This document shows positions 1-64,000 of a stretch of 64,000 nt of DNA, one piece after another. The translations under genes were made by a program, and so were the position numbers. The notes under the pieces were generated by a model. The model worked only from the letters and a program-made list of their open reading frames with translations, searched no databases and was not told where the DNA came from. The stretch lies in IMG/VR virus record IMGVR_UViG_3300027736_002225. One strand, 5' to 3'. This stretch comes from a virus. The stretch's first letter is position 1, and every line of letters starts with the position of its first letter.

Positions 1-543
1 CATTACACTTCCCGTAGGATTGTGTGGACTGTTTATAATGATCAATCTAGTTTTATCGGTAATTGCATTTGCAACATCCTCGGGGTTCATTCTAAATTTG
101 TTTTCTTCTTTTAACGGCACTCTAACAGGAATTGCGCCGCACATTTTAATTGTGCTGTAATAAGTTGCAAATCCAGGATCGGGAACAATTACTTCATATC
201 CAGGATCAACTAAACAGTATATTGCATAAAACATTCCAATATTGGCGCCAGGAGTAATTAACACTTGATCTAGATCGGGCGCAAATCCTCTACTTCGTTT
301 AGTAGCATCTATAATAGTTTGTCGAAAGTCTGGCAATCCAAAACTACTGCAATAATGCGTGCCGCCATTCTTCAAAGAATTTATAGCAGCATTAATTACA
401 TTTTCTGGAGTATCAAAATCTGGATCTCCTATTTCCATATGGATCATAGATCTACCAAGTGATTCTAATTTTTTTGCCCTGTCCAAATATTTGAACATGG
501 GTTGCCCATCAATATTGGAAGCGACTTTACTTAAATTTTTCAT
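1..543 (-). CDS. PLP-dependent aminotransferase class I/II (aspartate aminotransferase-like), runs off the left edge
   Basis: Manual translation from ATG at 543: MKNLSKVASNIDGQPMF...IHMEIGDPDFDTP...LITPGAN...VPDPGFATY...IIINSPHNPTGSVM. The GxPDF and NxPxNPTG motifs are typical of this family. Confidence 0.85.
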   Translation of the reverse strand, partial: MKNLSKVASNIDGQPMFKYLDRAKKLESLGRSMIHMEIGDPDFDTPENVINAAINSLKNGGTHYCSSFGLPDFRQTIIDATKRSRGFAPDLDQVLITPGANIGMFYAIYCLVDPGYEVIVPDPGFATYYSTIKMCGAIPVRVPLKEENKFRMNPEDVANAITDKTRLIIINSPHNPTGSVM

Positions 544-1862
544 ACAAATAAACTCATAAAACCATCAACTACTTTACCTATATATGCAATTTGTTCGGGA
601 GTAATTACTGGACTTGTGCCATGGAAATAAGTATTGGTCATTGTCATTGTAGCAATCGGAAAATTATCTCTTGCATCTGCAGGATTCATTAGATGACTAT
701 ATGCTGGTTGTAGCATAATGTTACCTGCAAAATATGGGCGCGTCTGAATCAAATGTTCTTCAAGATAATCAACAATATCGCTACGTGTAAAAGGAACACC
801 TTTGCGAATTGTTAACGGGAATGCAAACCAACTAGGATTACTCTTTGCCTGTGCTCTTGGTAAGTGGAAATATTCTTCATATTTACTATAGATATCAAAC
901 AATAAGTTGTAATTGCGTTTGCGTAACTCGTGTATTGTTTCCAACTTATCTAATTGAACCAATCCCATCGCACCTTGCAATTCAATTGGTTTTAAATTGT
1001 AACCTATTTCATCATACACATACTTGTGATCAAAAATTTCTCCTGGCATCTCAGGAATCCATTCTTTAAATCGTGTGCCACAAGAACCGCATTTTAATTT
1101 ATTTGCTTCAGGACCAACACAATAACATCCGCGTCCCCATTCTCTAAATGATCTAGCAATAACTTCTGTTTCATATGTTTTACAAGCAACAAATCCGCCT
1201 TCGCCCATTGTCATGTGATGCGCCGGATAGAATGAGCAAGATGCCATCTCTCCATAAGATCCTAATGGATTTCCGTCATATGTAGATCCTAAAGCATCGC
1301 AACAATCTTCTAAAAGAATCATATCATAGCGTTTAACTAATTCCATTACCCAATCCATATTAGGAGGATTACCTAATACATGGGCAAATGTAATTACTCT
1401 AATATTATGTTTCTTAATTAGTTCTTCTGCTTTTGTTAGATCAAGATTTAATGTGTCTAACTCAATATCTAAAAACACAGGTTCAAACCCAAGTTGTAAT
1501 GTTGGATTTAATGTTGTCGGGAAACCTGCAATAGGCATTAATACCTTTGTTCCCTTAGGCAAATTATATCCACGCTTAGATGTAAGAGTAGACATCATTA
1601 ACAGATTAGAACTAGATCCAGAATTTGTTAAAATTCCATGTTTCTTTCCAAATTGTTTAGGAAACTCTTTTTCAAATTTTACGGATTGGTCGCCCATAAC
1701 AAGCCAACCATTTAATAACGTACTTACTGCTGCAAGTATTTCATGCTCGTCAAAATATGGACCTGCGTATTTAACGAAGTCTTTACCAGGAATCCAAATT
1801 TCCTCATTGCGTTTATTTCTAACAAACTCCGCAATGCCAATTAAAATATCATCTTTGTTCAT
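540..1862 (-). CDS. rfbH: RfbH/DdhC (E1)-like NDP-4-keto-6-deoxyhexose 3-dehydrase, DegT/DnrJ fold
   Basis: Motifs TNSGSSSN, EDCCDALG and SFYPAHHMTMGEGG (His in place of the Schiff-base Lys); also WGRGCYC...C...DHKY, a putative 2Fe-2S ligand region. Confidence 0.85.
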   Translation of the reverse strand: MNKDDILIGIAEFVRNKRNEEIWIPGKDFVKYAGPYFDEHEILAAVSTLLNGWLVMGDQSVKFEKEFPKQFGKKHGILTNSGSSSNLLMMSTLTSKRGYNLPKGTKVLMPIAGFPTTLNPTLQLGFEPVFLDIELDTLNLDLTKAEELIKKHNIRVITFAHVLGNPPNMDWVMELVKRYDMILLEDCCDALGSTYDGNPLGSYGEMASCSFYPAHHMTMGEGGFVACKTYETEVIARSFREWGRGCYCVGPEANKLKCGSCGTRFKEWIPEMPGEIFDHKYVYDEIGYNLKPIELQGAMGLVQLDKLETIHELRKRNYNLLFDIYSKYEEYFHLPRAQAKSNPSWFAFPLTIRKGVPFTRSDIVDYLEEHLIQTRPYFAGNIMLQPAYSHLMNPADARDNFPIATMTMTNTYFHGTSPVITPEQIAYIGKVVDGFMSLFV

Positions 1863-1865
1863 AAT

Positions 1866-2768
1866 TTACCAATATGCGTAATTAGTTTCTAAGTTGGGAT
1901 GTACCACTCTTTGTGCTTTATCCTCATCCAATGGGTATATCCAATATTCATTAAACATAGGAAGCCATTCTTTATACGAAGGAGATTGTAACCAACGGGA
2001 ACCAACAATACCAAAAAATAGTTGGATCGTCCCGCCTGTCTGTATTCCTACTTTTCCTTGTTGCTTAGCATGCTGAGCATAAAAAGGAGATTGTGTTGTC
2101 ACTCCCGTTAACAAAACATCATAATCATAACTATCAATTAATTTCTTTGTATGCTCAACTATACTATCGAATGTATTGCATCCTGGAATCTGTCTATCAT
2201 CTGCAAGCGGATGGTATGGCGTTTTAATACAATCCACCAATTCAAAAGGTACAATTTTTTCTTTGTCTTTGCCCCAAATCCTATCAAGGTGATCCCATTG
2301 ATATTTTATAGATTCGGCGTGTGTAGATATTACAAGAACTTTTTTGCCTTTTAAATGTTGTGTCCAAGGTACTGGCAGTTTATTATACTCAGAATAATAT
2401 CCCAACAATCCTCCAGGATCTAATGCCGCAGTATCCTTATGAAAGAATGTTGGTTTATCCTCAAATTGCTTTATAAAATTTGATCTTTTAATATCTCCAG
2501 ATACATCAACAAATCCTAAAATATCACACTCTTTCATTACGTCTAAAGTCTCGGGCCACAACTTTTTAAACACGTAATCCATATTATCGGGTACGCCGCC
2601 TTCAACTAATGTGTATTCATTGTAGTGTTGTCTATCGGGAATAATTCCTCGAGAGATACAATCAAGAACATACCCTGCAGTATTGTCTATTCTTAATAGT
2701 GAAAACGGGACATTACTATCCAATTTTTCTATTAACAGGTCATTTAGTTTGTAATAGTCAATTTGCAT
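1866..2768 (-). CDS. Putative glycosyltransferase (GT-D-fold-like) or sugar-modifying protein
   Basis: Lies in the sugar operon. Motifs FSLLRID, GKKVLVIS, GKVGIQTGGTIQLFFGI and NEYWIYP resemble a recurring glycan-locus family. Confidence 0.45.
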   Translation of the reverse strand: MQIDYYKLNDLLIEKLDSNVPFSLLRIDNTAGYVLDCISRGIIPDRQHYNEYTLVEGGVPDNMDYVFKKLWPETLDVMKECDILGFVDVSGDIKRSNFIKQFEDKPTFFHKDTAALDPGGLLGYYSEYNKLPVPWTQHLKGKKVLVISTHAESIKYQWDHLDRIWGKDKEKIVPFELVDCIKTPYHPLADDRQIPGCNTFDSIVEHTKKLIDSYDYDVLLTGVTTQSPFYAQHAKQQGKVGIQTGGTIQLFFGIVGSRWLQSPSYKEWLPMFNEYWIYPLDEDKAQRVVHPNLETNYAYW

Positions 2769-3471
2769 AGTATAGTGCTAATTTTTCTTTATCTGTTTTA
2801 ATATATCGAAACGCATCTTGTACATCAGGTGTAAGCGATTGATATAGTTGCATCATCTCTGTTTCCGCCTGATGCATATTATAATTAGTTCCCTGCGGGT
2901 GGGCAATAGTAAATGCGTAATCTCGAATAACTGGTCGTTTTTTAATATAACTAAGTGCGGTAAAAATTAAATCAAAACTCCAACCCATTTTATACGGAGC
3001 AAAATTTATATTTCTATTTTTTGCGTCATCAAGTATATCTTTATGAATAAACCAACAAGTGCAATCTGTATTTGCAACCATTTTTAAATTAGGCTCGTCC
3101 AGGTCAAAACTTGTTAAATCTGTTCTAAAAGGATTGTAGAATGTGTAATCTACATTGGGAGCATAGATTCCCCAATTATAGGTGTCAAAGCAATCTCTTG
3201 CACCTTGATAAATTTCTGCCCAATTATCATATGATGCGTCTGCTTGAATGTGAAACATTACATCGCCGGTAAACAATTCTAATGCTTTTAAGAATTGTGC
3301 AGTGAAATAACTTTCTTCTCCAATGTTGTGCCAATTGGGATCGTCCTCACGGTGATTGTCGTCACTATTAATGACAACAGGCACAACCCCAATGGCACTC
3401 AGTTGCTTTTGCTTTTCTTTTGTTTTTTCATATTGACCGCGCCAATTGAAAATAAATGTCTGTATATTCAT
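2758..3471 (-). CDS. Putative GT-A glycosyltransferase
   Basis: Operon context; MFHIQAD (DxD-like), APNV, and GWSFD motifs. Confidence 0.45.
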   Translation of the reverse strand: MNIQTFIFNWRGQYEKTKEKQKQLSAIGVVPVVINSDDNHREDDPNWHNIGEESYFTAQFLKALELFTGDVMFHIQADASYDNWAEIYQGARDCFDTYNWGIYAPNVDYTFYNPFRTDLTSFDLDEPNLKMVANTDCTCWFIHKDILDDAKNRNINFAPYKMGWSFDLIFTALSYIKKRPVIRDYAFTIAHPQGTNYNMHQAETEMMQLYQSLTPDVQDAFRYIKTDKEKLALYYAN

Positions 3472-4337
3472 CGTTGTAAAATTTTATTATACACTACGGC
3501 ATCAAACCAATTCAAGAAATTATCAAGCATGATGTATGATGGAGGGATGCCATTTTTAAATTTTGGCGCATTAAGCATTATGTTATATAATTCATCATTG
3601 CCGTCCAAATACATAATAAATTTAATTGCTTCTTCAACACTACCAAAATCATTTACATCAATAAATGCATTTGGATTAAAATCCGAACTAATTGTTTCAC
3701 TGCCCCAATAAATTGGAATTGTTCCTGCATAAAATGCGTGGAGTATTTTTTCAGTAACATAACCAGGATGCGAATATGGCTCAAAGCAAATATTAAATTT
3801 CCTTGTTGATAAGAATTCAATTTTTGCAGCCTCGCCTTCCAAATTAACATCTATATTTTTATATAGTTTGCCCGCACTATCAACGTGTTTTTCTTTGTGC
3901 AACATTTTAAAGAAATTATTACGTTCCTGACAATTCGGGTTACTTACAACAAAAGAACAGAATCCGGTTTTCTCTTTAATTTCTGGATTAAAGATATAGT
4001 TAAAATCGTATTTAGTATTGTGTATGTGTTCCAATGCCCACATATAGACAACATACAATGGCAATCTATAATGCCAAGATTCAAAGTTATGATCAAAACT
4101 TATTGCGTAGTTGCAATCATAATCTTCTGGTCTTTGATTTTCGCCTGTATAGAAAATCTTAACGCAATCTTTAGAATATTTTAAATTGTTTTCTCCAAAA
4201 TTTCTATCACCAAATAACAAAAAATCAGGATTCTCATTATTAACTTCTACATCATATCGTGTAGATAACAAGTCCATAAAGAATGTTGCTAGATGCGGAT
4301 GGGTATCAGTAAACCCTATACTTAATTTTTTATTCAT
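3468..4337 (-). CDS. GT10 alpha-1,3-fucosyltransferase-like glycosyltransferase
   Basis: YTGEN, SFVVSN and KFNICFE...GYVTEKILHAFYAGTIPIYWG form the GT10 signature. Confidence 0.9.
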   Translation of the reverse strand: MNKKLSIGFTDTHPHLATFFMDLLSTRYDVEVNNENPDFLLFGDRNFGENNLKYSKDCVKIFYTGENQRPEDYDCNYAISFDHNFESWHYRLPLYVVYMWALEHIHNTKYDFNYIFNPEIKEKTGFCSFVVSNPNCQERNNFFKMLHKEKHVDSAGKLYKNIDVNLEGEAAKIEFLSTRKFNICFEPYSHPGYVTEKILHAFYAGTIPIYWGSETISSDFNPNAFIDVNDFGSVEEAIKFIMYLDGNDELYNIMLNAPKFKNGIPPSYIMLDNFLNWFDAVVYNKILQR

Positions 4338-4346
4338 ATAACTTTC

Positions 4347-5357
4347 TTATTCATCAAAATTCATACACATATCTTCAACCAAATCATCAAATGATTGCGT
4401 AGGTTTCCATCCTAATTGTATTCTTGCCTTCGATGCATCACCTAATAATGTTTCAACTTCTGCTGGTCGGAAATATTTTTTATCTACTCGGATTATTACT
4501 TTTTTATCTACTTTATTAATGCCAACTTCATTAACCCCGTCACCTTCCCAACGAATTTTTAAACCAAAATATGGGGCACAATGTTCAACAAATTCTCTTA
4601 CTGAGAATTGTTCTCCAGTTGCAATAACATAATCTTCAGGTGTATCTTGTTGCAACATCATCCACATTGCGTTGACATAATCTTTAGCATGTCCCCAATC
4701 TCGCATAGCATTTAGATTGCCAAGATACAAACACTCTTGTTTACCTTCACTAATTGCCTTTAAAGCATTTACAATTTTCTTAGTTACAAAATTATGTCCT
4801 CGGCGAGGAGATTCGTGATTAAATAGTATGCCCGAGCAAGCAAACATATTATACGACTCTCTGTAATTTTTTACAATCCAATAAGCATACATTTTTGCAA
4901 CACCGTATGGGGATCTAGGATAGAACGGAGTTGTTTCTTTTTGCGGGATTTCTTGAACCAATCCAAATAGTTCAGAAGTAGATGCTTGATAAATTTTTGT
5001 CTTTTTATCTAGATTAAGCAATCTTACAGATTCCAATATTTTTAACGTACCCATTGCATCAACCATACCTGTGTATTCAGGAGTTTCAAAAGAAACTTTA
5101 ACATGACTTTGGGCAGCTAAATTATAGATTTCATCTGGAGAATGTTTTTTTAGAACATTCATTAATGACAATGAATCAGTTACATCTCCATAATGTAATT
5201 CTAAATTTGGATGATTGAATATATGGTCAATTCTAGAAGTATTAATCGAAGAACTACGCCTAATAATACCATGAACTTCGTATCCTTTTTCCAATAGAAG
5301 TTCTGCTAGATAGGAACCATCTTGTCCTGTGATTCCTGTAATCAATGCTTTTTTCAT
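4347..5357 (-). CDS. gmd: GDP-mannose 4,6-dehydratase
   Basis: Motifs [48 protein letters not shown]. Confidence 0.97.
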
Positions 5358-5391
5358 TTCAAACCTTATAATGAATTAATAACGACTTAAA

Positions 5392-5399
5392 TATTTATA
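5392..5399 (-). promoter_or_regulatory. T4-type late promoter TATAAATA upstream of gmd
   Basis: Exact TATAAATA on the minus strand about 35 nt before the gmd start; gp55 is encoded in this window. Confidence 0.75.
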
Positions 5400-5413
5400 A
5401 GTCTAAAATAGGT

Positions 5414-5436
5414 AAAAGGGCGCATAAGCGCCCTTT
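5414..5436 (-). terminator. Intrinsic terminator after the cobS-like gene
   Basis: Hairpin AAAGGGCGC-TTAT-GCGCCCTTT followed by T. Confidence 0.75.
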
Positions 5437-5453
5437 GGTTAAATTAAAAATTC

Positions 5454-6635
5454 TTAGAATGGAATTTCATCTTCGGGAGGAGTAATAGGAACAATTTTTT
5501 GCTCATCTACTTTTTCTTCTTCTTTAGGTGCTTCCATTTTCTTATAGAGATCCATAAAAGAATTCTTCGTGTCTCCATCAAAGCGATTGATACAAAGCTC
5601 AATTGCCTTTTGACGATCTTTAAACATTGAGAATGCTTTTACAATGTGAACAAGACGTCGGGTAGAAATCAGTTCATCAATCGCATCTTCAAGATATGTC
5701 TTACGAATAACTTCAGCCCAAGTAACCAACTTGTCTGCAAAATCGGCATCTTCACATCCCAACTCTTTCATGTTGTTGATAATAATCTTATGCTCGATTT
5801 TAGCATTAGGATATTCTTGTTCAACAGTAATAGGGAAACGCTCAAGGAATGCCTCATCAAGAATTTGTGCTGCAATATACTTGCCGCTATCAGAGCCTTG
5901 ACCTTTAGTATTTGCTGTAGCAACAACTGTAAAACCAGGTGCAGGATAAATTACGTCGCCATTCTTTTTATTGAAATATGGCTTGCCTTCAAGAATACCT
6001 TGAATACACATTAGTTTATTACTACCACGATCAATTTCGTCAATTAACAAAACTGCTCCACGTCGCATTGCGAGAATAACTGGACCTTCACGGAAAGTTA
6101 CGTTACCGTCAATCAATGTAGATCCACCAACAAGATCATCCTCATCTGTTTCAATAGAAACATTAACCCGGACACACTCTCGTTTTAGTTTAGAACAAAC
6201 TTGTTCAACCATAGTTGTTTTACCATTACCAGTTAGACCAGTAATGAAAACAGGATAAAACACTTTAGATTTAAGGATGGATTCTAGATCTCGGAAAAAT
6301 CCGAAAGGAACATAATTGTCATCTTTAATAGGTACTAGATTTTCCACTTCTGTAACCAATCGCTTTTGCCGAAGGGGAACAACTTGTGCATGCAATGCGG
6401 GCATTTCTTCTTTCATAATATTCGTATTTGTAGTAGTTTTAGGGATATCGTTATCTGATACATCTAGATTTAATACACCGCGACTTGCTCGGTATTTAGC
6501 ACCATTAATCAACCAAAAAGGAGTTTTAATTCCTTTTTGTTCAAGATAAGCAATGACAGCTTTTCGCGATGCCGTCTTACCAAAATTAGTTACTAGATCT
6601 GTAATAAGTTGTTTTTTATCAATATCGGTTTTCAT
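5454..6635 (-). CDS. cobS: CobS/MoxR-like AAA+ ATPase
   Basis: Walker A GLTGNGKT, Walker B LLIDEID, TANTKGQG and LDEAFLERF; typical of marine and freshwater T4-like phages. Confidence 0.85.
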   Translation of the reverse strand: MKTDIDKKQLITDLVTNFGKTASRKAVIAYLEQKGIKTPFWLINGAKYRASRGVLNLDVSDNDIPKTTTNTNIMKEEMPALHAQVVPLRQKRLVTEVENLVPIKDDNYVPFGFFRDLESILKSKVFYPVFITGLTGNGKTTMVEQVCSKLKRECVRVNVSIETDEDDLVGGSTLIDGNVTFREGPVILAMRRGAVLLIDEIDRGSNKLMCIQGILEGKPYFNKKNGDVIYPAPGFTVVATANTKGQGSDSGKYIAAQILDEAFLERFPITVEQEYPNAKIEHKIIINNMKELGCEDADFADKLVTWAEVIRKTYLEDAIDELISTRRLVHIVKAFSMFKDRQKAIELCINRFDGDTKNSFMDLYKKMEAPKEEEKVDEQKIVPITPPEDEIPF

Positions 6636-6646
6636 AATATAGTCCT

Positions 6647-6694
6647 GGGGATGGGGATGGGGATGGGGATGGGGATAGGGATAGGGATAGGGAT
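6647..6694. repeat. Hexamer microsatellite (GGGGAT)5(AGGGAT)3
   Basis: Read directly from the sequence in the intergenic region upstream of cobS. Confidence 0.95.
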
Positions 6695-6705
6695 TTCACA
6701 AAATA

Positions 6706-6734
6706 ATTATAACATCTTTTGAAGATCGTGTCAA
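6706..6734 (-). promoter_or_regulatory. Consensus sigma70-type (early) promoter for cobS
   Basis: TTGACA-17 nt-TATAAT with an extended -10 TG. Confidence 0.85.
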
Positions 6735-8899
6735 GCGATTTCTTCAATAAATTTGTTCAAAAGTATCCGATTCATCAATTTAGATTTACGATTCTTAATA
6801 AAAGCCTTCATAAGATCTTTTTTCGATGTATCGCTGGTCACTACCATTTCTCCATCTTCAATAACTAGATCATCCGAAACAACCAAAAAATACTTATCAT
6901 ATGCATATGTTGATAAAGAATAAAATTTGTCTTTTCGAATTTTGCCAATAATATTTGTAGAATCTTCTTTATTTTGCAGCCCACTTGTATCCAAAATTCT
7001 TTGCACAACTCCTCTTGAAGATCTGCTCATAATATAATATCCTACAAGATTTGTGTCTGTACGTTTTTTGAGCAAATCTAGAAGAGCTGCGGTAACAGGT
7101 TGACCAGGTGCAGCGTATCCTGATATTTTTGTTTTTGGATCAGTTACTACAATATTTGAAGATATTCGATAACCTAATCCATAATATGAATTTGCATCTC
7201 TTTGTGTACCTTCGGGAGTAACTATTTGATTCAAATAATTACCTTCTCCGTCTGTAAGGAAAATAGTATTAACAATATCCAATTTATACATTTCTTTAAA
7301 CACGGGTATAAAATGATTTGCAAATATAACCGCTTCATTTAAAGGAGTCGAATTTAGCTCCCATCCAGCTGGGATATCAGCATATCTTATATACCGAGAA
7401 TTAGTATAAATTGCACCAAATTGTAATAATTTTTTCTGCGCAAAATTATATTGAGCAGTTGTCATACTATTGGATAACAATTCAAAACTTTTATAAGCGT
7501 AACCATTTATTGCCAAATCTAATGGATTCTTTGAAAAAGTTGCATGATGTTTACCTGCAAGATATCCAGGAAGACCATACTTATTCTTAATAAATGATTC
7601 AACGACTCCGCCTGATGAATCTGTAAAAGAAAATACTCGGAAAGGAATATTTACTTTTTTGCAAAAATCTGCAAGCACTAGCGTCTGTTCAATTGTTTGA
7701 GTAATATTGTCGGTCATTGAACCTGACCAATCTATAAACATTATCATTCCATGATTCTTACCACCTGGAATTTTAGTAACACGTTTAAAAAGATCTTCAT
7801 TATATTTGTAACTAAAAATTTTATCTAGATTTAATTCTCCAGTTTTAGAAACTTTTGCTCGAGCAAATTGAGCTGCGTTTCGTTTTAGTTCAAACTCTTT
7901 AACAAGATATTGAATAAACTTGCCATTAGTTTGTTTGTAGTTTGCAAGGAGAGTATTTGCATCTTTGTGCCGGTCATTATTATCGAGCGATTCCCAATTA
8001 GTATTCTTATATAGGTAATCGTGAGGAATAATTACATCCTCAATTTTTACATTTGGTAAATTGAAATACTTATATGGGCGAACATCATTCGATAACAAAT
8101 CTGCTTCACGACTGCGAAATTCTTGATCTGTAATAGAACTTGGATCGTTCTTACCGGCATTTTTATTTTTTGCTCGAGATTCGCCTGTCTCACCGTCTTC
8201 GCCGTCTTGGTCATCATCGCCAAAATCATCAGAATCAGAATCAAATTCAATATCAAAGTCATCAGAGAATTCTCCATCGAGATCTTCGATGTCGCCGGTG
8301 ATTCTAAGTTTTTTACGTTGTTCTAATTTTACCTCATCCTCATTTATTGCCTTTTGATTGTTATACAATTCTTTTGCAATAGTTAGAACCTCGTCCCAAG
8401 ATTTTAGAGAGTCAATTCGTTTGATGTAAACCTGTTCCTCATCTGAAAAAGGTACAGCCATAAAAGGACCTACCTTAAAATGCAGATTGATACGATCAAT
8501 GAATGGCAGAGTATTTACATCAATATCGTTGATACCGAAGAAATCTTTTTCAACTAAATCTTTATATGCTTTATAAAAAGATGAACGTAGACCAGGGTAT
8601 CGAATTTTAATACATTTCTCGATGCGGGCATCTTCGATTACGTTAAGATAAGATTTGAATCCTGGAGTATGGCCACGCACCGCGTCGTGCCAACCATCGG
8701 GAGGAGTTTCCCAAGCATGCCCTACTTCATGCCCAACAAGAAGGTCATATATATCACCGCTCATTTCTTTCCAAATAGGAAGAACAAGAATTCGGTTCTT
8801 AGGATCAAAGTATGCGGTAGAAGTTTTCTTATGTTGCACAGAGATGTTTTCTTGTGCAAGCAGCTTTGCAAGAATAGATTTTGAGTTTGCTAGTGACAT
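6731..8899 (-). CDS. CobT-like protein with N-terminal HExxH metallopeptidase-like domain and C-terminal VWA domain
   Basis: HEVGH, NVIEDARIE, an acidic linker, MIDAS motif DWSGS and FLTDGE; adjacent to the AAA ATPase. Confidence 0.8.
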   Translation of the reverse strand: MSLANSKSILAKLLAQENISVQHKKTSTAYFDPKNRILVLPIWKEMSGDIYDLLVGHEVGHAWETPPDGWHDAVRGHTPGFKSYLNVIEDARIEKCIKIRYPGLRSSFYKAYKDLVEKDFFGINDIDVNTLPFIDRINLHFKVGPFMAVPFSDEEQVYIKRIDSLKSWDEVLTIAKELYNNQKAINEDEVKLEQRKKLRITGDIEDLDGEFSDDFDIEFDSDSDDFGDDDQDGEDGETGESRAKNKNAGKNDPSSITDQEFRSREADLLSNDVRPYKYFNLPNVKIEDVIIPHDYLYKNTNWESLDNNDRHKDANTLLANYKQTNGKFIQYLVKEFELKRNAAQFARAKVSKTGELNLDKIFSYKYNEDLFKRVTKIPGGKNHGMIMFIDWSGSMTDNITQTIEQTLVLADFCKKVNIPFRVFSFTDSSGGVVESFIKNKYGLPGYLAGKHHATFSKNPLDLAINGYAYKSFELLSNSMTTAQYNFAQKKLLQFGAIYTNSRYIRYADIPAGWELNSTPLNEAVIFANHFIPVFKEMYKLDIVNTIFLTDGEGNYLNQIVTPEGTQRDANSYYGLGYRISSNIVVTDPKTKISGYAAPGQPVTAALLDLLKKRTDTNLVGYYIMSRSSRGVVQRILDTSGLQNKEDSTNIIGKIRKDKFYSLSTYAYDKYFLVVSDDLVIEDGEMVVTSDTSKKDLMKAFIKNRKSKLMNRILLNKFIEEIA

Positions 8900-8922
8900 G
8901 GTTTTTTCCTTACTGATGCTAT

Positions 8923-8951
8923 ATTATAACACCTTTTAGTAAAGAAGTCAA
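8923..8951 (-). promoter_or_regulatory. Sigma70-type promoter for the VWA gene
   Basis: TTGACT-17 nt-TATAAT; shares AAAAG(A/G)TGTTATAAT with the cobS promoter. Confidence 0.8.
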
Positions 8952-8958
8952 GCACTTT

Positions 8959-9363
8959 TTACGCCGCGGGCGGACGTGTGATAGCCAAAATTTTAGATAT
9001 TTGAGCTTCTATAATGGGTTTTCTGTTCGGCCATTTGATAAAATCTTTATCGGGATTCTTCAAAAGATTTGCCAAAAGGGGCATGATTAAGGCTTCAACT
9101 TTGCTTAATTTTTCAGCAACATCTTTTTCAATTAATTGTCGATATGCATCGGTATCAAAATTTGCACCAGAACCAGCTTTTACAAGTTCTTCCAAATTAT
9201 CAACCTTATTTAAAAGTGCAGCAATTTTATTTTCAATACCCGAGGTATCTACAACAGGAGCAGCTACTTGTACAGGTTTTTCAACTATGGATTCTTCCGA
9301 ATCTACAGCAGTAAACCCAAAATCAAATATTTCAGTATATTCAGTTGGAATCTTTGTGCTCAT
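8959..9363 (-). CDS. Conserved T4-like phage hypothetical protein
   Basis: FDFGFTAVD ... LLANLLKNPDKDFIKWPNR; overlaps def in operon fashion. Confidence 0.6.
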   Translation of the reverse strand: MSTKIPTEYTEIFDFGFTAVDSEESIVEKPVQVAAPVVDTSGIENKIAALLNKVDNLEELVKAGSGANFDTDAYRQLIEKDVAEKLSKVEALIMPLLANLLKNPDKDFIKWPNRKPIIEAQISKILAITRPPAA

Positions 9364-9916
9364 TTAGTGCCTCTACCATTGTTTTAACTGCGTACTTTTT
9401 AATTATCTTTTTACGTTTATTTTCAAATTTCTTTTTTGCAAAATCTAATTTAAATTTAGAAACTCGGTGTGTAAAATCTGTTCCATTCATATGATCAAAT
9501 TCATGTTGGAAAATTCTAGCTGTTAGTCCTTTGAATTCATTCTCAACAACTTCGCCTTTTTCATTTTGATATTTAACTTTAACGGTTGTTGGGCGTTTAA
9601 TATTTAGCATTATACCTGGATATGATAAACAACCTTCGTTATAATTTTCTTCTTTAACATTGTATTCAACAATTTCTGGATTGAATATTGCAATTTTTGT
9701 ATCACCTAAACCCATTACAAATACTCGCATATCAAGTCCTACTTGGTTAGCACTTAGACCAACGCCTCCCAATTGTTTCATTCTTTCAAATAGAACATTT
9801 GAAACATTAGTAGCACTTTTGCCATCCTTCTTAAAATCAAAAAGATTTGGAGTTTTTGTCATAACCTCCGCAGTAGGTTCAACTAAAGTTAATTTGTCTT
9901 TTCTTAATATAATCAT
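9341..9916 (-). CDS. def: Peptide deformylase
   Basis: Motifs GVGLSANQVG, EGCLS and QHEFDH. Confidence 0.95.
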   Translation of the reverse strand: MIILRKDKLTLVEPTAEVMTKTPNLFDFKKDGKSATNVSNVLFERMKQLGGVGLSANQVGLDMRVFVMGLGDTKIAIFNPEIVEYNVKEENYNEGCLSYPGIMLNIKRPTTVKVKYQNEKGEVVENEFKGLTARIFQHEFDHMNGTDFTHRVSKFKLDFAKKKFENKRKKIIKKYAVKTMVEALNEHKDSN

Positions 9917-11631
9917 ACTACTATTCTACTAAAATTTTGATACTTTTGAAATTTAATCACTGATTTAAATTTGTCAATCAATTGATCGCCTTTATGTGAA
10001 ATTACAAACACATTTGTATCATCACTTATGGTATTCAACAAATTCATAACGTAATCCGTACCGTTTGCATCTAATGAGGAGTCAAATACTTCATCCAATA
10101 GTAATAGATTGGTACTTGCACTATTCTTCATCTTTGCAATTGTTCGCCATGTAAATAACAGCGCCAAATCAATTCTTTGCTTTTCACCTTCACTAAAAGA
10201 TGCATAACTAAATTCATCTCTATGTCTAGATTTAATTGTCTCATTAAATGATTCATCTAGTTCAAAGTGGACAAAGAAATCCATTGCTGTTAAATACTTA
10301 TTTACTAACTTATTTATTACCGGCAAGTATTGTCTAATAATTTTAGTTTTAATGCCCGTATCTTTTAATAAAGAACCAGCTGCTTCGTGATAAAACTTAT
10401 CCTCATTTATCTTTGATCTATCAGAAACTAAATCTACAATTTCTTTTGCCATTGACTTTAAATTTATTTTCTCATTAGTCAATGATGTTAGCGTGTCATC
10501 TTTTTGTTCTAGATCAGCCATCAATTTTTTAATGTAGCTTTGAGACGCAATCATAGAATTGTTTACTCTCAAAATTGATACTTGAACATTTGACATTGAT
10601 TTTTTAATATCCTCAATCTCAGTAAGACGTGTCTCAACTTCTGTAATTTTTTCGTTAATTTGATCTAATGCAGATGTAACTTCTTCAATTTTATGTGTAT
10701 GTTTTTCAACAGTTATTGTCTTTAGATCATTGGAAATATTCTGATTACAGGTTGGACAATTGTCGTGTTCCTCGTAAAAATTAATTTCGTTTTTAGCTTT
10801 TTTAATTCTATCAGTAAGATTCTTATACAGATTATTTAATTCTGTTTTCTTTTTTGCTTGTTCATCAGAATCAGATACACTCAATTCATACACTGCATAT
10901 ATATCTTGTAGATCTTCTAATTGTGTAGACAATGCTGCAATTTCTGCAGTTGATTCATCAATCTTAGTTTGGACATCATTTTCACGTTTCTTTTTATCTT
11001 CTTCCAACTGAAGAATGTATCCTTGTTGTACTTTTACTTTGTGCTTTCCGATTTCAATCTTGCCATCTAAATCTTTAATTGCATCCTTTAAAGAATTTAT
11101 CTTATCCTTAAGCACAGTATTCATTACAGAAAATATTTGAATATCTAAAATATCCTCAATAATTTCTCTTCGATACCCTAGGGATAATTGCATAAAGGGA
11201 GTAAAAGAAGCGGATCCTAAAATTACAATCTGAGTAAACGATTTATAATTTAATTTTAGAATGCTTTCTTCTAAGTATTTCTGATAATCTCTTGATGCTG
11301 CATCTTGATTAAGAATAACACCGTCGCAATAGATTTCAAAAACATTCGGTTTCATTCCCCGAACAATTCTATAATCTTTTTTACCAATAGAAAATTCTAC
11401 CTCAACCGCAAGATTCTTGCCGTTGATAGTATTCATTAGTTGCGGTTTATTAATACTACGAAATGGTTTATTAAAAAGACCAAAGCAAATAGCATCAAGA
11501 ATTGTACTTTTGCCGGCACCGTTTTCACCAACAATTAAAGTAGATGGCGATGCCTCAAATTCTATTTCTGTAAATTGGCCGCCGGTTGATAAGAAATTTT
11601 TCCATCGTATTTTTGTAAATCTTATACTCAT
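9913..11631 (-). CDS. gp46: gp46 recombination endonuclease subunit (SbcC/Rad50-like ATPase)
   Basis: WKNFLSTG, GENGAGKST, CPTC zinc hook, FSEGEKQRID, LLDEVFD. Confidence 0.96.
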   Translation of the reverse strand: MSIRFTKIRWKNFLSTGGQFTEIEFEASPSTLIVGENGAGKSTILDAICFGLFNKPFRSINKPQLMNTINGKNLAVEVEFSIGKKDYRIVRGMKPNVFEIYCDGVILNQDAASRDYQKYLEESILKLNYKSFTQIVILGSASFTPFMQLSLGYRREIIEDILDIQIFSVMNTVLKDKINSLKDAIKDLDGKIEIGKHKVKVQQGYILQLEEDKKKRENDVQTKIDESTAEIAALSTQLEDLQDIYAVYELSVSDSDEQAKKKTELNNLYKNLTDRIKKAKNEINFYEEHDNCPTCNQNISNDLKTITVEKHTHKIEEVTSALDQINEKITEVETRLTEIEDIKKSMSNVQVSILRVNNSMIASQSYIKKLMADLEQKDDTLTSLTNEKINLKSMAKEIVDLVSDRSKINEDKFYHEAAGSLLKDTGIKTKIIRQYLPVINKLVNKYLTAMDFFVHFELDESFNETIKSRHRDEFSYASFSEGEKQRIDLALLFTWRTIAKMKNSASTNLLLLDEVFDSSLDANGTDYVMNLLNTISDDTNVFVISHKGDQLIDKFKSVIKFQKYQNFSRIVV

Positions 11632-12683
11632 GCTTCTTCGTAGTGTTGTGCTTCGACATACAATGTCTTAAGCAATGTCTTCAATCGTTCTTTGTCCGCA
11701 TCTGTTTCAATACTATCAACATAACCAGTAAGCAATGTCATAGTATCTTCTAGATCAATAGCATCATCCAATGCCTCAGATTCAAACTCGGAAAAATCCT
11801 CAATAATTTTAACTTCAAGTGGATCTTGTTTATAGATACGTTCTATAAACTTATCAAACTTGTGAAAGTCTCTCTTCTTAACTACAACAATTTTTATATG
11901 TTGTGTCTCAAAAGTTTTAACATCAATAGTATCAGGATCCGTTGTTTCATCATTATAATAATACTTTGTAAAAATAGTATATGGATTTTGTACAAACTCT
12001 AAAGAATGATCTTCAGTATCAAAGATAAAGAATCCTTTTGGATCGCTTTCATCATTCCATGTTAATTCGTAAGGAGTACCTAGATATGAGATATTTCCCT
12101 CACTAGATTTAGTATGAAAATGTCCGCTTAATACGTGTTTGTACTGTTTAAAATAACTACGATCAAATCCTTCATGGTTATCAATACCCCGCATCATTTG
12201 AAATCCGGAAATTTCAAAATGTCCGATACAATAATCAGAAGAACTTGCATCCATAAATGCAGCAATTTCTGTTTCGTTATCTTTGCAAATCCAGGGAATT
12301 ATATCAAACTGAACACCATCAAATTTTATTATACCTGGCTCTTGGAAAATAGTAATGTTACCATAGTCCTTTAACAATAAATCTGGAGAATTTACGCTAA
12401 GACTTTCTTTCCAGAATATATCATGATTGCCAACCAATGTAATTAGTTTAATACCATTGGCTTCCATGGGATCAAAGAAATACCGTCGGGATTCTGCAAG
12501 CGAATGAAAATTAATATACTTCCTGCGATCAAATAGATCTCCTAATTGAACAACAGTATCAATATTGTTGTCTTTTAGATACGGAAATAATATATTGGTA
12601 TAAAATTTTTCATAGTACGCATGAAATGCTTTTGAGTCATTTCTAACTCCAAAATGCGTATCTCCCAACAAACAAATCTTCAT
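11628..12683 (-). CDS. gp47: gp47 recombination nuclease subunit (SbcD/Mre11-like)
   Basis: Metallophosphoesterase motifs DTHFG, GDLFD, GNHD, SGHFH. Confidence 0.95.
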   Translation of the reverse strand: MKICLLGDTHFGVRNDSKAFHAYYEKFYTNILFPYLKDNNIDTVVQLGDLFDRRKYINFHSLAESRRYFFDPMEANGIKLITLVGNHDIFWKESLSVNSPDLLLKDYGNITIFQEPGIIKFDGVQFDIIPWICKDNETEIAAFMDASSSDYCIGHFEISGFQMMRGIDNHEGFDRSYFKQYKHVLSGHFHTKSSEGNISYLGTPYELTWNDESDPKGFFIFDTEDHSLEFVQNPYTIFTKYYYNDETTDPDTIDVKTFETQHIKIVVVKKRDFHKFDKFIERIYKQDPLEVKIIEDFSEFESEALDDAIDLEDTMTLLTGYVDSIETDADKERLKTLLKTLYVEAQHYEEA

Positions 12684-12684
12684 A

Positions 12685-13158
12685 TTAATCTTTAAATTCG
12701 TTATCTTCTCTATGTCCTACACGCATTGCCATGTTAGCATCAGTTTCTCTTACTTGCACTTTGCAACACCATACACGATCCTTTTCACCATAGTTAGGTA
12801 AGAAAATTGTGTTTATGTATTCATAAAGAAAATCGGCAATGCCCTCACATCCAGTCTTTTCAACTTCTGTAATCTTTGCTAATTTTAATGTGCCTAGATG
12901 CAATAGATGTTCTCGCATTGGATCATCCTGTGCAACTAACAATGTGTGGTCAAACCAGTCTTCAAGTAGACCTTTAAGTGGTTTTAGTCCACCAAAGTCC
13001 ATACACCAATTGCGGGCATCTAATGTATCACACTCAAATTCTAAATGGAATGAAAGTGCATATCCATGAATTAAATTGCAATGACTATCTGCACGCCATT
13101 GTCTATATGCTACGGGACCAATCTGATTATAAGTTTTTGTAGAAATGTATTTTGCCAT
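12685..13158 (-). CDS. queD: 6-carboxy-5,6,7,8-tetrahydropterin synthase
   Basis: Motifs HCNLIHGY, MDFG, FDH and GCE; clustered with folE and queE. Confidence 0.9.
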   Translation of the reverse strand: MAKYISTKTYNQIGPVAYRQWRADSHCNLIHGYALSFHLEFECDTLDARNWCMDFGGLKPLKGLLEDWFDHTLLVAQDDPMREHLLHLGTLKLAKITEVEKTGCEGIADFLYEYINTIFLPNYGEKDRVWCCKVQVRETDANMAMRVGHREDNEFKD

Positions 13159-13227
13159 GTTTATTCTCCTATGTTATCATAGGCGGCGGAATTTATAAAG
13201 CGGGACGATGCCGGTAGACCGCTATGT
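13159..13227 (-). ncRNA. Candidate cis-regulatory RNA (preQ1-I-like pseudoknot plus RBS hairpin) in the queD leader
   Basis: Stem AGCGG/CCGCU; loop CGGC complementary to downstream GCCG; A/U-rich linker; hairpin CCUAUG-AUAA-CAUAGG covers the start of the AGGAG RBS. Confidence 0.55.
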
Positions 13228-13232
13228 GATAT

Positions 13233-13261
13233 ATTATATATTACTTAAACATAGCGGTCAA
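13233..13261 (-). promoter_or_regulatory. Sigma70-type promoter for queD, overlapped by an 11-bp inverted repeat
   Basis: TTGACC-17 nt-TATAAT; inverted repeat GACCGCTATGT (13217-13227) / ACATAGCGGTC (13249-13259). Confidence 0.75.
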
Positions 13262-14314
13262 TACATTAGCAGAAAAGAATTTTTCCGTTAAGTACGATGC
13301 TTGTTTGCGAACGTGATACTTATATTGATCGTGATTATTCATGTATTGAACAATTTTATAACATAAGTCTTGTCGATGCACTTCGTATGCTTCAAATGAT
13401 TCTGTCCATTCACTAGGATATTTGAACATATCATTGTACATTTCCGTATAGGATAAACGATCTGGCACCATAGGAATAGCATCTACAATGGCACCTTCGT
13501 AACAACTAATACCCAATGTTTCTTGTAGGTTTGCACTAAATACAATCTTAGCACGACCTAGCAGTTTGTGATATTCATGTTTATCTAATTGCGTATCTTG
13601 ACAAACAACAAACTCATATTGAGGTAAATGTTTAGCCAAGTCTCGGAAAATTTCAACTTGTTTTTCTGGTGCAAGTCGATGAGGGAACAAAATTAATTCG
13701 CGCTTCGGAGTTGTATTATAGTTTTCTAATGTGTCAACCATATATTCCATCGGCCAACCTGAGCGAACAATCTTACCTTGTTCAATCATAGTGATCTTCC
13801 ATTCGTCATCCACTGTTTCGCTAAATGTCTCAGCAAACAAATCAATATGAAAATCAGTAGCAAAATAGTTATGGTCAATAGCGTGAAAGAAACTTTGTTC
13901 GGCATGTCTCACCCAAGGAGCATCTCCAATGAGACGACCTAAAAAGTCTTGAGGATCATAACTGCCAGCGTGCCATAGTGCGTGAATAGTTACAGGAATC
14001 TGTAACAGCTCACTCATGTATTTTAAATTAATAATGCCAGGATGCCAAGCGTCAGTAAATAGAAAGTGATCACCAGCATTAATGGATCCGCTACAAAACA
14101 GGCGACCCATCTGCTCAACTTGACTAGATTTGTATATATTAGTCCCGCCAAAATTAAGGAAAGCACCAGGGGTAGTAACACTAGGAATATTAGTAGGTCC
14201 GCATATAACTTCAATATCCGCTGTCTTTTTAAGTAATTGGGGTACATGATATTTCCATTGTTCAGTGTATCGTGTGTCTACTGCCTCTAAATCAACAATA
14301 AATATTTTAGCCAT
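13241..14314 (-). CDS. GT-B glycosyltransferase (GT4-like); likely start at 14314 (MAKIFIVDLE)
   Basis: FPHRLAPEKQ and LQETLGISCYEG (EX7E-like), PDRLSYTEM; start coupled to the upstream stop codon. Confidence 0.75.
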   Translation of the reverse strand: MAKIFIVDLEAVDTRYTEQWKYHVPQLLKKTADIEVICGPTNIPSVTTPGAFLNFGGTNIYKSSQVEQMGRLFCSGSINAGDHFLFTDAWHPGIINLKYMSELLQIPVTIHALWHAGSYDPQDFLGRLIGDAPWVRHAEQSFFHAIDHNYFATDFHIDLFAETFSETVDDEWKITMIEQGKIVRSGWPMEYMVDTLENYNTTPKRELILFPHRLAPEKQVEIFRDLAKHLPQYEFVVCQDTQLDKHEYHKLLGRAKIVFSANLQETLGISCYEGAIVDAIPMVPDRLSYTEMYNDMFKYPSEWTESFEAYEVHRQDLCYKIVQYMNNHDQYKYHVRKQASYLTEKFFSANVLTAMFK

Positions 14315-14729
14315 GTGTTTGTTCAAAGTGAATTCTGCAACCGTTTTCGCCATCTTCTGATACTTCAATTACATAAGCACGTCCAGGCCATTTTGCAATT
14401 AATTTATCATATAGATCGTTTGCCATCATTTCACATGATTTATAATCCAATTGTAATGTGCCATCGCTATACCAGCGCTCCATAATTCTTTTTGCTTGAA
14501 TAAATTCAACATCTCGATTGTCATGAAATACTTCCATTTCGACCCGAAAATGGAACATATGCCGATGGCGATCTGCAAGAAAACTTACATCAAGCCAATG
14601 ATCTTCTGGGACTCCAAATCGACGTGTTGCCAATGATGGATCTGTTGCGGCATCGGGGTAACGATGAATGCCTTCTTTCTGAAAGGTAACCCAAATAAAA
14701 CTACTCTTTTTAACAATACTAGTATTCAT
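14307..14729 (-). CDS. dpdL: QueD-paralogous T-fold protein, DpdL-like
   Basis: LADRHRHMF matches LxxxHRHxF; also RDVEFI, SCEM, EVSEDGENG; adjacent to dpdA; RBS AAGGA before the ATG at 14729. Family assignment is from memory. Confidence 0.65.
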   Translation of the reverse strand: MNTSIVKKSSFIWVTFQKEGIHRYPDAATDPSLATRRFGVPEDHWLDVSFLADRHRHMFHFRVEMEVFHDNRDVEFIQAKRIMERWYSDGTLQLDYKSCEMMANDLYDKLIAKWPGRAYVIEVSEDGENGCRIHFEQTHG

Positions 14730-14739
14730 AATATAATCC

Positions 14740-16026
14740 TTATGCAAATAAATTTTCTAATGACATCCGAGGCTGATGGCTTACAGATTCAGATTCCATA
14801 TATTTACCAACGTGCTTTTCCCAATGAGAAAAGTCTCCAATATCTTTAACTTCAAACAATGTAGCATACTCATTTTCGCAACCCTTATCTCTACAAAATC
14901 TAAGTAACTCGTCTTTAGATTCTAATAGGGTTGTAACATCAAGTGTGAAATTATGCACATTTGTCAATATGAAACAAAGACGTGCTTTCATAATGTCAAT
15001 AAACTTGCCGCCATTTTCAAGATACTTACCTACAGCAATGTTCATTAATTTATGATATTCTTCTGGAGTATATTCGGTACCACAAACACTATTGATTTCA
15101 TCTACAACTGTTCTATAGATGTTAGAATATTCTCTGCCCATTTTTACAGATGAGCCGCCATAACCATGTCGTGTTTTTTTACTATACGAGAAATAAAACA
15201 ATCCATTATCTAATGACATTGAATGTGTTGTAGAATCATAAGAGATTTCAATGTTCTCATACATTCCAGTCTGACTAAAAACCATATAGGGAAGCATACG
15301 ACGCAGTGCGCCTACCCCTAGAATGTGAAGATGAAATGGTTTCTTAAAGGGCATTACCTTAACATAGAATGCTCGTTTAACATCTTCAAGTTGCCCAGTA
15401 CCTAGTGCAGCAGATGCCATTGACACACCGCCGATACGATCATGATATGGTGCAGTGATTTCTTCAAGTAAAATATTTGCCCACTCAGCATAAGTCTCAT
15501 GACAAGCACCTTGAATGATTGCGAAAGGTCGACAATCACTTTTCATTTCAATAAACTTTTCAATCTGAGATTTAATATTTTGTCCCGTTTGCTTGGCATA
15601 ACTAGCAAAATTATCTCGGTCAAAATATCTACCCTTAGTATCAAGCTTTGCAGACTTGCCACTTGCATTAGTAATTATTACTGGGATCTCATCAAAGGAC
15701 ATTCCAATGTCTGCATGGGATGCTTGATTCTCATAAACGCTATTACGAACTTCTGGCGAATTAGGAATGCCACGTGTAATAATTTGCAGACCGCCAGAGT
15801 CGGCATGTATATTTTTAATCGCGGGTCTAAATTTTTGTAGACGTTTTCCAAATTGTTTTTCAGTAAACCCGTTATACAATAATGAGAACTGATGATTATT
15901 CATATTATGAACAGTCTTACCAATAAGGTCATTGATCATCTGCAATACTGCAGGATCATTACATTGTTCTGCACCAAGACGTAAGTACGCCGGTCCAGAA
16001 ATTACATATTCCATCTGTCTGCTCAT
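14740..16026 (-). CDS. dpdA: TGT-family 7-deazaguanine DNA transglycosylase (DpdA-like)
   Basis: TGT motifs ADSGGLQ, MSFDEIP, IIQG, HILGVG, SYDSTT; no CxCxxC zinc site of bacterial tRNA TGT; clustered with folE/queD/queE. Confidence 0.8.
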   Translation of the reverse strand: MSRQMEYVISGPAYLRLGAEQCNDPAVLQMINDLIGKTVHNMNNHQFSLLYNGFTEKQFGKRLQKFRPAIKNIHADSGGLQIITRGIPNSPEVRNSVYENQASHADIGMSFDEIPVIITNASGKSAKLDTKGRYFDRDNFASYAKQTGQNIKSQIEKFIEMKSDCRPFAIIQGACHETYAEWANILLEEITAPYHDRIGGVSMASAALGTGQLEDVKRAFYVKVMPFKKPFHLHILGVGALRRMLPYMVFSQTGMYENIEISYDSTTHSMSLDNGLFYFSYSKKTRHGYGGSSVKMGREYSNIYRTVVDEINSVCGTEYTPEEYHKLMNIAVGKYLENGGKFIDIMKARLCFILTNVHNFTLDVTTLLESKDELLRFCRDKGCENEYATLFEVKDIGDFSHWEKHVGKYMESESVSHQPRMSLENLFA

Positions 16027-17390
16027 TCGAATAAACTTTCTAAAGTGCTTGAGGTATTTTGTTCATTGGGAACAAAATTTTTATCTTTTGATAGATAAGT
16101 GTGATTGTCTGTATAGATTATATTATACTTGTGCTTGTTTGTCAATACAGAACGGACATCATCAATAGATAAATCTTTTCTATTTAGATCAGTTATATAC
16201 TTTTTGTACTGAACCGTTTCGTATTCGTTAATTTTTGCTTTGCTAGAATTAGACTTTGTTGGTTTGAACAAATCAAATACATTAAACCATTCTCCAACAC
16301 CATTTAAGTCCATGGTCACTACGCGTTCTAATGCGCCAGTATTGTACCAATCAAACGGGCTTTTGTATTGTTCATACAATTTAAGTATTGTACTACTAAC
16401 ATCTTTTTTATCTACGCTAAAAAAATCTGTACCATTAAAGTTTTCTAACCAAGACATTCCTTTAAGTGCAACTGTTGGCATATGTCCAATACATTCATAG
16501 AATGCTAAGCCAAAACTTTCTCGTATTGCGGGATTATAAGCAACTCTAGCAGATGTTATAAAATCAACTTTTTCCTGTCCATATATCTCTGAGCGAATTT
16601 CAAATTTAGCATTAATTTCCTTTAACGCTGCTTCAAATTTTTTCGCACCAGTATCATTTGTAATAATTTTTGCAGGCAATTTTGTTTCTGCAATCATACG
16701 AACAAATTCCTCAGGATTCTTCCTTGGCTCCCAGCGACCAATCCATAATACACCTTCTCTAGATTTAGTATGAGGAGACAGCAATTCTTTTTCCGTCATT
16801 TGTATAGGTGTATAGTATGCGTCTTTACCTGACAATTTAATCTCATCAACATTTCTACGTGTTTGTGTGCCAATATAAATGCCGTTTACATCCATCAACT
16901 TAATAAAAAATTCATTGAAAGAATCTGAGAATTTGCTTTTTTGAGGACTGTCTTCCATAAAGACCAAATTCTCGTGATGCGTATAATATATGACTTGTAC
17001 TGAATCTTGAATAGATAGGGAATAGATTGCGGGAAATGATTCCACGGTGTTACAAATAACTACATCGTATAGATTGTCATTTAGAGCAGTCATAAAACAT
17101 TCTCTAAAATTAATCATTTTTTCAAAGTTATATGAATCCTCAAACATAAAAGTTTTGGCGTGTTTACTATAACTAAGTGGCTCTTTAGGTGCAATAACAT
17201 TAGCACCTTTAGATTGAAGATATGCACTAAAGTCTTTATTGGATGCCGGTTTATCCAATATAATATCAATTTTTATTCCAATAACAGAACAAGTCTCTAC
17301 AAAGGATTTTGCAAATTGTCCGATGCCACCATATGGAATTAAATGCTGATCGCTAATACAAAAAGCAATTCTCCTGTTGTAAATATTCAT
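16023..17390 (-). CDS. GT-B glycosyltransferase (GT4-like)
   Basis: PYGGIGQF, LWIGRWEPRKNPE, RESFGLAFYE; stop overlaps the dpdA start. Confidence 0.8.
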   Translation of the reverse strand: MNIYNRRIAFCISDQHLIPYGGIGQFAKSFVETCSVIGIKIDIILDKPASNKDFSAYLQSKGANVIAPKEPLSYSKHAKTFMFEDSYNFEKMINFRECFMTALNDNLYDVVICNTVESFPAIYSLSIQDSVQVIYYTHHENLVFMEDSPQKSKFSDSFNEFFIKLMDVNGIYIGTQTRRNVDEIKLSGKDAYYTPIQMTEKELLSPHTKSREGVLWIGRWEPRKNPEEFVRMIAETKLPAKIITNDTGAKKFEAALKEINAKFEIRSEIYGQEKVDFITSARVAYNPAIRESFGLAFYECIGHMPTVALKGMSWLENFNGTDFFSVDKKDVSSTILKLYEQYKSPFDWYNTGALERVVTMDLNGVGEWFNVFDLFKPTKSNSSKAKINEYETVQYKKYITDLNRKDLSIDDVRSVLTNKHKYNIIYTDNHTYLSKDKNFVPNEQNTSSTLESLFE

Positions 17391-17391
17391 A

Positions 17392-17901
17392 TCAATTACC
17401 CAAGATTTTAATTAAGTGTTTTGTTTGATGCATTGCGTCATCCAATGCATTGTGATATGTTCCTTGCCGTTCATCAGCAGGAATCCATTTGAATAATGCC
17501 TTTACAGTTCTGTAGCAACGATCGTCCCATGGATGCCATGGTGGTTTTCTGCCTGTATTGAAATAAGCATTTCCAAGAATAGTATTATCAAATACTGCAC
17601 CATTGCCCCACAAAGGAAGACTCTTTGGACCAAACCAAATTTCGAATTTGTCTAGTGCTTCTTGTAGTGAGATGTTGTTTTTTGTTAACTCTCGGAATGC
17701 TTCTTTGTTTTGCTTTGACCACCATTCAACAGTATCCTTGGCAATATGCAGGCCTGCTTCTTTGCATGACTTTATATCAATAGTGCAGTAAAACGTATCC
17801 AGTATTTTATCCCCTTCAAATTTTACTGCACCAATGGAACAAATTGCCGCATTTGATCTTGTTGACATTGTCTCCAAATCAACCATTACGTTTATAGTCA
17901 T
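17392..17901 (-). CDS. DEDDh 3'-5' exonuclease (Rv2179c-like)
   Basis: Motifs [26 protein letters not shown]. Confidence 0.85.
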
Positions 17902-18587
17902 TTTGAACGGGCGATGCTTAAGAATTCATTTCGTAGTGCAGGATCAGTTTTAAATCCGCCACCTAATTTACTTGTAACTGTAGAGCTACCAGTATCTTCT
18001 ACGCCTCGGCTCTTAACACAGTAATGCTGAGCATCAAGCATAACTGCAACATTATCTGTTTCCAAGATAAATTGCAGGGCATGGTAAATTTGTTCTGTCA
18101 AGCGTTCTTGAATCTGAGGACGCTTGCTAAAGTATTCTACGATACGATTGATTTTACTCAATCCAAGAACTTTATCTTTTGGGACATAAGCAACAGTTGC
18201 CAATCCATCAATAACTACAAAATGATGTTCACAATTACTTTGGACATTAACATTGCGCTCAACGACCATTTCATTATATTTCATCTTGTTATCAACTGTG
18301 GTACATTTAGGGAATGCGTCATAATCAAGTCCCCAAAAGATTTCATTGACATACATTCGGGCAACACGTTTTGGAGTATCACATAAACTATCATCTTCTA
18401 AATCAAGGCCCAGCACTCGCATAATTTCTGAAAAGTGAGACTCAATTACTTCAATCTTTGTTTTGCGATCAAGATCTAATCGAGTATTAGGATCTAATCG
18501 GGTAGGAGTCTCGACTCCCATTGCAACTAAATGCTGATGAACTTTTTGCCCCAATTCTGGGTCTGTTTTTGTCTTGTTATATGACAT
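17898..18587 (-). CDS. folE: GTP cyclohydrolase I
   Basis: Motifs [39 protein letters not shown]. Confidence 0.96.
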
Positions 18588-18651
18588 TTGAATCCTTCCT
18601 TACACGGATATGATGATTGAAAATTTTGTTACCTTTGTGTAACATTATTAT

Positions 18652-19509
18652 TTATGTTCCCCACTCATTCTTAAAAAGTGGTACTTGTAAACGATCGCTA
18701 TATCGAAGACCATTCTTCATTGCCATTTCTGCAACCTTTCGATTGTTCATAGCATAAACGCTTTCGACACCGCCTACCGGCATCAAATAAACAGGACCTT
18801 TAAACCCTGCAGATTTATATAGTTCAATTGCTTCCATTGCTTCTTCAGCATCTTCTTCAGTTGCAACTACAAACTTAAGATAAGTGTATCCAACGTCTTG
18901 ATATGCTGATACAATGTCGGGGCAAATTGCTTCTTCCCATTTTTCGCCGCTGACACTTAATTTTGGACTAACAGAAAATGTTAGTGCATTATATCCTCTG
19001 TCTTTACGACCAAGAGACCAATTAAGAAGAAATTGTCTGAATTCAGATGACAATGCCTGTGTACCATTTGTTTCAAACGTAATCTCTTTTAAAGATTTCA
19101 TTTTTTCATTATCTAGAAGATCTGGATACGATCGTTGCCAACCAAGTAATGGTTCGCCGCCCGTTATTACAAGATGTTCGTCTTCCCATTTCTTGTACGG
19201 AAGTATATCCATAATTGTATCGGCAATGTTATCAGTATCAAGTACAGGGCTAAGATGCTTAAAACGAGGATCCCAGCTAGCGTAAGAATCGCACCCTGTA
19301 CTAACAAGAGGCAAATCTTTATAGGAAAGAAACTTACGTACGTCAGCCGCGATATAATCAACTTCATTGCTAAATTCCCCTTTTGGCATTCCAAATCCAC
19401 TACAAGTGAAGTTACAACCAAATGTACGAAGAAAAACACTAGGTACGCCCATGTAGCGGCCTTCACCTTGTATACTATAAAACAATTCTGCAACTTTAAG
19501 CTTTGCCAT
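18652..19509 (-). CDS. queE: 7-carboxy-7-deazaguanine synthase (radical SAM)
   Basis: FYSIQGEG, FLRTFGCNFTC...GCDS (split Cys motif), ITGGEP, ETNGT, SVSPKL. Confidence 0.93.
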   Translation of the reverse strand: MAKLKVAELFYSIQGEGRYMGVPSVFLRTFGCNFTCSGFGMPKGEFSNEVDYIAADVRKFLSYKDLPLVSTGCDSYASWDPRFKHLSPVLDTDNIADTIMDILPYKKWEDEHLVITGGEPLLGWQRSYPDLLDNEKMKSLKEITFETNGTQALSSEFRQFLLNWSLGRKDRGYNALTFSVSPKLSVSGEKWEEAICPDIVSAYQDVGYTYLKFVVATEEDAEEAMEAIELYKSAGFKGPVYLMPVGGVESVYAMNNRKVAEMAMKNGLRYSDRLQVPLFKNEWGT

Positions 19510-19537
19510 CAAGACTCCAATAATTTAATTAACACTT

Positions 19538-19567
19538 ATTATATAGTAAATTAGTCATCCATGTCAA
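19538..19567 (-). promoter_or_regulatory. Sigma70-type promoter for the queE-led modification operon
   Basis: TTGACA-18 nt-TATAAT upstream of a GGAG RBS and queE. Confidence 0.65.
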
Positions 19568-20165
19568 GAGGATTGTCTGAATCTATTTCAACTTTTTTAA
19601 CCTTTTTAGGGATATTTATGTTGCGTTTTTCAATATCAATATTGTCCATTTGCCGTTTTAAGTAATCCAAAAATTGGTGACTAAATTCACCGTTATCATG
19701 ATCTTGCAAGATCAAGGAATCAATATCCATATTCTCAATCATCTTATACTTAGTGGCCTGTTGTTTCTTTTCCTTTTGAATTCTGCGAATAAAGGCAAAG
19801 TAAATAATCTGAGTATAATATGCAAATGGATTTGAAGATTTACTTGGGTCAAATTTTTGTACTGCAGTTAAACAATTTTCAATCCCGTCCGAAATCATAT
19901 CATCTTTAAAAGTATAATTAATAAAATTAGATTTGTATGAAAGGTGTGTAGCAATCTTTATAAAACATTCGCCAATATATCTAGTAACAACGGGGGTTTC
20001 TTCTCCTCGTTCTTTAGCAGCATCGACTTGTTCTTTATATGCTATTAAGGCTTCTAAAAACTCTTTATTATTTACATAATGTGCAGTAACCGAAGGTTTC
20101 TTTTCCTTAATGGAAAGTTTTCCTTCGTCTGATTCTATTATTCCCATAGTCGTGTCTTTCATCAT
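19551..20165 (-). CDS. gp55: gp55 late-transcription sigma factor
   Basis: HYVNNKEFL, NFINYT, DMISDGIENC, NPFAYYTQI, AFIRRIQKEKKQ. Confidence 0.95.
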   Translation of the reverse strand: MMKDTTMGIIESDEGKLSIKEKKPSVTAHYVNNKEFLEALIAYKEQVDAAKERGEETPVVTRYIGECFIKIATHLSYKSNFINYTFKDDMISDGIENCLTAVQKFDPSKSSNPFAYYTQIIYFAFIRRIQKEKKQQATKYKMIENMDIDSLILQDHDNGEFSHQFLDYLKRQMDNIDIEKRNINIPKKVKKVEIDSDNPLDMDD

Positions 20166-20523
20166 TTTCTTCTTCTAAAATTGAGTCTCTTATTTCATCT
20201 GTTACATCAATTGCGTTTTCTTCTGCTTCTTTACGGGCATCAAGATATTTAATATAATTTTCTGTAAGTTCTTCGTTGGCTTTTGCGTATGATATAATAT
20301 TTCGAACAGGAACCTCATAAAATTCTTCTTTGGTTAATGCAAACCAAGGAGCAAGTGTATACGATTCAATTACAGCTCTTCCAACATTTGATCTAATTTG
20401 ATTTAATACCAAAGGATCTTTTATAAAAAGACTAAAGGTATTTTTTAAATCTATTACTTCATCCGTTTTACATACTATATCTTCACCACTATTTAACTTC
20501 AATATTTTATAACTTAGGATCAT
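20107..20523 (-). CDS. Conserved hypothetical protein (Sm-like) between uvsW and gp55
   Basis: KILKLNSGEDIVC ... LAPW; conserved position in T4-like phages. Confidence 0.6.
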   Translation of the reverse strand: MILSYKILKLNSGEDIVCKTDEVIDLKNTFSLFIKDPLVLNQIRSNVGRAVIESYTLAPWFALTKEEFYEVPVRNIISYAKANEELTENYIKYLDARKEAEENAIDVTDEIRDSILEEENDERHDYGNNRIRRRKTFH

Positions 20524-22004
20524 TGTAATTGAACTTTTATAAGTTTGTAGTCAAAATGTTCATCATTGTAAATTTTTATCCGTTCAATCATATGAAGTAA
20601 CGTAAAGTTCTTTTTAGATTTCCAGGTTAAATCATCGCCTATATCATATAGATTGCAACTGTCTTTGTCTTTGGTTGTTCTCAAACCACGTCCAATAGAT
20701 TGCAAATTTCTTATCCGAGATTTAGAAGGAGATGCAAATACAATATTATGCAAATTCTTAATGTTAATCCCGGTAGAGAATGTTCCATATGAAGCCACTA
20801 TTATAGCATTATTTTCGAGTTCTGTCAATGCTCGAATTTTTTCTCTTTGCTCCGTATCTGTTCCCCCATAAACAAAAAATACTTTTCTATTTTCTGCTTT
20901 GGCATTAATCATTTCATATAGATTTTTGCCATGTTTTTCTACATACTGAAATAATACAAGACTGTTACCTTCTTGTTTAAGAGTCAAATTTCTAATAAAT
21001 TTGTTTCTTGGTTCGTATTGAACAAGAAAATCCATTTCTTCTTGATACGTTTTACCCTTCATAGCTTTTTTAATTTCATCCGGATAATCTAATATCAAAT
21101 TATAGATTTTTAAATCAGATAATGTTTTGCTTGTAATAAGTTTCTTAGTTGTTGTGACTTTATAAACAGGACCAAAGATACCTTCAAGAACTAACTTATG
21201 CGTTTGTGTACCATCCAATGTACCAGTAGTCCCTACTCTATAAGGAGCGTCTGGGCATTTATTTAAAATTCCAGTTAAAGATTTTGCTTTAAATTGATGA
21301 GCTTCGTCTCCATAAACAACTTGGAATTTTTCAAAAAATTGTTTTGGTAATTTATAGATAGATTGCCAGGTACTAATAACAACATTACAATCTGTAGATT
21401 TTTCATGCCCGCCATAAATGCGATGGCAATGGGATGCTGCATCCCATCCATTTAAACAAGAATAATCTCGAAAATCTGAAAACATCTGTTCTACCAAAGA
21501 TGTTGTAGGTACAATAATTAATTGCCTTCTGTCAAATTCATAGTGCCAACGAATTATACAATAAATTATTAAAGATTTTCCAGATCCGGTGGGAGAAAGT
21601 AATAACCTTCTACCGTCGCTAATTGCTTTATGTACCGCTTCTATTTGATATTCTCTAATTGGAATCGGTTCGCCTTTTGAGCCAATGTTTAACTTTTCAC
21701 AAAATTCTTTTACAGATTCAAAAGTACATTCATCTGCAGTTTTTTCATACTCAGATAAATCTACAGTGTATTCTCTTTCTTTTGCAAAATGTTCAACATA
21801 CTCTTTTAAGCCAACATAAAGCTCTTTAGTAAACATAGAAAAAAGCCTGACACGGCCATCCCACATCTTTGATCTATACAAAGGGTGAAATTTTGCACCA
21901 GGTACTTCGAAGGAAAAATGATTATTTAATTCCTGAGCAATTGAAGGCTCAGCATCAATATTCAAATATACTTCATTCTTTTTTCTTATTTTTATATCGG
22001 CCAT
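20520..22004 (-). CDS. uvsW: UvsW SF2 helicase
   Basis: WDGRVRLF, SPTGSGKS, DEAH, GTTGT, QSIGRGLR. Confidence 0.95.
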   Translation of the reverse strand: MADIKIRKKNEVYLNIDAEPSIAQELNNHFSFEVPGAKFHPLYRSKMWDGRVRLFSMFTKELYVGLKEYVEHFAKEREYTVDLSEYEKTADECTFESVKEFCEKLNIGSKGEPIPIREYQIEAVHKAISDGRRLLLSPTGSGKSLIIYCIIRWHYEFDRRQLIIVPTTSLVEQMFSDFRDYSCLNGWDAASHCHRIYGGHEKSTDCNVVISTWQSIYKLPKQFFEKFQVVYGDEAHQFKAKSLTGILNKCPDAPYRVGTTGTLDGTQTHKLVLEGIFGPVYKVTTTKKLITSKTLSDLKIYNLILDYPDEIKKAMKGKTYQEEMDFLVQYEPRNKFIRNLTLKQEGNSLVLFQYVEKHGKNLYEMINAKAENRKVFFVYGGTDTEQREKIRALTELENNAIIVASYGTFSTGINIKNLHNIVFASPSKSRIRNLQSIGRGLRTTKDKDSCNLYDIGDDLTWKSKKNFTLLHMIERIKIYNDEHFDYKLIKVQLQ

Positions 22005-22444
22005 TACATCATACCGTTAGTGAATTTTGTCCATTCTAAACAGTTCTTAATATCCCATGTTCTACTATTCAATGACCGAATAATTTGCTCCAATTGGTAC
22101 TGAACAATTTTAAAATATTCAACCTTATCTTCTAATAAAATAAGATCGTTATCTACCTGCAGGAACTCATCCATTTCATTTTTTAATGGTTTGTTTCCCT
22201 GCCATTGTTCCCATTCTTCTGCAGCTAATTCGGCTTGTGTCATTTCTCCTCTGTAATACTTATATTTCTTACGTCGGAGGTTTAAATAGTCAGACTCGGC
22301 TTTTCGTAAATTAAGACGAGTAGATGATAAAAAATTCAAATACTTTGAATGTAATAAAGGAGTGCGAGCAGATTCTTGCCCTAGATTAGTTTCATTAATC
22401 TTGCAATCATCTGCCCACGATGACTGTAGGTCAGACAATTTCAT
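22004..22444 (-). CDS. uvsY: UvsY recombination mediator
   Basis: LHSKYL, YYRGE, RTWDIKN; adjacent to uvsW. Confidence 0.88.
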   Translation of the reverse strand: MKLSDLQSSWADDCKINETNLGQESARTPLLHSKYLNFLSSTRLNLRKAESDYLNLRRKKYKYYRGEMTQAELAAEEWEQWQGNKPLKNEMDEFLQVDNDLILLEDKVEYFKIVQYQLEQIIRSLNSRTWDIKNCLEWTKFTNGMM

Positions 22445-22447
22445 GGA

Positions 22448-23332
22448 TTAACCAATTTTGATAATTTGATTAGGATTACCTTGGAAGTTGAAAGAACCGA
22501 AGTGGTTTAGCGAGATTGACGGATCAAGCCAAATATCACCGCCAATACCTTGCCAACGACGACTAAAGGTATAATCCTCAGACAAATAACGACGATCTTT
22601 AGGATCAATCATTGTGTCAAAGAATGCATAGAAAAAGTCTTGCAAATCTGGAGGAGTATTCAAATCGTTGTTATATTTGAGTTCCGGATATGCTGCAATC
22701 ATCTTGTCAATTGCTTCGCGCTTAATCATCATAAATCCTGTAGCGCCGTCATGCAATTTGATAACGCCACTTTCAATAGCAATTTGCTTCATATCTGCAT
22801 TAACAAATTTAAAGTTAATAGCATAATCACTTCCTGAAGCTGCGATCATTCTATCGTCCATAGGGGCCTGTCCATTAGACAAAACCGCATCACGGATACG
22901 TTGCCAGTTAACACCCTTCTTAGGATATGCACCAACGCATACTTCTTTATTGTGTGCAATAAGTTTCAAGACATCTTCAACTTGAAATTCAATGTCAGCA
23001 TCAATAAACAATAGACGAGTATAGTTGCTTTGCAAAAAATATGCAACTAAAACATTTCGAGCACGAGTAACAAGAGACTCATTTGCAATTGTTCCAAATG
23101 CAACTGGAATTTGATGTTGGTTGAAAAATGTCAATGTGCGAACCATTGAACGGAAATACGCTTCTGTTAGCATACCACCATAACAAGGGGTTGCAATAAA
23201 AAGTCGTTCTTTGCGAAGATCTTCAATGTTTATTTGAAGTTGACTTTGTTGGTTTTCTGCTGGTGCGGCAGGTTTATTAAATTTTGGCACCGGTACTTTC
23301 GGAATGTTTTTCAAAGGGTTGTTTTTAGCCAT
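22448..23332 (-). CDS. GT-A fold glycosyltransferase-like protein
   Basis: IATPCYGG, NESLVTRARN, LLFIDADI (DxD), GAYPKK, TGFMMI, LSEDY, H-x-G. Confidence 0.75.
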   Translation of the reverse strand: MAKNNPLKNIPKVPVPKFNKPAAPAENQQSQLQINIEDLRKERLFIATPCYGGMLTEAYFRSMVRTLTFFNQHQIPVAFGTIANESLVTRARNVLVAYFLQSNYTRLLFIDADIEFQVEDVLKLIAHNKEVCVGAYPKKGVNWQRIRDAVLSNGQAPMDDRMIAASGSDYAINFKFVNADMKQIAIESGVIKLHDGATGFMMIKREAIDKMIAAYPELKYNNDLNTPPDLQDFFYAFFDTMIDPKDRRYLSEDYTFSRRWQGIGGDIWLDPSISLNHFGSFNFQGNPNQIIKIG

Positions 23333-23351
23333 ACTATCTCCATATTATTAA

Positions 23352-23936
23352 TTAAAGTTTCTCCACCTCAAACAAGGTATATTTAAATGAGGCAATTGCG
23401 GTAAAATATTCAACGCTTGCAGATGCAATATCAAAGTCTAAAGCTTCCAAGGACACAGGGAATATGTCTTTAAACATTATATTTACTTTAGGCGTATTTG
23501 TCGAGTCTAAAATGCACAAAGTTGCATCCGAGTATGCCAAAACTTCAGTAATTCCTTTAGAAGTTACTTTAAATGGAAATGCACTTGGCTTATTCGCAGT
23601 AAATGCGCCGAATTGGGTATAATCTTTTGGAAACCCCAATGCAACTAACCATTTATATATTTCCATATAGTTTGACATATCTTCTGCGATTAAAAATCTA
23701 ATACTAAGATCTCCAAATTGCAGCTTGTCTCCAATGCGAGGAATATCGGTAAAGGGCGAGGGTTGAGATGCAAACCCTAAAGCCAATTGAGGTAAATTTG
23801 CAGATTGACAAGTAAACGATACATTTGGTATATCCTTTACAGAAAATCTGAAAGCGTTTGGCCTTAGATAGTCGTGAGTTGTTGGCAAATTATTTGCATA
23901 ATTTTGCTGAAGCACACTTATATTTGAAGTAAACAT
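23352..23936 (-). CDS. gp3: gp3 tail completion / tube terminator protein
   Basis: YLRPNAF, FTCQSANLP, GDKLQFGDL, EDMSNY, FPVSL; position after gp23. Confidence 0.8.
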   Translation of the reverse strand: MFTSNISVLQQNYANNLPTTHDYLRPNAFRFSVKDIPNVSFTCQSANLPQLALGFASQPSPFTDIPRIGDKLQFGDLSIRFLIAEDMSNYMEIYKWLVALGFPKDYTQFGAFTANKPSAFPFKVTSKGITEVLAYSDATLCILDSTNTPKVNIMFKDIFPVSLEALDFDIASASVEYFTAIASFKYTLFEVEKL

Positions 23937-23962
23937 TTTAAAACACCTTCTACTGATACTTA

Positions 23963-23970
23963 TATTTATA
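23963..23970 (-). promoter_or_regulatory. Late promoter TATAAATA for gp3
   Basis: Exact motif just upstream of gp3. Confidence 0.8.
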
Positions 23971-23976
23971 AGGCAG

Positions 23977-24001
23977 AAAAGGGGGAAAAATCCCCCCTTT
24001 T
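23977..24001 (-). terminator. Intrinsic terminator downstream of gp23
   Basis: Hairpin AAAAGGGGG...CCCCCTTTT. Confidence 0.8.
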
Positions 24002-24068
24002 AAAGAACAGCCTGTAGACTGTAGATATACGCCGGTCTTAATGCCGGCTTTATCAATGTAATTTTTGA

Positions 24069-25364
24069 TTACATTAAATTCAATACTTGCGTACGACGAT
24101 AGTATTGATTACGGTTAGCTGTAAAGCTATCTGCGTCATTTGCGCCTGCTGAGTTAACAACATATGGGTTAGCAATTAGACCGTAACGTGTCTTAAAGCC
24201 AATCTTTGGCTGGAAGCTGTTAGGATCAACTGCGCGAACCATTTGTAGAGGAACATATGGGCAATAGAACATACCTGCATCATAAGGAGAAGAACCCTTA
24301 TAACCAACCATGTAGAATTGGCTTGCTGCGCCTAGATTTGATGAATACGGATCAATGTAAACTCTGTAACGTCCATTTAGAACACCAGCGAATGTATTGC
24401 CTGTATCGTCAACATTTAGACCTGTGCTCAATGCTGGAGCGTAGTCTAGAACACCGGACATAGCTAATGCGCTTGCAACGTCTGCAGAGCAAACGATGAA
24501 GTTACCTTTGCCACGACGTGTGTCTTGTGCAATGTGGTTAGCATCACGTTCAATGTTGAACAATAGACCTTTGAAACGCTCTACAGACCAACGTCCGTTA
24601 GAATCAACGTCTAAGTCAAATGTACCTGCGGTCGCTGTTGCAGGAGAACCTGGCTTAGCTACACCATAGATTGTACGAACAACTTCGCGGTTAATTTCAA
24701 ACATGAATTCTTGGGATAGAATGTTTGACAATTCTGCTTCAGCGTCAAGACCATGAATTGCTTTCAAATCTTGTGCTAATTCAACGGTGTATTCTGCTTT
24801 TAACGCACGTGACTTAGCAGTAACTGTAGTCTTGTCAATGCTGAAAGACATTTCGTTAAATGCTTGGCCGCCGGATGTACCTTGAGCTTCAGCCGCTGCT
24901 GTCGTTGTACCTGCACCAGTTGTATAAGCACCAGAAACTGGGTTATTACCTGTTGTGCTAACTGCGTTACCAGAGAACGATGTATTTGCTTCGTTGAACA
25001 ATGCTTCTACACGTGTTGTAGTATTAGCACGCTCGCCGCTATACATAGATCTCATTGCAAAGATTAAGCCTGTTGGACCAGTCATTGGCTGAACACCGCA
25101 AATGTCATATGCCATTAAGTTAGGCATTGCACGGCGAACTAAACCAATCATGATTGGGTCATACTTGTCAATACCGCCAGTTGCGCTGATATTGTTGCCT
25201 GGAGCTGCCTCGAACAATGCATTACGCTCTTCACGTAATGAACGCTCTTGGTTCTCTAAAAGAACAGAAGTAACAGCTTTCTTGTAGCTATCCTTGATCT
25301 CTGGAAGATCTGGGTGCTCAAGAATGGCTTGCCATTTTTGTTGTAGGTTTTCCGATAAAAACAT
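24069..25364 (-). CDS. gp23: gp23 major capsid protein
   Basis: LLENQE, CGVQPMTGPTGLIFAMR, KSRALKAEYT, ELAQDLKAIHGLDAE, FYCPYVPL, GFKTRYG. Confidence 0.99.
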   Translation of the reverse strand: MFLSENLQQKWQAILEHPDLPEIKDSYKKAVTSVLLENQERSLREERNALFEAAPGNNISATGGIDKYDPIMIGLVRRAMPNLMAYDICGVQPMTGPTGLIFAMRSMYSGERANTTTRVEALFNEANTSFSGNAVSTTGNNPVSGAYTTGAGTTTAAAEAQGTSGGQAFNEMSFSIDKTTVTAKSRALKAEYTVELAQDLKAIHGLDAEAELSNILSQEFMFEINREVVRTIYGVAKPGSPATATAGTFDLDVDSNGRWSVERFKGLLFNIERDANHIAQDTRRGKGNFIVCSADVASALAMSGVLDYAPALSTGLNVDDTGNTFAGVLNGRYRVYIDPYSSNLGAASQFYMVGYKGSSPYDAGMFYCPYVPLQMVRAVDPNSFQPKIGFKTRYGLIANPYVVNSAGANDADSFTANRNQYYRRTQVLNLM

Positions 25365-25393
25365 TTTTTTCTCCTTGATTAGTAGCGTGAAAA

Positions 25394-26521
25394 TTACGCT
25401 CTTTTAAATGATCTTGAAAGCGCTTGTGCATATACAGAAACAGTCGAAGTACCTTCTGAAAGTTCAGTAGGAATATCGTTGTCTTCTGTTAGAGTTTGCT
25501 GGGACTGAACAGATACTTTACCTTCTGTCACAATATTCTTTGGAAAATAATTCTCTTTAATTACAGAAACTTTTTCTCTGTAAAGATCTTCATTTTCAAA
25601 GTCAACACCTTCTAATAATTTACCCAATTTTGCAGCTTCTGTGTTAGCCAAATCTTTGGATAATTCTTCTATAATTGCAGCGCGCTTTAAAGAAATAACT
25701 TCTTTATTGAGTTCTACACTGTTGCCAATAGCTTCATCTAATTTTGTAGATAGTTCTTCAGCCTTAGCTTGTAGTTCACCGATTACATCGTATTTTTCTT
25801 CAGGCACTTCAATGTAGTGTTCTTTGAATAGTACCTTTAGTCCAGACATGAAATCTTCTGCAATCTCTGTGCGAAGACCATTTTCTAGAGCTAGTTCATT
25901 CTCTTTCATCCAGTTCTCAACTACATAGTTAAGATATGAATCAATTTTTTCAACAATGCCATCTTTGTATTCTGCAACATCTGCCGCATATTTTTCTTCT
26001 AACGATGCAGCAACTTTGTCCATTTCCGAATTTACGCGAGCAATAACGGCTGCTTCAAAAATAGATGTTGCTTTAGCTTTGAAATCTTCGGATAGATCAT
26101 CGCCAAAAATTGGGGATAGATCAATAACTCCGTTTGTTTCTTCTTCAGCAATTGTCTCACCTTCTTCTTCAGATTCTTCACCAACTGGTGTGTTACCTGC
26201 AGAATTTGGCTGATTAACTGCAGAAGCTAAATCGCCAACTGTTTGGAAGTTAGGAGTAGCGCCAGGGCCTTTTGCTGTTAAAGTATTTTGTTTAATACTT
26301 TTAGCGGAAATTGCGCCTTGGTTTTCTTCTTTCTCATCGCGATCTTCTTCGGTTCCAGCGTCCTGAGATGAGCCTTGTCTTGGCATAGAAGCGTCTCCGC
26401 TAACTGCTGCTTTGATTGAAGAATCTTTTGGGGAGCTAGGGCTCATTGCATCTGCTTCTTCTAAGCTAGCTTTAGCATTTACTTGCTCTAGCAATTGTTT
26501 GATTTTGCTTTCTACTGACAT
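25394..26521 (-). CDS. gp22: gp22 prohead core scaffold
   Basis: LSEDFKAKATSIFEAAV, YLNYVVENW, ENYF; acidic coiled coil. Confidence 0.92.
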   Translation of the reverse strand: MSVESKIKQLLEQVNAKASLEEADAMSPSSPKDSSIKAAVSGDASMPRQGSSQDAGTEEDRDEKEENQGAISAKSIKQNTLTAKGPGATPNFQTVGDLASAVNQPNSAGNTPVGEESEEEGETIAEEETNGVIDLSPIFGDDLSEDFKAKATSIFEAAVIARVNSEMDKVAASLEEKYAADVAEYKDGIVEKIDSYLNYVVENWMKENELALENGLRTEIAEDFMSGLKVLFKEHYIEVPEEKYDVIGELQAKAEELSTKLDEAIGNSVELNKEVISLKRAAIIEELSKDLANTEAAKLGKLLEGVDFENEDLYREKVSVIKENYFPKNIVTEGKVSVQSQQTLTEDNDIPTELSEGTSTVSVYAQALSRSFKRA

Positions 26522-26550
26522 TAGTGTCTCCTAAATGGATTGTTTCAAAT

Positions 26551-26558
26551 TATTTATA
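26551..26558 (-). promoter_or_regulatory. Late promoter TATAAATA for gp22-gp23
   Basis: Exact motif between gp21 and gp22. Confidence 0.85.
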
Positions 26559-26565
26559 AGTTTAC

Positions 26566-27216
26566 TTACCTAGACATTCTAGACATAAACTCTTCAAACA
26601 TCTTTAGTTTAACAGATTCTAACTGTCCCTTAGATGCGCCCTTTAATGTTCGTTGTGCTTTTTCGACATCAACTGATCTCCAAAGACCGTTTTCGCATAT
26701 CCATTCAGCAGATTCATAAATGCCTTGAACAAAAGCATCATGGGCCGATGGATCAGCAACAATGTCTACGGTTGCAAGATGAAAATCATCTTGTACTTCA
26801 TTTACACCTTCTTTATTAAGTTTTAATGAACCTAATCCTCTAGAAGAAACACCAAGTCTTACGCCGTTCTCAATTAAATTGCGAGCAATGTTGCCCATTG
26901 GTGTTTCTAAAATTTTTGCCTTGCCCATAACATTATTACCTTCAAATTTTAATTGAGTAATAAGGTGAGAACATTTATCCAAATTTAATGTTGGGTTTGC
27001 AGGGTGTCCCAATTCGCCTAGTGATCTTTTTTCGTCAATAAGCTTTTGGTATCTACCTAATTCTTTTTCCATAATGTCGCGCTTATATAAACGTCCATTA
27101 CGATTTGGTTGTTCTGTTTGCATAAAGATGCCTTCAATAAAGACATTTTTTCCGCCGCCTACTTTATCCTCAACCAAATATTGTAGGTCTTGTGCTACTT
27201 CTGTAATTAGTCTCAT
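26566..27216 (-). CDS. gp21: gp21 prohead protease
   Basis: IEGIFMQ, NRNGRLY, LGELGHP, GVSSRGLGS, DIVADPS. Confidence 0.97.
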   Translation of the reverse strand: MRLITEVAQDLQYLVEDKVGGGKNVFIEGIFMQTEQPNRNGRLYKRDIMEKELGRYQKLIDEKRSLGELGHPANPTLNLDKCSHLITQLKFEGNNVMGKAKILETPMGNIARNLIENGVRLGVSSRGLGSLKLNKEGVNEVQDDFHLATVDIVADPSAHDAFVQGIYESAEWICENGLWRSVDVEKAQRTLKGASKGQLESVKLKMFEEFMSRMSR

Positions 27217-27229
27217 TTAAATTCCTATA

Positions 27230-27643
27230 TTAATTTGGAGCAGTTTGGAAATTAGGGCCTTCATACCCTGTTCGTTTGCCTAATACCAAATACAACATTC
27301 CACCCGTTGCCGGTAATTGCACTGTTATATTTGCATTTGCACTTATATCATCAACAAATCCTGCGCCTTGATCTAATTCCCAATCTTGACCGCCGTATAA
27401 TATCATTACATTTGACGCAGATGCAGAAGAAACGCCTCTTTGAACTAAGACAGGTACACCCGAGGCATCTGTAGAACTCCACATTGCTGTTTTAATTGTA
27501 ACATTTGTATTTGCAAAACCTAGAAAAGTTTCTTCCGGTTGTGTAAGATCTGCTCTCAAATCCAAGTTAGCCATTCCGCTACCAATGAACTTAACAACTG
27601 CTTGTTGTCTTACATTTTTAAGTATTGTGGTTGTTACCGGCAT
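27230..27643 (-). CDS. Hypothetical virion-associated protein
   Basis: Lies in the head module with an RBS; beta-rich sequence. Confidence 0.55.
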   Translation of the reverse strand: MPVTTTILKNVRQQAVVKFIGSGMANLDLRADLTQPEETFLGFANTNVTIKTAMWSSTDASGVPVLVQRGVSSASASNVMILYGGQDWELDQGAGFVDDISANANITVQLPATGGMLYLVLGKRTGYEGPNFQTAPN

Positions 27644-27652
27644 TTTGTCCTC

Positions 27653-28687
27653 TTATTTTTTCTCTTCGGGTTTCGGAATACTACTTGGCGTACGAGCTAG
27701 ACTAGCATCGCTCTTAGCACGCTGTTTATTTTCTGCATTCCATAATCTTTGAGCAGCACTCATACGGGCTTCTGCAACTTCAGTATCTTCTTTATTCAAT
27801 CTTTTTTCTGCCCTAGTAATACCAAGGCTTCTTTGTATAAATTTATGACCTGCCTCATTGCCGGTCTTAGGATCATTATCTTTTAACGCTTTACCTATTT
27901 TAGTAAATTGTTTATCTTGATCTGCTTCTGCTTTTTTATTATAAGAATACACAGTATCTTTATTTAATTCTTCAATTGGTTCAACTTCTTCTTTTGCTAA
28001 ACGGTCAATTGCCTTATTAACATTATTTTGTCTTTTCCAAGATTTTTCTTTATAATCTTGCGATAGTTTAGCACTTGCCTGTTTCATGCCTGGGCTTTTT
28101 GCTCTTATGCCTTTATTCTCAAAATCTGCTGCAATTTTACGTTGAATTCCAGCACTGCGAGCCGCGCCTTTAGCATAAGCCGCAAGAGTAGATTTTGATA
28201 ATTCATCTAACTCCTCAACTTCTTCGCCCAACTCTTCAGAAGATTTCATATAATCCAATGATGTTGTAATATAATCTTCTGCTTTTGTTATTTTTGCCTG
28301 CACCCACTCTGGAAGATTTTCATCTTCTTCGAGCATATCTTTTAATTCTGCAGCATTTCTACAAATTGTTTGTAATTGTGTCTTGGCCATGGCGCCTTCA
28401 TAATCATACTCGCCTTCATCTTTGGCTTCTGCCATATCTTCTTTTTTCTTTTTCTTGGCAATAGCAATTGCGGCTTGTTGTGCAGCATTTGCAGCTTCAT
28501 CCACATTTTCATTTCTTTTAGATGCATACGAGGCACCAAGGGCCATACGAATACGTTCTTTTTTGCTTTTGCCAGCAAATTTTGGGTTGTCTGAATGAAC
28601 AAAATCGTCTATCCATTTACCCGTAGGATCAGAAGCCTTTAAGACTTCTAATAAAGAATCTTCTCTAAATTGATTAAATTTCTTCAT
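27653..28687 (-). CDS. Prohead core / internal head protein (modular, charged)
   Basis: Between portal and protease; MKKFNQFRE start resembles a capsid-targeting sequence; repeated hydrophobic-x-E motifs. Confidence 0.6.
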   Translation of the reverse strand: MKKFNQFREDSLLEVLKASDPTGKWIDDFVHSDNPKFAGKSKKERIRMALGASYASKRNENVDEAANAAQQAAIAIAKKKKKEDMAEAKDEGEYDYEGAMAKTQLQTICRNAAELKDMLEEDENLPEWVQAKITKAEDYITTSLDYMKSSEELGEEVEELDELSKSTLAAYAKGAARSAGIQRKIAADFENKGIRAKSPGMKQASAKLSQDYKEKSWKRQNNVNKAIDRLAKEEVEPIEELNKDTVYSYNKKAEADQDKQFTKIGKALKDNDPKTGNEAGHKFIQRSLGITRAEKRLNKEDTEVAEARMSAAQRLWNAENKQRAKSDASLARTPSSIPKPEEKK

Positions 28688-28844
28688 TTTCCTTGCCTAT
28701 GCTGGCTGCAATTTCTTGTTTTTTATCGTCTAATGCTGCGGATAATTTAAATCCTAAAGCATCGTTAAATCTATTAACTGCGTCATTTGAGCGATCTGCT
28801 AAAATGTCGTCTACCATGTGTCTAATAACTTCTGATGTATCCAT
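28674..28844 (-). CDS. Small prohead core protein (gp67-like), 56 aa, below the ORF track cut-off
   Basis: Manual translation MDTSEVIRHMVDDILADRSNDAVNRFNDALGFKLSAALDDKKQEIAASIGKENEEI, immediately after the portal gene. Confidence 0.7.
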   Translation of the reverse strand: MDTSEVIRHMVDDILADRSNDAVNRFNDALGFKLSAALDDKKQEIAASIGKENEEI

Positions 28845-28847
28845 AAT

Positions 28848-30383
28848 TTACCCCTGCGGTTGCTCTATAGGTTGACCATCCATACCCAATGTAGGTGGAG
28901 GTTCTGCTGCCATTTGTTTTTCCATTGTCTCAATTTCGTCAATGGTCATTCTTAACACATTTCTCATTATATATTCTTTACTAAAATACGTTCCAACGTA
29001 TGGTTGCATCTGATTCAATACGTCAATTCTATTACGAAGATTTTCTGCATCTTTCATTTCCGCAAAATATTGATCTTGTGCAAATTTAAATTGAATTACC
29101 TCTTTAAATTGTACCCAGTCTTGTTCAGTAATAACGCCAGTTAAAATTAACTGCGTTTTCAATATATCATGAAATAATTGACTAAATTTCTTGCGAAGTC
29201 GGCCAACAAATTTTGCAAATTTTAATTCATCTCTAGTTATCTCTGTTGCTCTACCAAAAGAAATACCCTGTTGTGCTTGCATTCTTGATAAAGGAACATT
29301 CAATGCCTGATATAATTTATTCTGAAAATAATGAATATCGTCAATCTGACCTAAATTTTCTCCACCTGGTAATGTAGTAATCTCAGTACCACGTCCACCT
29401 TCTCTTCTAGGTAGCCAAAAATCCTCAAGCATCGACATAAATTTGCGATCGTCTCTTATTTCGCCTGTTGCAGAATCATAGACAATCTTATTACGATAGC
29501 GAGCCATAATATCCTTAAGATATTGCTCGGCTTTCAACTTAGGCAAATTGCCCACATCAATATAAAATATTCTTCTTTCTGGTGCTCTTGATAACCTATA
29601 GATTACCAACGCATCTTCCATCATCTTTAACTGATTCACCGGTTTAATTGCTTTATGCAAATAACTTAAAACAACATTCTTCTCGGAATCATTTAAACCG
29701 GAAGGAGCATAACTAACAGAATCCAAAGATATACGTAGACCTTGATTCGCACCCGTCGCCGCAGTCTGATAATTTGGCTGATAATTTATGCCTTTTTCAT
29801 TATAGATGAAAAATTCTTCAATTGATTTAATAAGATCAATGCCGGTCTTTTGATCTTTATCTTTTTTAATCTCTCTGACCTTACGAATTTTTCGTGGGTC
29901 AATTTGTCTTAACTCAATGATGCCCCTTTTAGGATTTTTCTCATCAATAATCTTTTGATAATAAATTCTACCATCCACATACCATCTACGGAATATATCA
30001 AATCCTTTTATATTGAATCCAAGAAGTCTAACAATTACGCTAAACTGATCTTCAATTGCCTTCTTAATGTTATCAGGAACATCAAGCCCATCTAAATTAA
30101 TTTGTACAACCGCCTCGTCCTCAACCGCCGCAATTGCCTCGGTTACAATTTCATCAATTGCTGTAGAACAATCAGCATACATGGATGCTTCACGATATCG
30201 GGTAATTAACTCTGCCTCTGATTTCGCAGTTGCATCCATTTCTAAGTATGTTCCGAAGTAACCGCCACCTTGTACCGTTGCGGTTCCATCTTCAGTAGTA
30301 GGTGGCACAAACGATTGTGTTCGTGCCAATTTACTCACATCATTATCACGGCTAATTGTGTAGCCGAATATATTAATTGCCAT
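28848..30383 (-). CDS. gp20: gp20 portal protein
   Basis: WYVDGR, YRLSRAPERRIFYIDVGNLP, EDFWLPRREGGRGTEITTLPGG. Confidence 0.98.
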   Translation of the reverse strand: MAINIFGYTISRDNDVSKLARTQSFVPPTTEDGTATVQGGGYFGTYLEMDATAKSEAELITRYREASMYADCSTAIDEIVTEAIAAVEDEAVVQINLDGLDVPDNIKKAIEDQFSVIVRLLGFNIKGFDIFRRWYVDGRIYYQKIIDEKNPKRGIIELRQIDPRKIRKVREIKKDKDQKTGIDLIKSIEEFFIYNEKGINYQPNYQTAATGANQGLRISLDSVSYAPSGLNDSEKNVVLSYLHKAIKPVNQLKMMEDALVIYRLSRAPERRIFYIDVGNLPKLKAEQYLKDIMARYRNKIVYDSATGEIRDDRKFMSMLEDFWLPRREGGRGTEITTLPGGENLGQIDDIHYFQNKLYQALNVPLSRMQAQQGISFGRATEITRDELKFAKFVGRLRKKFSQLFHDILKTQLILTGVITEQDWVQFKEVIQFKFAQDQYFAEMKDAENLRNRIDVLNQMQPYVGTYFSKEYIMRNVLRMTIDEIETMEKQMAAEPPPTLGMDGQPIEQPQG

Positions 30384-30403
30384 TATTTAAATCCAAAAAT
30401 AAA

Positions 30404-30964
30404 TTATACAATGCTGCTAGTTAAAGATTGTACGGTAAACGATTGATATTGGAATGTCACAGAGAATGTAGATAATTGATCGTTAGCCGCAAAATCTAAT
30501 CCAATTGGAGAAATATCTGTTGGGAACGCATCTCTTAAATTGTATTGACGAATTGCAACACCTTTTCTATTCAATTGTACAACATCAATAGTTTGTTGAT
30601 ATAACAAAGGTAACATTTCGCCAGTCTTTGCAGTATTGCTTTCAATAAGATTCATCCATTTTTCTAAAGCATTTCTTAAAGTAAAATCACTGTCATTAAT
30701 AATAGTACAAGTAAACGGCGCAAATACTTTATCTCCGGCCAATTTAATTTCGCGACCCCTGTAATAAACAGGAGTAACTCCAATTGTCTGGCCAGGCAAT
30801 TCTGCAATATTAACCAAATAACTTGATATATCAGATTGAATACCTGCAGGTTGAGCAACCGAAGGAAAGTGTATGTCAATTCTAAATTGATTTGGACGGG
30901 CACCGCCGTCGCCCAATCTTGCTTTAAATTGATCTATATTAAAAGGAATCGTTTCTAATGCCAT
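30404..30964 (-). CDS. gp19: gp19 tail tube
   Basis: GGARPNQF, GREIKLAGD, NDSDF, FPTDIS. Confidence 0.93.
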   Translation of the reverse strand: MALETIPFNIDQFKARLGDGGARPNQFRIDIHFPSVAQPAGIQSDISSYLVNIAELPGQTIGVTPVYYRGREIKLAGDKVFAPFTCTIINDSDFTLRNALEKWMNLIESNTAKTGEMLPLLYQQTIDVVQLNRKGVAIRQYNLRDAFPTDISPIGLDFAANDQLSTFSVTFQYQSFTVQSLTSSIV

Positions 30965-30979
30965 TTGGTTTCTCCGTTA

Positions 30980-32707
30980 TTATGCGCCAACTTCTTCAAA
31001 CGAAATGCCCGATCTTGTAGCAATAAATGTCAATGATATGAAATTAATAGAACGTGCTGGCTTGACAAATATGTCTGCTCTAAATTCATTTCTATCAATT
31101 ACATCACCGGTGTTGTTTGTGTCATCGCAAACAACTTTGAAATCCGTAATGCCACGTCGACCTTGAACATCTCTTAAGAAAGGCTCTATTAGATTTCTAA
31201 ATTGTGATCTTGTAAACGGATCGTTAAATTCAAATAATTGGAATTTTGCAGCAGTTGCAATTGCTTTTTCCAATACAATAAACAATCTACGAACATTAAT
31301 TCTATCAAATGCGCTAGGTTTTGACAACATAGTTTTGTCGCCGTATAGAATTGTTCCTTGACCGGGGAAGGATACTACAGGATTAACACCTGCTTTGTAT
31401 AATGTATCCCTATCCGTCTTAGAAGGATTAAATGCTAGTTTAACAACATTTCTAATTTGACCTCTAGAGAATCCGCCTGGGCTAAACCAAGGATCTGTTA
31501 GAGAATCAGTTCTCACGCATAGACCAGCAATGTCGCCATTTAATGGAACCCAACGATATTTGTCGTTATATCTATCATACTGATATTTCCATCCGGAATC
31601 CATAACAGCATAACTAGAATTAATATTTAATGTATTATTTCTCCAAGAAACAACGCTGCTTGCTTGAGTAGAAGGAGAAACATTTACAACAGATTCCAAA
31701 CTAGGAGATACAAATACTACGCAATCTTTTCTATCTTCTGCAATTGCAACTAAGTTAGAAACAACTGCTGCGGTATTTGACCAAGGTCCTGCAGGAATTA
31801 AATTAATATCATACAACTCATCGTTTGAGAAGTTGTTAAATCCTGCAATTACGTTACCTGCAGAAATATTTGCTTCGTCAGAAACGCCTTTGCTGAACGA
31901 TACTGATACATTTGTGCTAAGATTTCCAAATGCTCTGCCAACAACTGTGGTTCCCCATGTTGCAGTATTTGCAACTGAAGTTAATGGATGGTCCATAGAC
32001 CAAACATATGCAGATTGATTATTAATTACATCTTTGTAATAGTTTGCAGATCCATCTGATTTCTTAGCATCGGATCCTTTGGATACATATGCAAATTTTT
32101 CTAATACTGTGTTTCTAACACCAGTTAAAATACCTTCTTCGTCAATAATAACAACGTGTAACTCGTCATTCGCTCCACCAAGAGATGCAGTAACGGTTGA
32201 TGTTCCAGGAGCATTATTGAATTCTGATTGATATGGCCATGCGTTTCCAGAAAAACCATTATAAGCATTCCAAGTGTTTCCGTCAACCATTGAAACTTTT
32301 AAGGTATTTCCTATATCTCCAGGGTATTTAGCTGCAAATTCGCCCAAACCATTTCCGCCGTTTGATCTAGTAGAAATATAATCATCAATATTTTTAATTA
32401 ATATTGCACTTGCACTTGCATTAGCAATTGCATTTTTAGCTGTTCCCTCGTTTACAACACGAACAAGTTTTAGATTATTACCATAAGATAAGAAATTTGC
32501 TGCAGTATAGAAAGATGTATACGTCGCATCATTAGGTCCGCCGAAATATTTTACTAAATTATTCTCAGAATCGACAGTGGTAACTAGGCCAACAGGTCCC
32601 CATTGGAAGGCGCCAGCAAAACCGCCAGCTGAAGTAGCAACAGAAGGGACTATTGCGGTTAAATCCTTTTCTTGTACTAATACGCCCGGTGAAAGCTGAA
32701 ATGCCAT
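30980..32707 (-). CDS. gp18: gp18 tail sheath
   Basis: MAFQLSPGV, FQWGP, PWFSPGG, FDRINVRRLF, FEFND. Confidence 0.97.
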   Translation of the reverse strand: MAFQLSPGVLVQEKDLTAIVPSVATSAGGFAGAFQWGPVGLVTTVDSENNLVKYFGGPNDATYTSFYTAANFLSYGNNLKLVRVVNEGTAKNAIANASASAILIKNIDDYISTRSNGGNGLGEFAAKYPGDIGNTLKVSMVDGNTWNAYNGFSGNAWPYQSEFNNAPGTSTVTASLGGANDELHVVIIDEEGILTGVRNTVLEKFAYVSKGSDAKKSDGSANYYKDVINNQSAYVWSMDHPLTSVANTATWGTTVVGRAFGNLSTNVSVSFSKGVSDEANISAGNVIAGFNNFSNDELYDINLIPAGPWSNTAAVVSNLVAIAEDRKDCVVFVSPSLESVVNVSPSTQASSVVSWRNNTLNINSSYAVMDSGWKYQYDRYNDKYRWVPLNGDIAGLCVRTDSLTDPWFSPGGFSRGQIRNVVKLAFNPSKTDRDTLYKAGVNPVVSFPGQGTILYGDKTMLSKPSAFDRINVRRLFIVLEKAIATAAKFQLFEFNDPFTRSQFRNLIEPFLRDVQGRRGITDFKVVCDDTNNTGDVIDRNEFRADIFVKPARSINFISLTFIATRSGISFEEVGA

Positions 32708-32757
32708 CTTATTCTCCTTAAAGATTTTTATATAGTTTTATAACTATGATTACTATT

Positions 32758-32765
32758 TATTTATA
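32758..32765 (-). promoter_or_regulatory. Late promoter TATAAATA for gp18
   Basis: Exact motif upstream of gp18. Confidence 0.8.
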
Positions 32766-32776
32766 AGTATAGCGTT

Positions 32777-34480
32777 CTAGACATTTTCCATCCATTTTGT
32801 TTTAAGTTTTTCAAGTTCTTTTGCAGGATCTTGCGAAAACCAAACATCGTCACCAATAATTTCAGGGGCCTCTTTTTCAGGGATCCCTGTATTTATAATT
32901 CCAAACGGGGTTAAATTCTCTTCAATTTGTTTAAACTGATCTTCATATAGTACTTTCCTCAAATTTGTATCAGTTAAATCTTTGAAGAAAGGTTCGTTTG
33001 TTGCCCAGGAAAACAGAACCAAACACATAACCAAATCGTCATGATATCCTTCGTCCGCTTTGTGGGTTCCACGAACCTCAATAAATGTGGAAATTTCTTC
33101 AATTATTTCGGGATCGTGTATTAATAACTTCTTCCCCTCAACCAAACTCTTAAATGTCGTACATCCTAGACGTTTTACTTGTTTAGTGGTTCTAATCCCT
33201 AGGCCTGCGCCTTGAGTAAAACCGCCAGACAAATATTGTCCAGATTTGCTATTATGACCAACAAAGAATACGTTTTCGTATTCTAAATCCATATACAATG
33301 AATCCGCTACCTGCTGCCCGTTATCGTTAATTTCAACTAAACAGTAAGCATTATTATAATCTTTTGCCATTTTATATATAATGTTCGGAAACATCAATGG
33401 ACTTACCTTATTACTTCTATATTTAGCCACTACGGAATAAGGATATTCTGTAATGTCTAAAACTGTAAATGCCGAGTAATCTCCCCCTACTCCACGGGAA
33501 GTATCTGCAACTAGCATATAGATATGATTTATTCCTTCAAACGTTCCATCATCTTTTTTCTTTGCCCTGATTGGTTCAACCAATACGTCTAATCCCTCTT
33601 TTGTGAACACAAATTGTTTTGTGGACATTTGGGAAATTGTATCTGGAGAAATAAGGGTATTTGAAGAACCTAAGAAACGACATAAAACTTCTTGATTGAA
33701 TTTTAATTCACCAAGCATTGCCTTTTGTTCTCCGGCCCACTTTTCATCTCTGCCAGGGATTCTACTGTAAGGGATAAACAGAGTAGTAAATCCGTTTAAT
33801 CCTTGTTCCGCTTCGTTCCAGAATTTCCAGAAATGATTATATCCTAAAGGTGTAGATGTTAACAGAATTTTTGTAGTGTTGCCTGCAGAGATTGTAGGAT
33901 AAACTGAAGTGAAAAAATCTTCTGCAACATTATTTGGAATAATTGCCGCTTCGTCGATATACAACCAGTTTACAGACTTGCCTCGAATACCAGATCCGCT
34001 GGTTGCCGCAGTAAATACTTTAGAACCATTCTCAAGTTCAATATCGCCCTTGTTGAATGTCTTTACTCCCTGTTGCATCCACATAGGAAGCATTTCATAC
34101 ATTAATTCGTATCTTGAAAGAACTTCTCGGGCAGCCGAAGACTTGTTTGCCAAAATTGCAACTGTTTTATTTTCTTGGAATAACGTATACCAAAGAATAC
34201 ACGCCGCAGAAGTAATTGTTTTACCTTGTTGACGACCTTCCATTAAAATAACCTTACGATTATTTAATATAACATCAACCTTTTCTTTTTGGCAATCGTA
34301 TAACTTAAAAGGAATAAGACCCTTATCAAGTGATACAATTTTGCAATATGCTTCTATAAAGTAAACAGGATCCTGCATACAACGCATAAGCTCTCTTACT
34401 TGCTCTTGGGTGTATGATTCTACAATTCCAATTGGTTTAAGATTGGGATTGCCGTTATATGATACTGCTTTACTGCTCAA
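32777..34480 (-). CDS. gp17: gp17 terminase large subunit
   Basis: YNGNPNLK, RQQGKT, YIDEAA, STPLG, DTSRGVGGDYS, HDDLVM. Confidence 0.98.
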   Translation of the reverse strand: MSSKAVSYNGNPNLKPIGIVESYTQEQVRELMRCMQDPVYFIEAYCKIVSLDKGLIPFKLYDCQKEKVDVILNNRKVILMEGRQQGKTITSAACILWYTLFQENKTVAILANKSSAAREVLSRYELMYEMLPMWMQQGVKTFNKGDIELENGSKVFTAATSGSGIRGKSVNWLYIDEAAIIPNNVAEDFFTSVYPTISAGNTTKILLTSTPLGYNHFWKFWNEAEQGLNGFTTLFIPYSRIPGRDEKWAGEQKAMLGELKFNQEVLCRFLGSSNTLISPDTISQMSTKQFVFTKEGLDVLVEPIRAKKKDDGTFEGINHIYMLVADTSRGVGGDYSAFTVLDITEYPYSVVAKYRSNKVSPLMFPNIIYKMAKDYNNAYCLVEINDNGQQVADSLYMDLEYENVFFVGHNSKSGQYLSGGFTQGAGLGIRTTKQVKRLGCTTFKSLVEGKKLLIHDPEIIEEISTFIEVRGTHKADEGYHDDLVMCLVLFSWATNEPFFKDLTDTNLRKVLYEDQFKQIEENLTPFGIINTGIPEKEAPEIIGDDVWFSQDPAKELEKLKTKWMENV

Positions 34481-34901
34481 TTGTATTACCGTCGTTATTA
34501 TTTTTTAGCATCTTCATTAGTTCTGCGGTAGATCCAGCAAAAACTACATTGTTATTAGTAACACTTCTAGGCCCTTCGGTTTTTCCGGGTTGCAAATCTT
34601 TGGCCTTTTTCTGTAACTCTAGTAAATCTTTTGCAACATCAGATACCGTTTTAATTAACTGGCCGGCAACTTCATATGTTCTTGGATGCTCAGAACTCTT
34701 TGCAAGCTCTATCATCTGGTCCAATGTATCCCCGCTTTTATGAATTAGCCCGCGCAAAGTATTTCGTGCAAGCTGATAATCTTCATCTTGATCTAAATCT
34801 CTTTGTGTGGAATCATTTACAATTGCCGGCAAATCTTGTGTTTTTTCCGCTTCCGTTAACGGCAAATCAAATAATTTATCAAGTTCAGGAATATTTTTCA
34901 T
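34470..34901 (-). CDS. gp16: gp16 terminase small subunit
   Basis: DYQLARN, HPRTYEV, NNVVFAGSTAEL. Confidence 0.92.
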   Translation of the reverse strand: MKNIPELDKLFDLPLTEAEKTQDLPAIVNDSTQRDLDQDEDYQLARNTLRGLIHKSGDTLDQMIELAKSSEHPRTYEVAGQLIKTVSDVAKDLLELQKKAKDLQPGKTEGPRSVTNNNVVFAGSTAELMKMLKNNNDGNTIEQ

Positions 34902-35653
34902 TAAAAGTTTTCAAAGGTATCAGTAAACCCAATATCGTCACCAGGTTTTGCAGATAATGGCGACGGCTCAACTGTAACTTTAGTTAGTTGTTGAGTTAAT
35001 TCAGTATTATTAAAAGTTGTTGCAACTACTTTTCTAATAATTCCTTGTTTGTTAACAGGGCCATAAAAATTAAGTTTCATTGTAAAATTTAAAGTCCAAA
35101 CAATTGTTCTTTGTTGGTCGAATCCGCCTTCATATGTATCTTCAAAACTAACATTATCTAATAGTATAGGTAGATCGTTTTTAATTCCTAACTGAGGAAT
35201 TGATTTAACCGTTAAGTTATAATCCGGATTAAAATATGGTAAAATTTGTTCAACTATCTGTAACCCGTCATCTTGATTTTTTACATAAACAAAAAGAGAT
35301 ATATCAATGTTATATGGAGTAGGCGCATACTGCGCATCCAAGGTTGACGTCGAAGTATTTACCGATCTATTTTGTTGTATTGGGCTAATTTTTCTGGCAA
35401 AATCATAACTTAAAGTTGTCATCTCAAACGACATTCTAGGCACAATGACCTGGACATTCATGTCATCAACATTTGGTCTTTGTTGAATTCTTGCCAATGC
35501 CTTTTGTTTTGATGCATAAGAAATAGGCACCTTTAATACCTGTATTATATTTCCATCGGCATCTCTACGTTCAATAGTAATACTATTAAACATATTACCA
35601 AAGGCAATAATAGCTTTTCGTATGGTTCCCCAATAAAATCTTTGATCTAACAT
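34901..35653 (-). CDS. gp15: gp15 tail sheath stabilizer / terminator
   Basis: FGNMFN, VPISY, PRMSFE, QIVEQILPYF, YGP. Confidence 0.93.
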   Translation of the reverse strand: MLDQRFYWGTIRKAIIAFGNMFNSITIERRDADGNIIQVLKVPISYASKQKALARIQQRPNVDDMNVQVIVPRMSFEMTTLSYDFARKISPIQQNRSVNTSTSTLDAQYAPTPYNIDISLFVYVKNQDDGLQIVEQILPYFNPDYNLTVKSIPQLGIKNDLPILLDNVSFEDTYEGGFDQQRTIVWTLNFTMKLNFYGPVNKQGIIRKVVATTFNNTELTQQLTKVTVEPSPLSAKPGDDIGFTDTFENF

Positions 35654-36402
35654 TATCTAAATACCTCTCCAAAAGGATTCTTTTCGCTAAAATCTAATAT
35701 GTCGGTAATATTAGTATCAAAATCCTCATTTCTAGCAGCTCCATCATCTGAGTGCAATGTAGAATACGATTCTTGAATTATTGGACTTTCCGTGTTGTAT
35801 TCAAATAATAACTCACTACCATCTTCTTGAGTTATCTCAAAATTCTGTACGTCTTCATTAATGATATCTGGATAAGAATCAATTTCAGTAATTCCAGTTC
35901 TAATAACTTCGCTGGAGAATTGCATTAATTCGCAGAACAATTTGTATATGTATAACTTACCAACTTGATAGAAAGGCTGGCTTCCTTCAACCTTACGAAT
36001 TTCAAAATATGAGTGTGTTAATGGGAAATATAATAAATCTCCCTCTGCTGGTCTAGGCAGAATAGTATTACCTGTATTTCCCGCAACTTGTGTCCAACGT
36101 TTTCTAGAAACTATGAATGTTGCATCTTGTACTGTTTGCACACCAAATTTAGATAAGAAATCTCCAGGGCCTTCAAACCCATTGCTGTTTTCCAAATACA
36201 TCTCAATTGGGTATGCGTGTTCGTAATTGTTCAAAGGATCTTCGCCCAAAATACGGTCTTCGTTAAATGTTTTTCTAGGCAAATAATATAATTCAAATCC
36301 GTAAATCTTCAAGCATTCGATAACCAAATCCTCATAGAGATTTTGTTCCGATTGCCTGCCCATTGGTACGCCAGAATGAAAGTATGGATTAACGGTTGCC
36401 AT
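35653..36402 (-). CDS. gp14: gp14 neck protein
   Basis: NPYF, YYLPR, LSKFG, PAEGDLLYFP, FSEKNPFG. Confidence 0.92.
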   Translation of the reverse strand: MATVNPYFHSGVPMGRQSEQNLYEDLVIECLKIYGFELYYLPRKTFNEDRILGEDPLNNYEHAYPIEMYLENSNGFEGPGDFLSKFGVQTVQDATFIVSRKRWTQVAGNTGNTILPRPAEGDLLYFPLTHSYFEIRKVEGSQPFYQVGKLYIYKLFCELMQFSSEVIRTGITEIDSYPDIINEDVQNFEITQEDGSELLFEYNTESPIIQESYSTLHSDDGAARNEDFDTNITDILDFSEKNPFGEVFR

Positions 36403-36416
36403 TTTCTAATATTCTA

Positions 36417-36445
36417 TTGACAATCTATTGACACGATGTTATTAT
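36417..36445 (+). promoter_or_regulatory. Sigma70-type promoter antisense to gp13
   Basis: TTGACA-17 nt-TATTAT with an extended TG, in the gp13/gp14 gap; TCTATTGACA is duplicated in tandem. Confidence 0.55.
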
Positions 36446-36472
36446 CTTCTATGAGCCTAGGTGATAAGAATA

Positions 36473-37216
36473 TTATCCAACAAACATATCTACAGGCAAT
36501 TCAAATCTAGATTGTATTTCTGTTTCAATTTGTCTTATTTCTTCTACTGCTTCTTGATACACTATCTCACCATTAAGTGTTACACCTCCGGGAAGTTGTA
36601 CGCCTGAGAACTTTTTCATGTTATCTCCCCATTGTCTTTTGATTAGGGCAGTTGCATACCTTTTAAGGAACATATCATTATATACATCCGTAAACACATC
36701 CGGATCTAATATTCTCCAGCATTCCACAATTACATATGTACCTGGAACCACGTCAGCTGCCCAATCCATATCAATGAATAATCTATTCATGTGACGGTTA
36801 AACCGTATTGGTTTTTGACCAACGAGCAATTGGTTAATTAATTCTAATTCCTGTCTTACTTCTGTATAATAGATCAAATCTGTAGACATTAATGAATACA
36901 AATCGTTAATTAAAATCTGATACTTAATATCAAAGATATTTGTACCCGTAGATTTATTCATAAACGGGAATACTCTTTCAACACCAACAACTGCATCCGA
37001 TACTTCAATGTATTGATTTGAAATATTGTTTGCCGTTATTTGATGCTTAAGGTAAACTTTTTCTACAGCATCATAGTGATATTCTCTGTAGAATTGAAAC
37101 GCATCATCTAAACGATCTTCAACTTGATCGTCATCTACGTTTATTTCAATTACAGGAGAACCAAGTCTACGTAGACAGTATTCTTTAAGACCTTGTCTGG
37201 ATGTTACTGTTGCCAT
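36473..37216 (-). CDS. gp13: gp13 neck protein
   Basis: YCLRRLGSPVIEINV, YATALIKRQWG, LPGGVTLNG. Confidence 0.94.
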   Translation of the reverse strand: MATVTSRQGLKEYCLRRLGSPVIEINVDDDQVEDRLDDAFQFYREYHYDAVEKVYLKHQITANNISNQYIEVSDAVVGVERVFPFMNKSTGTNIFDIKYQILINDLYSLMSTDLIYYTEVRQELELINQLLVGQKPIRFNRHMNRLFIDMDWAADVVPGTYVIVECWRILDPDVFTDVYNDMFLKRYATALIKRQWGDNMKKFSGVQLPGGVTLNGEIVYQEAVEEIRQIETEIQSRFELPVDMFVG

Positions 37217-37545
37217 TACCGTGTTACTCCTGGATTTACTGTGATTATGCCTTCAACTATTCTCAATACTGTAGATCCTATATTTGCCTCAACATCATAC
37301 ACATATCTTACTGGAACAAGATTTGATGTCTGTGTAGCAGTTAATGATAAATTAATATTACCGGTAGTTGCGTTTGTGATATTTGCAGTTAATGAAACTG
37401 CATTTGCACTATAGTATGATCTACGCATTTGACTATTTATGTCATACCCAGCAAGGGATATCGGATTTTTGCTATTATCCAAATATTGAATATTAGCAGA
37501 AAAAGTTGCGCCTTGATCTATTACTAAATTTTTTGTTGCTGCCAT
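37216..37545 (-). CDS. Small virion structural protein (baseplate/fibre-associated)
   Basis: NLVIDQGATF ... RYVYDVE ... RIVEGIITVNPGVT, a family common in T4-like phages. Confidence 0.7.
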   Translation of the reverse strand: MAATKNLVIDQGATFSANIQYLDNSKNPISLAGYDINSQMRRSYYSANAVSLTANITNATTGNINLSLTATQTSNLVPVRYVYDVEANIGSTVLRIVEGIITVNPGVTR

Positions 37546-37546
37546 T

Positions 37547-38050
37547 TTATTCAGGCTTTGTTGGCCAAGTTATATTAAACGGATCTGTCTGTATAGTAAT
37601 GTCTCTCAATGCTTGACGGTATGTTGCCCAAGCTTCTTTCGTTGTGAGCGGAACATCTGGTAATTGAGTCCAATCTGTATTTTTTATTAATAATATTCGT
37701 TGCGCTCTTATATTTTGCCATTTTGCAGCAACTGATGCAACTAATTCTATTTCGGTTAATTCAACAGGAGTTTCTTGTACCCATTGTTTTGTAGTATAAT
37801 CAAATTTTGTTAATACCGATGGATTTGTATTTTCTGGTTTTAACACTGGGGTATTAGTGTCAAAATTATGATAGTATAAATCTATTGAAGACGTTGCTGG
37901 ATTTGCATTTAGATCTCCGTAGGGTTCGTGAAAAATATCTCCTACGTAAATTTTTGAGGGATCTTCAAAATTAATATTTTCTTCAGGGGCATTTAAAGTT
38001 TCAGTGTATCGCCCATGTTCATCAAATCTGTGATAAGTAATATTTGCCAT
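37547..38050 (-). CDS. Tail fibre assembly chaperone
   Basis: C-terminal WQNIRAQR...DWTQLPDVP...WATYRQALRDI...WPTKP; directly downstream of the fibre gene. Confidence 0.85.
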   Translation of the reverse strand: MANITYHRFDEHGRYTETLNAPEENINFEDPSKIYVGDIFHEPYGDLNANPATSSIDLYYHNFDTNTPVLKPENTNPSVLTKFDYTTKQWVQETPVELTEIELVASVAAKWQNIRAQRILLIKNTDWTQLPDVPLTTKEAWATYRQALRDITIQTDPFNITWPTKPE

Positions 38051-38051
38051 T

Positions 38052-41000
38052 TTATTTTTTATTTAGTAACATTGTTAGTGAACCACTATAAATTGTATGA
38101 TACATTAAAGGATATGCATACGCATTGGTTTGTCCTGATCTTCCAACTAATGTAATAGCATAATTCCAAACCTGAGATGGTACGGAATAATCTACAAGGC
38201 CAATAATTGGATCATTGAATTTTCCATTAGCAGCAGGATTTGGCAAGGCAATCATATCTAAAACAAATCTATACCAGCCAGGCCCGCCCGGAGTATTAAT
38301 TGCTTGTGCTCCTAAACTTGTTTGTGCAACAATTAGTTTATCTCGTCTATATGAGTAAGCCGGCGTGTTTCCTAAAGCAGCAGATCCTCTACCTGATGCG
38401 TTTCCAACATCTAATACTTCTGTAGATATAGCTTGGAATGGTTGGTCAATAATAGTTATTTCATTTGCACCCCATGCTTGGCCTGCCTGCCCTGGCGCGC
38501 CACCAGGCACAGTTTCCCAATAAGTTTGCGGATTGCCTGATTGATTTGAGCCTCCAAATGCTGCTCTTATTCTAAAATATTGTAATTCTGTGCGAAGTGG
38601 ATTATACCTAACTGCCTGCGGATCACTTAACCAACCTATATAATTATCGTAACCTTGAAACTGATCAAGTACATCTGTATATAAAGAAAGTATGCCAGTT
38701 ATTGCCGTTTGATTTGGTATATATGTCCAACCAGTTGTTAACATATCAATTGAATATAAATTATAGGTACTTTGACCAAGAATTCCGCGGGCACCACCGC
38801 CTGCCAGTATTACTGGCGCAGATGTAGAAAGTTTTGTTGCAGCAACTACACCACTAATAGCATTATTTTTAATATTGACAGTATCAACTGCATTAATTGC
38901 ATTTGCGGTTAATGACCCACTAAATGTACCATTTGCGCCGTAAATATTTCCGCTGAAAACTACATCCCCTTGTATCTTACCTGTAGTAATAACACCAATA
39001 TTTGCGGACAATGCAGATAATGATCCAACATTAATTTTATCTGCAGTAATTGCTCCTGCTAAAATCTTGTTTGCAGTTACTGCATTCGTTGCAATTGCAT
39101 CTGCGCCTATAGTGCCGTTAACTAACAACCCGCCATTAATATATGCAGCTATTGCAGACCACGCGGATCCTGTCCAAAATCTTGATTGAGAGAATGATCC
39201 TGGAGAACTTGAATTATATAAAGTAACTCTATCAAGTATTACTTTTGTCAATCCTACATTCGTTATTGCGGTTTCTGCATAAGTATCATTCCAAGAAGAT
39301 AATCCTGCGACCCCATATATAAATTCTTTGTATCCTCTTTCTCCAGGCGCACCACTTGCCCCTGCTGCACCCGCTGGTCCAGTGGCACCTGTGGCGCCCG
39401 TTGATCCTGTGCCGCCAGTAACAAATGTCGTCCATGTTCCGCTTTTATAAACATAAGTATTGCCATCTGTTGAATTTTTATATACGTTATTTTCTTTTAT
39501 TCCGCTGCTTGGCGCTGTTGCATATGTACCAATGAATACAACGGGATTTTGAGACAATGCAGAAACAACTGATACATCACTTGTGCCGTCAAAAAATGTT
39601 ACTGCACTTGAAAGTTTTCCAGACCCAAACAATACTGTTCCGTCGTCGGCCTTTATTGTTAATCCTCTAGTATCAATTCTATCCGCAGTTATTGAACTTG
39701 CTGCTATTTGTGCTGCGGTAATAGTATTTGCTTTAATTTGTGCAGCTGTAATACTATTAGTTAATATTGCATTTGCAAATAATGTATTTGCAGTAATTAC
39801 CATACCGGAAACAGAATTCGCTCTAATTTGATCGCCAGTAATAGAATTGCCAACAATTGCATTACCAAATATTGTGTTACCAATTAATACCATACCGGAA
39901 ACAGAATTCGCTCTAATTTGATCGCCAGTAATAGAATTACCAACAATAGCATTTCCAAATATTGTATTGCCAATTAATACTATACCAGAAACAGAATTTG
40001 CCATAATTCTGTCACCTGTTAATGTATATGCCATAATTGCATTACCGTAAATAGTATTGCCTACAATACTCATACCGGTAATTGTATTTGCTCGAATCCT
40101 ATCGCCGGTTAAGGTATACGCCATAATGGAGTTACCATAGATTGAATTTGCCGCAACCGATACTGCAGTAACTGCATTTGCTGCAATTTTATCTGCGGTA
40201 ATTGCATACGCTTGTATAGCAGCAGCATATACCGCATTTGCCGCAATTTCTGATGCCGTTACTGCTTGTGCAGCAATCTGATCTGCGGTAATAGTATTTG
40301 CAGCAATTTGAGTTGCTGTAATTGTTCCTGTAGCAATTTCTGAAGCAGTTATTACCCCGGCTGCAATCTTGCCTGCTATGATTGAGTTTGTTGCAATCAT
40401 TCCGGAAGTAATTGTTCCCGCCGCAATTTCTGAGGCATTAATTGCACCGGCTGCAATCTTGCCGGCTATAATTGCTCCAGATGCAATTTTATCTGCAGTA
40501 ATAATTCCGGCCTGAAGTGCCGCAGCATTAATTGTATTTGCTCCAACTGTAGGAGTACCGGAGCCTTGAATATAGCTATTATAACTATTCCAAGCACCAC
40601 CTACATATATGTACAGATTACTATCTGCAGTATAAAGAATTGTTCGACCGTTAATTAAGTTTGTTGTTGGTTTTGGAGTAGTATTCCATATTTCAACTGT
40701 TGCAATTGAAGCTGCAGTTGGTGTAAATGCCGCCGCAGGTTTTACCCATGCGTTACCTTGCCAAATATATAAACCACCATCTGCCGCATTATATACTGCC
40801 TGGCCGTTTGCAGTTCCGTTTGCTGTTAATCCAGATACAATACCTACTTTAGCAACATTTGCTGCGTTTGCTGCAATTGTATTAAATACGTTTGTAAAAT
40901 TTGCAAGGGTATTTACATTAACTTGAGCTAACGCATTATTTAATGCATTTAAATTTACTGGTTGTACATTTGCTAAAGCATTTCCTAATCTTGATAAATC

Positions 41001-41552
41001 AGTATATGTTAGATTTGCAAGTGCATTCCCTAAACCACTTAAATTTGTTGGTTGTACATTTGCAAGAGCATTATTTAACGCAGTTAAATCAACATAATTT
41101 AAATTCGCAAGAGCATTATTTAATGCACCTAAACTAACATAATTTAAATTTGCAAGAGCACTATTTAACGCACCTAAATCTACATTTGCATAAATGTTGC
41201 TATAGTAAATTACATTTCCGCCCGAAAAAGTATTATTATAATAAATTACATTTGCTCCGCCACCGCCATTTCCGGCATTGATTGTAATTGTAATAACTCT
41301 ACCATTTGCATTTGCAGTAACTCCGGCTCCAACAAAATTTAAAATAGATACAGCATTTGTTAAATAAGTCCCATTTGCTTGTATTGAAATATTTGCAGAT
41401 CCTGCAGTATTGCTACCTCCAATCAAGGCCAATTGATATACATTTGCAAAATTTTTATTAACCCGTGTAAAAGCACTTCGCAAAGATTCTCCCTGCCCGT
41501 CATTTGGGTAGGTACCTACATTTACATTACTTACGGTATACGTTGTTGCCAT
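38052..41552 (-). CDS. Tail fibre / receptor-binding protein with internal repeats
   Basis: N-terminal NVGTYPNDGQGESLRSAF (gp9/gp10-like anchor); 13-aa LNNALAN repeats; 10-aa ITADxIAAxA repeats; short collagen-like Gly-X-Y run. Confidence 0.8.
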   Translation of the reverse strand: MATTYTVSNVNVGTYPNDGQGESLRSAFTRVNKNFANVYQLALIGGSNTAGSANISIQANGTYLTNAVSILNFVGAGVTANANGRVITITINAGNGGGGANVIYYNNTFSGGNVIYYSNIYANVDLGALNSALANLNYVSLGALNNALANLNYVDLTALNNALANVQPTNLSGLGNALANLTYTDLSRLGNALANVQPVNLNALNNALAQVNVNTLANFTNVFNTIAANAANVAKVGIVSGLTANGTANGQAVYNAADGGLYIWQGNAWVKPAAAFTPTAASIATVEIWNTTPKPTTNLINGRTILYTADSNLYIYVGGAWNSYNSYIQGSGTPTVGANTINAAALQAGIITADKIASGAIIAGKIAAGAINASEIAAGTITSGMIATNSIIAGKIAAGVITASEIATGTITATQIAANTITADQIAAQAVTASEIAANAVYAAAIQAYAITADKIAANAVTAVSVAANSIYGNSIMAYTLTGDRIRANTITGMSIVGNTIYGNAIMAYTLTGDRIMANSVSGIVLIGNTIFGNAIVGNSITGDQIRANSVSGMVLIGNTIFGNAIVGNSITGDQIRANSVSGMVITANTLFANAILTNSITAAQIKANTITAAQIAASSITADRIDTRGLTIKADDGTVLFGSGKLSSAVTFFDGTSDVSVVSALSQNPVVFIGTYATAPSSGIKENNVYKNSTDGNTYVYKSGTWTTFVTGGTGSTGATGATGPAGAAGASGAPGERGYKEFIYGVAGLSSWNDTYAETAITNVGLTKVILDRVTLYNSSSPGSFSQSRFWTGSAWSAIAAYINGGLLVNGTIGADAIATNAVTANKILAGAITADKINVGSLSALSANIGVITTGKIQGDVVFSGNIYGANGTFSGSLTANAINAVDTVNIKNNAISGVVAATKLSTSAPVILAGGGARGILGQSTYNLYSIDMLTTGWTYIPNQTAITGILSLYTDVLDQFQGYDNYIGWLSDPQAVRYNPLRTELQYFRIRAAFGGSNQSGNPQTYWETVPGGAPGQAGQAWGANEITIIDQPFQAISTEVLDVGNASGRGSAALGNTPAYSYRRDKLIVAQTSLGAQAINTPGGPGWYRFVLDMIALPNPAANGKFNDPIIGLVDYSVPSQVWNYAITLVGRSGQTNAYAYPLMYHTIYSGSLTMLLNKK
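39798..39938. repeat. Two identical 51-nt direct repeats at a 90-nt period within the fibre gene
   Basis: 39798-39848 is identical to 39888-39938. Confidence 0.9.
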
Positions 41553-41563
41553 TTATTACTCTC

Positions 41564-41803
41564 TTATTTCAAAGAATTTTGATTTACCAATTGTTGTAAA
41601 AGATTCTTTATCTCCGACATTTCTGTTTTCATAGTATTTATCTCTTCAGAAATAGCCTGTATTTTGGCAGAACTGTCTTTTTTCTGCTTGTATTCTTTTA
41701 TGCCTTGAATGTCGTTATTAATTAACGCGCCATTTCTTATGTTTTTAACAAACCTATTTTCGTTTTCTAATTGTACAAACATTTTAAAGTACCGCCGTTG
41801 CAA
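41564..41803 (-). CDS. Small conserved coiled-coil protein
   Basis: GALINND ... EINTMKTEMSEIKNLLQQL; usual position after the VrlC-like gene. Confidence 0.65.
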   Translation of the reverse strand: MQRRYFKMFVQLENENRFVKNIRNGALINNDIQGIKEYKQKKDSSAKIQAISEEINTMKTEMSEIKNLLQQLVNQNSLK

Positions 41804-43643
41804 TTAAATTTTTAATTTTCGGAATATATGTATCTGTACTAGAAGCATACATAACTATTTTTATTTGAAACTTATTAAAATTATTAAATACGGTAGCCGA
41901 AGTATCTGTTCTATCTGTTCCGTTTGAAACGGTGCCAGTATATGATAAATTATCTACACCAGTAGTTGTTACACTATCGCCTTCTAATATCTTATAAGTC
42001 TCTACAGTATATGAATTTTCACTTGCGCCTGCATATGATTTGGCAGAAGTTATACTATAAGATGAATCTACGTTTGCATTTTGATTGAACAACGGCATTT
42101 TGCGCCAACTTCTATTTTCAATCTTAGAATTTGTTCCGTTATCATATGAACTTAACACCCTGCAAAATACTTCAATATCTGTACCAATTTGCCGATTGAC
42201 TGCAACCTTAACTTCTAAACCAGTAGAATCAAATCCGGGTTGCAATGTAACTGGTTTACTTATATATTTTGATCTAGCAACCCCGTCATTAGAATTGGTT
42301 TCGCTGTTAGATGTGTCAGCATCATATGGATCTATATTATTTTTAAACGTATATAATATAGCACTTTGCATATCAAATATTGGCGTGATATCTTTTGATG
42401 TATTTGTAAATGATACTTGAAATTTAATATCTCCAGCATTATGCACTATAAGAGGGACCGATGTTCTTACGGGAGTTTGTTCTTTGATTCTACTGTAACC
42501 AACAAAATTTCCTGCATTATCATACCGACCATTAAAATCATATGTTATAGACGTTAAATCTCCAAAATTATATTGTCTACAATCAAGATAAAAATTGTGA
42601 TAGAATTCGTTAGGGCATGCTAATGTCTGTATCTCAAATTGTTTTGTACCTGTCTCAAATACTGCTTTATTTACTCTAAAACAAATATCAGTATTATTTT
42701 CTTCCAACCAAAGATTTGTATTTTGTGATTTAAACAATTTACCAGAATACGATTCTTTATCTAATATTTTATTTGTTCCTAAAACATATTCTCCAAGTTT
42801 TGCATAATATAAACTATATTGATCAGAATTACTATGAATACAAACTGCGTATTCTCCTGGACTTAGATGTATAGGGTGTGTCATACTAAATTTAGTAGGC
42901 AATATGGGGCCGTTAATTACGTCTGTTGGTATATTAACTGCTGAAGATTCGACTGAAGATACTGTGCCCGATATGTATTGACTTGAATCTGGTAGCCCGT
43001 TAACTACTTTTCTTAATTCTATAGAAACCGGTGCCGCAGAATCTTTCTGTGCAAAAAATAAATCTATAGAAGATATAAAAAGTCCTTGAGTATATCTTGT
43101 GGCATCTACATAAAATGTTTGCGCTAAAGGAATAAGAGAAATAGATCCACCGATTGTTCCTCGAGTTCCTATGGATGGGATTGCTGCAGTTCCAAGAGTA
43201 TCCGAAATTATATTATCATCTCTCGTTGTTGCCAACGATGTTGTTGTTTGTGCATCCTCCACTGACGAATATTTTACAATAATTGTTGCACTAACTCTGC
43301 TGTATTCTTTTGTTTCTGTAAGAGATGCTCCGCCTCGGCCACGCGAAGTAGTTTCAGTTGAATAAAATTTAATTGGTAAATCGCCTTCACTATAACCAGC
43401 AACAACTGATCTTGGTAAAATTATTTTACCATTAACAGATCCTGAACTATTCGTAATTAAAAGATCTCCAGGCAAGCCTGCTCGTTGAGAACTAGTGTCA
43501 CTACGAGAAACCGCTCGAACAATTGTATATTCTGGAATTACTAGACCAGAATAATCTACTCCAAAAATGTATGGGGTAAGTTTTGTATATGCAGCGACGC
43601 CGGAAATGTTAAAATCTAAAACAATTGATTGTGAAAGTGACAT
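41784..43643 (-). CDS. Virion structural protein resembling the C-terminal part of VrlC/DUF4815 proteins
   Basis: PLAQTFYV, FISSIDLFF, GKLFKSQN, SKYISKPVTL, FNKFQIKIVM. Confidence 0.7.
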   Translation of the reverse strand: MSLSQSIVLDFNISGVAAYTKLTPYIFGVDYSGLVIPEYTIVRAVSRSDTSSQRAGLPGDLLITNSSGSVNGKIILPRSVVAGYSEGDLPIKFYSTETTSRGRGGASLTETKEYSRVSATIIVKYSSVEDAQTTTSLATTRDDNIISDTLGTAAIPSIGTRGTIGGSISLIPLAQTFYVDATRYTQGLFISSIDLFFAQKDSAAPVSIELRKVVNGLPDSSQYISGTVSSVESSAVNIPTDVINGPILPTKFSMTHPIHLSPGEYAVCIHSNSDQYSLYYAKLGEYVLGTNKILDKESYSGKLFKSQNTNLWLEENNTDICFRVNKAVFETGTKQFEIQTLACPNEFYHNFYLDCRQYNFGDLTSITYDFNGRYDNAGNFVGYSRIKEQTPVRTSVPLIVHNAGDIKFQVSFTNTSKDITPIFDMQSAILYTFKNNIDPYDADTSNSETNSNDGVARSKYISKPVTLQPGFDSTGLEVKVAVNRQIGTDIEVFCRVLSSYDNGTNSKIENRSWRKMPLFNQNANVDSSYSITSAKSYAGASENSYTVETYKILEGDSVTTTGVDNLSYTGTVSNGTDRTDTSATVFNNFNKFQIKIVMYASSTDTYIPKIKNLIATAVL

Positions 43644-43655
43644 TATATTTGCCCG

Positions 43656-44342
43656 TTATGCTAAGAAATTATTTTCTAAAAATTTTGATTTTGCAATTGA
43701 ATCTTGTATTTCAGCAGAATCTTGTATTTCTTGCGAAATTGCAGATGTATCAAAACTTGCAGAATTTAACGTAGACCAACTAGAAGTATATCCATTGTTT
43801 ATTGCATATTGTAATGCAGTAGTTACTCCGGCATTGGCATATGTATTATTTGTATTTAAAGTACTATTAATATAATTTGTAACTAAAATAGAATTTGAGG
43901 TATAATTATTAGCTAAGAAAGTTTTCTCATAAATTAATGGTTCATATGATTTTATAAAAATTCCATTTGCAGAATTTATATTATTTGGAACAACTCCTGT
44001 TGCTGTTTGTACGTCCATTAAATTTACATAAACTCCTTGTTTTTTCTGCAATGTATCTGAACTTTGATATTTGGTTGTATCAATGCCGTCCATTCCTAAA
44101 GTTCTTAGATTATCTGCATGGACAATGTCGTTAAATTGATTTATAACATTTAAGAATGTACTGCTATTTGCATTACCGTTTAAATTCTTATATAAATCAT
44201 AAAGAACATTTCCAAAGAAATCTACCGCGCCTTGCCGAACACCGTCTATTTTTAGATTATCTAATTGTACGGGATCCGAAGCATATAAACTTGATGCCAC
44301 ATTTGATATGTTAATGTAATCTGATATTTGCGTAGTCGCCAT
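43656..44342 (-). CDS. Hypothetical virion protein
   Basis: 228-aa ORF in the baseplate operon. Confidence 0.55.
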   Translation of the reverse strand: MATTQISDYINISNVASSLYASDPVQLDNLKIDGVRQGAVDFFGNVLYDLYKNLNGNANSSTFLNVINQFNDIVHADNLRTLGMDGIDTTKYQSSDTLQKKQGVYVNLMDVQTATGVVPNNINSANGIFIKSYEPLIYEKTFLANNYTSNSILVTNYINSTLNTNNTYANAGVTTALQYAINNGYTSSWSTLNSASFDTSAISQEIQDSAEIQDSIAKSKFLENNFLA

Positions 44343-44358
44343 TTTTAGCCTTTAATTA

Positions 44359-47300
44359 TTAACCCGAACCATTGCCACCATTACCTGGACCGTGGTCTGC
44401 AGATTTCTTACCTACAAATGATATAGATGCAGGAGATGCAACTGATATATTATTAAAAGTTGTTACCCTTCCGGAATCGGTAACTATTGATGTAGGATTT
44501 ACTTTAAAATATGTATTTGCAGAAGTAGTTGTGGATGAAACATCAACATACGCTTCTTCAGTATAATTCATAGTAACAAAATTATCCTTCATGCTCACAT
44601 CTGGGTCAGCCACAAAGAATAAGTTATGTAAATCTGCAGAGAATGATGGTCTTCCTTCATTTCTTGCAATATCTATAGCAACTGTGTGATGCGGATTTGT
44701 AATATCGGCAACATTTAAACTAGAAAAATCTTCTACTAAAATGCCTGTTTTAAATAATACGTTACCCGATGTTCCGCCTCTATCAAATACTGCATTATTT
44801 AATGCGTATATCTCAAGCCCTTGTTTTTTGACTCTTTTTTCTAATTCTTGTAATTTATTATCTATTAAAGATATATCTTTCATTGTATATCTAGGAGAAC
44901 TATTATAGATAATTTTTACGTCACTTGCACTTGCAGTATATGGTGGGCTAACTAAAGTTGCAATTAACTGCAAATTTTTATCAGTTTTATCTTTATTTGG
45001 TCTAGGACTTACTGCTGATAATCCCTTATCAAGATAAAACTTACTATTTACAGATGTGTTTGCATCTCTGTTCTGTACATATAATCTATCAATTCTACTT
45101 GTATAGAAATCAATGTCTATTTGAGTGCCGGTTGCAGTATCTAATACTGGTTTGTACCAATCGTCAAATAAGAAAATATCAGATAATTGCTGACTTTCAA
45201 ATACACCGGGATTAAAATATCCAGTATCATCTTGTCTACGAGATCTATAATCTAAACAATCGCGTAAATTATATTCTGTAGTATCTTTAGGAGATCTAAA
45301 TTTAGGAATTCTATCATACATATTTACTGGATACGATACTGCATCAAAATATCCAGAACCAGAATGTGTAAAGTAATCAAATACTACAACAGTTTTTCCC
45401 GGTACTTTAGATTGATTCCCTATAAATTTTATTGACCCGTGATTATAAAATAAATCAGATTGTCCGTTATCTAAAGTATATAATAATAAAGATTCGCCTG
45501 GAATTTTAGTCCATTTTGTAGAATCTGTTAATGCTGCTCCAGTACTTGTAGCTTTTGCTTGATAAATTAAACCAGAATCTTGCACCATAGAGTTTATAGA
45601 ATACGTAGTTCCTGAACTATAATCTCCCGCAAAAGTATTACTACCAATTTTATATACGCCCTTAAGAGAATATACATCAGATTTGAACAAAGAATATGAT
45701 TGGTCTGAGGTCCAAATATTTGATTGTCTTGTATAATTTGATACTAATGTCTTTGTTTTTCTTGGTAGTATATCATTGTAAATAGTAGCACTTACATCCA
45801 TACTAGAATTAATATTTGTATTTCCAAAATTAATTGTTATTCCTGTACCCGTACTATTTAAAGTCATTACTATAGATTCTAAAGGAACAAATACATTTGC
45901 CGCAATTTTCCATGGATCGGTATTTCCATATCCATATACATATTGTCCATCAATTCCTGTAGGTTGTTTAATTATAGAAATATAATACTGTCTTTTAATT
46001 GAAGAAGATAATTCACCAACAGTACCAACAAATCTATTTGGAGAAGTAGTTGTTATAGTTGCAACCCCTGAACTAATAGTTACGTTACTATATGTTTTGA
46101 TATAAGTAGTATTATTTCTTCGTACATCTTTTATATAAGATGATTCTATTGGAAACACTAATCTATTAACACGTGTAGAATCAAATATTTTTAATTGTTG
46201 TCCACCGGCACCATTTGCCTCGAGTCCTTTAGTTACGCTAACATTTGCAAAGAAAGTAGGATTTGTATTGCTGCCTTTATTGCCTGCAGGATCACTAAAC
46301 CAATTCCTATTGCCTATTATTGACCTTATATCCCCGGGTTGTTTTGATTGAGACCAATGTGTATAAAAATCCCAATGAAACTTAAAGGTCGCAGAATCTC
46401 TATATCCGCTATCATATTGCATACCCGAAAAGGCAATATATCCTACAAGTGTAGAATTTGCACCATAGTTGCCGCCCAACATTACACCTCTGTTAGAAGT
46501 TGAATGGCATTCAAACCAATTATATTGCGAAAGAGTTTGTTCTGCAGGTATACCAAAATTAGGAGCATCAATTAAGATATATGGACCAGATGGAGTGTCT
46601 ACTGTAACGCTTTCAGTAGTAATGTAATCTTTTGCTTTTGGAACTATCAATTCTGTTCTATCTATAGTTGTTATATCATACCCACCTACAAAAGCTCTTC
46701 CTTTTGATATATAAAATTTATTTCTTGTAGCATCTGGAGTTGAACCCGACGGCGATATTGAGAAAGGATCTACAATATAATTTCCAGACTCAGCATATGT
46801 TCTTTCCGCAAGTATTGATCCTAATGTAGAATAAGTGCTATCAACAGATGACTCAATTAGATCAACTTTACCTTTTACAAATCTAGCAATTTCAATATAA
46901 TTGCCAACATAATTTGGTTTATCATTACTATCTAAATCAATACTATCAATTACCAATTCTATTTTTAATCTGTCTGCCCCTGGCCCTAAGTAATTTGAAC
47001 TACCAAAAGCAGGATCTAATAGTGAGGTATCATCGTTATAGTTTACAATAGATTCTTGATATTTTAAAATTACAGATTTATTTGGAAATGCTGTATATTT
47101 TTGTACTACAATAGATTGATATGGCACTTGTATAAAGAACCCATTTTTGTAGTATGCCCCGCTACTAATACCTAAAATTAATGACGGCGAAGTATTTTTT
47201 CGTATGAATGTTAAATTTGCAGTATTGTCAGTAACTCCAAAATTCTTATTCAATAATATTCTAGTATCAGAAACTATTTTTACTACATATAAATCTGGAG

Positions 47301-47919
47301 GAATTCCGGTAACTCCTGTAACATAATCTCCTACCGCAATTGTTCCAGTCTTTGAAACAATGACAATTTCGTCCGATAAAGACTCTGTGGTTGCAACTGC
47401 GGTGATAGTAACATCTGCAGCGGTTGTTGCACTTATTGTAGTGGATCCCTTTGTAAATGCATTGGCATGTGAATCATAAAAATATAAAGTATCATTCGGA
47501 AGAAATTCATTTATAGTATCGTTTGGAGTAACAATATTAATAATTAGTGTTTGTGGATCGCCTAAATTTGGATTATCCGCATCGTATACAAAATTGACTT
47601 TTCCTATTAAAGTACTAGATCCACTTGTAACATACTTATTCAAATATGTTGCAGAATCTACAAGAGTTGCACTTGGTTGCAATCTAACAGATTTTACATT
47701 TTGATTAATTGTAACAGATACTGGATTATCTTTTAATGCTCGGCTGCCATCAACAAATACGTGATTTGCGAATTTTTTTATCTGATCTTGTAGTATAGAT
47801 TGTAACTGAGTAAGCTCTCTTGCTTGCACAGGCACGCCTGGTTTAAACAGTATTCTGTAAAAATTCTTTGTACTATCAAAATCATCATAGTACGGTGCGG
47901 CTGCTAAATTTATATCCAT
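44359..47919 (-). CDS. Large virion structural protein (VrlC/DUF4815 N-terminal-like)
   Basis: PYYDDFD...FYRILFKPG.PVQARELTQLQSILQ, PGADRLK, LAERTYAESGNY, RYTMKDI, FKTGILVEDF. Confidence 0.8.
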   Translation of the reverse strand: MDINLAAAPYYDDFDSTKNFYRILFKPGVPVQARELTQLQSILQDQIKKFANHVFVDGSRALKDNPVSVTINQNVKSVRLQPSATLVDSATYLNKYVTSGSSTLIGKVNFVYDADNPNLGDPQTLIINIVTPNDTINEFLPNDTLYFYDSHANAFTKGSTTISATTAADVTITAVATTESLSDEIVIVSKTGTIAVGDYVTGVTGIPPDLYVVKIVSDTRILLNKNFGVTDNTANLTFIRKNTSPSLILGISSGAYYKNGFFIQVPYQSIVVQKYTAFPNKSVILKYQESIVNYNDDTSLLDPAFGSSNYLGPGADRLKIELVIDSIDLDSNDKPNYVGNYIEIARFVKGKVDLIESSVDSTYSTLGSILAERTYAESGNYIVDPFSISPSGSTPDATRNKFYISKGRAFVGGYDITTIDRTELIVPKAKDYITTESVTVDTPSGPYILIDAPNFGIPAEQTLSQYNWFECHSTSNRGVMLGGNYGANSTLVGYIAFSGMQYDSGYRDSATFKFHWDFYTHWSQSKQPGDIRSIIGNRNWFSDPAGNKGSNTNPTFFANVSVTKGLEANGAGGQQLKIFDSTRVNRLVFPIESSYIKDVRRNNTTYIKTYSNVTISSGVATITTTSPNRFVGTVGELSSSIKRQYYISIIKQPTGIDGQYVYGYGNTDPWKIAANVFVPLESIVMTLNSTGTGITINFGNTNINSSMDVSATIYNDILPRKTKTLVSNYTRQSNIWTSDQSYSLFKSDVYSLKGVYKIGSNTFAGDYSSGTTYSINSMVQDSGLIYQAKATSTGAALTDSTKWTKIPGESLLLYTLDNGQSDLFYNHGSIKFIGNQSKVPGKTVVVFDYFTHSGSGYFDAVSYPVNMYDRIPKFRSPKDTTEYNLRDCLDYRSRRQDDTGYFNPGVFESQQLSDIFLFDDWYKPVLDTATGTQIDIDFYTSRIDRLYVQNRDANTSVNSKFYLDKGLSAVSPRPNKDKTDKNLQLIATLVSPPYTASASDVKIIYNSSPRYTMKDISLIDNKLQELEKRVKKQGLEIYALNNAVFDRGGTSGNVLFKTGILVEDFSSLNVADITNPHHTVAIDIARNEGRPSFSADLHNLFFVADPDVSMKDNFVTMNYTEEAYVDVSSTTTSANTYFKVNPTSIVTDSGRVTTFNNISVASPASISFVGKKSADHGPGNGGNGSG

Positions 47920-47933
47920 TTTTTATCCTACAA

Positions 47934-49265
47934 TTAGAACTCTATAACTATGTGAATATTTTCTGCTTGGTCAGAACTTCTTGTTATTTTTTTACGGTTT
48001 TCAACATATAACACTTTGCCAGTATTTTCTTTTACTTCTGGTCTCACTATCGAAGAAACAATTCCTGTTGCTAAAGATGTATTTCCTGTTATTGTTTCTC
48101 CGCCAATAAATCCCGCATTTTGATTTAATTTGTATTCAAGCGGAACAATATATTTTATTGATGCGTTTCCTGTTATTACATTTGCATTTGCGGATATAAC
48201 AATTCCTTTAGTATTAGTTATTGTTGAAACGGAACCAGTTATAATCTCATCCAATAAAAATGTACCAGATACACTTGTTAAATTTAACGTAAATGTTGCA
48301 TCCATAGTTAATTCAGTTGCAACCGAAGATGTTGCATTTGAAACTGGATTCTGTACTACAGCAATTCTTCTATAATCATTAACTATAGGGAAATCTCCAC
48401 CGCCCTCTGCATAATCTAACCTTGTATTTATCATAATATAATAACCGCCCAATTCCTCAATATTATTATATCCATGTCCACGTAATGGACTTATAATTGG
48501 TCTAGCAATTGCATTCGGCGCATATGTACTATCAATAATAACATTTGCATATGTATATCCACTGCCAGAATCTAATAATTTAACTGATGTTACGCCGCCG
48601 CCTGAATAATTTATATTTCCCAAGGCTGCCCCTGTTCCATTCCCTTTTAACGATCCCGATATACTCGATGTATTTAATGAAACATTTGAATATACTGTTC
48701 CTGGATTGTCGACCACAATACTATCAATTGTTCCCGGAACGGCGGTGGCAGTAACATCACTATTTAGATTTACTGCCATAAAATCATTTGTCAAAAATTT
48801 TAATAAATCTGTGTCAGTTAAGGAATACAAATATTTCCAACGATATCCATCTGCAGTTGTAACTATTGAAGTTGACATGCCGCTTGGTTTATCTGTTGAT
48901 GTTACTCCGTTATTATTTGAAATACATTTATATACGTTATATTCGGGCAATGTTAATACATAAAAATTAGAATTAAACAAATTATTATTTGAATTATCAT
49001 ATTGGGAATAAACTTCACCCGGAAACCAATCATGTCTTTTTACAACTTGTTTTATATCTGCAGATACTATTCTTTTTAATGCAATATTTTCTGAAGAATA
49101 TACAACATCTTGATATTGCGTATTTGTGGGGGTCGGGGGAGAATTTTCGTTAGACCATCTTTGAGGTCTACCCACAGAAAGATATAATGTATCGCTACCC
49201 GATGTGCTTTCTATAAACTTTGTAGCGTTATATAGTTTAAAATTGTTTGTTATAATTTGAGACAT
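47934..49265 (-). CDS. gp8: gp8 baseplate wedge subunit
   Basis: YNVYKCISN, DGYRWKYLY, YVENR...R...QAENIHIVIEF. Confidence 0.88.
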   Translation of the reverse strand: MSQIITNNFKLYNATKFIESTSGSDTLYLSVGRPQRWSNENSPPTPTNTQYQDVVYSSENIALKRIVSADIKQVVKRHDWFPGEVYSQYDNSNNNLFNSNFYVLTLPEYNVYKCISNNNGVTSTDKPSGMSTSIVTTADGYRWKYLYSLTDTDLLKFLTNDFMAVNLNSDVTATAVPGTIDSIVVDNPGTVYSNVSLNTSSISGSLKGNGTGAALGNINYSGGGVTSVKLLDSGSGYTYANVIIDSTYAPNAIARPIISPLRGHGYNNIEELGGYYIMINTRLDYAEGGGDFPIVNDYRRIAVVQNPVSNATSSVATELTMDATFTLNLTSVSGTFLLDEIITGSVSTITNTKGIVISANANVITGNASIKYIVPLEYKLNQNAGFIGGETITGNTSLATGIVSSIVRPEVKENTGKVLYVENRKKITRSSDQAENIHIVIEF

Positions 49266-49295
49266 TGGTTTTTATTCCATCTAATTTATTATTTA

Positions 49296-51071
49296 TTACA
49301 GATATCCAAGTATAGAATATATTGCATCTGTAGTTACTGATAAATTAGTAACTCTACTATTTGTATATGCTGTCATATCAGCGTAAAATGGGTATAGATT
49401 ACTATCAGTAGTCAAACTAAAATAATCCCAAATTTCCGCATTTCCAGAAGTTTCTAGATTACCTGATATATTATTATTAATTAATATCTCGCCAAAAACT
49501 TCTGTTCCTGCAGGATGAACTGTGGCGGATGCAATATTTTTCCAATTATCAACAGTAACGTCGCTTTGGACAACATAAGAATATGGTTGATAATATATTT
49601 TATTTTTATCTGGACTATTTAAAGCTGGACCTTGAATATAATTTAATTCTGAAAGTTTGCCTTTATTTGTAGACCAATATCCTGAAGATTCTTTAACAAT
49701 TCCTAATTTTGGAGATATAACTGCTTTTTCTGTATATTTTAATATTGCAGATAAACTTGTATTATTTGATCCTGGAGATATTGCAAATCTAAATCTTTTA
49801 TCGTCAAGAACTGTTGAAATTGAAATTGTGTTTTCACAATTATTTAAATAACTAGAAGTATTTCCATATCCAATAATATTTGCAAATTTTCCTTTTATCA
49901 ATCCATGAGAATTGTCCGAAGTGAAAGTACCAATATTTTGAGAAATTGTAACATTACCAGTAATATATGTTGCAGGATAATCTATTTCAGAACTTATAAC
50001 ACTGCCAACATTATATTGAACTAACGGAGTATTAATATAAACTGAAGGTTCTACAATTGTTATATTTTTAATCTTGCCAGTACTAGTTAATTCTGTAATT
50101 TTTGCGTAAACGCCCGATATAATTATATTACTATTTGCATTGTATCCTAACGCACCTTCTATAACATCTATATTAGTTAATATAGGAATAGAAGTAACTT
50201 GTATTGTAGAATATACGTTTGGCGCAGTAATTAATTTTCTAGAAACAATATTTTCTTTAACAAAAGTACCTTTAATTTTTGACAAATATAATTCATAGAT
50301 ATCGGTATTTTTTATTCTTAATTTTAATACGTTTTCTACAACCGCAGTTGCTCCGGATGTTTGTCCTACAATTTTTGTATTAATTAAATCAAAAGGATTT
50401 CCTGTAGAACTAGCAATTACTCTAATAGTATAATCTTTAATCCAAAGACCATCAGATGTTTTCAATATAACATCTTTAGGATATTTAAATGTTGCTTCGG
50501 TATTAAATAATACCCTAAATAGTAATTTATATGCTTCTTCTGTGCCTTTTGTTTTGTAAATATCTTTAAAATGTTTGACAAAAGTTCTCTTATCTGCAAC
50601 AATATTTCTTGGTAAATCATCGCCATAATTTACAAAAAAGTTTTCAATTAATGAATCAATAGTATAATCAATGTCCGCATATAATCTTGAATTTTGTAAT
50701 AGTTCTTGAGGATGTTGATCTTTTTCTAAAAATTTATAATATGCCTCTAAAAATTTTACAAAATTTGAAGTAGTATCCGTTCTTACAAATTTTGCATATA
50801 CATTACTTATTGTGACATTTATATTATCACTAACTTCTACCGATGAAGAAGATAATACTTTAGTTACAAAAACTGTATTTGTAATTGCGGGATATACTAA
50901 TTTATCGCCAGCAACAATATCTGCAGTAGATCCAACTTTTACAATTCTTGGGTAACTACTAGAATTTGCAGATATTATTTGTCTATTTTCAGCAACTGAT
51001 TCACCTACCCGAATAAACTCGGGTATTTGTGCAGCAAATATTGAAGATAATTTTTCTTTTATTCTACTCAT
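49296..51071 (-). CDS. gp7: gp7-like baseplate wedge protein
   Basis: QIPEFI, FLEAYY, YKTKGT...LLFRVLF, YYQPYSY, VHPAG. Confidence 0.7.
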   Translation of the reverse strand: MSRIKEKLSSIFAAQIPEFIRVGESVAENRQIISANSSSYPRIVKVGSTADIVAGDKLVYPAITNTVFVTKVLSSSSVEVSDNINVTISNVYAKFVRTDTTSNFVKFLEAYYKFLEKDQHPQELLQNSRLYADIDYTIDSLIENFFVNYGDDLPRNIVADKRTFVKHFKDIYKTKGTEEAYKLLFRVLFNTEATFKYPKDVILKTSDGLWIKDYTIRVIASSTGNPFDLINTKIVGQTSGATAVVENVLKLRIKNTDIYELYLSKIKGTFVKENIVSRKLITAPNVYSTIQVTSIPILTNIDVIEGALGYNANSNIIISGVYAKITELTSTGKIKNITIVEPSVYINTPLVQYNVGSVISSEIDYPATYITGNVTISQNIGTFTSDNSHGLIKGKFANIIGYGNTSSYLNNCENTISISTVLDDKRFRFAISPGSNNTSLSAILKYTEKAVISPKLGIVKESSGYWSTNKGKLSELNYIQGPALNSPDKNKIYYQPYSYVVQSDVTVDNWKNIASATVHPAGTEVFGEILINNNISGNLETSGNAEIWDYFSLTTDSNLYPFYADMTAYTNSRVTNLSVTTDAIYSILGYL

Positions 51072-52933
51072 GCTGCAATTACATTAACTGTAAGTCCCGG
51101 TACTCTATTTCCAGTACTATTAAGTGTACTATCATCCAATAATAAAATTTGATTTCTATTAACAGTAATATCAAGATACGCATCCTGTACTTCAGCATTT
51201 ATTCGTATATCAATAATATCAGAAACATATCCAGTATAATATAAATTGTAAATTTCTACCACACCTGTACCATAATCAATAACACCATACATATCATTTA
51301 AAACTACCCCAGTATCAGCATCTATTAATTTAATAGTACCTGTTCCTAAATTATTTGGAAAAGAATCATTTGGATAATCTTTTAATGTTGCATTCTTAGA
51401 ATTACCTTGATATGAAACTATAAAATTGGTGCTGGTTACTGTTCCGGGTTTTAGTCCGTTTTTAAAATTTATAGTATTTGCGCTTATATAATTGTTTATA
51501 GAATTTGCAACTGGTTCAATTCTTCTTTGCAATTTAACCGTCATTAAATTTCCAATAATATAATCATCTATACTGTCAATATTCTTTGATAATTTGGAGA
51601 ATACAAAGTCTTTATCAAATTGCTGTAAATTATTGTAGAAATAATTATTAACTTCCGTTATAACAAAATTATTAATTTCTGTGGCAGATAAAGTACTCTT
51701 TGCAGAATCATACCTAACTTTAATTGATAAATTCACATAAAAATATTCAGGGTCAATAAATTCTGGAGCAATTCCTAATACTTGTTTGCTTTGTAATATT
51801 ACTTTTGAAATATTATTTTTTGTATCTTGATTTACCTCGTACCCATCGTATGGTTTTAATGAAATAATAACCTTGCCATATTTTGGTGGATCATTATTTT
51901 CGCCACCCCATACAGCAATTGATTCTACCAAAGGAAAATCTTTTTCTATTAATGCCTTATAATCTGCATCTGTAACTGCTCTATTTTGCGATGCTGAAAA
52001 TTTTGGAGCTCTGAATTTTATGCTCTCAATACTTTCTTTTGCCTTGCCGCCTCTAGAATTTGTTGTTGCAGTAACTGCACCCAATACTGAACCGCCTCCA
52101 ATAGTTGTAGCGCACGTGAACGATTGTGAAATTGTTCCAGCAACATTGCCAACGGTGCCGCTAGTAATTAAATAATTAATAATAATTAAATTATTTCTAG
52201 TTAATTTTTTACCTACTACTCCGTCGCCAAAATAAATTTGAAATCTTCCAATTGCAGTTTCCTCAAGAAAAAAAACTTCCGAGGTATCTGTTACACCCAG
52301 GGTATCTTCCGCAAGCGTGTAAATTGTTTGCGCAGTATCTGTAAATGAATTCTGAACAATTACTTGCATGGTTGATGTATCAATATCATCATTTGGTATA
52401 ACATATTTTTCCGACGGGCCCGCAACATCTACGGTATAAGTATATTGAATTGGTATACCTTCAACTAATTCTATATTATTAAAAGTGTATATTCCGGCAC
52501 TTGGTTGAATTGTTACAGAGTTGAGATTTACAAATGTAAATGTTGCATTGTCAATTGTTGTGGTGAACGGAGTATATTTTTCCAAAGTTAAAAAATTTGG
52601 AGAATTTGTTGGATCAGTTACAGTAAATGTTAATGTTGCCCTTGCGCCCCTTGCAGAAACAGGAGTATATCCTAGGTGTTTCGCAATAGATACTGCCGAT
52701 GATCTTTTCACTGCAGAATCCAAGAACATATCATTAATGACCATGCTGGCCAAATACGCATTATAATGAGTATTGTACGATAAAAGATCTAGTAAGATTG
52801 ATAGACCAGAACCTTCAAAATCAAAATCGGTAAAGTATGGCGCACCATCATCGGCGGTATAATTCTTTAAAAATTCTTTTAGATTTGTTTTTATTGTATC
52901 AAAATCTAACTCTGCGATTCTTAAATTTGCCAT
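51068..52933 (-). CDS. gp6: gp6 baseplate wedge subunit
   Basis: LDFDTIK, DFDFEGS, LSYNTHYNA, FGDGVVG, QNRAVT, WGGE. Confidence 0.95.
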   Translation of the reverse strand: MANLRIAELDFDTIKTNLKEFLKNYTADDGAPYFTDFDFEGSGLSILLDLLSYNTHYNAYLASMVINDMFLDSAVKRSSAVSIAKHLGYTPVSARGARATLTFTVTDPTNSPNFLTLEKYTPFTTTIDNATFTFVNLNSVTIQPSAGIYTFNNIELVEGIPIQYTYTVDVAGPSEKYVIPNDDIDTSTMQVIVQNSFTDTAQTIYTLAEDTLGVTDTSEVFFLEETAIGRFQIYFGDGVVGKKLTRNNLIIINYLITSGTVGNVAGTISQSFTCATTIGGGSVLGAVTATTNSRGGKAKESIESIKFRAPKFSASQNRAVTDADYKALIEKDFPLVESIAVWGGENNDPPKYGKVIISLKPYDGYEVNQDTKNNISKVILQSKQVLGIAPEFIDPEYFYVNLSIKVRYDSAKSTLSATEINNFVITEVNNYFYNNLQQFDKDFVFSKLSKNIDSIDDYIIGNLMTVKLQRRIEPVANSINNYISANTINFKNGLKPGTVTSTNFIVSYQGNSKNATLKDYPNDSFPNNLGTGTIKLIDADTGVVLNDMYGVIDYGTGVVEIYNLYYTGYVSDIIDIRINAEVQDAYLDITVNRNQILLLDDSTLNSTGNRVPGLTVNVIAA

Positions 52934-53334
52934 TATCTTACTCTATTAAGTGTTGTTGTTACTGTTACTGGATCCGAAACATTATTAATAGTAAAAGATA
53001 TTTCTATACCAACTTCATTGCTATCGTAATTGTCTACGATAATAACATCAGTTACAGTTGCTCTTGGTTCAAACTTTGAAATTGTATCTTTTATAGATTT
53101 TTGCAATGCAGAAGTAGTACTAGGGCCTGCATTTTCAAATAATAAATTGCTAACTTGACTGCCTATTTCAGGATGAAACGGTCGTTCATAATTCTTTGTT
53201 AGTATCAGATTTTGTATAGACGTTTTGACGGCGTCTATGTTCTTTAGAACTAGAACGTCCTTTGTGTACGGATGTGGATTAAAAATTAGATTTAAATCCG
53301 TAAACCGTCTAACGCCTTTATTAATGGTGGCCAT
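52933..53334 (-). CDS. gp25: gp25 baseplate wedge / sheath initiator
   Basis: NLILT...ERPFHPEIGS...LFE...FEPR. Confidence 0.93.
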   Translation of the reverse strand: MATINKGVRRFTDLNLIFNPHPYTKDVLVLKNIDAVKTSIQNLILTKNYERPFHPEIGSQVSNLLFENAGPSTTSALQKSIKDTISKFEPRATVTDVIIVDNYDSNEVGIEISFTINNVSDPVTVTTTLNRVR

Positions 53335-53392
53335 TTTAATATTTATTAAGAATTCGTTTTTCTAGATACATTAAATTATAAATAATACCCTT

Positions 53393-53400
53393 TATTTATA
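53393..53400 (-). promoter_or_regulatory. Late promoter TATAAATA upstream of gp25
   Basis: Exact motif overlapping the gp5 stop; one arm of an inverted repeat at 53377-53400. Confidence 0.55.
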
Positions 53401-55300
53401 GTAACTTTACAAACAGATTTTTGGCTCCGGGCGACGCAGTACTGTGATTAAACATTGTACCATATGGCATTGCGGATTTTGAACCATCTTGGGCGGATGC
53501 AATATGAATCCAAGAAATTGTTCCAGAAGGTCTTGTTGCGTATTCTAACAGAATCTGTTTAAACGGCAAGTTATCTGCTATCCATTTTGCAATAGTATAA
53601 TATTCTGAAAAAGAATGTCCGGGGAATTGTAAATCTACAGCACATCCCTTATTATGATTTGACCCCTTACCTACCCTAAATCCGCTGGTAATTACAACAT
53701 CCGAATAGTTTTCAAATATTGGATCTAACATATTTACCGCCAAATGCTTTAGATTTCCAACAATGTCTGCTTCAGATAAACCTTCTTGGGCCTGCACCTC
53801 AAAAGATGTTGCCGTTGGTTTTGTAGTTAAATCTCCCAAAGTATAATATTTTGATAATTGTAAAGAACGTGGGAATTTTGCAAATTTCTTAAATTCTGAG
53901 GTATCTACTGATTTTGGAGCAATACTTCTTGTAGCAGTACTACTTTCTCCTTGAGTTAATTCTAAATCTGGATTAATTTCTCCGGCAGTTATTCTTTCTT
54001 TTGATAGTGCGTCTGCATCCGGTTCTAAACTATCTCCTAAGAAAATACTTCCAGGAGCATCTGGACGTATTAAATCGCCCGCATCCGCATCCGCAGAATA
54101 TACTGTAACTTCTGAAGGAGTAGGATATACTGGTAATTTTGTCCCAGCAATTGAAATTGATCCGCCGTGAGTAGTAATTGATGTAGCATCAATTTGTGCA
54201 AGTAACCCACCTTTAAAACTAGCAGTAGATGAACTGCCGGATTGTAGTGCAAGATCCCCGCTAGATTTTGCCGAGAATGTTCCATCTTTTGCATTAATAG
54301 CAATGCTACTTCCTTGTATATTTACCGGGCCATTACTGGTTAATTGTAAACTAGATTTTCCAGAAACAATTATATCTTCTGCTATTACTTGTACTGTTTT
54401 TGCCGATTGCACCAAAGTGGATCCGTGTCCGGTAACATTCAATGCCCCGTTAACTTCAATATCTGCATCATTTTCAATTAATATTTTCGTTGCGCCGCCA
54501 ACAGTTAAATTATACGCGCCTTTAACATAAACATATCCATTTCTGTCGCAAACTTCGTAGTTATCACCAACTACTTTTTTAACCATTGTGCCGTTTATAT
54601 CAATTTCTATATAGGTGCCTTTTTTATGATAAACGTGTATGCGTTCCGCATTAGGTGTATTGTCAAATTCAACCACATGGCCAGCTTCAGTTTCTATTAC
54701 CTGATTACTAGGATATCTTGCATTGTAAGCAGGAGTTGGTTCGCTCCAAGTAGAACTTGAACTTGCTTTTTTTATAGATGTTTTTCTGTTTTTAGATTTA
54801 ACTGAAAAATATGCATGAGTTTTATCTGTTACTGCTAGTTTATTTGTATCTGGCTTTCCGTCGTAATCTTTCTTAGGATAAACTCGATTAGGATCAATAA
54901 ATCCCTGTTGCTGAGATAAAATAGAACTATTTAATGGGCCCGCAGGATCAAAATTTGGATTACTTATGTTGGGGCCTTCGTTTGTATTTGGCTCAGGCGC
55001 ACCTGTTATAGTGCCCATCATTATAGGTTGTTGTTTTTCCTCCCCGTCCAAAAACCAACCAACGACCCAAGTACCTTCAACTGGTCCTATAGGTGTAATA
55101 CCTATACCTGATGTACTTGCAGATGTTATAGGCGTCATTGCCAATGCCCATGGTAAATCTCTGGTAGGCAATATTGTTACATCTTCAGGATGATAACCAA
55201 CAATCCTAACTCGGCATCTACCTAATTTTTCTGGATCATTTCTATCTTCAACTACTCCAAACCACCAGATGAAGTTTGGATTTCCGTACATATGTTGCAT
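53396..55300 (-). CDS. gp5: gp5 baseplate central spike with C-terminal peptidase M15 domain
   Basis: OB-fold WWFGVVEDRNDP..LGRCRVR; EFDNTPNAERIH; beta-helix repeats; C-terminal TSGFR...SNH..GCAVD...WIH. Confidence 0.9.
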   Translation of the reverse strand: MQHMYGNPNFIWWFGVVEDRNDPEKLGRCRVRIVGYHPEDVTILPTRDLPWALAMTPITSASTSGIGITPIGPVEGTWVVGWFLDGEEKQQPIMMGTITGAPEPNTNEGPNISNPNFDPAGPLNSSILSQQQGFIDPNRVYPKKDYDGKPDTNKLAVTDKTHAYFSVKSKNRKTSIKKASSSSTWSEPTPAYNARYPSNQVIETEAGHVVEFDNTPNAERIHVYHKKGTYIEIDINGTMVKKVVGDNYEVCDRNGYVYVKGAYNLTVGGATKILIENDADIEVNGALNVTGHGSTLVQSAKTVQVIAEDIIVSGKSSLQLTSNGPVNIQGSSIAINAKDGTFSAKSSGDLALQSGSSSTASFKGGLLAQIDATSITTHGGSISIAGTKLPVYPTPSEVTVYSADADAGDLIRPDAPGSIFLGDSLEPDADALSKERITAGEINPDLELTQGESSTATRSIAPKSVDTSEFKKFAKFPRSLQLSKYYTLGDLTTKPTATSFEVQAQEGLSEADIVGNLKHLAVNMLDPIFENYSDVVITSGFRVGKGSNHNKGCAVDLQFPGHSFSEYYTIAKWIADNLPFKQILLEYATRPSGTISWIHIASAQDGSKSAMPYGTMFNHSTASPGAKNLFVKLL

Positions 55301-55301
55301 A

Positions 55302-56657
55302 TTAAATATAATCCCAATTAATTTCTGTAGGTTGCGAATCTCGAATAACTTCCATCGTAATCATATGTTTTGCGATATTAATCTTGTGATGAATTGATGT
55401 TATTAAATAACTACCTGAGTATTTTTGATCCAAGTGAGACTGGCTTATCTCTGCTTCTCCTGCAGGAGAAACATCAGGAAAATCTATGGATATTATTCTT
55501 CCTGCTTCTACATCGGTTCTACCATATATTGTTATATTTAATTTTAATGAATTTAAATCTAACATATTAGATAAACGATTACCATAGATGTCATTCATTT
55601 TTTCAGAATAATTATTATTAATATAATTATGTATTCCTGGATTTACAGGATACACCCTTACATGACTATCAAAATTTCGTATTACAGTAGTCTCATTAAA
55701 TATTGGTTTTGGATTAAATTTTATTGCATGATTATACTTGCGAAATTCTGAAACATGGTCGTAGTAAGTATTATTTCTTTTCTTATGTATTAAATCAACA
55801 CCTATAAATTTACTGGCAAAATATCCATTATCCAAGTTTGAAAGATAATCAAATCCATTAACAATATCAATAGATTGTATTAATCCCATTTTTTCCGATA
55901 TGTCGTCGGTTCCTCGCATAACACTTGTTGCAGAATACTTATAATTTCCTATTGTATTTTGTGCATCAAATAGGCTTTCTATACTACCAAAATAGAAAGA
56001 TTTGTTTGTTTCCCAGAATAAAAAATTACATGATTTGCCTGATTTTGGTATTGATTTTTTAGACAACCAGTTTATACAATCAAATGGAGTCCATCCTGGA
56101 CTAACAAATTTAACATTATTTTCTGTTTCCGAAAAAATAACAACGGGGGTTTTATTTAAACCGGGTACAATTGCTCCGGATAGATTACCATTTTCAAATA
56201 CTAAATTTCTAACAGTTAATAAATTCTCTGCAAATATTTTTTCTACAAGTGTACTAATATCTCCGGAAAAAGCATTGTACATAGGAGATAAAGAATCTAT
56301 TATTCCCTCTTGAGATACAAATTTTAATTTGTAAAGTTGTGTATTTTGGTCTCTTATTATCTGTCTATCTTCTACAGAAGTTATCTTAAAAGTTTTATGT
56401 ATCCTTGAGTCAAATCCCGGAGTAGTTAAGTTTACTATAAGATATTCGTCCCCAATAATAGGTATGCTTTTTATTAAGTTTCTGCTATCAGAAATTACAA
56501 TATCGCCTGATAAAATATTATTAAAAATACTTTCAAAAATATTTAATTCAACAAGATAATCCAATAACGATATGTATGTATTATTAGATACAAGGATTAG
56601 TTGATCTATAGATACTTCGCCTGGCGATTGAATCGCATTCTGTACAGACTGTGTCAT
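55302..56657 (-). CDS. Baseplate hub protein (gp27-like)
   Basis: IFESIF...G...ISD...PIIGDE, FLFWET, YSGSYLITSIHH; lies between gp53 and gp5. Confidence 0.65.
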   Translation of the reverse strand: MTQSVQNAIQSPGEVSIDQLILVSNNTYISLLDYLVELNIFESIFNNILSGDIVISDSRNLIKSIPIIGDEYLIVNLTTPGFDSRIHKTFKITSVEDRQIIRDQNTQLYKLKFVSQEGIIDSLSPMYNAFSGDISTLVEKIFAENLLTVRNLVFENGNLSGAIVPGLNKTPVVIFSETENNVKFVSPGWTPFDCINWLSKKSIPKSGKSCNFLFWETNKSFYFGSIESLFDAQNTIGNYKYSATSVMRGTDDISEKMGLIQSIDIVNGFDYLSNLDNGYFASKFIGVDLIHKKRNNTYYDHVSEFRKYNHAIKFNPKPIFNETTVIRNFDSHVRVYPVNPGIHNYINNNYSEKMNDIYGNRLSNMLDLNSLKLNITIYGRTDVEAGRIISIDFPDVSPAGEAEISQSHLDQKYSGSYLITSIHHKINIAKHMITMEVIRDSQPTEINWDYI

Positions 56658-57250
56658 TGAGTAATTAATTCAGTAAAATTTGCATCTATAGAAGATACTA
56701 TTTCCGGTTTTAAAATATTGATTTGTCGTCTTTTCTCATTTAGTGCATCTTCATACATAAAGTTTGTCACTGGATATAATGATCCTGATGGAAAATTTTG
56801 TAGAACTAAATTAACCTGTATATTCTGATTCGTTTGTTCCAATTCAACCGATCCCGGATTTATAAAGGTTGAATCTTCTCGCATTGCTCGGTATCCATTA
56901 ACAACATACCCTTCCATATTTACATAATGGTGCAATTTATTAATATTTGATGCGCCGTATTTTCCATTACAGTATTTAATTAAATCATTGTAACTTAGAT
57001 GCCAATCAAATCTAGGATCTATAATATTATTTGTTAACAAAATAACCCAGTGTAGTTCAGTATCACCATACCAATAATCTGCAACAATTTCTGGAGTCTC
57101 TCCATCTTTTATTGAATATTGTTCAAAGAATGCATCATTTTTTACTAATTCATTAGATAATGTTATTCTTCTTAAAATATCAGGAATAGTTTGCCTAGTT
57201 TTTCCATTATCTAATGTGTATTGTGTTAACGGGAATTTTTCAAAGAACAT
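56654..57250 (-). CDS. gp53: gp53 baseplate wedge (LysM-like)
   Basis: FFEKFP, DGETPEIVA..WYG...HWVILLTN, NEKRRQINILKP. Confidence 0.9.
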   Translation of the reverse strand: MFFEKFPLTQYTLDNGKTRQTIPDILRRITLSNELVKNDAFFEQYSIKDGETPEIVADYWYGDTELHWVILLTNNIIDPRFDWHLSYNDLIKYCNGKYGASNINKLHHYVNMEGYVVNGYRAMREDSTFINPGSVELEQTNQNIQVNLVLQNFPSGSLYPVTNFMYEDALNEKRRQINILKPEIVSSIDANFTELITQ

Positions 57251-58324
57251 TTAGTATCCTTCTGCTATTATTGAGTCTTTTGTAACTAATTCTAATTCTC
57301 TAAAACTTAATGTAAGATTTATCTCAGAAGGAGCACCATTGTCAAAAGATGCAAATTGTTCTCCACCATAATCAACAGTCATATCAGTTAATGCACAACT
57401 CGCAATTTTATTAAAATATCCATTTACTTTATCATTGTAAATATATTCTATAGAAAATTCAGAGGGGTAGATATAAAAATAACCGCCATCTGATAATTCA
57501 GGATGCATATGTTCTTTAAACAATTGTATTATTTCTTTAACCTGTTTAGATTCGCCCTCACTCTTGGGCATAAATTTATATCTAAAATTAAATTTTCTAT
57601 AATCAACCCCTTCAAAGAATACTTCTCTAAAAGGATTAGTTTTTACTTTCGCACCTAATTGAACAATATCTCCTAAAGATGCATTTCCAAATCCAGGAAG
57701 AATTGAAGGAATTTTTGCAAATTCTAAACCAATTGATTGGGCAATTTCTCCTCCGGCGTTGCTGCCGATTGTATCCGATATGGAGGTTTTTCCTGTTAGG
57801 AATCCGCCAAGTATTCCCATATCTTTATCTTGATAATTTACACCGTAACTAACTGTAGGTCTTTCCTGCATTGCCAATGTAATAACGCTTTTTAATCTAG
57901 CTTTGCGATCATCTGTAAGACCCGAAATTGCGGACTTTGCAGTTTCGAAACCAACAATTCCAGCTGGAATTCCCGCTGCCATCGTCAACGCCAATGCTCT
58001 GCCCGCTTTGAATGATGCAGATCCTCCAACATTAGGAATAATGCCTTTAACCGAACTTGCGACTGCACCGCCAACAACCAATCCAATCGCCGCAGCGGCT
58101 GCAGTCTTCGCACCGCTATTACTATTATCTCTTCTAGTATATGCGTCAGTATTTGATATTTCCCCGGTAGTTTGATATCTTCCAGTTTTCTTAAATTTTG
58201 ATTTGCCTCGAACAGCAATAAAAAATTGAACGTAATGTAATAGATCCTTATTTACCCCTACCCCGTCAGGATAATGATATCCTACCACATCATATTTTCC
58301 TTGCCCTCTAATGTTTGGTTCCAT
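57251..58324 (-). CDS. gp48: gp48 baseplate tail tube cap
   Basis: NPFREVFFEGVDYRKFNF...FMPKS..E, YPSEF, CALTDMTVDY, LSFRE. Confidence 0.85.
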   Translation of the reverse strand: MEPNIRGQGKYDVVGYHYPDGVGVNKDLLHYVQFFIAVRGKSKFKKTGRYQTTGEISNTDAYTRRDNSNSGAKTAAAAAIGLVVGGAVASSVKGIIPNVGGSASFKAGRALALTMAAGIPAGIVGFETAKSAISGLTDDRKARLKSVITLAMQERPTVSYGVNYQDKDMGILGGFLTGKTSISDTIGSNAGGEIAQSIGLEFAKIPSILPGFGNASLGDIVQLGAKVKTNPFREVFFEGVDYRKFNFRYKFMPKSEGESKQVKEIIQLFKEHMHPELSDGGYFYIYPSEFSIEYIYNDKVNGYFNKIASCALTDMTVDYGGEQFASFDNGAPSEINLTLSFRELELVTKDSIIAEGY

Positions 58325-58332
58325 TTTTTTCC

Positions 58333-58361
58333 TATAAATATATAGTTATTAATTATTTATA
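58333..58361. promoter_or_regulatory. Pair of oppositely oriented late promoters serving the divergent gp4 and gp48 genes
   Basis: TATAAATA on + at 58333-58340 and on - at 58354-58361, at the strand switch. Confidence 0.85.
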
Positions 58362-58367
58362 TAAGTT

Positions 58368-58817
58368 ATGTACACCAAAACCTATAAGGGCAAGTATCGA
58401 GTGACAAATGCTGCAAAGTATATGGGAGATATTACTAATATTGTATATCGGTCCTTATGGGAACTCCGATTCATGAAATGGTGCGATTCCAATGCATCGG
58501 TGGTAGAATGGGGGTCAGAAACAGTCGTTGTACCGTATATTTCCCCAATTGACAATAAAGTTCATAGATATTTTGTGGATTTCTACATAAAAGTGAAAAC
58601 AAATTCAAATGGGGTTGAAAAATATTTAGTTGAGATAAAACCGGAAAGATTTACTAAACCGCCAACAATTCCAGAAAGAAAAACCAAAAGATTTATAGAT
58701 GAGGTATTTCAGTATGGGGTAAACGATGCAAAATGGAAAGCAGCATTTGAATTCTGTAAAGATCGCAGTATGAAATTTATTATTCTAACCGAAAAAGATT
58801 TAGGAATAAAGAATTAA
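58368..58817 (+). CDS. gp4: gp4 head completion nuclease (TnsA-like)
   Basis: YRSLWE, WGSE, HRYFVDF, VEIKP, KWKAA, LTEKDL. Confidence 0.92.
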   Translation: MYTKTYKGKYRVTNAAKYMGDITNIVYRSLWELRFMKWCDSNASVVEWGSETVVVPYISPIDNKVHRYFVDFYIKVKTNSNGVEKYLVEIKPERFTKPPTIPERKTKRFIDEVFQYGVNDAKWKAAFEFCKDRSMKFIILTEKDLGIKN

Positions 58818-59396
58818 ATGGTAAATAAGAATCCTTTTGAGACCATCAGAATTAATGCTGCCGGTCAAGAAAAATCATACCAATGGTATAAGCAACAAGT
58901 TTCAAATCTTGGTAAAATAAGTTCAGTAAATGAGGTTTTAAAAGATACCCCATTAGTTTCGAGCATACTGCCCGGAGAAATGTACTTATTTTACTACGAT
59001 CCAAAGCATAAAGATACATTGCCATATTACGATAGATTGCCTTTAGTATTGCCTTTTAGAAAAGTTCCCGGTGGATTCTACGGTATCAATCTGCACTATT
59101 TGCCCTATATGATGCGTTTTAAGATTTTACAATTATTGTCAGATTATACTGTAAATAATAATGGAGATACTAGAATAAGATTGTCATGGAAATTGTTAGA
59201 ATCAACATCTAGATTGGGGCCTGCAAAATTCGCAGTTAAACATTATTTGAATTCTCAGATTAGATCTAGATTTTATAAAATACAATATAATGATTGGATT
59301 ACCGCATCGCAATTGCCTGTAGAAAAATTTGTAGGCGAACAGAAAACAACTGTCTGGCGCGAAGCACAAAAAGATGCATTAAAGTATCTATACTAA
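58818..59396 (+). CDS. gp2: gp2 DNA end protector
   Basis: YDPKHKDTLPYYDRLPLV, GINLHYL, KHYL. Confidence 0.92.
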   Translation: MVNKNPFETIRINAAGQEKSYQWYKQQVSNLGKISSVNEVLKDTPLVSSILPGEMYLFYYDPKHKDTLPYYDRLPLVLPFRKVPGGFYGINLHYLPYMMRFKILQLLSDYTVNNNGDTRIRLSWKLLESTSRLGPAKFAVKHYLNSQIRSRFYKIQYNDWITASQLPVEKFVGEQKTTVWREAQKDALKYLY

Positions 59397-59404
59397 GGAT
59401 TAGA

Positions 59405-59983
59405 ATGAAATCTGCGTTCAACTTATCAAATTTTATCTCTGAAATAAGAGGTCGAGGACTATCTAAACCAAATAAATTTGAGGTTTGGTTTTCCCGTACG
59501 AATAGTGATTCTAAACTAGTAAGTTTATTTTGCGAAATATCAAATCTTCCAGGAATTAATATTAACACAAAAGGTCTTAGAATTTATGGCCCAGCATACC
59601 AAAAACCAGTATCTACAGAATTTGGTGGCGAGGCAATAACTATGACATTTTATGTAGATGCAAACTTTAATGTTAAAAAATATTTTGACGATTGGGTATT
59701 TAAGGTTGTAAATCCAAATTCTTTTAATGTCCAGTATCAAGAAGATTATACTTCAGATATCTTAATTAAACAACTAAACGAAAAAAATGAAATAATATAT
59801 GATGTTACATTAATAGACGCATTTCCTAGAGCTGTTAATATGATGGACTTAAACATGGGCGCGAATAACCAAGCGCATAAACTAAACGTAACATTTAGTT
59901 ACAGGAAATGGGTAACAACTGGGTCTAATAATTTTGCCCCTACAATAAAAGATCCTGTAAAAGCAATCGGGACAATAATTTAA
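59405..59983 (+). CDS. Tail tube initiator / tube-like protein (gp54-like); likely start at 59405
   Basis: GLSKPNKF, CEISNLPG, YFDDW, IKQL, DAFP, VTFSYRKW. Confidence 0.75.
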   Translation: MKSAFNLSNFISEIRGRGLSKPNKFEVWFSRTNSDSKLVSLFCEISNLPGININTKGLRIYGPAYQKPVSTEFGGEAITMTFYVDANFNVKKYFDDWVFKVVNPNSFNVQYQEDYTSDILIKQLNEKNEIIYDVTLIDAFPRAVNMMDLNMGANNQAHKLNVTFSYRKWVTTGSNNFAPTIKDPVKAIGTII

Positions 59984-59999
59984 TTATAAAGGATATATT

Positions 60000-60692
60000 A
60001 TGGCTTTACCAATATTAGAAACTCCATCCTACGAATTGACATTACCTTCAACCGGGAAAACTGTTAAATATAGACCATTCTTAGTTAAAGAATATAAAAT
60101 ACTTTTAACTAATGTAGAAGCAGATGTTGGGGAAATATCTAGAATAGTTACGGAACTTGTAGATAATTGTACGTTTAAAAAATTAGACATAGACAAACTC
60201 GCTCACTTTGATGTTGAATATTTGTTCCTAAATATTCGAGCAAAATCTATAAGTGAAAGTGCCGATATAATTGTAAATTGTATCTGTGAGAATAAAATAG
60301 ATCATACAATTAATATAACAGATCTTAAGGTTACAAAAAATACTGTAGATAATAAGATAATGATAAATGACACAATTGGTGTAGTTTTACGTTATCCAAA
60401 ATTTGATGAAATGTTAGATATACATAATAATGCGGATAGTATTAAAATAGTAGAATTGATTACAAACTGTATAGAAGCAGTATTTACCCCTGAAGATTAT
60501 TATGATAGAAAATCATATTCTCAGGAAGAATTAAATACATTTGTTAGTGCATTTACAAAGAAACAATTTGATTTGTTGGAAGAATTTTTTAGAAACATTC
60601 CTAAACTTGTACATCATATTGAGGCAGAATGTCCTAAATGTAACCATTTAAATATTGTAGACTTGGAGGGTCTACAAAATTTTTTCGTCTAA
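60000..60692 (+). CDS. gp26: gp26-like baseplate hub assembly protein
   Basis: MALP...P.YELTLPSTGK.VKYRPFLVKE, FDVEYLFLNIRAKS, C-x2-C, EGLQNFF. Confidence 0.85.
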   Translation: MALPILETPSYELTLPSTGKTVKYRPFLVKEYKILLTNVEADVGEISRIVTELVDNCTFKKLDIDKLAHFDVEYLFLNIRAKSISESADIIVNCICENKIDHTINITDLKVTKNTVDNKIMINDTIGVVLRYPKFDEMLDIHNNADSIKIVELITNCIEAVFTPEDYYDRKSYSQEELNTFVSAFTKKQFDLLEEFFRNIPKLVHHIEAECPKCNHLNIVDLEGLQNFFV

Positions 60693-60880
60693 CTCTTTCT
60701 CATGAAAGTCTTGTAAATTATTTTCAATTAAATTTTTCGTTAATGCAGCACCATAAATACTCATTAACAGAAATAGAAAATATGTTGCCATGGGAAAGAG
60801 AAATATACGTTTCGTTATTAGTAAATTATATCAATGAGGAAAATGAAAAAATAAAAGCTAAAAAAGCAGCAAGGGGTTAA
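60680..60880 (+). CDS. gp51: gp51-like segment in the -1 frame, probably reached by frameshift (first ATG only at 60743)
   Basis: Manual translation FFRLTLSHESLVNYFQLNFSLMQHHKYSLTEIENMLPWEREIYVSLL...; slippery heptamer T TTT TTC at 60680-60686. Confidence 0.75.
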   Translation, partial: FFRLTLSHESLVNYFQLNFSLMQHHKYSLTEIENMLPWEREIYVSLLVNYINEENEKIKAKKAARG

Positions 60881-60882
60881 AA

Positions 60883-61500
60883 ATGGCCGAAGAACAAGAA
60901 GAAAAAATGAGTGCTAGTGAAAAGAAAAAAGAAGATTGGATGAACAGCAAATGGCGTCCAATGATGGGTTGGATGTATATGTCTGTATGTACTTTTGATT
61001 TTGTAATTGCTCCTATTTTTTGGAGTTTACTACAATCATTAAGTAAAGGATCAGTTAACGTCCAATGGCAGCCATTAACTCTACAGGGGGCAGGATTATT
61101 CCACGTAGCAATGGGAGCTGTACTTGGTATTGCTGCACATGGTAGAACTCAAGAAAAATTAAACGGTGCTAATAACGGAGGTATGCAATTGCCATCCAAC
61201 GCTGGCACAACGTATGTGCCGCCCGGCGCACAAAATACAGTAAATGTAAGCAATCAACCCGGAGGAATGAACAATGGAGGATTTAATTCACCAGCAGGTG
61301 GCTCAACAGCATTTGGCGCACCAGCAGCAGGAGGTTTCGGCAACTCCGGTGGGTTTGATGCACCAGTCCCCGCATCAAACGGCTTTGGTAGCAGTCCAAG
61401 CGCTGGAGCGTCTACGTTTGGATCTCCGGTTGGATTCGGAAATCCTTCACCACAATCAAGCTTAGCAATAAAACCGGTGGTTAGAAGACCTGCCCTATAA
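60883..61500 (+). CDS. Holin-like membrane protein (3TM/GTA-holin-like) with a Gly/Phe-rich tail
   Basis: KWRPMMGWMY, hydrophobic segments, GAVLGIAAHGRTQEK. Confidence 0.65.
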   Translation: MAEEQEEKMSASEKKKEDWMNSKWRPMMGWMYMSVCTFDFVIAPIFWSLLQSLSKGSVNVQWQPLTLQGAGLFHVAMGAVLGIAAHGRTQEKLNGANNGGMQLPSNAGTTYVPPGAQNTVNVSNQPGGMNNGGFNSPAGGSTAFGAPAAGGFGNSGGFDAPVPASNGFGSSPSAGASTFGSPVGFGNPSPQSSLAIKPVVRRPAL

Positions 61501-63050
61501 TGGATACAACATCAAATTCTGAAAATCCACTTGTTGAATTAATTCAATTATTCGGCAAGGATGGGCTGGCGCATAAAGATATAAATGATTTAAAAACTGC
61601 TTTAGATACACTTACTGCAACACTAGAAAAACGTGCAGGAAAACCTGAAGAAGACCCCAACGCATCTCCAAAAACGTTACTTGGAAATATTAAAGATTTT
61701 GGTAAAGGGTTTGCGTCCCCTATTACAAAAGATTTGCCGAAATTTCTTGGATTTGGAAAATCTTCTTTGCCCGAAAATATTAACAAAGTTGCAACTGAAG
61801 AACCCCCCGAAACAATTGAACCAACTGAACCAATATTACAAACGCCAAATGAAACTTCGGTTGTAGAAAATAAATTTGGAGATATGGGAAACGTAATTCC
61901 TAGAGAAGATTTGGTTCAAGATACTCCAAAAGAAATTTCTCCGTCTGTTACAGTACCTCCTTCGGTTTCTTCTGAATCTACAAATAAAGTATTATCGGAC
62001 ATGGTTGAAGTTCTTATAGATTTAAAAGATGATAAGACCCAAAAACAAATACTTGAAGAAGCAATAAACATTAAAAAAATTATTGCCAATAATATGGTAT
62101 CTTCTTCGGATAAAGCAAAAGGAATTGAACCAAATTCTGAAAGTGCTAAAAATGAAGATAGGGAAAAATTGGCAGAGGCAATTGCTGATAAATTGTCTGA
62201 CGTATTGTCTGCTGCCGGTGGAGGTGGCGGTATCGGCATAGACATTCCTGGGAGTTCAGGCGGCAAAGGTTCTGGCGGCAAATCTAGCGGCGGCAAGCCA
62301 GGTTCACCAAGTCGTATTGGACCTTCGGTAGCAGCAATCGGTAGAACAGCAGTAGCCGGGGCAGCAGTAACCGGTGCCGTTTCTGGTCTAGATTATGTTG
62401 CAGGAGAATTTGGTGTTGGTAAAGACGAAAAAGGAAATGATCTTAAGATAGACGAATCTCAGGATGATAAAAATTGGGAAAAAATGTCTACCGGCCAGCA
62501 AGTAATTTCTGGTGTGGGTCGCGGCATTGAAAAGGTAGGCGATCTACTTCCTTTTAACGCTTTATCGAATACAGTTAGACAAGCAAAATATGATAGGATT
62601 AATGCTGAAACAGCTGGCTTAAAACAAGATTCAGAAAAAGATAAATTAGAATTACCTAGTCCAGACGAAGCCAAATATATTTTACAAAAGGGAACAACTG
62701 AAGAAATAAAAAATTGGGGCGGAGAAGAAAAACTTAAAGGTATAATAAAACAATCAGAAACAATACAACCAAGTAATAAAACATTAAAGTTTCCAAATCA
62801 ACCTACAGAATTAGTTTCGCCAAAAGAATCGCCGGCACTAAAAAATGTTTTAGAAAACGTAACTGGTACAAATACAGATTTAAAATTAAGTCCACAAACA
62901 ACACAAACAAATACAATTGCGCCGTTCGTATCAAATAAAGTCGTAAATAATACAGAACAAACAATTATAGGTACTCCGCCCTCTCCTCATTCCAGTTTTA
63001 GCTCATTTAATAGGTGGCAAGATAAACGATCAACATACACGGATAGATAG
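61500..63050 (+). CDS. Putative tape-measure / hub (gp29-position) protein
   Basis: Low-complexity 516-aa ORF downstream of gp26/gp51; Gly-rich hinge; NKVVNNT near the C-terminus. Positional inference only. Confidence 0.4.
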   Translation: MDTTSNSENPLVELIQLFGKDGLAHKDINDLKTALDTLTATLEKRAGKPEEDPNASPKTLLGNIKDFGKGFASPITKDLPKFLGFGKSSLPENINKVATEEPPETIEPTEPILQTPNETSVVENKFGDMGNVIPREDLVQDTPKEISPSVTVPPSVSSESTNKVLSDMVEVLIDLKDDKTQKQILEEAINIKKIIANNMVSSSDKAKGIEPNSESAKNEDREKLAEAIADKLSDVLSAAGGGGGIGIDIPGSSGGKGSGGKSSGGKPGSPSRIGPSVAAIGRTAVAGAAVTGAVSGLDYVAGEFGVGKDEKGNDLKIDESQDDKNWEKMSTGQQVISGVGRGIEKVGDLLPFNALSNTVRQAKYDRINAETAGLKQDSEKDKLELPSPDEAKYILQKGTTEEIKNWGGEEKLKGIIKQSETIQPSNKTLKFPNQPTELVSPKESPALKNVLENVTGTNTDLKLSPQTTQTNTIAPFVSNKVVNNTEQTIIGTPPSPHSSFSSFNRWQDKRSTYTDR

Positions 63051-63055
63051 TCAAT

Positions 63056-63085
63056 AAAAAAGCCCAGTTTCCTGGGCTTTCTTTT
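63056..63085. terminator. Bidirectional intrinsic terminator between convergent genes
   Basis: AAAAAAGCCCAG-TTTC-CTGGGCTTTCTTTT. Confidence 0.85.
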
Positions 63086-63275
63086 ACTTCTTCAATTCTG
63101 AAGGTCTTTTAACCTTTGGTTTAGGTTTTTTGACCTTCTTTTCATTTTTATGCCTATTTTCAATCTTTCGAATTTCAAGATTGTTTTTCTTAACCGGGGT
63201 TGCCGCTACAGCAAACCCCGAATGAGCCATTACTAAAGATGTACATAATATAATTACGCTTGCTTTAAAACTCAT
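63084..63275 (-). CDS. Small basic protein with signal peptide; likely start at 63275
   Basis: MSFKASVIILCTSLVMAHSGFAVAA followed by a Lys-rich tail; AAGGA RBS upstream. Confidence 0.6.
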   Translation of the reverse strand: MSFKASVIILCTSLVMAHSGFAVAATPVKKNNLEIRKIENRHKNEKKVKKPKPKVKRPSELKK

Positions 63276-63288
63276 TTTATTTCCTTTA

Positions 63289-64000
63289 TTAGTCGTCGCT
63301 CGCCAACTTTGAGAAATATGACAAAGATTCATCGTCATCGTCAAAATTTACATCCTGTTTAGGAGTAGGTGTTGGAGCTCGAGTAACTTGTGCTGCTGGT
63401 TTTGTAAATGTTGTACCTTCATCTAGATCAACACTTTCTGCAGGTTTAACCGGAGGTGCACCATTAGAAAGAACCATAGTAAGTTTTTTCTTCAACTCAT
63501 CATATGATTTAAAGTTCTTAGGTTCTAAGAACGCAGTCAATGAATGTTGTTTAGACCAGATTGCCTCGATGATAGAATCATCATTGGATACTGGACTCGG
63601 ACTATCAAATTCTGATTTGTCATAATTACGATATCCCTCTACATTGCGAATCTTCAACTTGAAGTTTGCACCTTCCCAGAAATCAAACGGGTTAAGTGGT
63701 TTCTCATCCTCAAATTGTGGCTCTGCAACGTCTTTAATCTTATCAAAGATTTTCTTACCAAACTTATACAAGAATACTTTACCCTCATTCTCGGGATGCT
63801 TAGTATCCTGTACAATAAGAATATTTGTGATATAAGTTAGTTTACGTTTCTGTTTTCGAGCAACTTCTTTATTTGCTTCTGAACCGGAATTCCATAGTTC
63901 AGTATTAAGTTCTGAAACAGGATCTTGTTTACCAAGAGTAGTTAAAGAATTCTCAATATACCATTTTCCGGTAGGTCCCTGAAAACCATGATTCCAAATG
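63289..64000 (-). CDS. gp32: gp32 single-stranded DNA-binding protein (5' end outside the window)
   Basis: WNHGFQGPTGKWYIENSLTTLG, FGKKIFDKI, FDFWEGANFKLKI, NYDKSEF, acidic tail ending SYFSKLASDD. Confidence 0.96.
   Translation of the reverse strand, partial: IWNHGFQGPTGKWYIENSLTTLGKQDPVSELNTELWNSGSEANKEVARKQKRKLTYITNILIVQDTKHPENEGKVFLYKFGKKIFDKIKDVAEPQFEDEKPLNPFDFWEGANFKLKIRNVEGYRNYDKSEFDSPSPVSNDDSIIEAIWSKQHSLTAFLEPKNFKSYDELKKKLTMVLSNGAPPVKPAESVDLDEGTTFTKPAAQVTRAPTPTPKQDVNFDDDDESLSYFSKLASDD

Follow-up and report, generated by a model that had tools for sequence, protein, structure and literature searches.

The leader of the queD-like gene in the window (the whole stretch of 64,000 nucleotides analysed here, which comes from an uncultured freshwater jumbo phage) is probably a phage-restricted, cis-acting translational switch, most likely belonging to a new class of metabolite-sensing riboswitches. 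The leader and its relatives contain covarying structures that overlap one another, and these structures are associated exclusively with queD. The predicted aptamer consists of a 5-bp stem (P1), an L1 starting with N-C-U, a short L2 ending in an invariant C and a 10-nt A-rich L3, while its second helix (P2) would begin with a P2a of variable length (3-7 bp) and continue, past an invariant U.C mismatch, into a P2b of 2 bp. In the proposed OFF state a hairpin or an anti-start helix would hide the ribosome-binding site (RBS), and in the ON state the pseudoknot would free it. The trigger is proposed to be a small molecule, which would turn on QueD synthesis by stabilising the pseudoknot.

The element is located on the minus strand at 13227-13159, immediately 5' of the QueD-like open reading frame, and its parts and neighbours in the window are as follows.

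13233-13261, minus strand: sigma70-like promoter, TTGACC, 17 nt, TATAAT (11 of 12 consensus matches)
13219-13223, minus strand: 5' strand of P1, AGCGG, pairing with 13199-13203
13213-13218, minus strand: L1, conserved N-C-U and then a spacer of 0-9 nt across the family (alignments A2 and A3)
13206-13212, minus strand: 5' strand of P2, with GGC of P2a at 13210-13212 and C-G of P2b at 13206-13207
13204-13205, minus strand: L2 (UC), with the invariant C13204 directly 5' of the P1 3' strand
13199-13203, minus strand: 3' strand of P1, CCGCU, the partner of AGCGG
13189-13198, minus strand: L3, A-rich linker of 10 nt, in which three A's and the final UC are invariant
13182-13188, minus strand: 3' strand of P2, the switching sequence, with C-G of P2b at 13187-13188 and GCC of P2a at 13182-13184
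13168-13183, minus strand: RBS-occluding hairpin of 6 bp, CCUAUG-AUAA-CAUAGG, covering AGG of AGGAG
13166-13170, minus strand: Shine-Dalgarno (SD) sequence AGGAG, 7 nt 5' of the AUG at 13158
12685-13158, minus strand: regulated gene, QueD-like T-fold protein of 157 aa with CxxxHGY (Pfam PTPS, 3e-15)
14307-14747, minus strand: second T-fold protein, LADRHRHMF, with the LxxxHRHxF signature

Within the P2 5' strand, positions 13208-13209 hold an internal-loop A and the family-invariant U, and the 3' strand holds the invariant mismatch C at 13186 together with C13185. C13183 and C13182 are common to the P2 3' strand and the SD hairpin.

The sequence is as the preliminary description of this DNA had given it, with a 5-bp AGCGG/CCGCU stem on the minus strand, a 15-nt P1 loop in which U is first and C is last, an A/U-rich linker and, later, a G+C-rich stretch. 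The promoter-proximal start of the leader was likewise found, the predicted transcript start from TTGACC-17-TATAAT being 1-3 nt before P1. This promoter is confined to the window phage and its closest relative (L001), and most relatives carry an upstream open reading frame in its place. The leader had been called unusually GC-rich, and the GC content of the aptamer is indeed 53% versus 34.5% for the window, within the top 1.5% of 49-nt windows. The 6-bp hairpin said to follow the pseudoknot and to hide the RBS is also present at 13183-13168. No intrinsic terminator or attenuator was found near the leader. The minimum free energy of the single sequence is unremarkable against shuffled sequences (z = -0.62), so that the element can be recognised as real only by comparison with its relatives.

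The pairing of CGGC (13213-13210) with GCCG (13187-13184), from which the pseudoknot had initially been drawn, is complementary as claimed, but the register of the family is different: GGC pairs with GCC (13212-13210 with 13184-13182), C-G and G-C pairs are added (13207-13206 with 13188-13187), and a 2x2 internal loop is enclosed between them. The CGGC/GCCG pairing is an alternative register specific to the window, of similar energy (-5.0 versus -5.8 kcal/mol), which occupies the otherwise invariant GC. In the family register P2a of the window is weak, with 3 bp followed by an A.C mismatch. The pseudoknot is predicted to arise from either register.

A search with the QueD protein gave 487 viral contigs, from which the 80 best loci were kept. 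In the upstream regions of these 80 loci the motif is visible before queD with compensating changes, and the covariance model R1 found exactly one match, on the queD strand, in 66; the remaining 14 have unrelated upstream sequence, the element being absent. With R1 the window copy scored 53 bits, typical members 57-63 bits and the next best match in the 64 kb 13.6 bits. IMG/VR was then scanned with one pattern for each form of a conserved UCYGC block (U-form and C-form), giving at least 120 matches each, most of which passed a P1-pairing filter with a chance pass rate of about 7%. Besides the QueD-anchored set (alignment A1), 123 distinct aptamers among the matches listed were aligned as A2, and 84 distinct aptamers among the matches listed, with both UCYGC forms mixed, were aligned by the model as A3.

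In the alignments of 123 and 84 aptamers, 92-93% of the cells were paired versus 33-54% with the partner slid, and none of 500 shuffles reached the score, although the P1 statistics are inflated and its 100% pairing is partly a product of selection, because the instances had been selected for P1 pairing. P1 alternates between GC, CG and UA at pair 2 and between CG, AU and UA at pair 3, and it was recovered independently by RNAalifold. P2 played no part in selecting the instances, and its cells were 84-88% paired versus 33-54% when slid. For P2a in A2, 84% of the cells were paired (33-51% with the partner slid by 1-3 columns), and each of the five pairs varies in both partners (as many as six pair types). 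In an alignment-free test, the cognate duplexes between loop and 3' strand showed a mean energy of -5.29 kcal/mol versus -3.61 kcal/mol for permuted duplexes (0 of 1000 permutations).

The P2 helix is extended by a conserved UCA in the loop opposite a conserved UGC that precedes P2a; the invariant U.C mismatch follows P2a, then an invariant C-G pair, and then a pair that is either A-U or G-C. The scans had fixed only the 3' base of this last pair and left its 5' side unconstrained, and in A3 it is G-C in 44 distinct sequences, A-U in 40 and unpaired in none; the window has the G-C form (G13206-C13188). A2 contains 73 G.U cells, which would read A.C on the opposite strand, and the pairing therefore belongs to the RNA of the queD sense strand. 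The C just 5' of the P1 3' strand (column 28, C13204 in the window) is invariant in A1 and A2 and also in A3 (84/84, partly fixed by the search pattern). The base after P1 is variable (A 39, U 33 and C 12 in A3). Conservation and covariation among homologous leaders, the lack of which was to count against the preliminary description, are both present, and the H-type pseudoknot that it proposed for the queD leader is conserved and covaries in the homologues. As judged from these alignments, the leader is a member of a large RNA family kept via compensating changes by hundreds of related phages.

The P2 3' strand can also pair with the SD sequence or with the start codon, and the SD is 12-40 nt farther downstream. 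The aptamer is conserved, and it is joined to platforms of three types: a hairpin over the SD, a helix over the start codon (anti-start) or one over the SD (anti-SD). The 61 type-a variants include the window, and in their leaders the last two C's of P2a form the base of the SD hairpin; in the window this 6-bp hairpin has an energy of -5.4 kcal/mol, which becomes +0.5 kcal/mol once P2 takes its two C's. In type-b leaders (62 variants), the switching strand and the next 2-4 nt pair over 6-9 bp with the start-codon region, and in some cases with the SD. Perfect anti-start or anti-SD matches of 7-8 bp occur among them (for example, L019 and L097), and the cognate type-b duplexes have a mean energy of -9.00 versus -7.80 for permuted ones (0 of 2000). 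In a third platform, seen in the C-form group, ACUCC pairs with GGAGU.

Since the P2 3' strand is shared with the RBS-occluding helix, the pseudoknot and this helix are mutually exclusive. The general design of riboswitches, a covarying aptamer joined to a variable and mutually exclusive expression platform, is thus present, with one aptamer using at least three RBS-occluding platforms and always the same strand. The pseudoknot state is the state with a free RBS, so that whatever stabilises the pseudoknot turns translation ON, and on this model folding of the pseudoknot should turn QueD translation ON. The energy of P2 is about that of the competing helices, and a few kcal/mol from a ligand would suffice.

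The QueD-like protein encoded by the regulated gene matches phrog_2389 "QueD-like" (1e-40) and scores 35 bits with TIGR03367 versus a cut-off of 89. The canonical QueD motif is CxxxHGH (PMC10516641), while this protein and its relatives carry CxxxHGY and all stay far below the NCBIfam QueD cut-off; the regulated enzyme may not be identical to textbook QueD. The upstream genes of the same strand include queE, folE and those for a 3'-5' exonuclease and a distant Tgt/DpdA-like protein. Two upstream open reading frames are without family matches, and the one adjacent to the leader resembles phage glycosyltransferase genes. Downstream of queD are an Mre11/SbcD-like gene, an SbcC-like gene and a peptide deformylase gene. 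The LxxxHRHxF signature of the second T-fold protein has been proposed for the CDG decarboxylase DpdL (PMC10516641).

Among the large motif-bearing contigs searched, a DpdL-like gene was found in five of five and QueC in none of five, and among five motif-lacking relatives QueC was clear in G009 and G010 and marginal (a 24-bit match) in G007, with DpdL in G006 and G007, the comparison being one of a small sample of incomplete contigs. The absence of QueC from the five large motif-bearing contigs fits with preQ0 and preQ1 not being made by these phages, in agreement with the earlier claim that the visible pathway cannot make preQ1. Taken together with the DpdL-like signature, it points to 7-deazaguanine, which is perhaps further modified by the products of the two flanking glycosyltransferase-like genes.

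Among the matches listed, 161 of 163 downstream open reading frames are QueD homologues, and in the exceptions, L182 and L192 (also L067/L073), a short inserted open reading frame is followed by queD. There is one copy of the motif in the 64-kb window and one full copy in each of the five contigs of 125-264 kb, and a model search of the window gave no extra copies before folE, queE or dpdA. These five contigs are 36-71% complete by CheckV, which at their length implies jumbo-size genomes. When 185,579 species genomes were scanned with a strict pattern, four true instances were detected (L203, L223, L233 and L237), all on contigs of 4-8 kb from metagenome-assembled genomes (MAGs) and before queD-like genes. 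Their bins, three of Bacteroidota and one of Nitrospira, probably contain mis-binned phage fragments, and the Bacteroidota bins give a weak hint of a Bacteroidota host. The motif is absent from the closest cultured QueD relatives (Acidovorax ACP17, Xanthomonas BUDD and Dinoroseobacter R26L), two leaders had no blastn match among 50,697 phage records, and no close relative of the window was found among deposited phages. By these searches the motif is lacking in deposited (GenBank) phages, is almost exclusively present in viral contigs and always stands before queD. A second, truncated copy (P1 and loop, 20 bits) was observed about 600 nt upstream of the full copy in two loci (L027:2309-2335 and L028:2309-2335), and it may be a recombination remnant.

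With Rfam 15, no family reached its gathering score in the window or in 20 relatives and none matched in the four motif-holding MAGs, the sole matches being noise, miRNA and sRNA models at 10-17 bits. The Infernal search against the Rfam preQ1 models, suggested as a check in the preliminary description, gave no match to preQ1-I, -II or -III. RF00522 (preQ1-I; gathering threshold 39 bits) gave no match even at E <= 10 when stretches 401, 116 and 96 nt long were searched, nor in any of these MAGs, while the B. subtilis control matched. Class I preQ1 riboswitches are H-type pseudoknots with a P1 of 5-6 bp, an A-rich tail and a specificity C (PMC10622847). The outline of this architecture, which the preliminary description had assigned to the leader, stands. 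As in preQ1-I (RF00522; types I-III, for example, those of B. subtilis, T. tengcongensis and E. coli), the pseudoknot is small and of the H type, P1 has 5 bp, a C is conserved 5' of the P1 3' strand (as far as its presence is concerned), the linker is A-rich and able to lie in the P1 minor groove, and the control is translational and concerns a gene of the queuosine/7-deazaguanine pathway. The P2, the UCYGC block and the ON logic depart from it. The short P2 of preQ1-I (3-4 bp) is entered from the A-rich tail, whereas that of the queD leader has 7-8 layers with a U.C mismatch and is preceded by the invariant UCYGC block, which separates P2a from the A-rich part; its L1 is variable and longer than that of preQ1-I. 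The P2 3' strand of preQ1-I holds part of the SD (OFF), whereas that of the queD leader is anti-SD or anti-start (ON). Unlike preQ1-I, the queD leader has no other gene context than queD and is essentially restricted to phages that lack QueC. Because of the failure of the covariance model, the long interrupted P2, the UCYGC block and the reversed logic, we do not file the leader under preQ1-I; it resembles this class in outline and is not a demonstrated member.

A true but divergent preQ1-I member sensing preQ1 or preQ0 would account for the matching topology, the 5-bp P1, the A-rich L3, the que-gene context and the invariant C at the position of the preQ1-I specificity C. We consider this very unlikely, because RF00522 finds no match in the window, the 20 relatives or the four MAGs, the 7-8-layered P2 with its mismatch and the UCYGC block have no counterpart in preQ1-I, the base after P1 is variable, the anti-RBS P2 3' strand reverses the logic, and the five large contigs lack the QueC needed for preQ0 and preQ1. 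More serious, though still improbable, is a protein-binding translational operator, in which QueD or a co-programmed phage protein would shift the balance between the pseudoknot and the RBS helix as gp32 does. Phage leader pseudoknots that bind protein are known, an example being that of autoregulatory T4 gene 32 (cited in PMC10690425), and such autoregulatory leaders of T4-like phages set a precedent for this possibility. What the T4 gene 32 leader shares with the queD leader is an H-type pseudoknot that precedes a phage gene and controls its translation. The strict link to one gene suits autoregulation as well as metabolite sensing, and the unpaired bases could as well be conserved as contacts for a protein. 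The gene 32 leader, however, is bound by its own ssDNA/RNA-binding product, whereas the queD product is a T-fold enzyme, for which no RNA binding is known to us. Also against an operator, the regulated proteins fall below 45% identity (for example, the L136 group) while the aptamer is nearly constant, a compact, pocket-like fold of 45 nt before a biosynthetic gene is the usual signature of a riboswitch, and the queD pseudoknot, unlike that of gene 32, competes with an RBS-occluding helix.

The position of the upstream open reading frame bears on the proposal of a ligand-independent device, such as a folding timer, a thermosensor, or an mRNA-stability or translational-coupling element. In most loci its stop codon lies 2-25 nt before P1, and in 11 it is inside the aptamer; sequestration of a downstream RBS by upstream sequence is, moreover, a common design for coupling. 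The stop position nevertheless spreads from -51 to +32 (counted from P1), no upstream open reading frame is near in 14 leaders, and the window aptamer begins at a promoter-proximal 5' end. Coupling would not call for a pseudoknot in which some 15 unpaired or mismatched positions are invariant, and a device of this kind is thus less probable than the operator, if not quite so improbable as preQ1-I membership. Least credible of all is a chance structure or a DNA-level site (operator or inverted repeat). The unremarkable folding energy and a perfect inverted repeat of 11 bp at the -10 box would agree with it, but it is contradicted by the strand-specific covariation with many G.U pairs, by the hundreds of homologues, by the alignment-free test and the covariation in A2 and A3, and by the left arm of the repeat not being conserved even in L001. 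A recoding pseudoknot (frameshift or read-through) was considered and rejected, given the same spread of upstream stop positions and the presence of the SD and AUG of queD itself.

Another of the closest known systems is THF-II (the folE motif), in which a conserved C and a conserved U within a stacked helix hold the ligand between them, be it a pterin, 7,8-dihydroneopterin or 7-deazaguanine (PMC9881143). THF-II likewise controls translation of the gene for an enzyme of the same GTP-to-pterin pathway, folE (PMC9881143, PMC6800512). By analogy, the invariant U.C between P2a and P2b could act as a C/U pocket of this kind. Unlike the queD leader, THF-II is a hairpin with an internal loop, an OFF switch and bacterial, and neither the window nor its relatives, in which the topology is that of a pseudoknot, match it at the Rfam gathering score. 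The putative ligand would be seated at the P1/P2 junction next to the invariant C, or else between the invariant U and C within P2.

Concerning the identity of the ligand, ON switches usually answer to a substrate or to a compound due for removal. For this reason the QueD substrate, 7,8-dihydroneopterin (tri)phosphate, or a related pterin, acting by feed-forward, is ranked as the first candidate. A guanine-like or 7-deazapurine base (guanine, CDG or 7-deazaguanine) would come second and preQ1 last. ON logic with an end product of the pathway would be an unusual positive feedback, which also shifts the guess toward a substrate-like ligand. A fuller reading, possible but doubtful as a whole, is that a phage-exclusive, uncatalogued class senses a pterin or 7-deazapurine of the DNA-hypermodification pathway, possibly through a C-ligand-U layer, and turns QueD ON; metabolite supply would then gate the commitment of GTP-derived pterin to 7-deazaguanine DNA.

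The 7-deazaguanine pathway replaces guanine in phage DNA, evading restriction. To our knowledge, phage-borne riboswitches are rare and the known ones are copies of bacterial classes. Glutamine riboswitches, for instance, are a rare feature of phages (PMC9004378). The queD motif, with hundreds of variants that nearly all come from viral contigs, stands at the committed step of the pathway. Should a ligand be confirmed, the motif would offer a pterin- or deazapurine-binding aptamer with a new fold and an ON-type relative of the smallest riboswitch architecture so far known, as well as the first evidence of metabolite sensing by phages in the control of DNA hypermodification. Its size of about 45 nt makes the aptamer amenable to rapid biochemical and structural tests. 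We found no paper on the queD motif or on a phage queD riboswitch; the main text of Fremin et al. (2023) does not mention the motif, which may be present as an unnamed entry in its supplement.

Some minor features of individual leaders were also observed. In the window, a perfect 11-bp inverted repeat (13217-13227 and 13249-13259) stands astride the -10 box. The right arm coincides with the 5' strand of P1, and the left arm falls within the -35 box and the final codons of the upstream open reading frame. L001, with a QueD 100% identical to that of the window, has four differing bases in the left arm and hence an imperfect repeat; elsewhere the left arm is absent. Because the left arm is not conserved, the repeat is specific to the window genome and outside the family, and it was rejected as the main feature. 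In read-through transcripts, the repeat could block P1.

Among type-b leaders there are 11 loci (L011, L019 and nine others) in which the upstream open reading frame reads through P1 and the loop and stops within L3, so that terminating ribosomes must unfold the aptamer there. TATAAT or TAAAAT is present in the hairpin loop of 49 of the 61 type-a leaders, preceded at a distance of 17 nt, within L3, by TTTACA or TATACA (for example, L002:2808-2880 and L023:2930-3003). Such a near-consensus sigma70-like promoter inside the aptamer would yield queD transcripts without the aptamer. The window is without this embedded promoter, its own promoter being located upstream of the aptamer instead.
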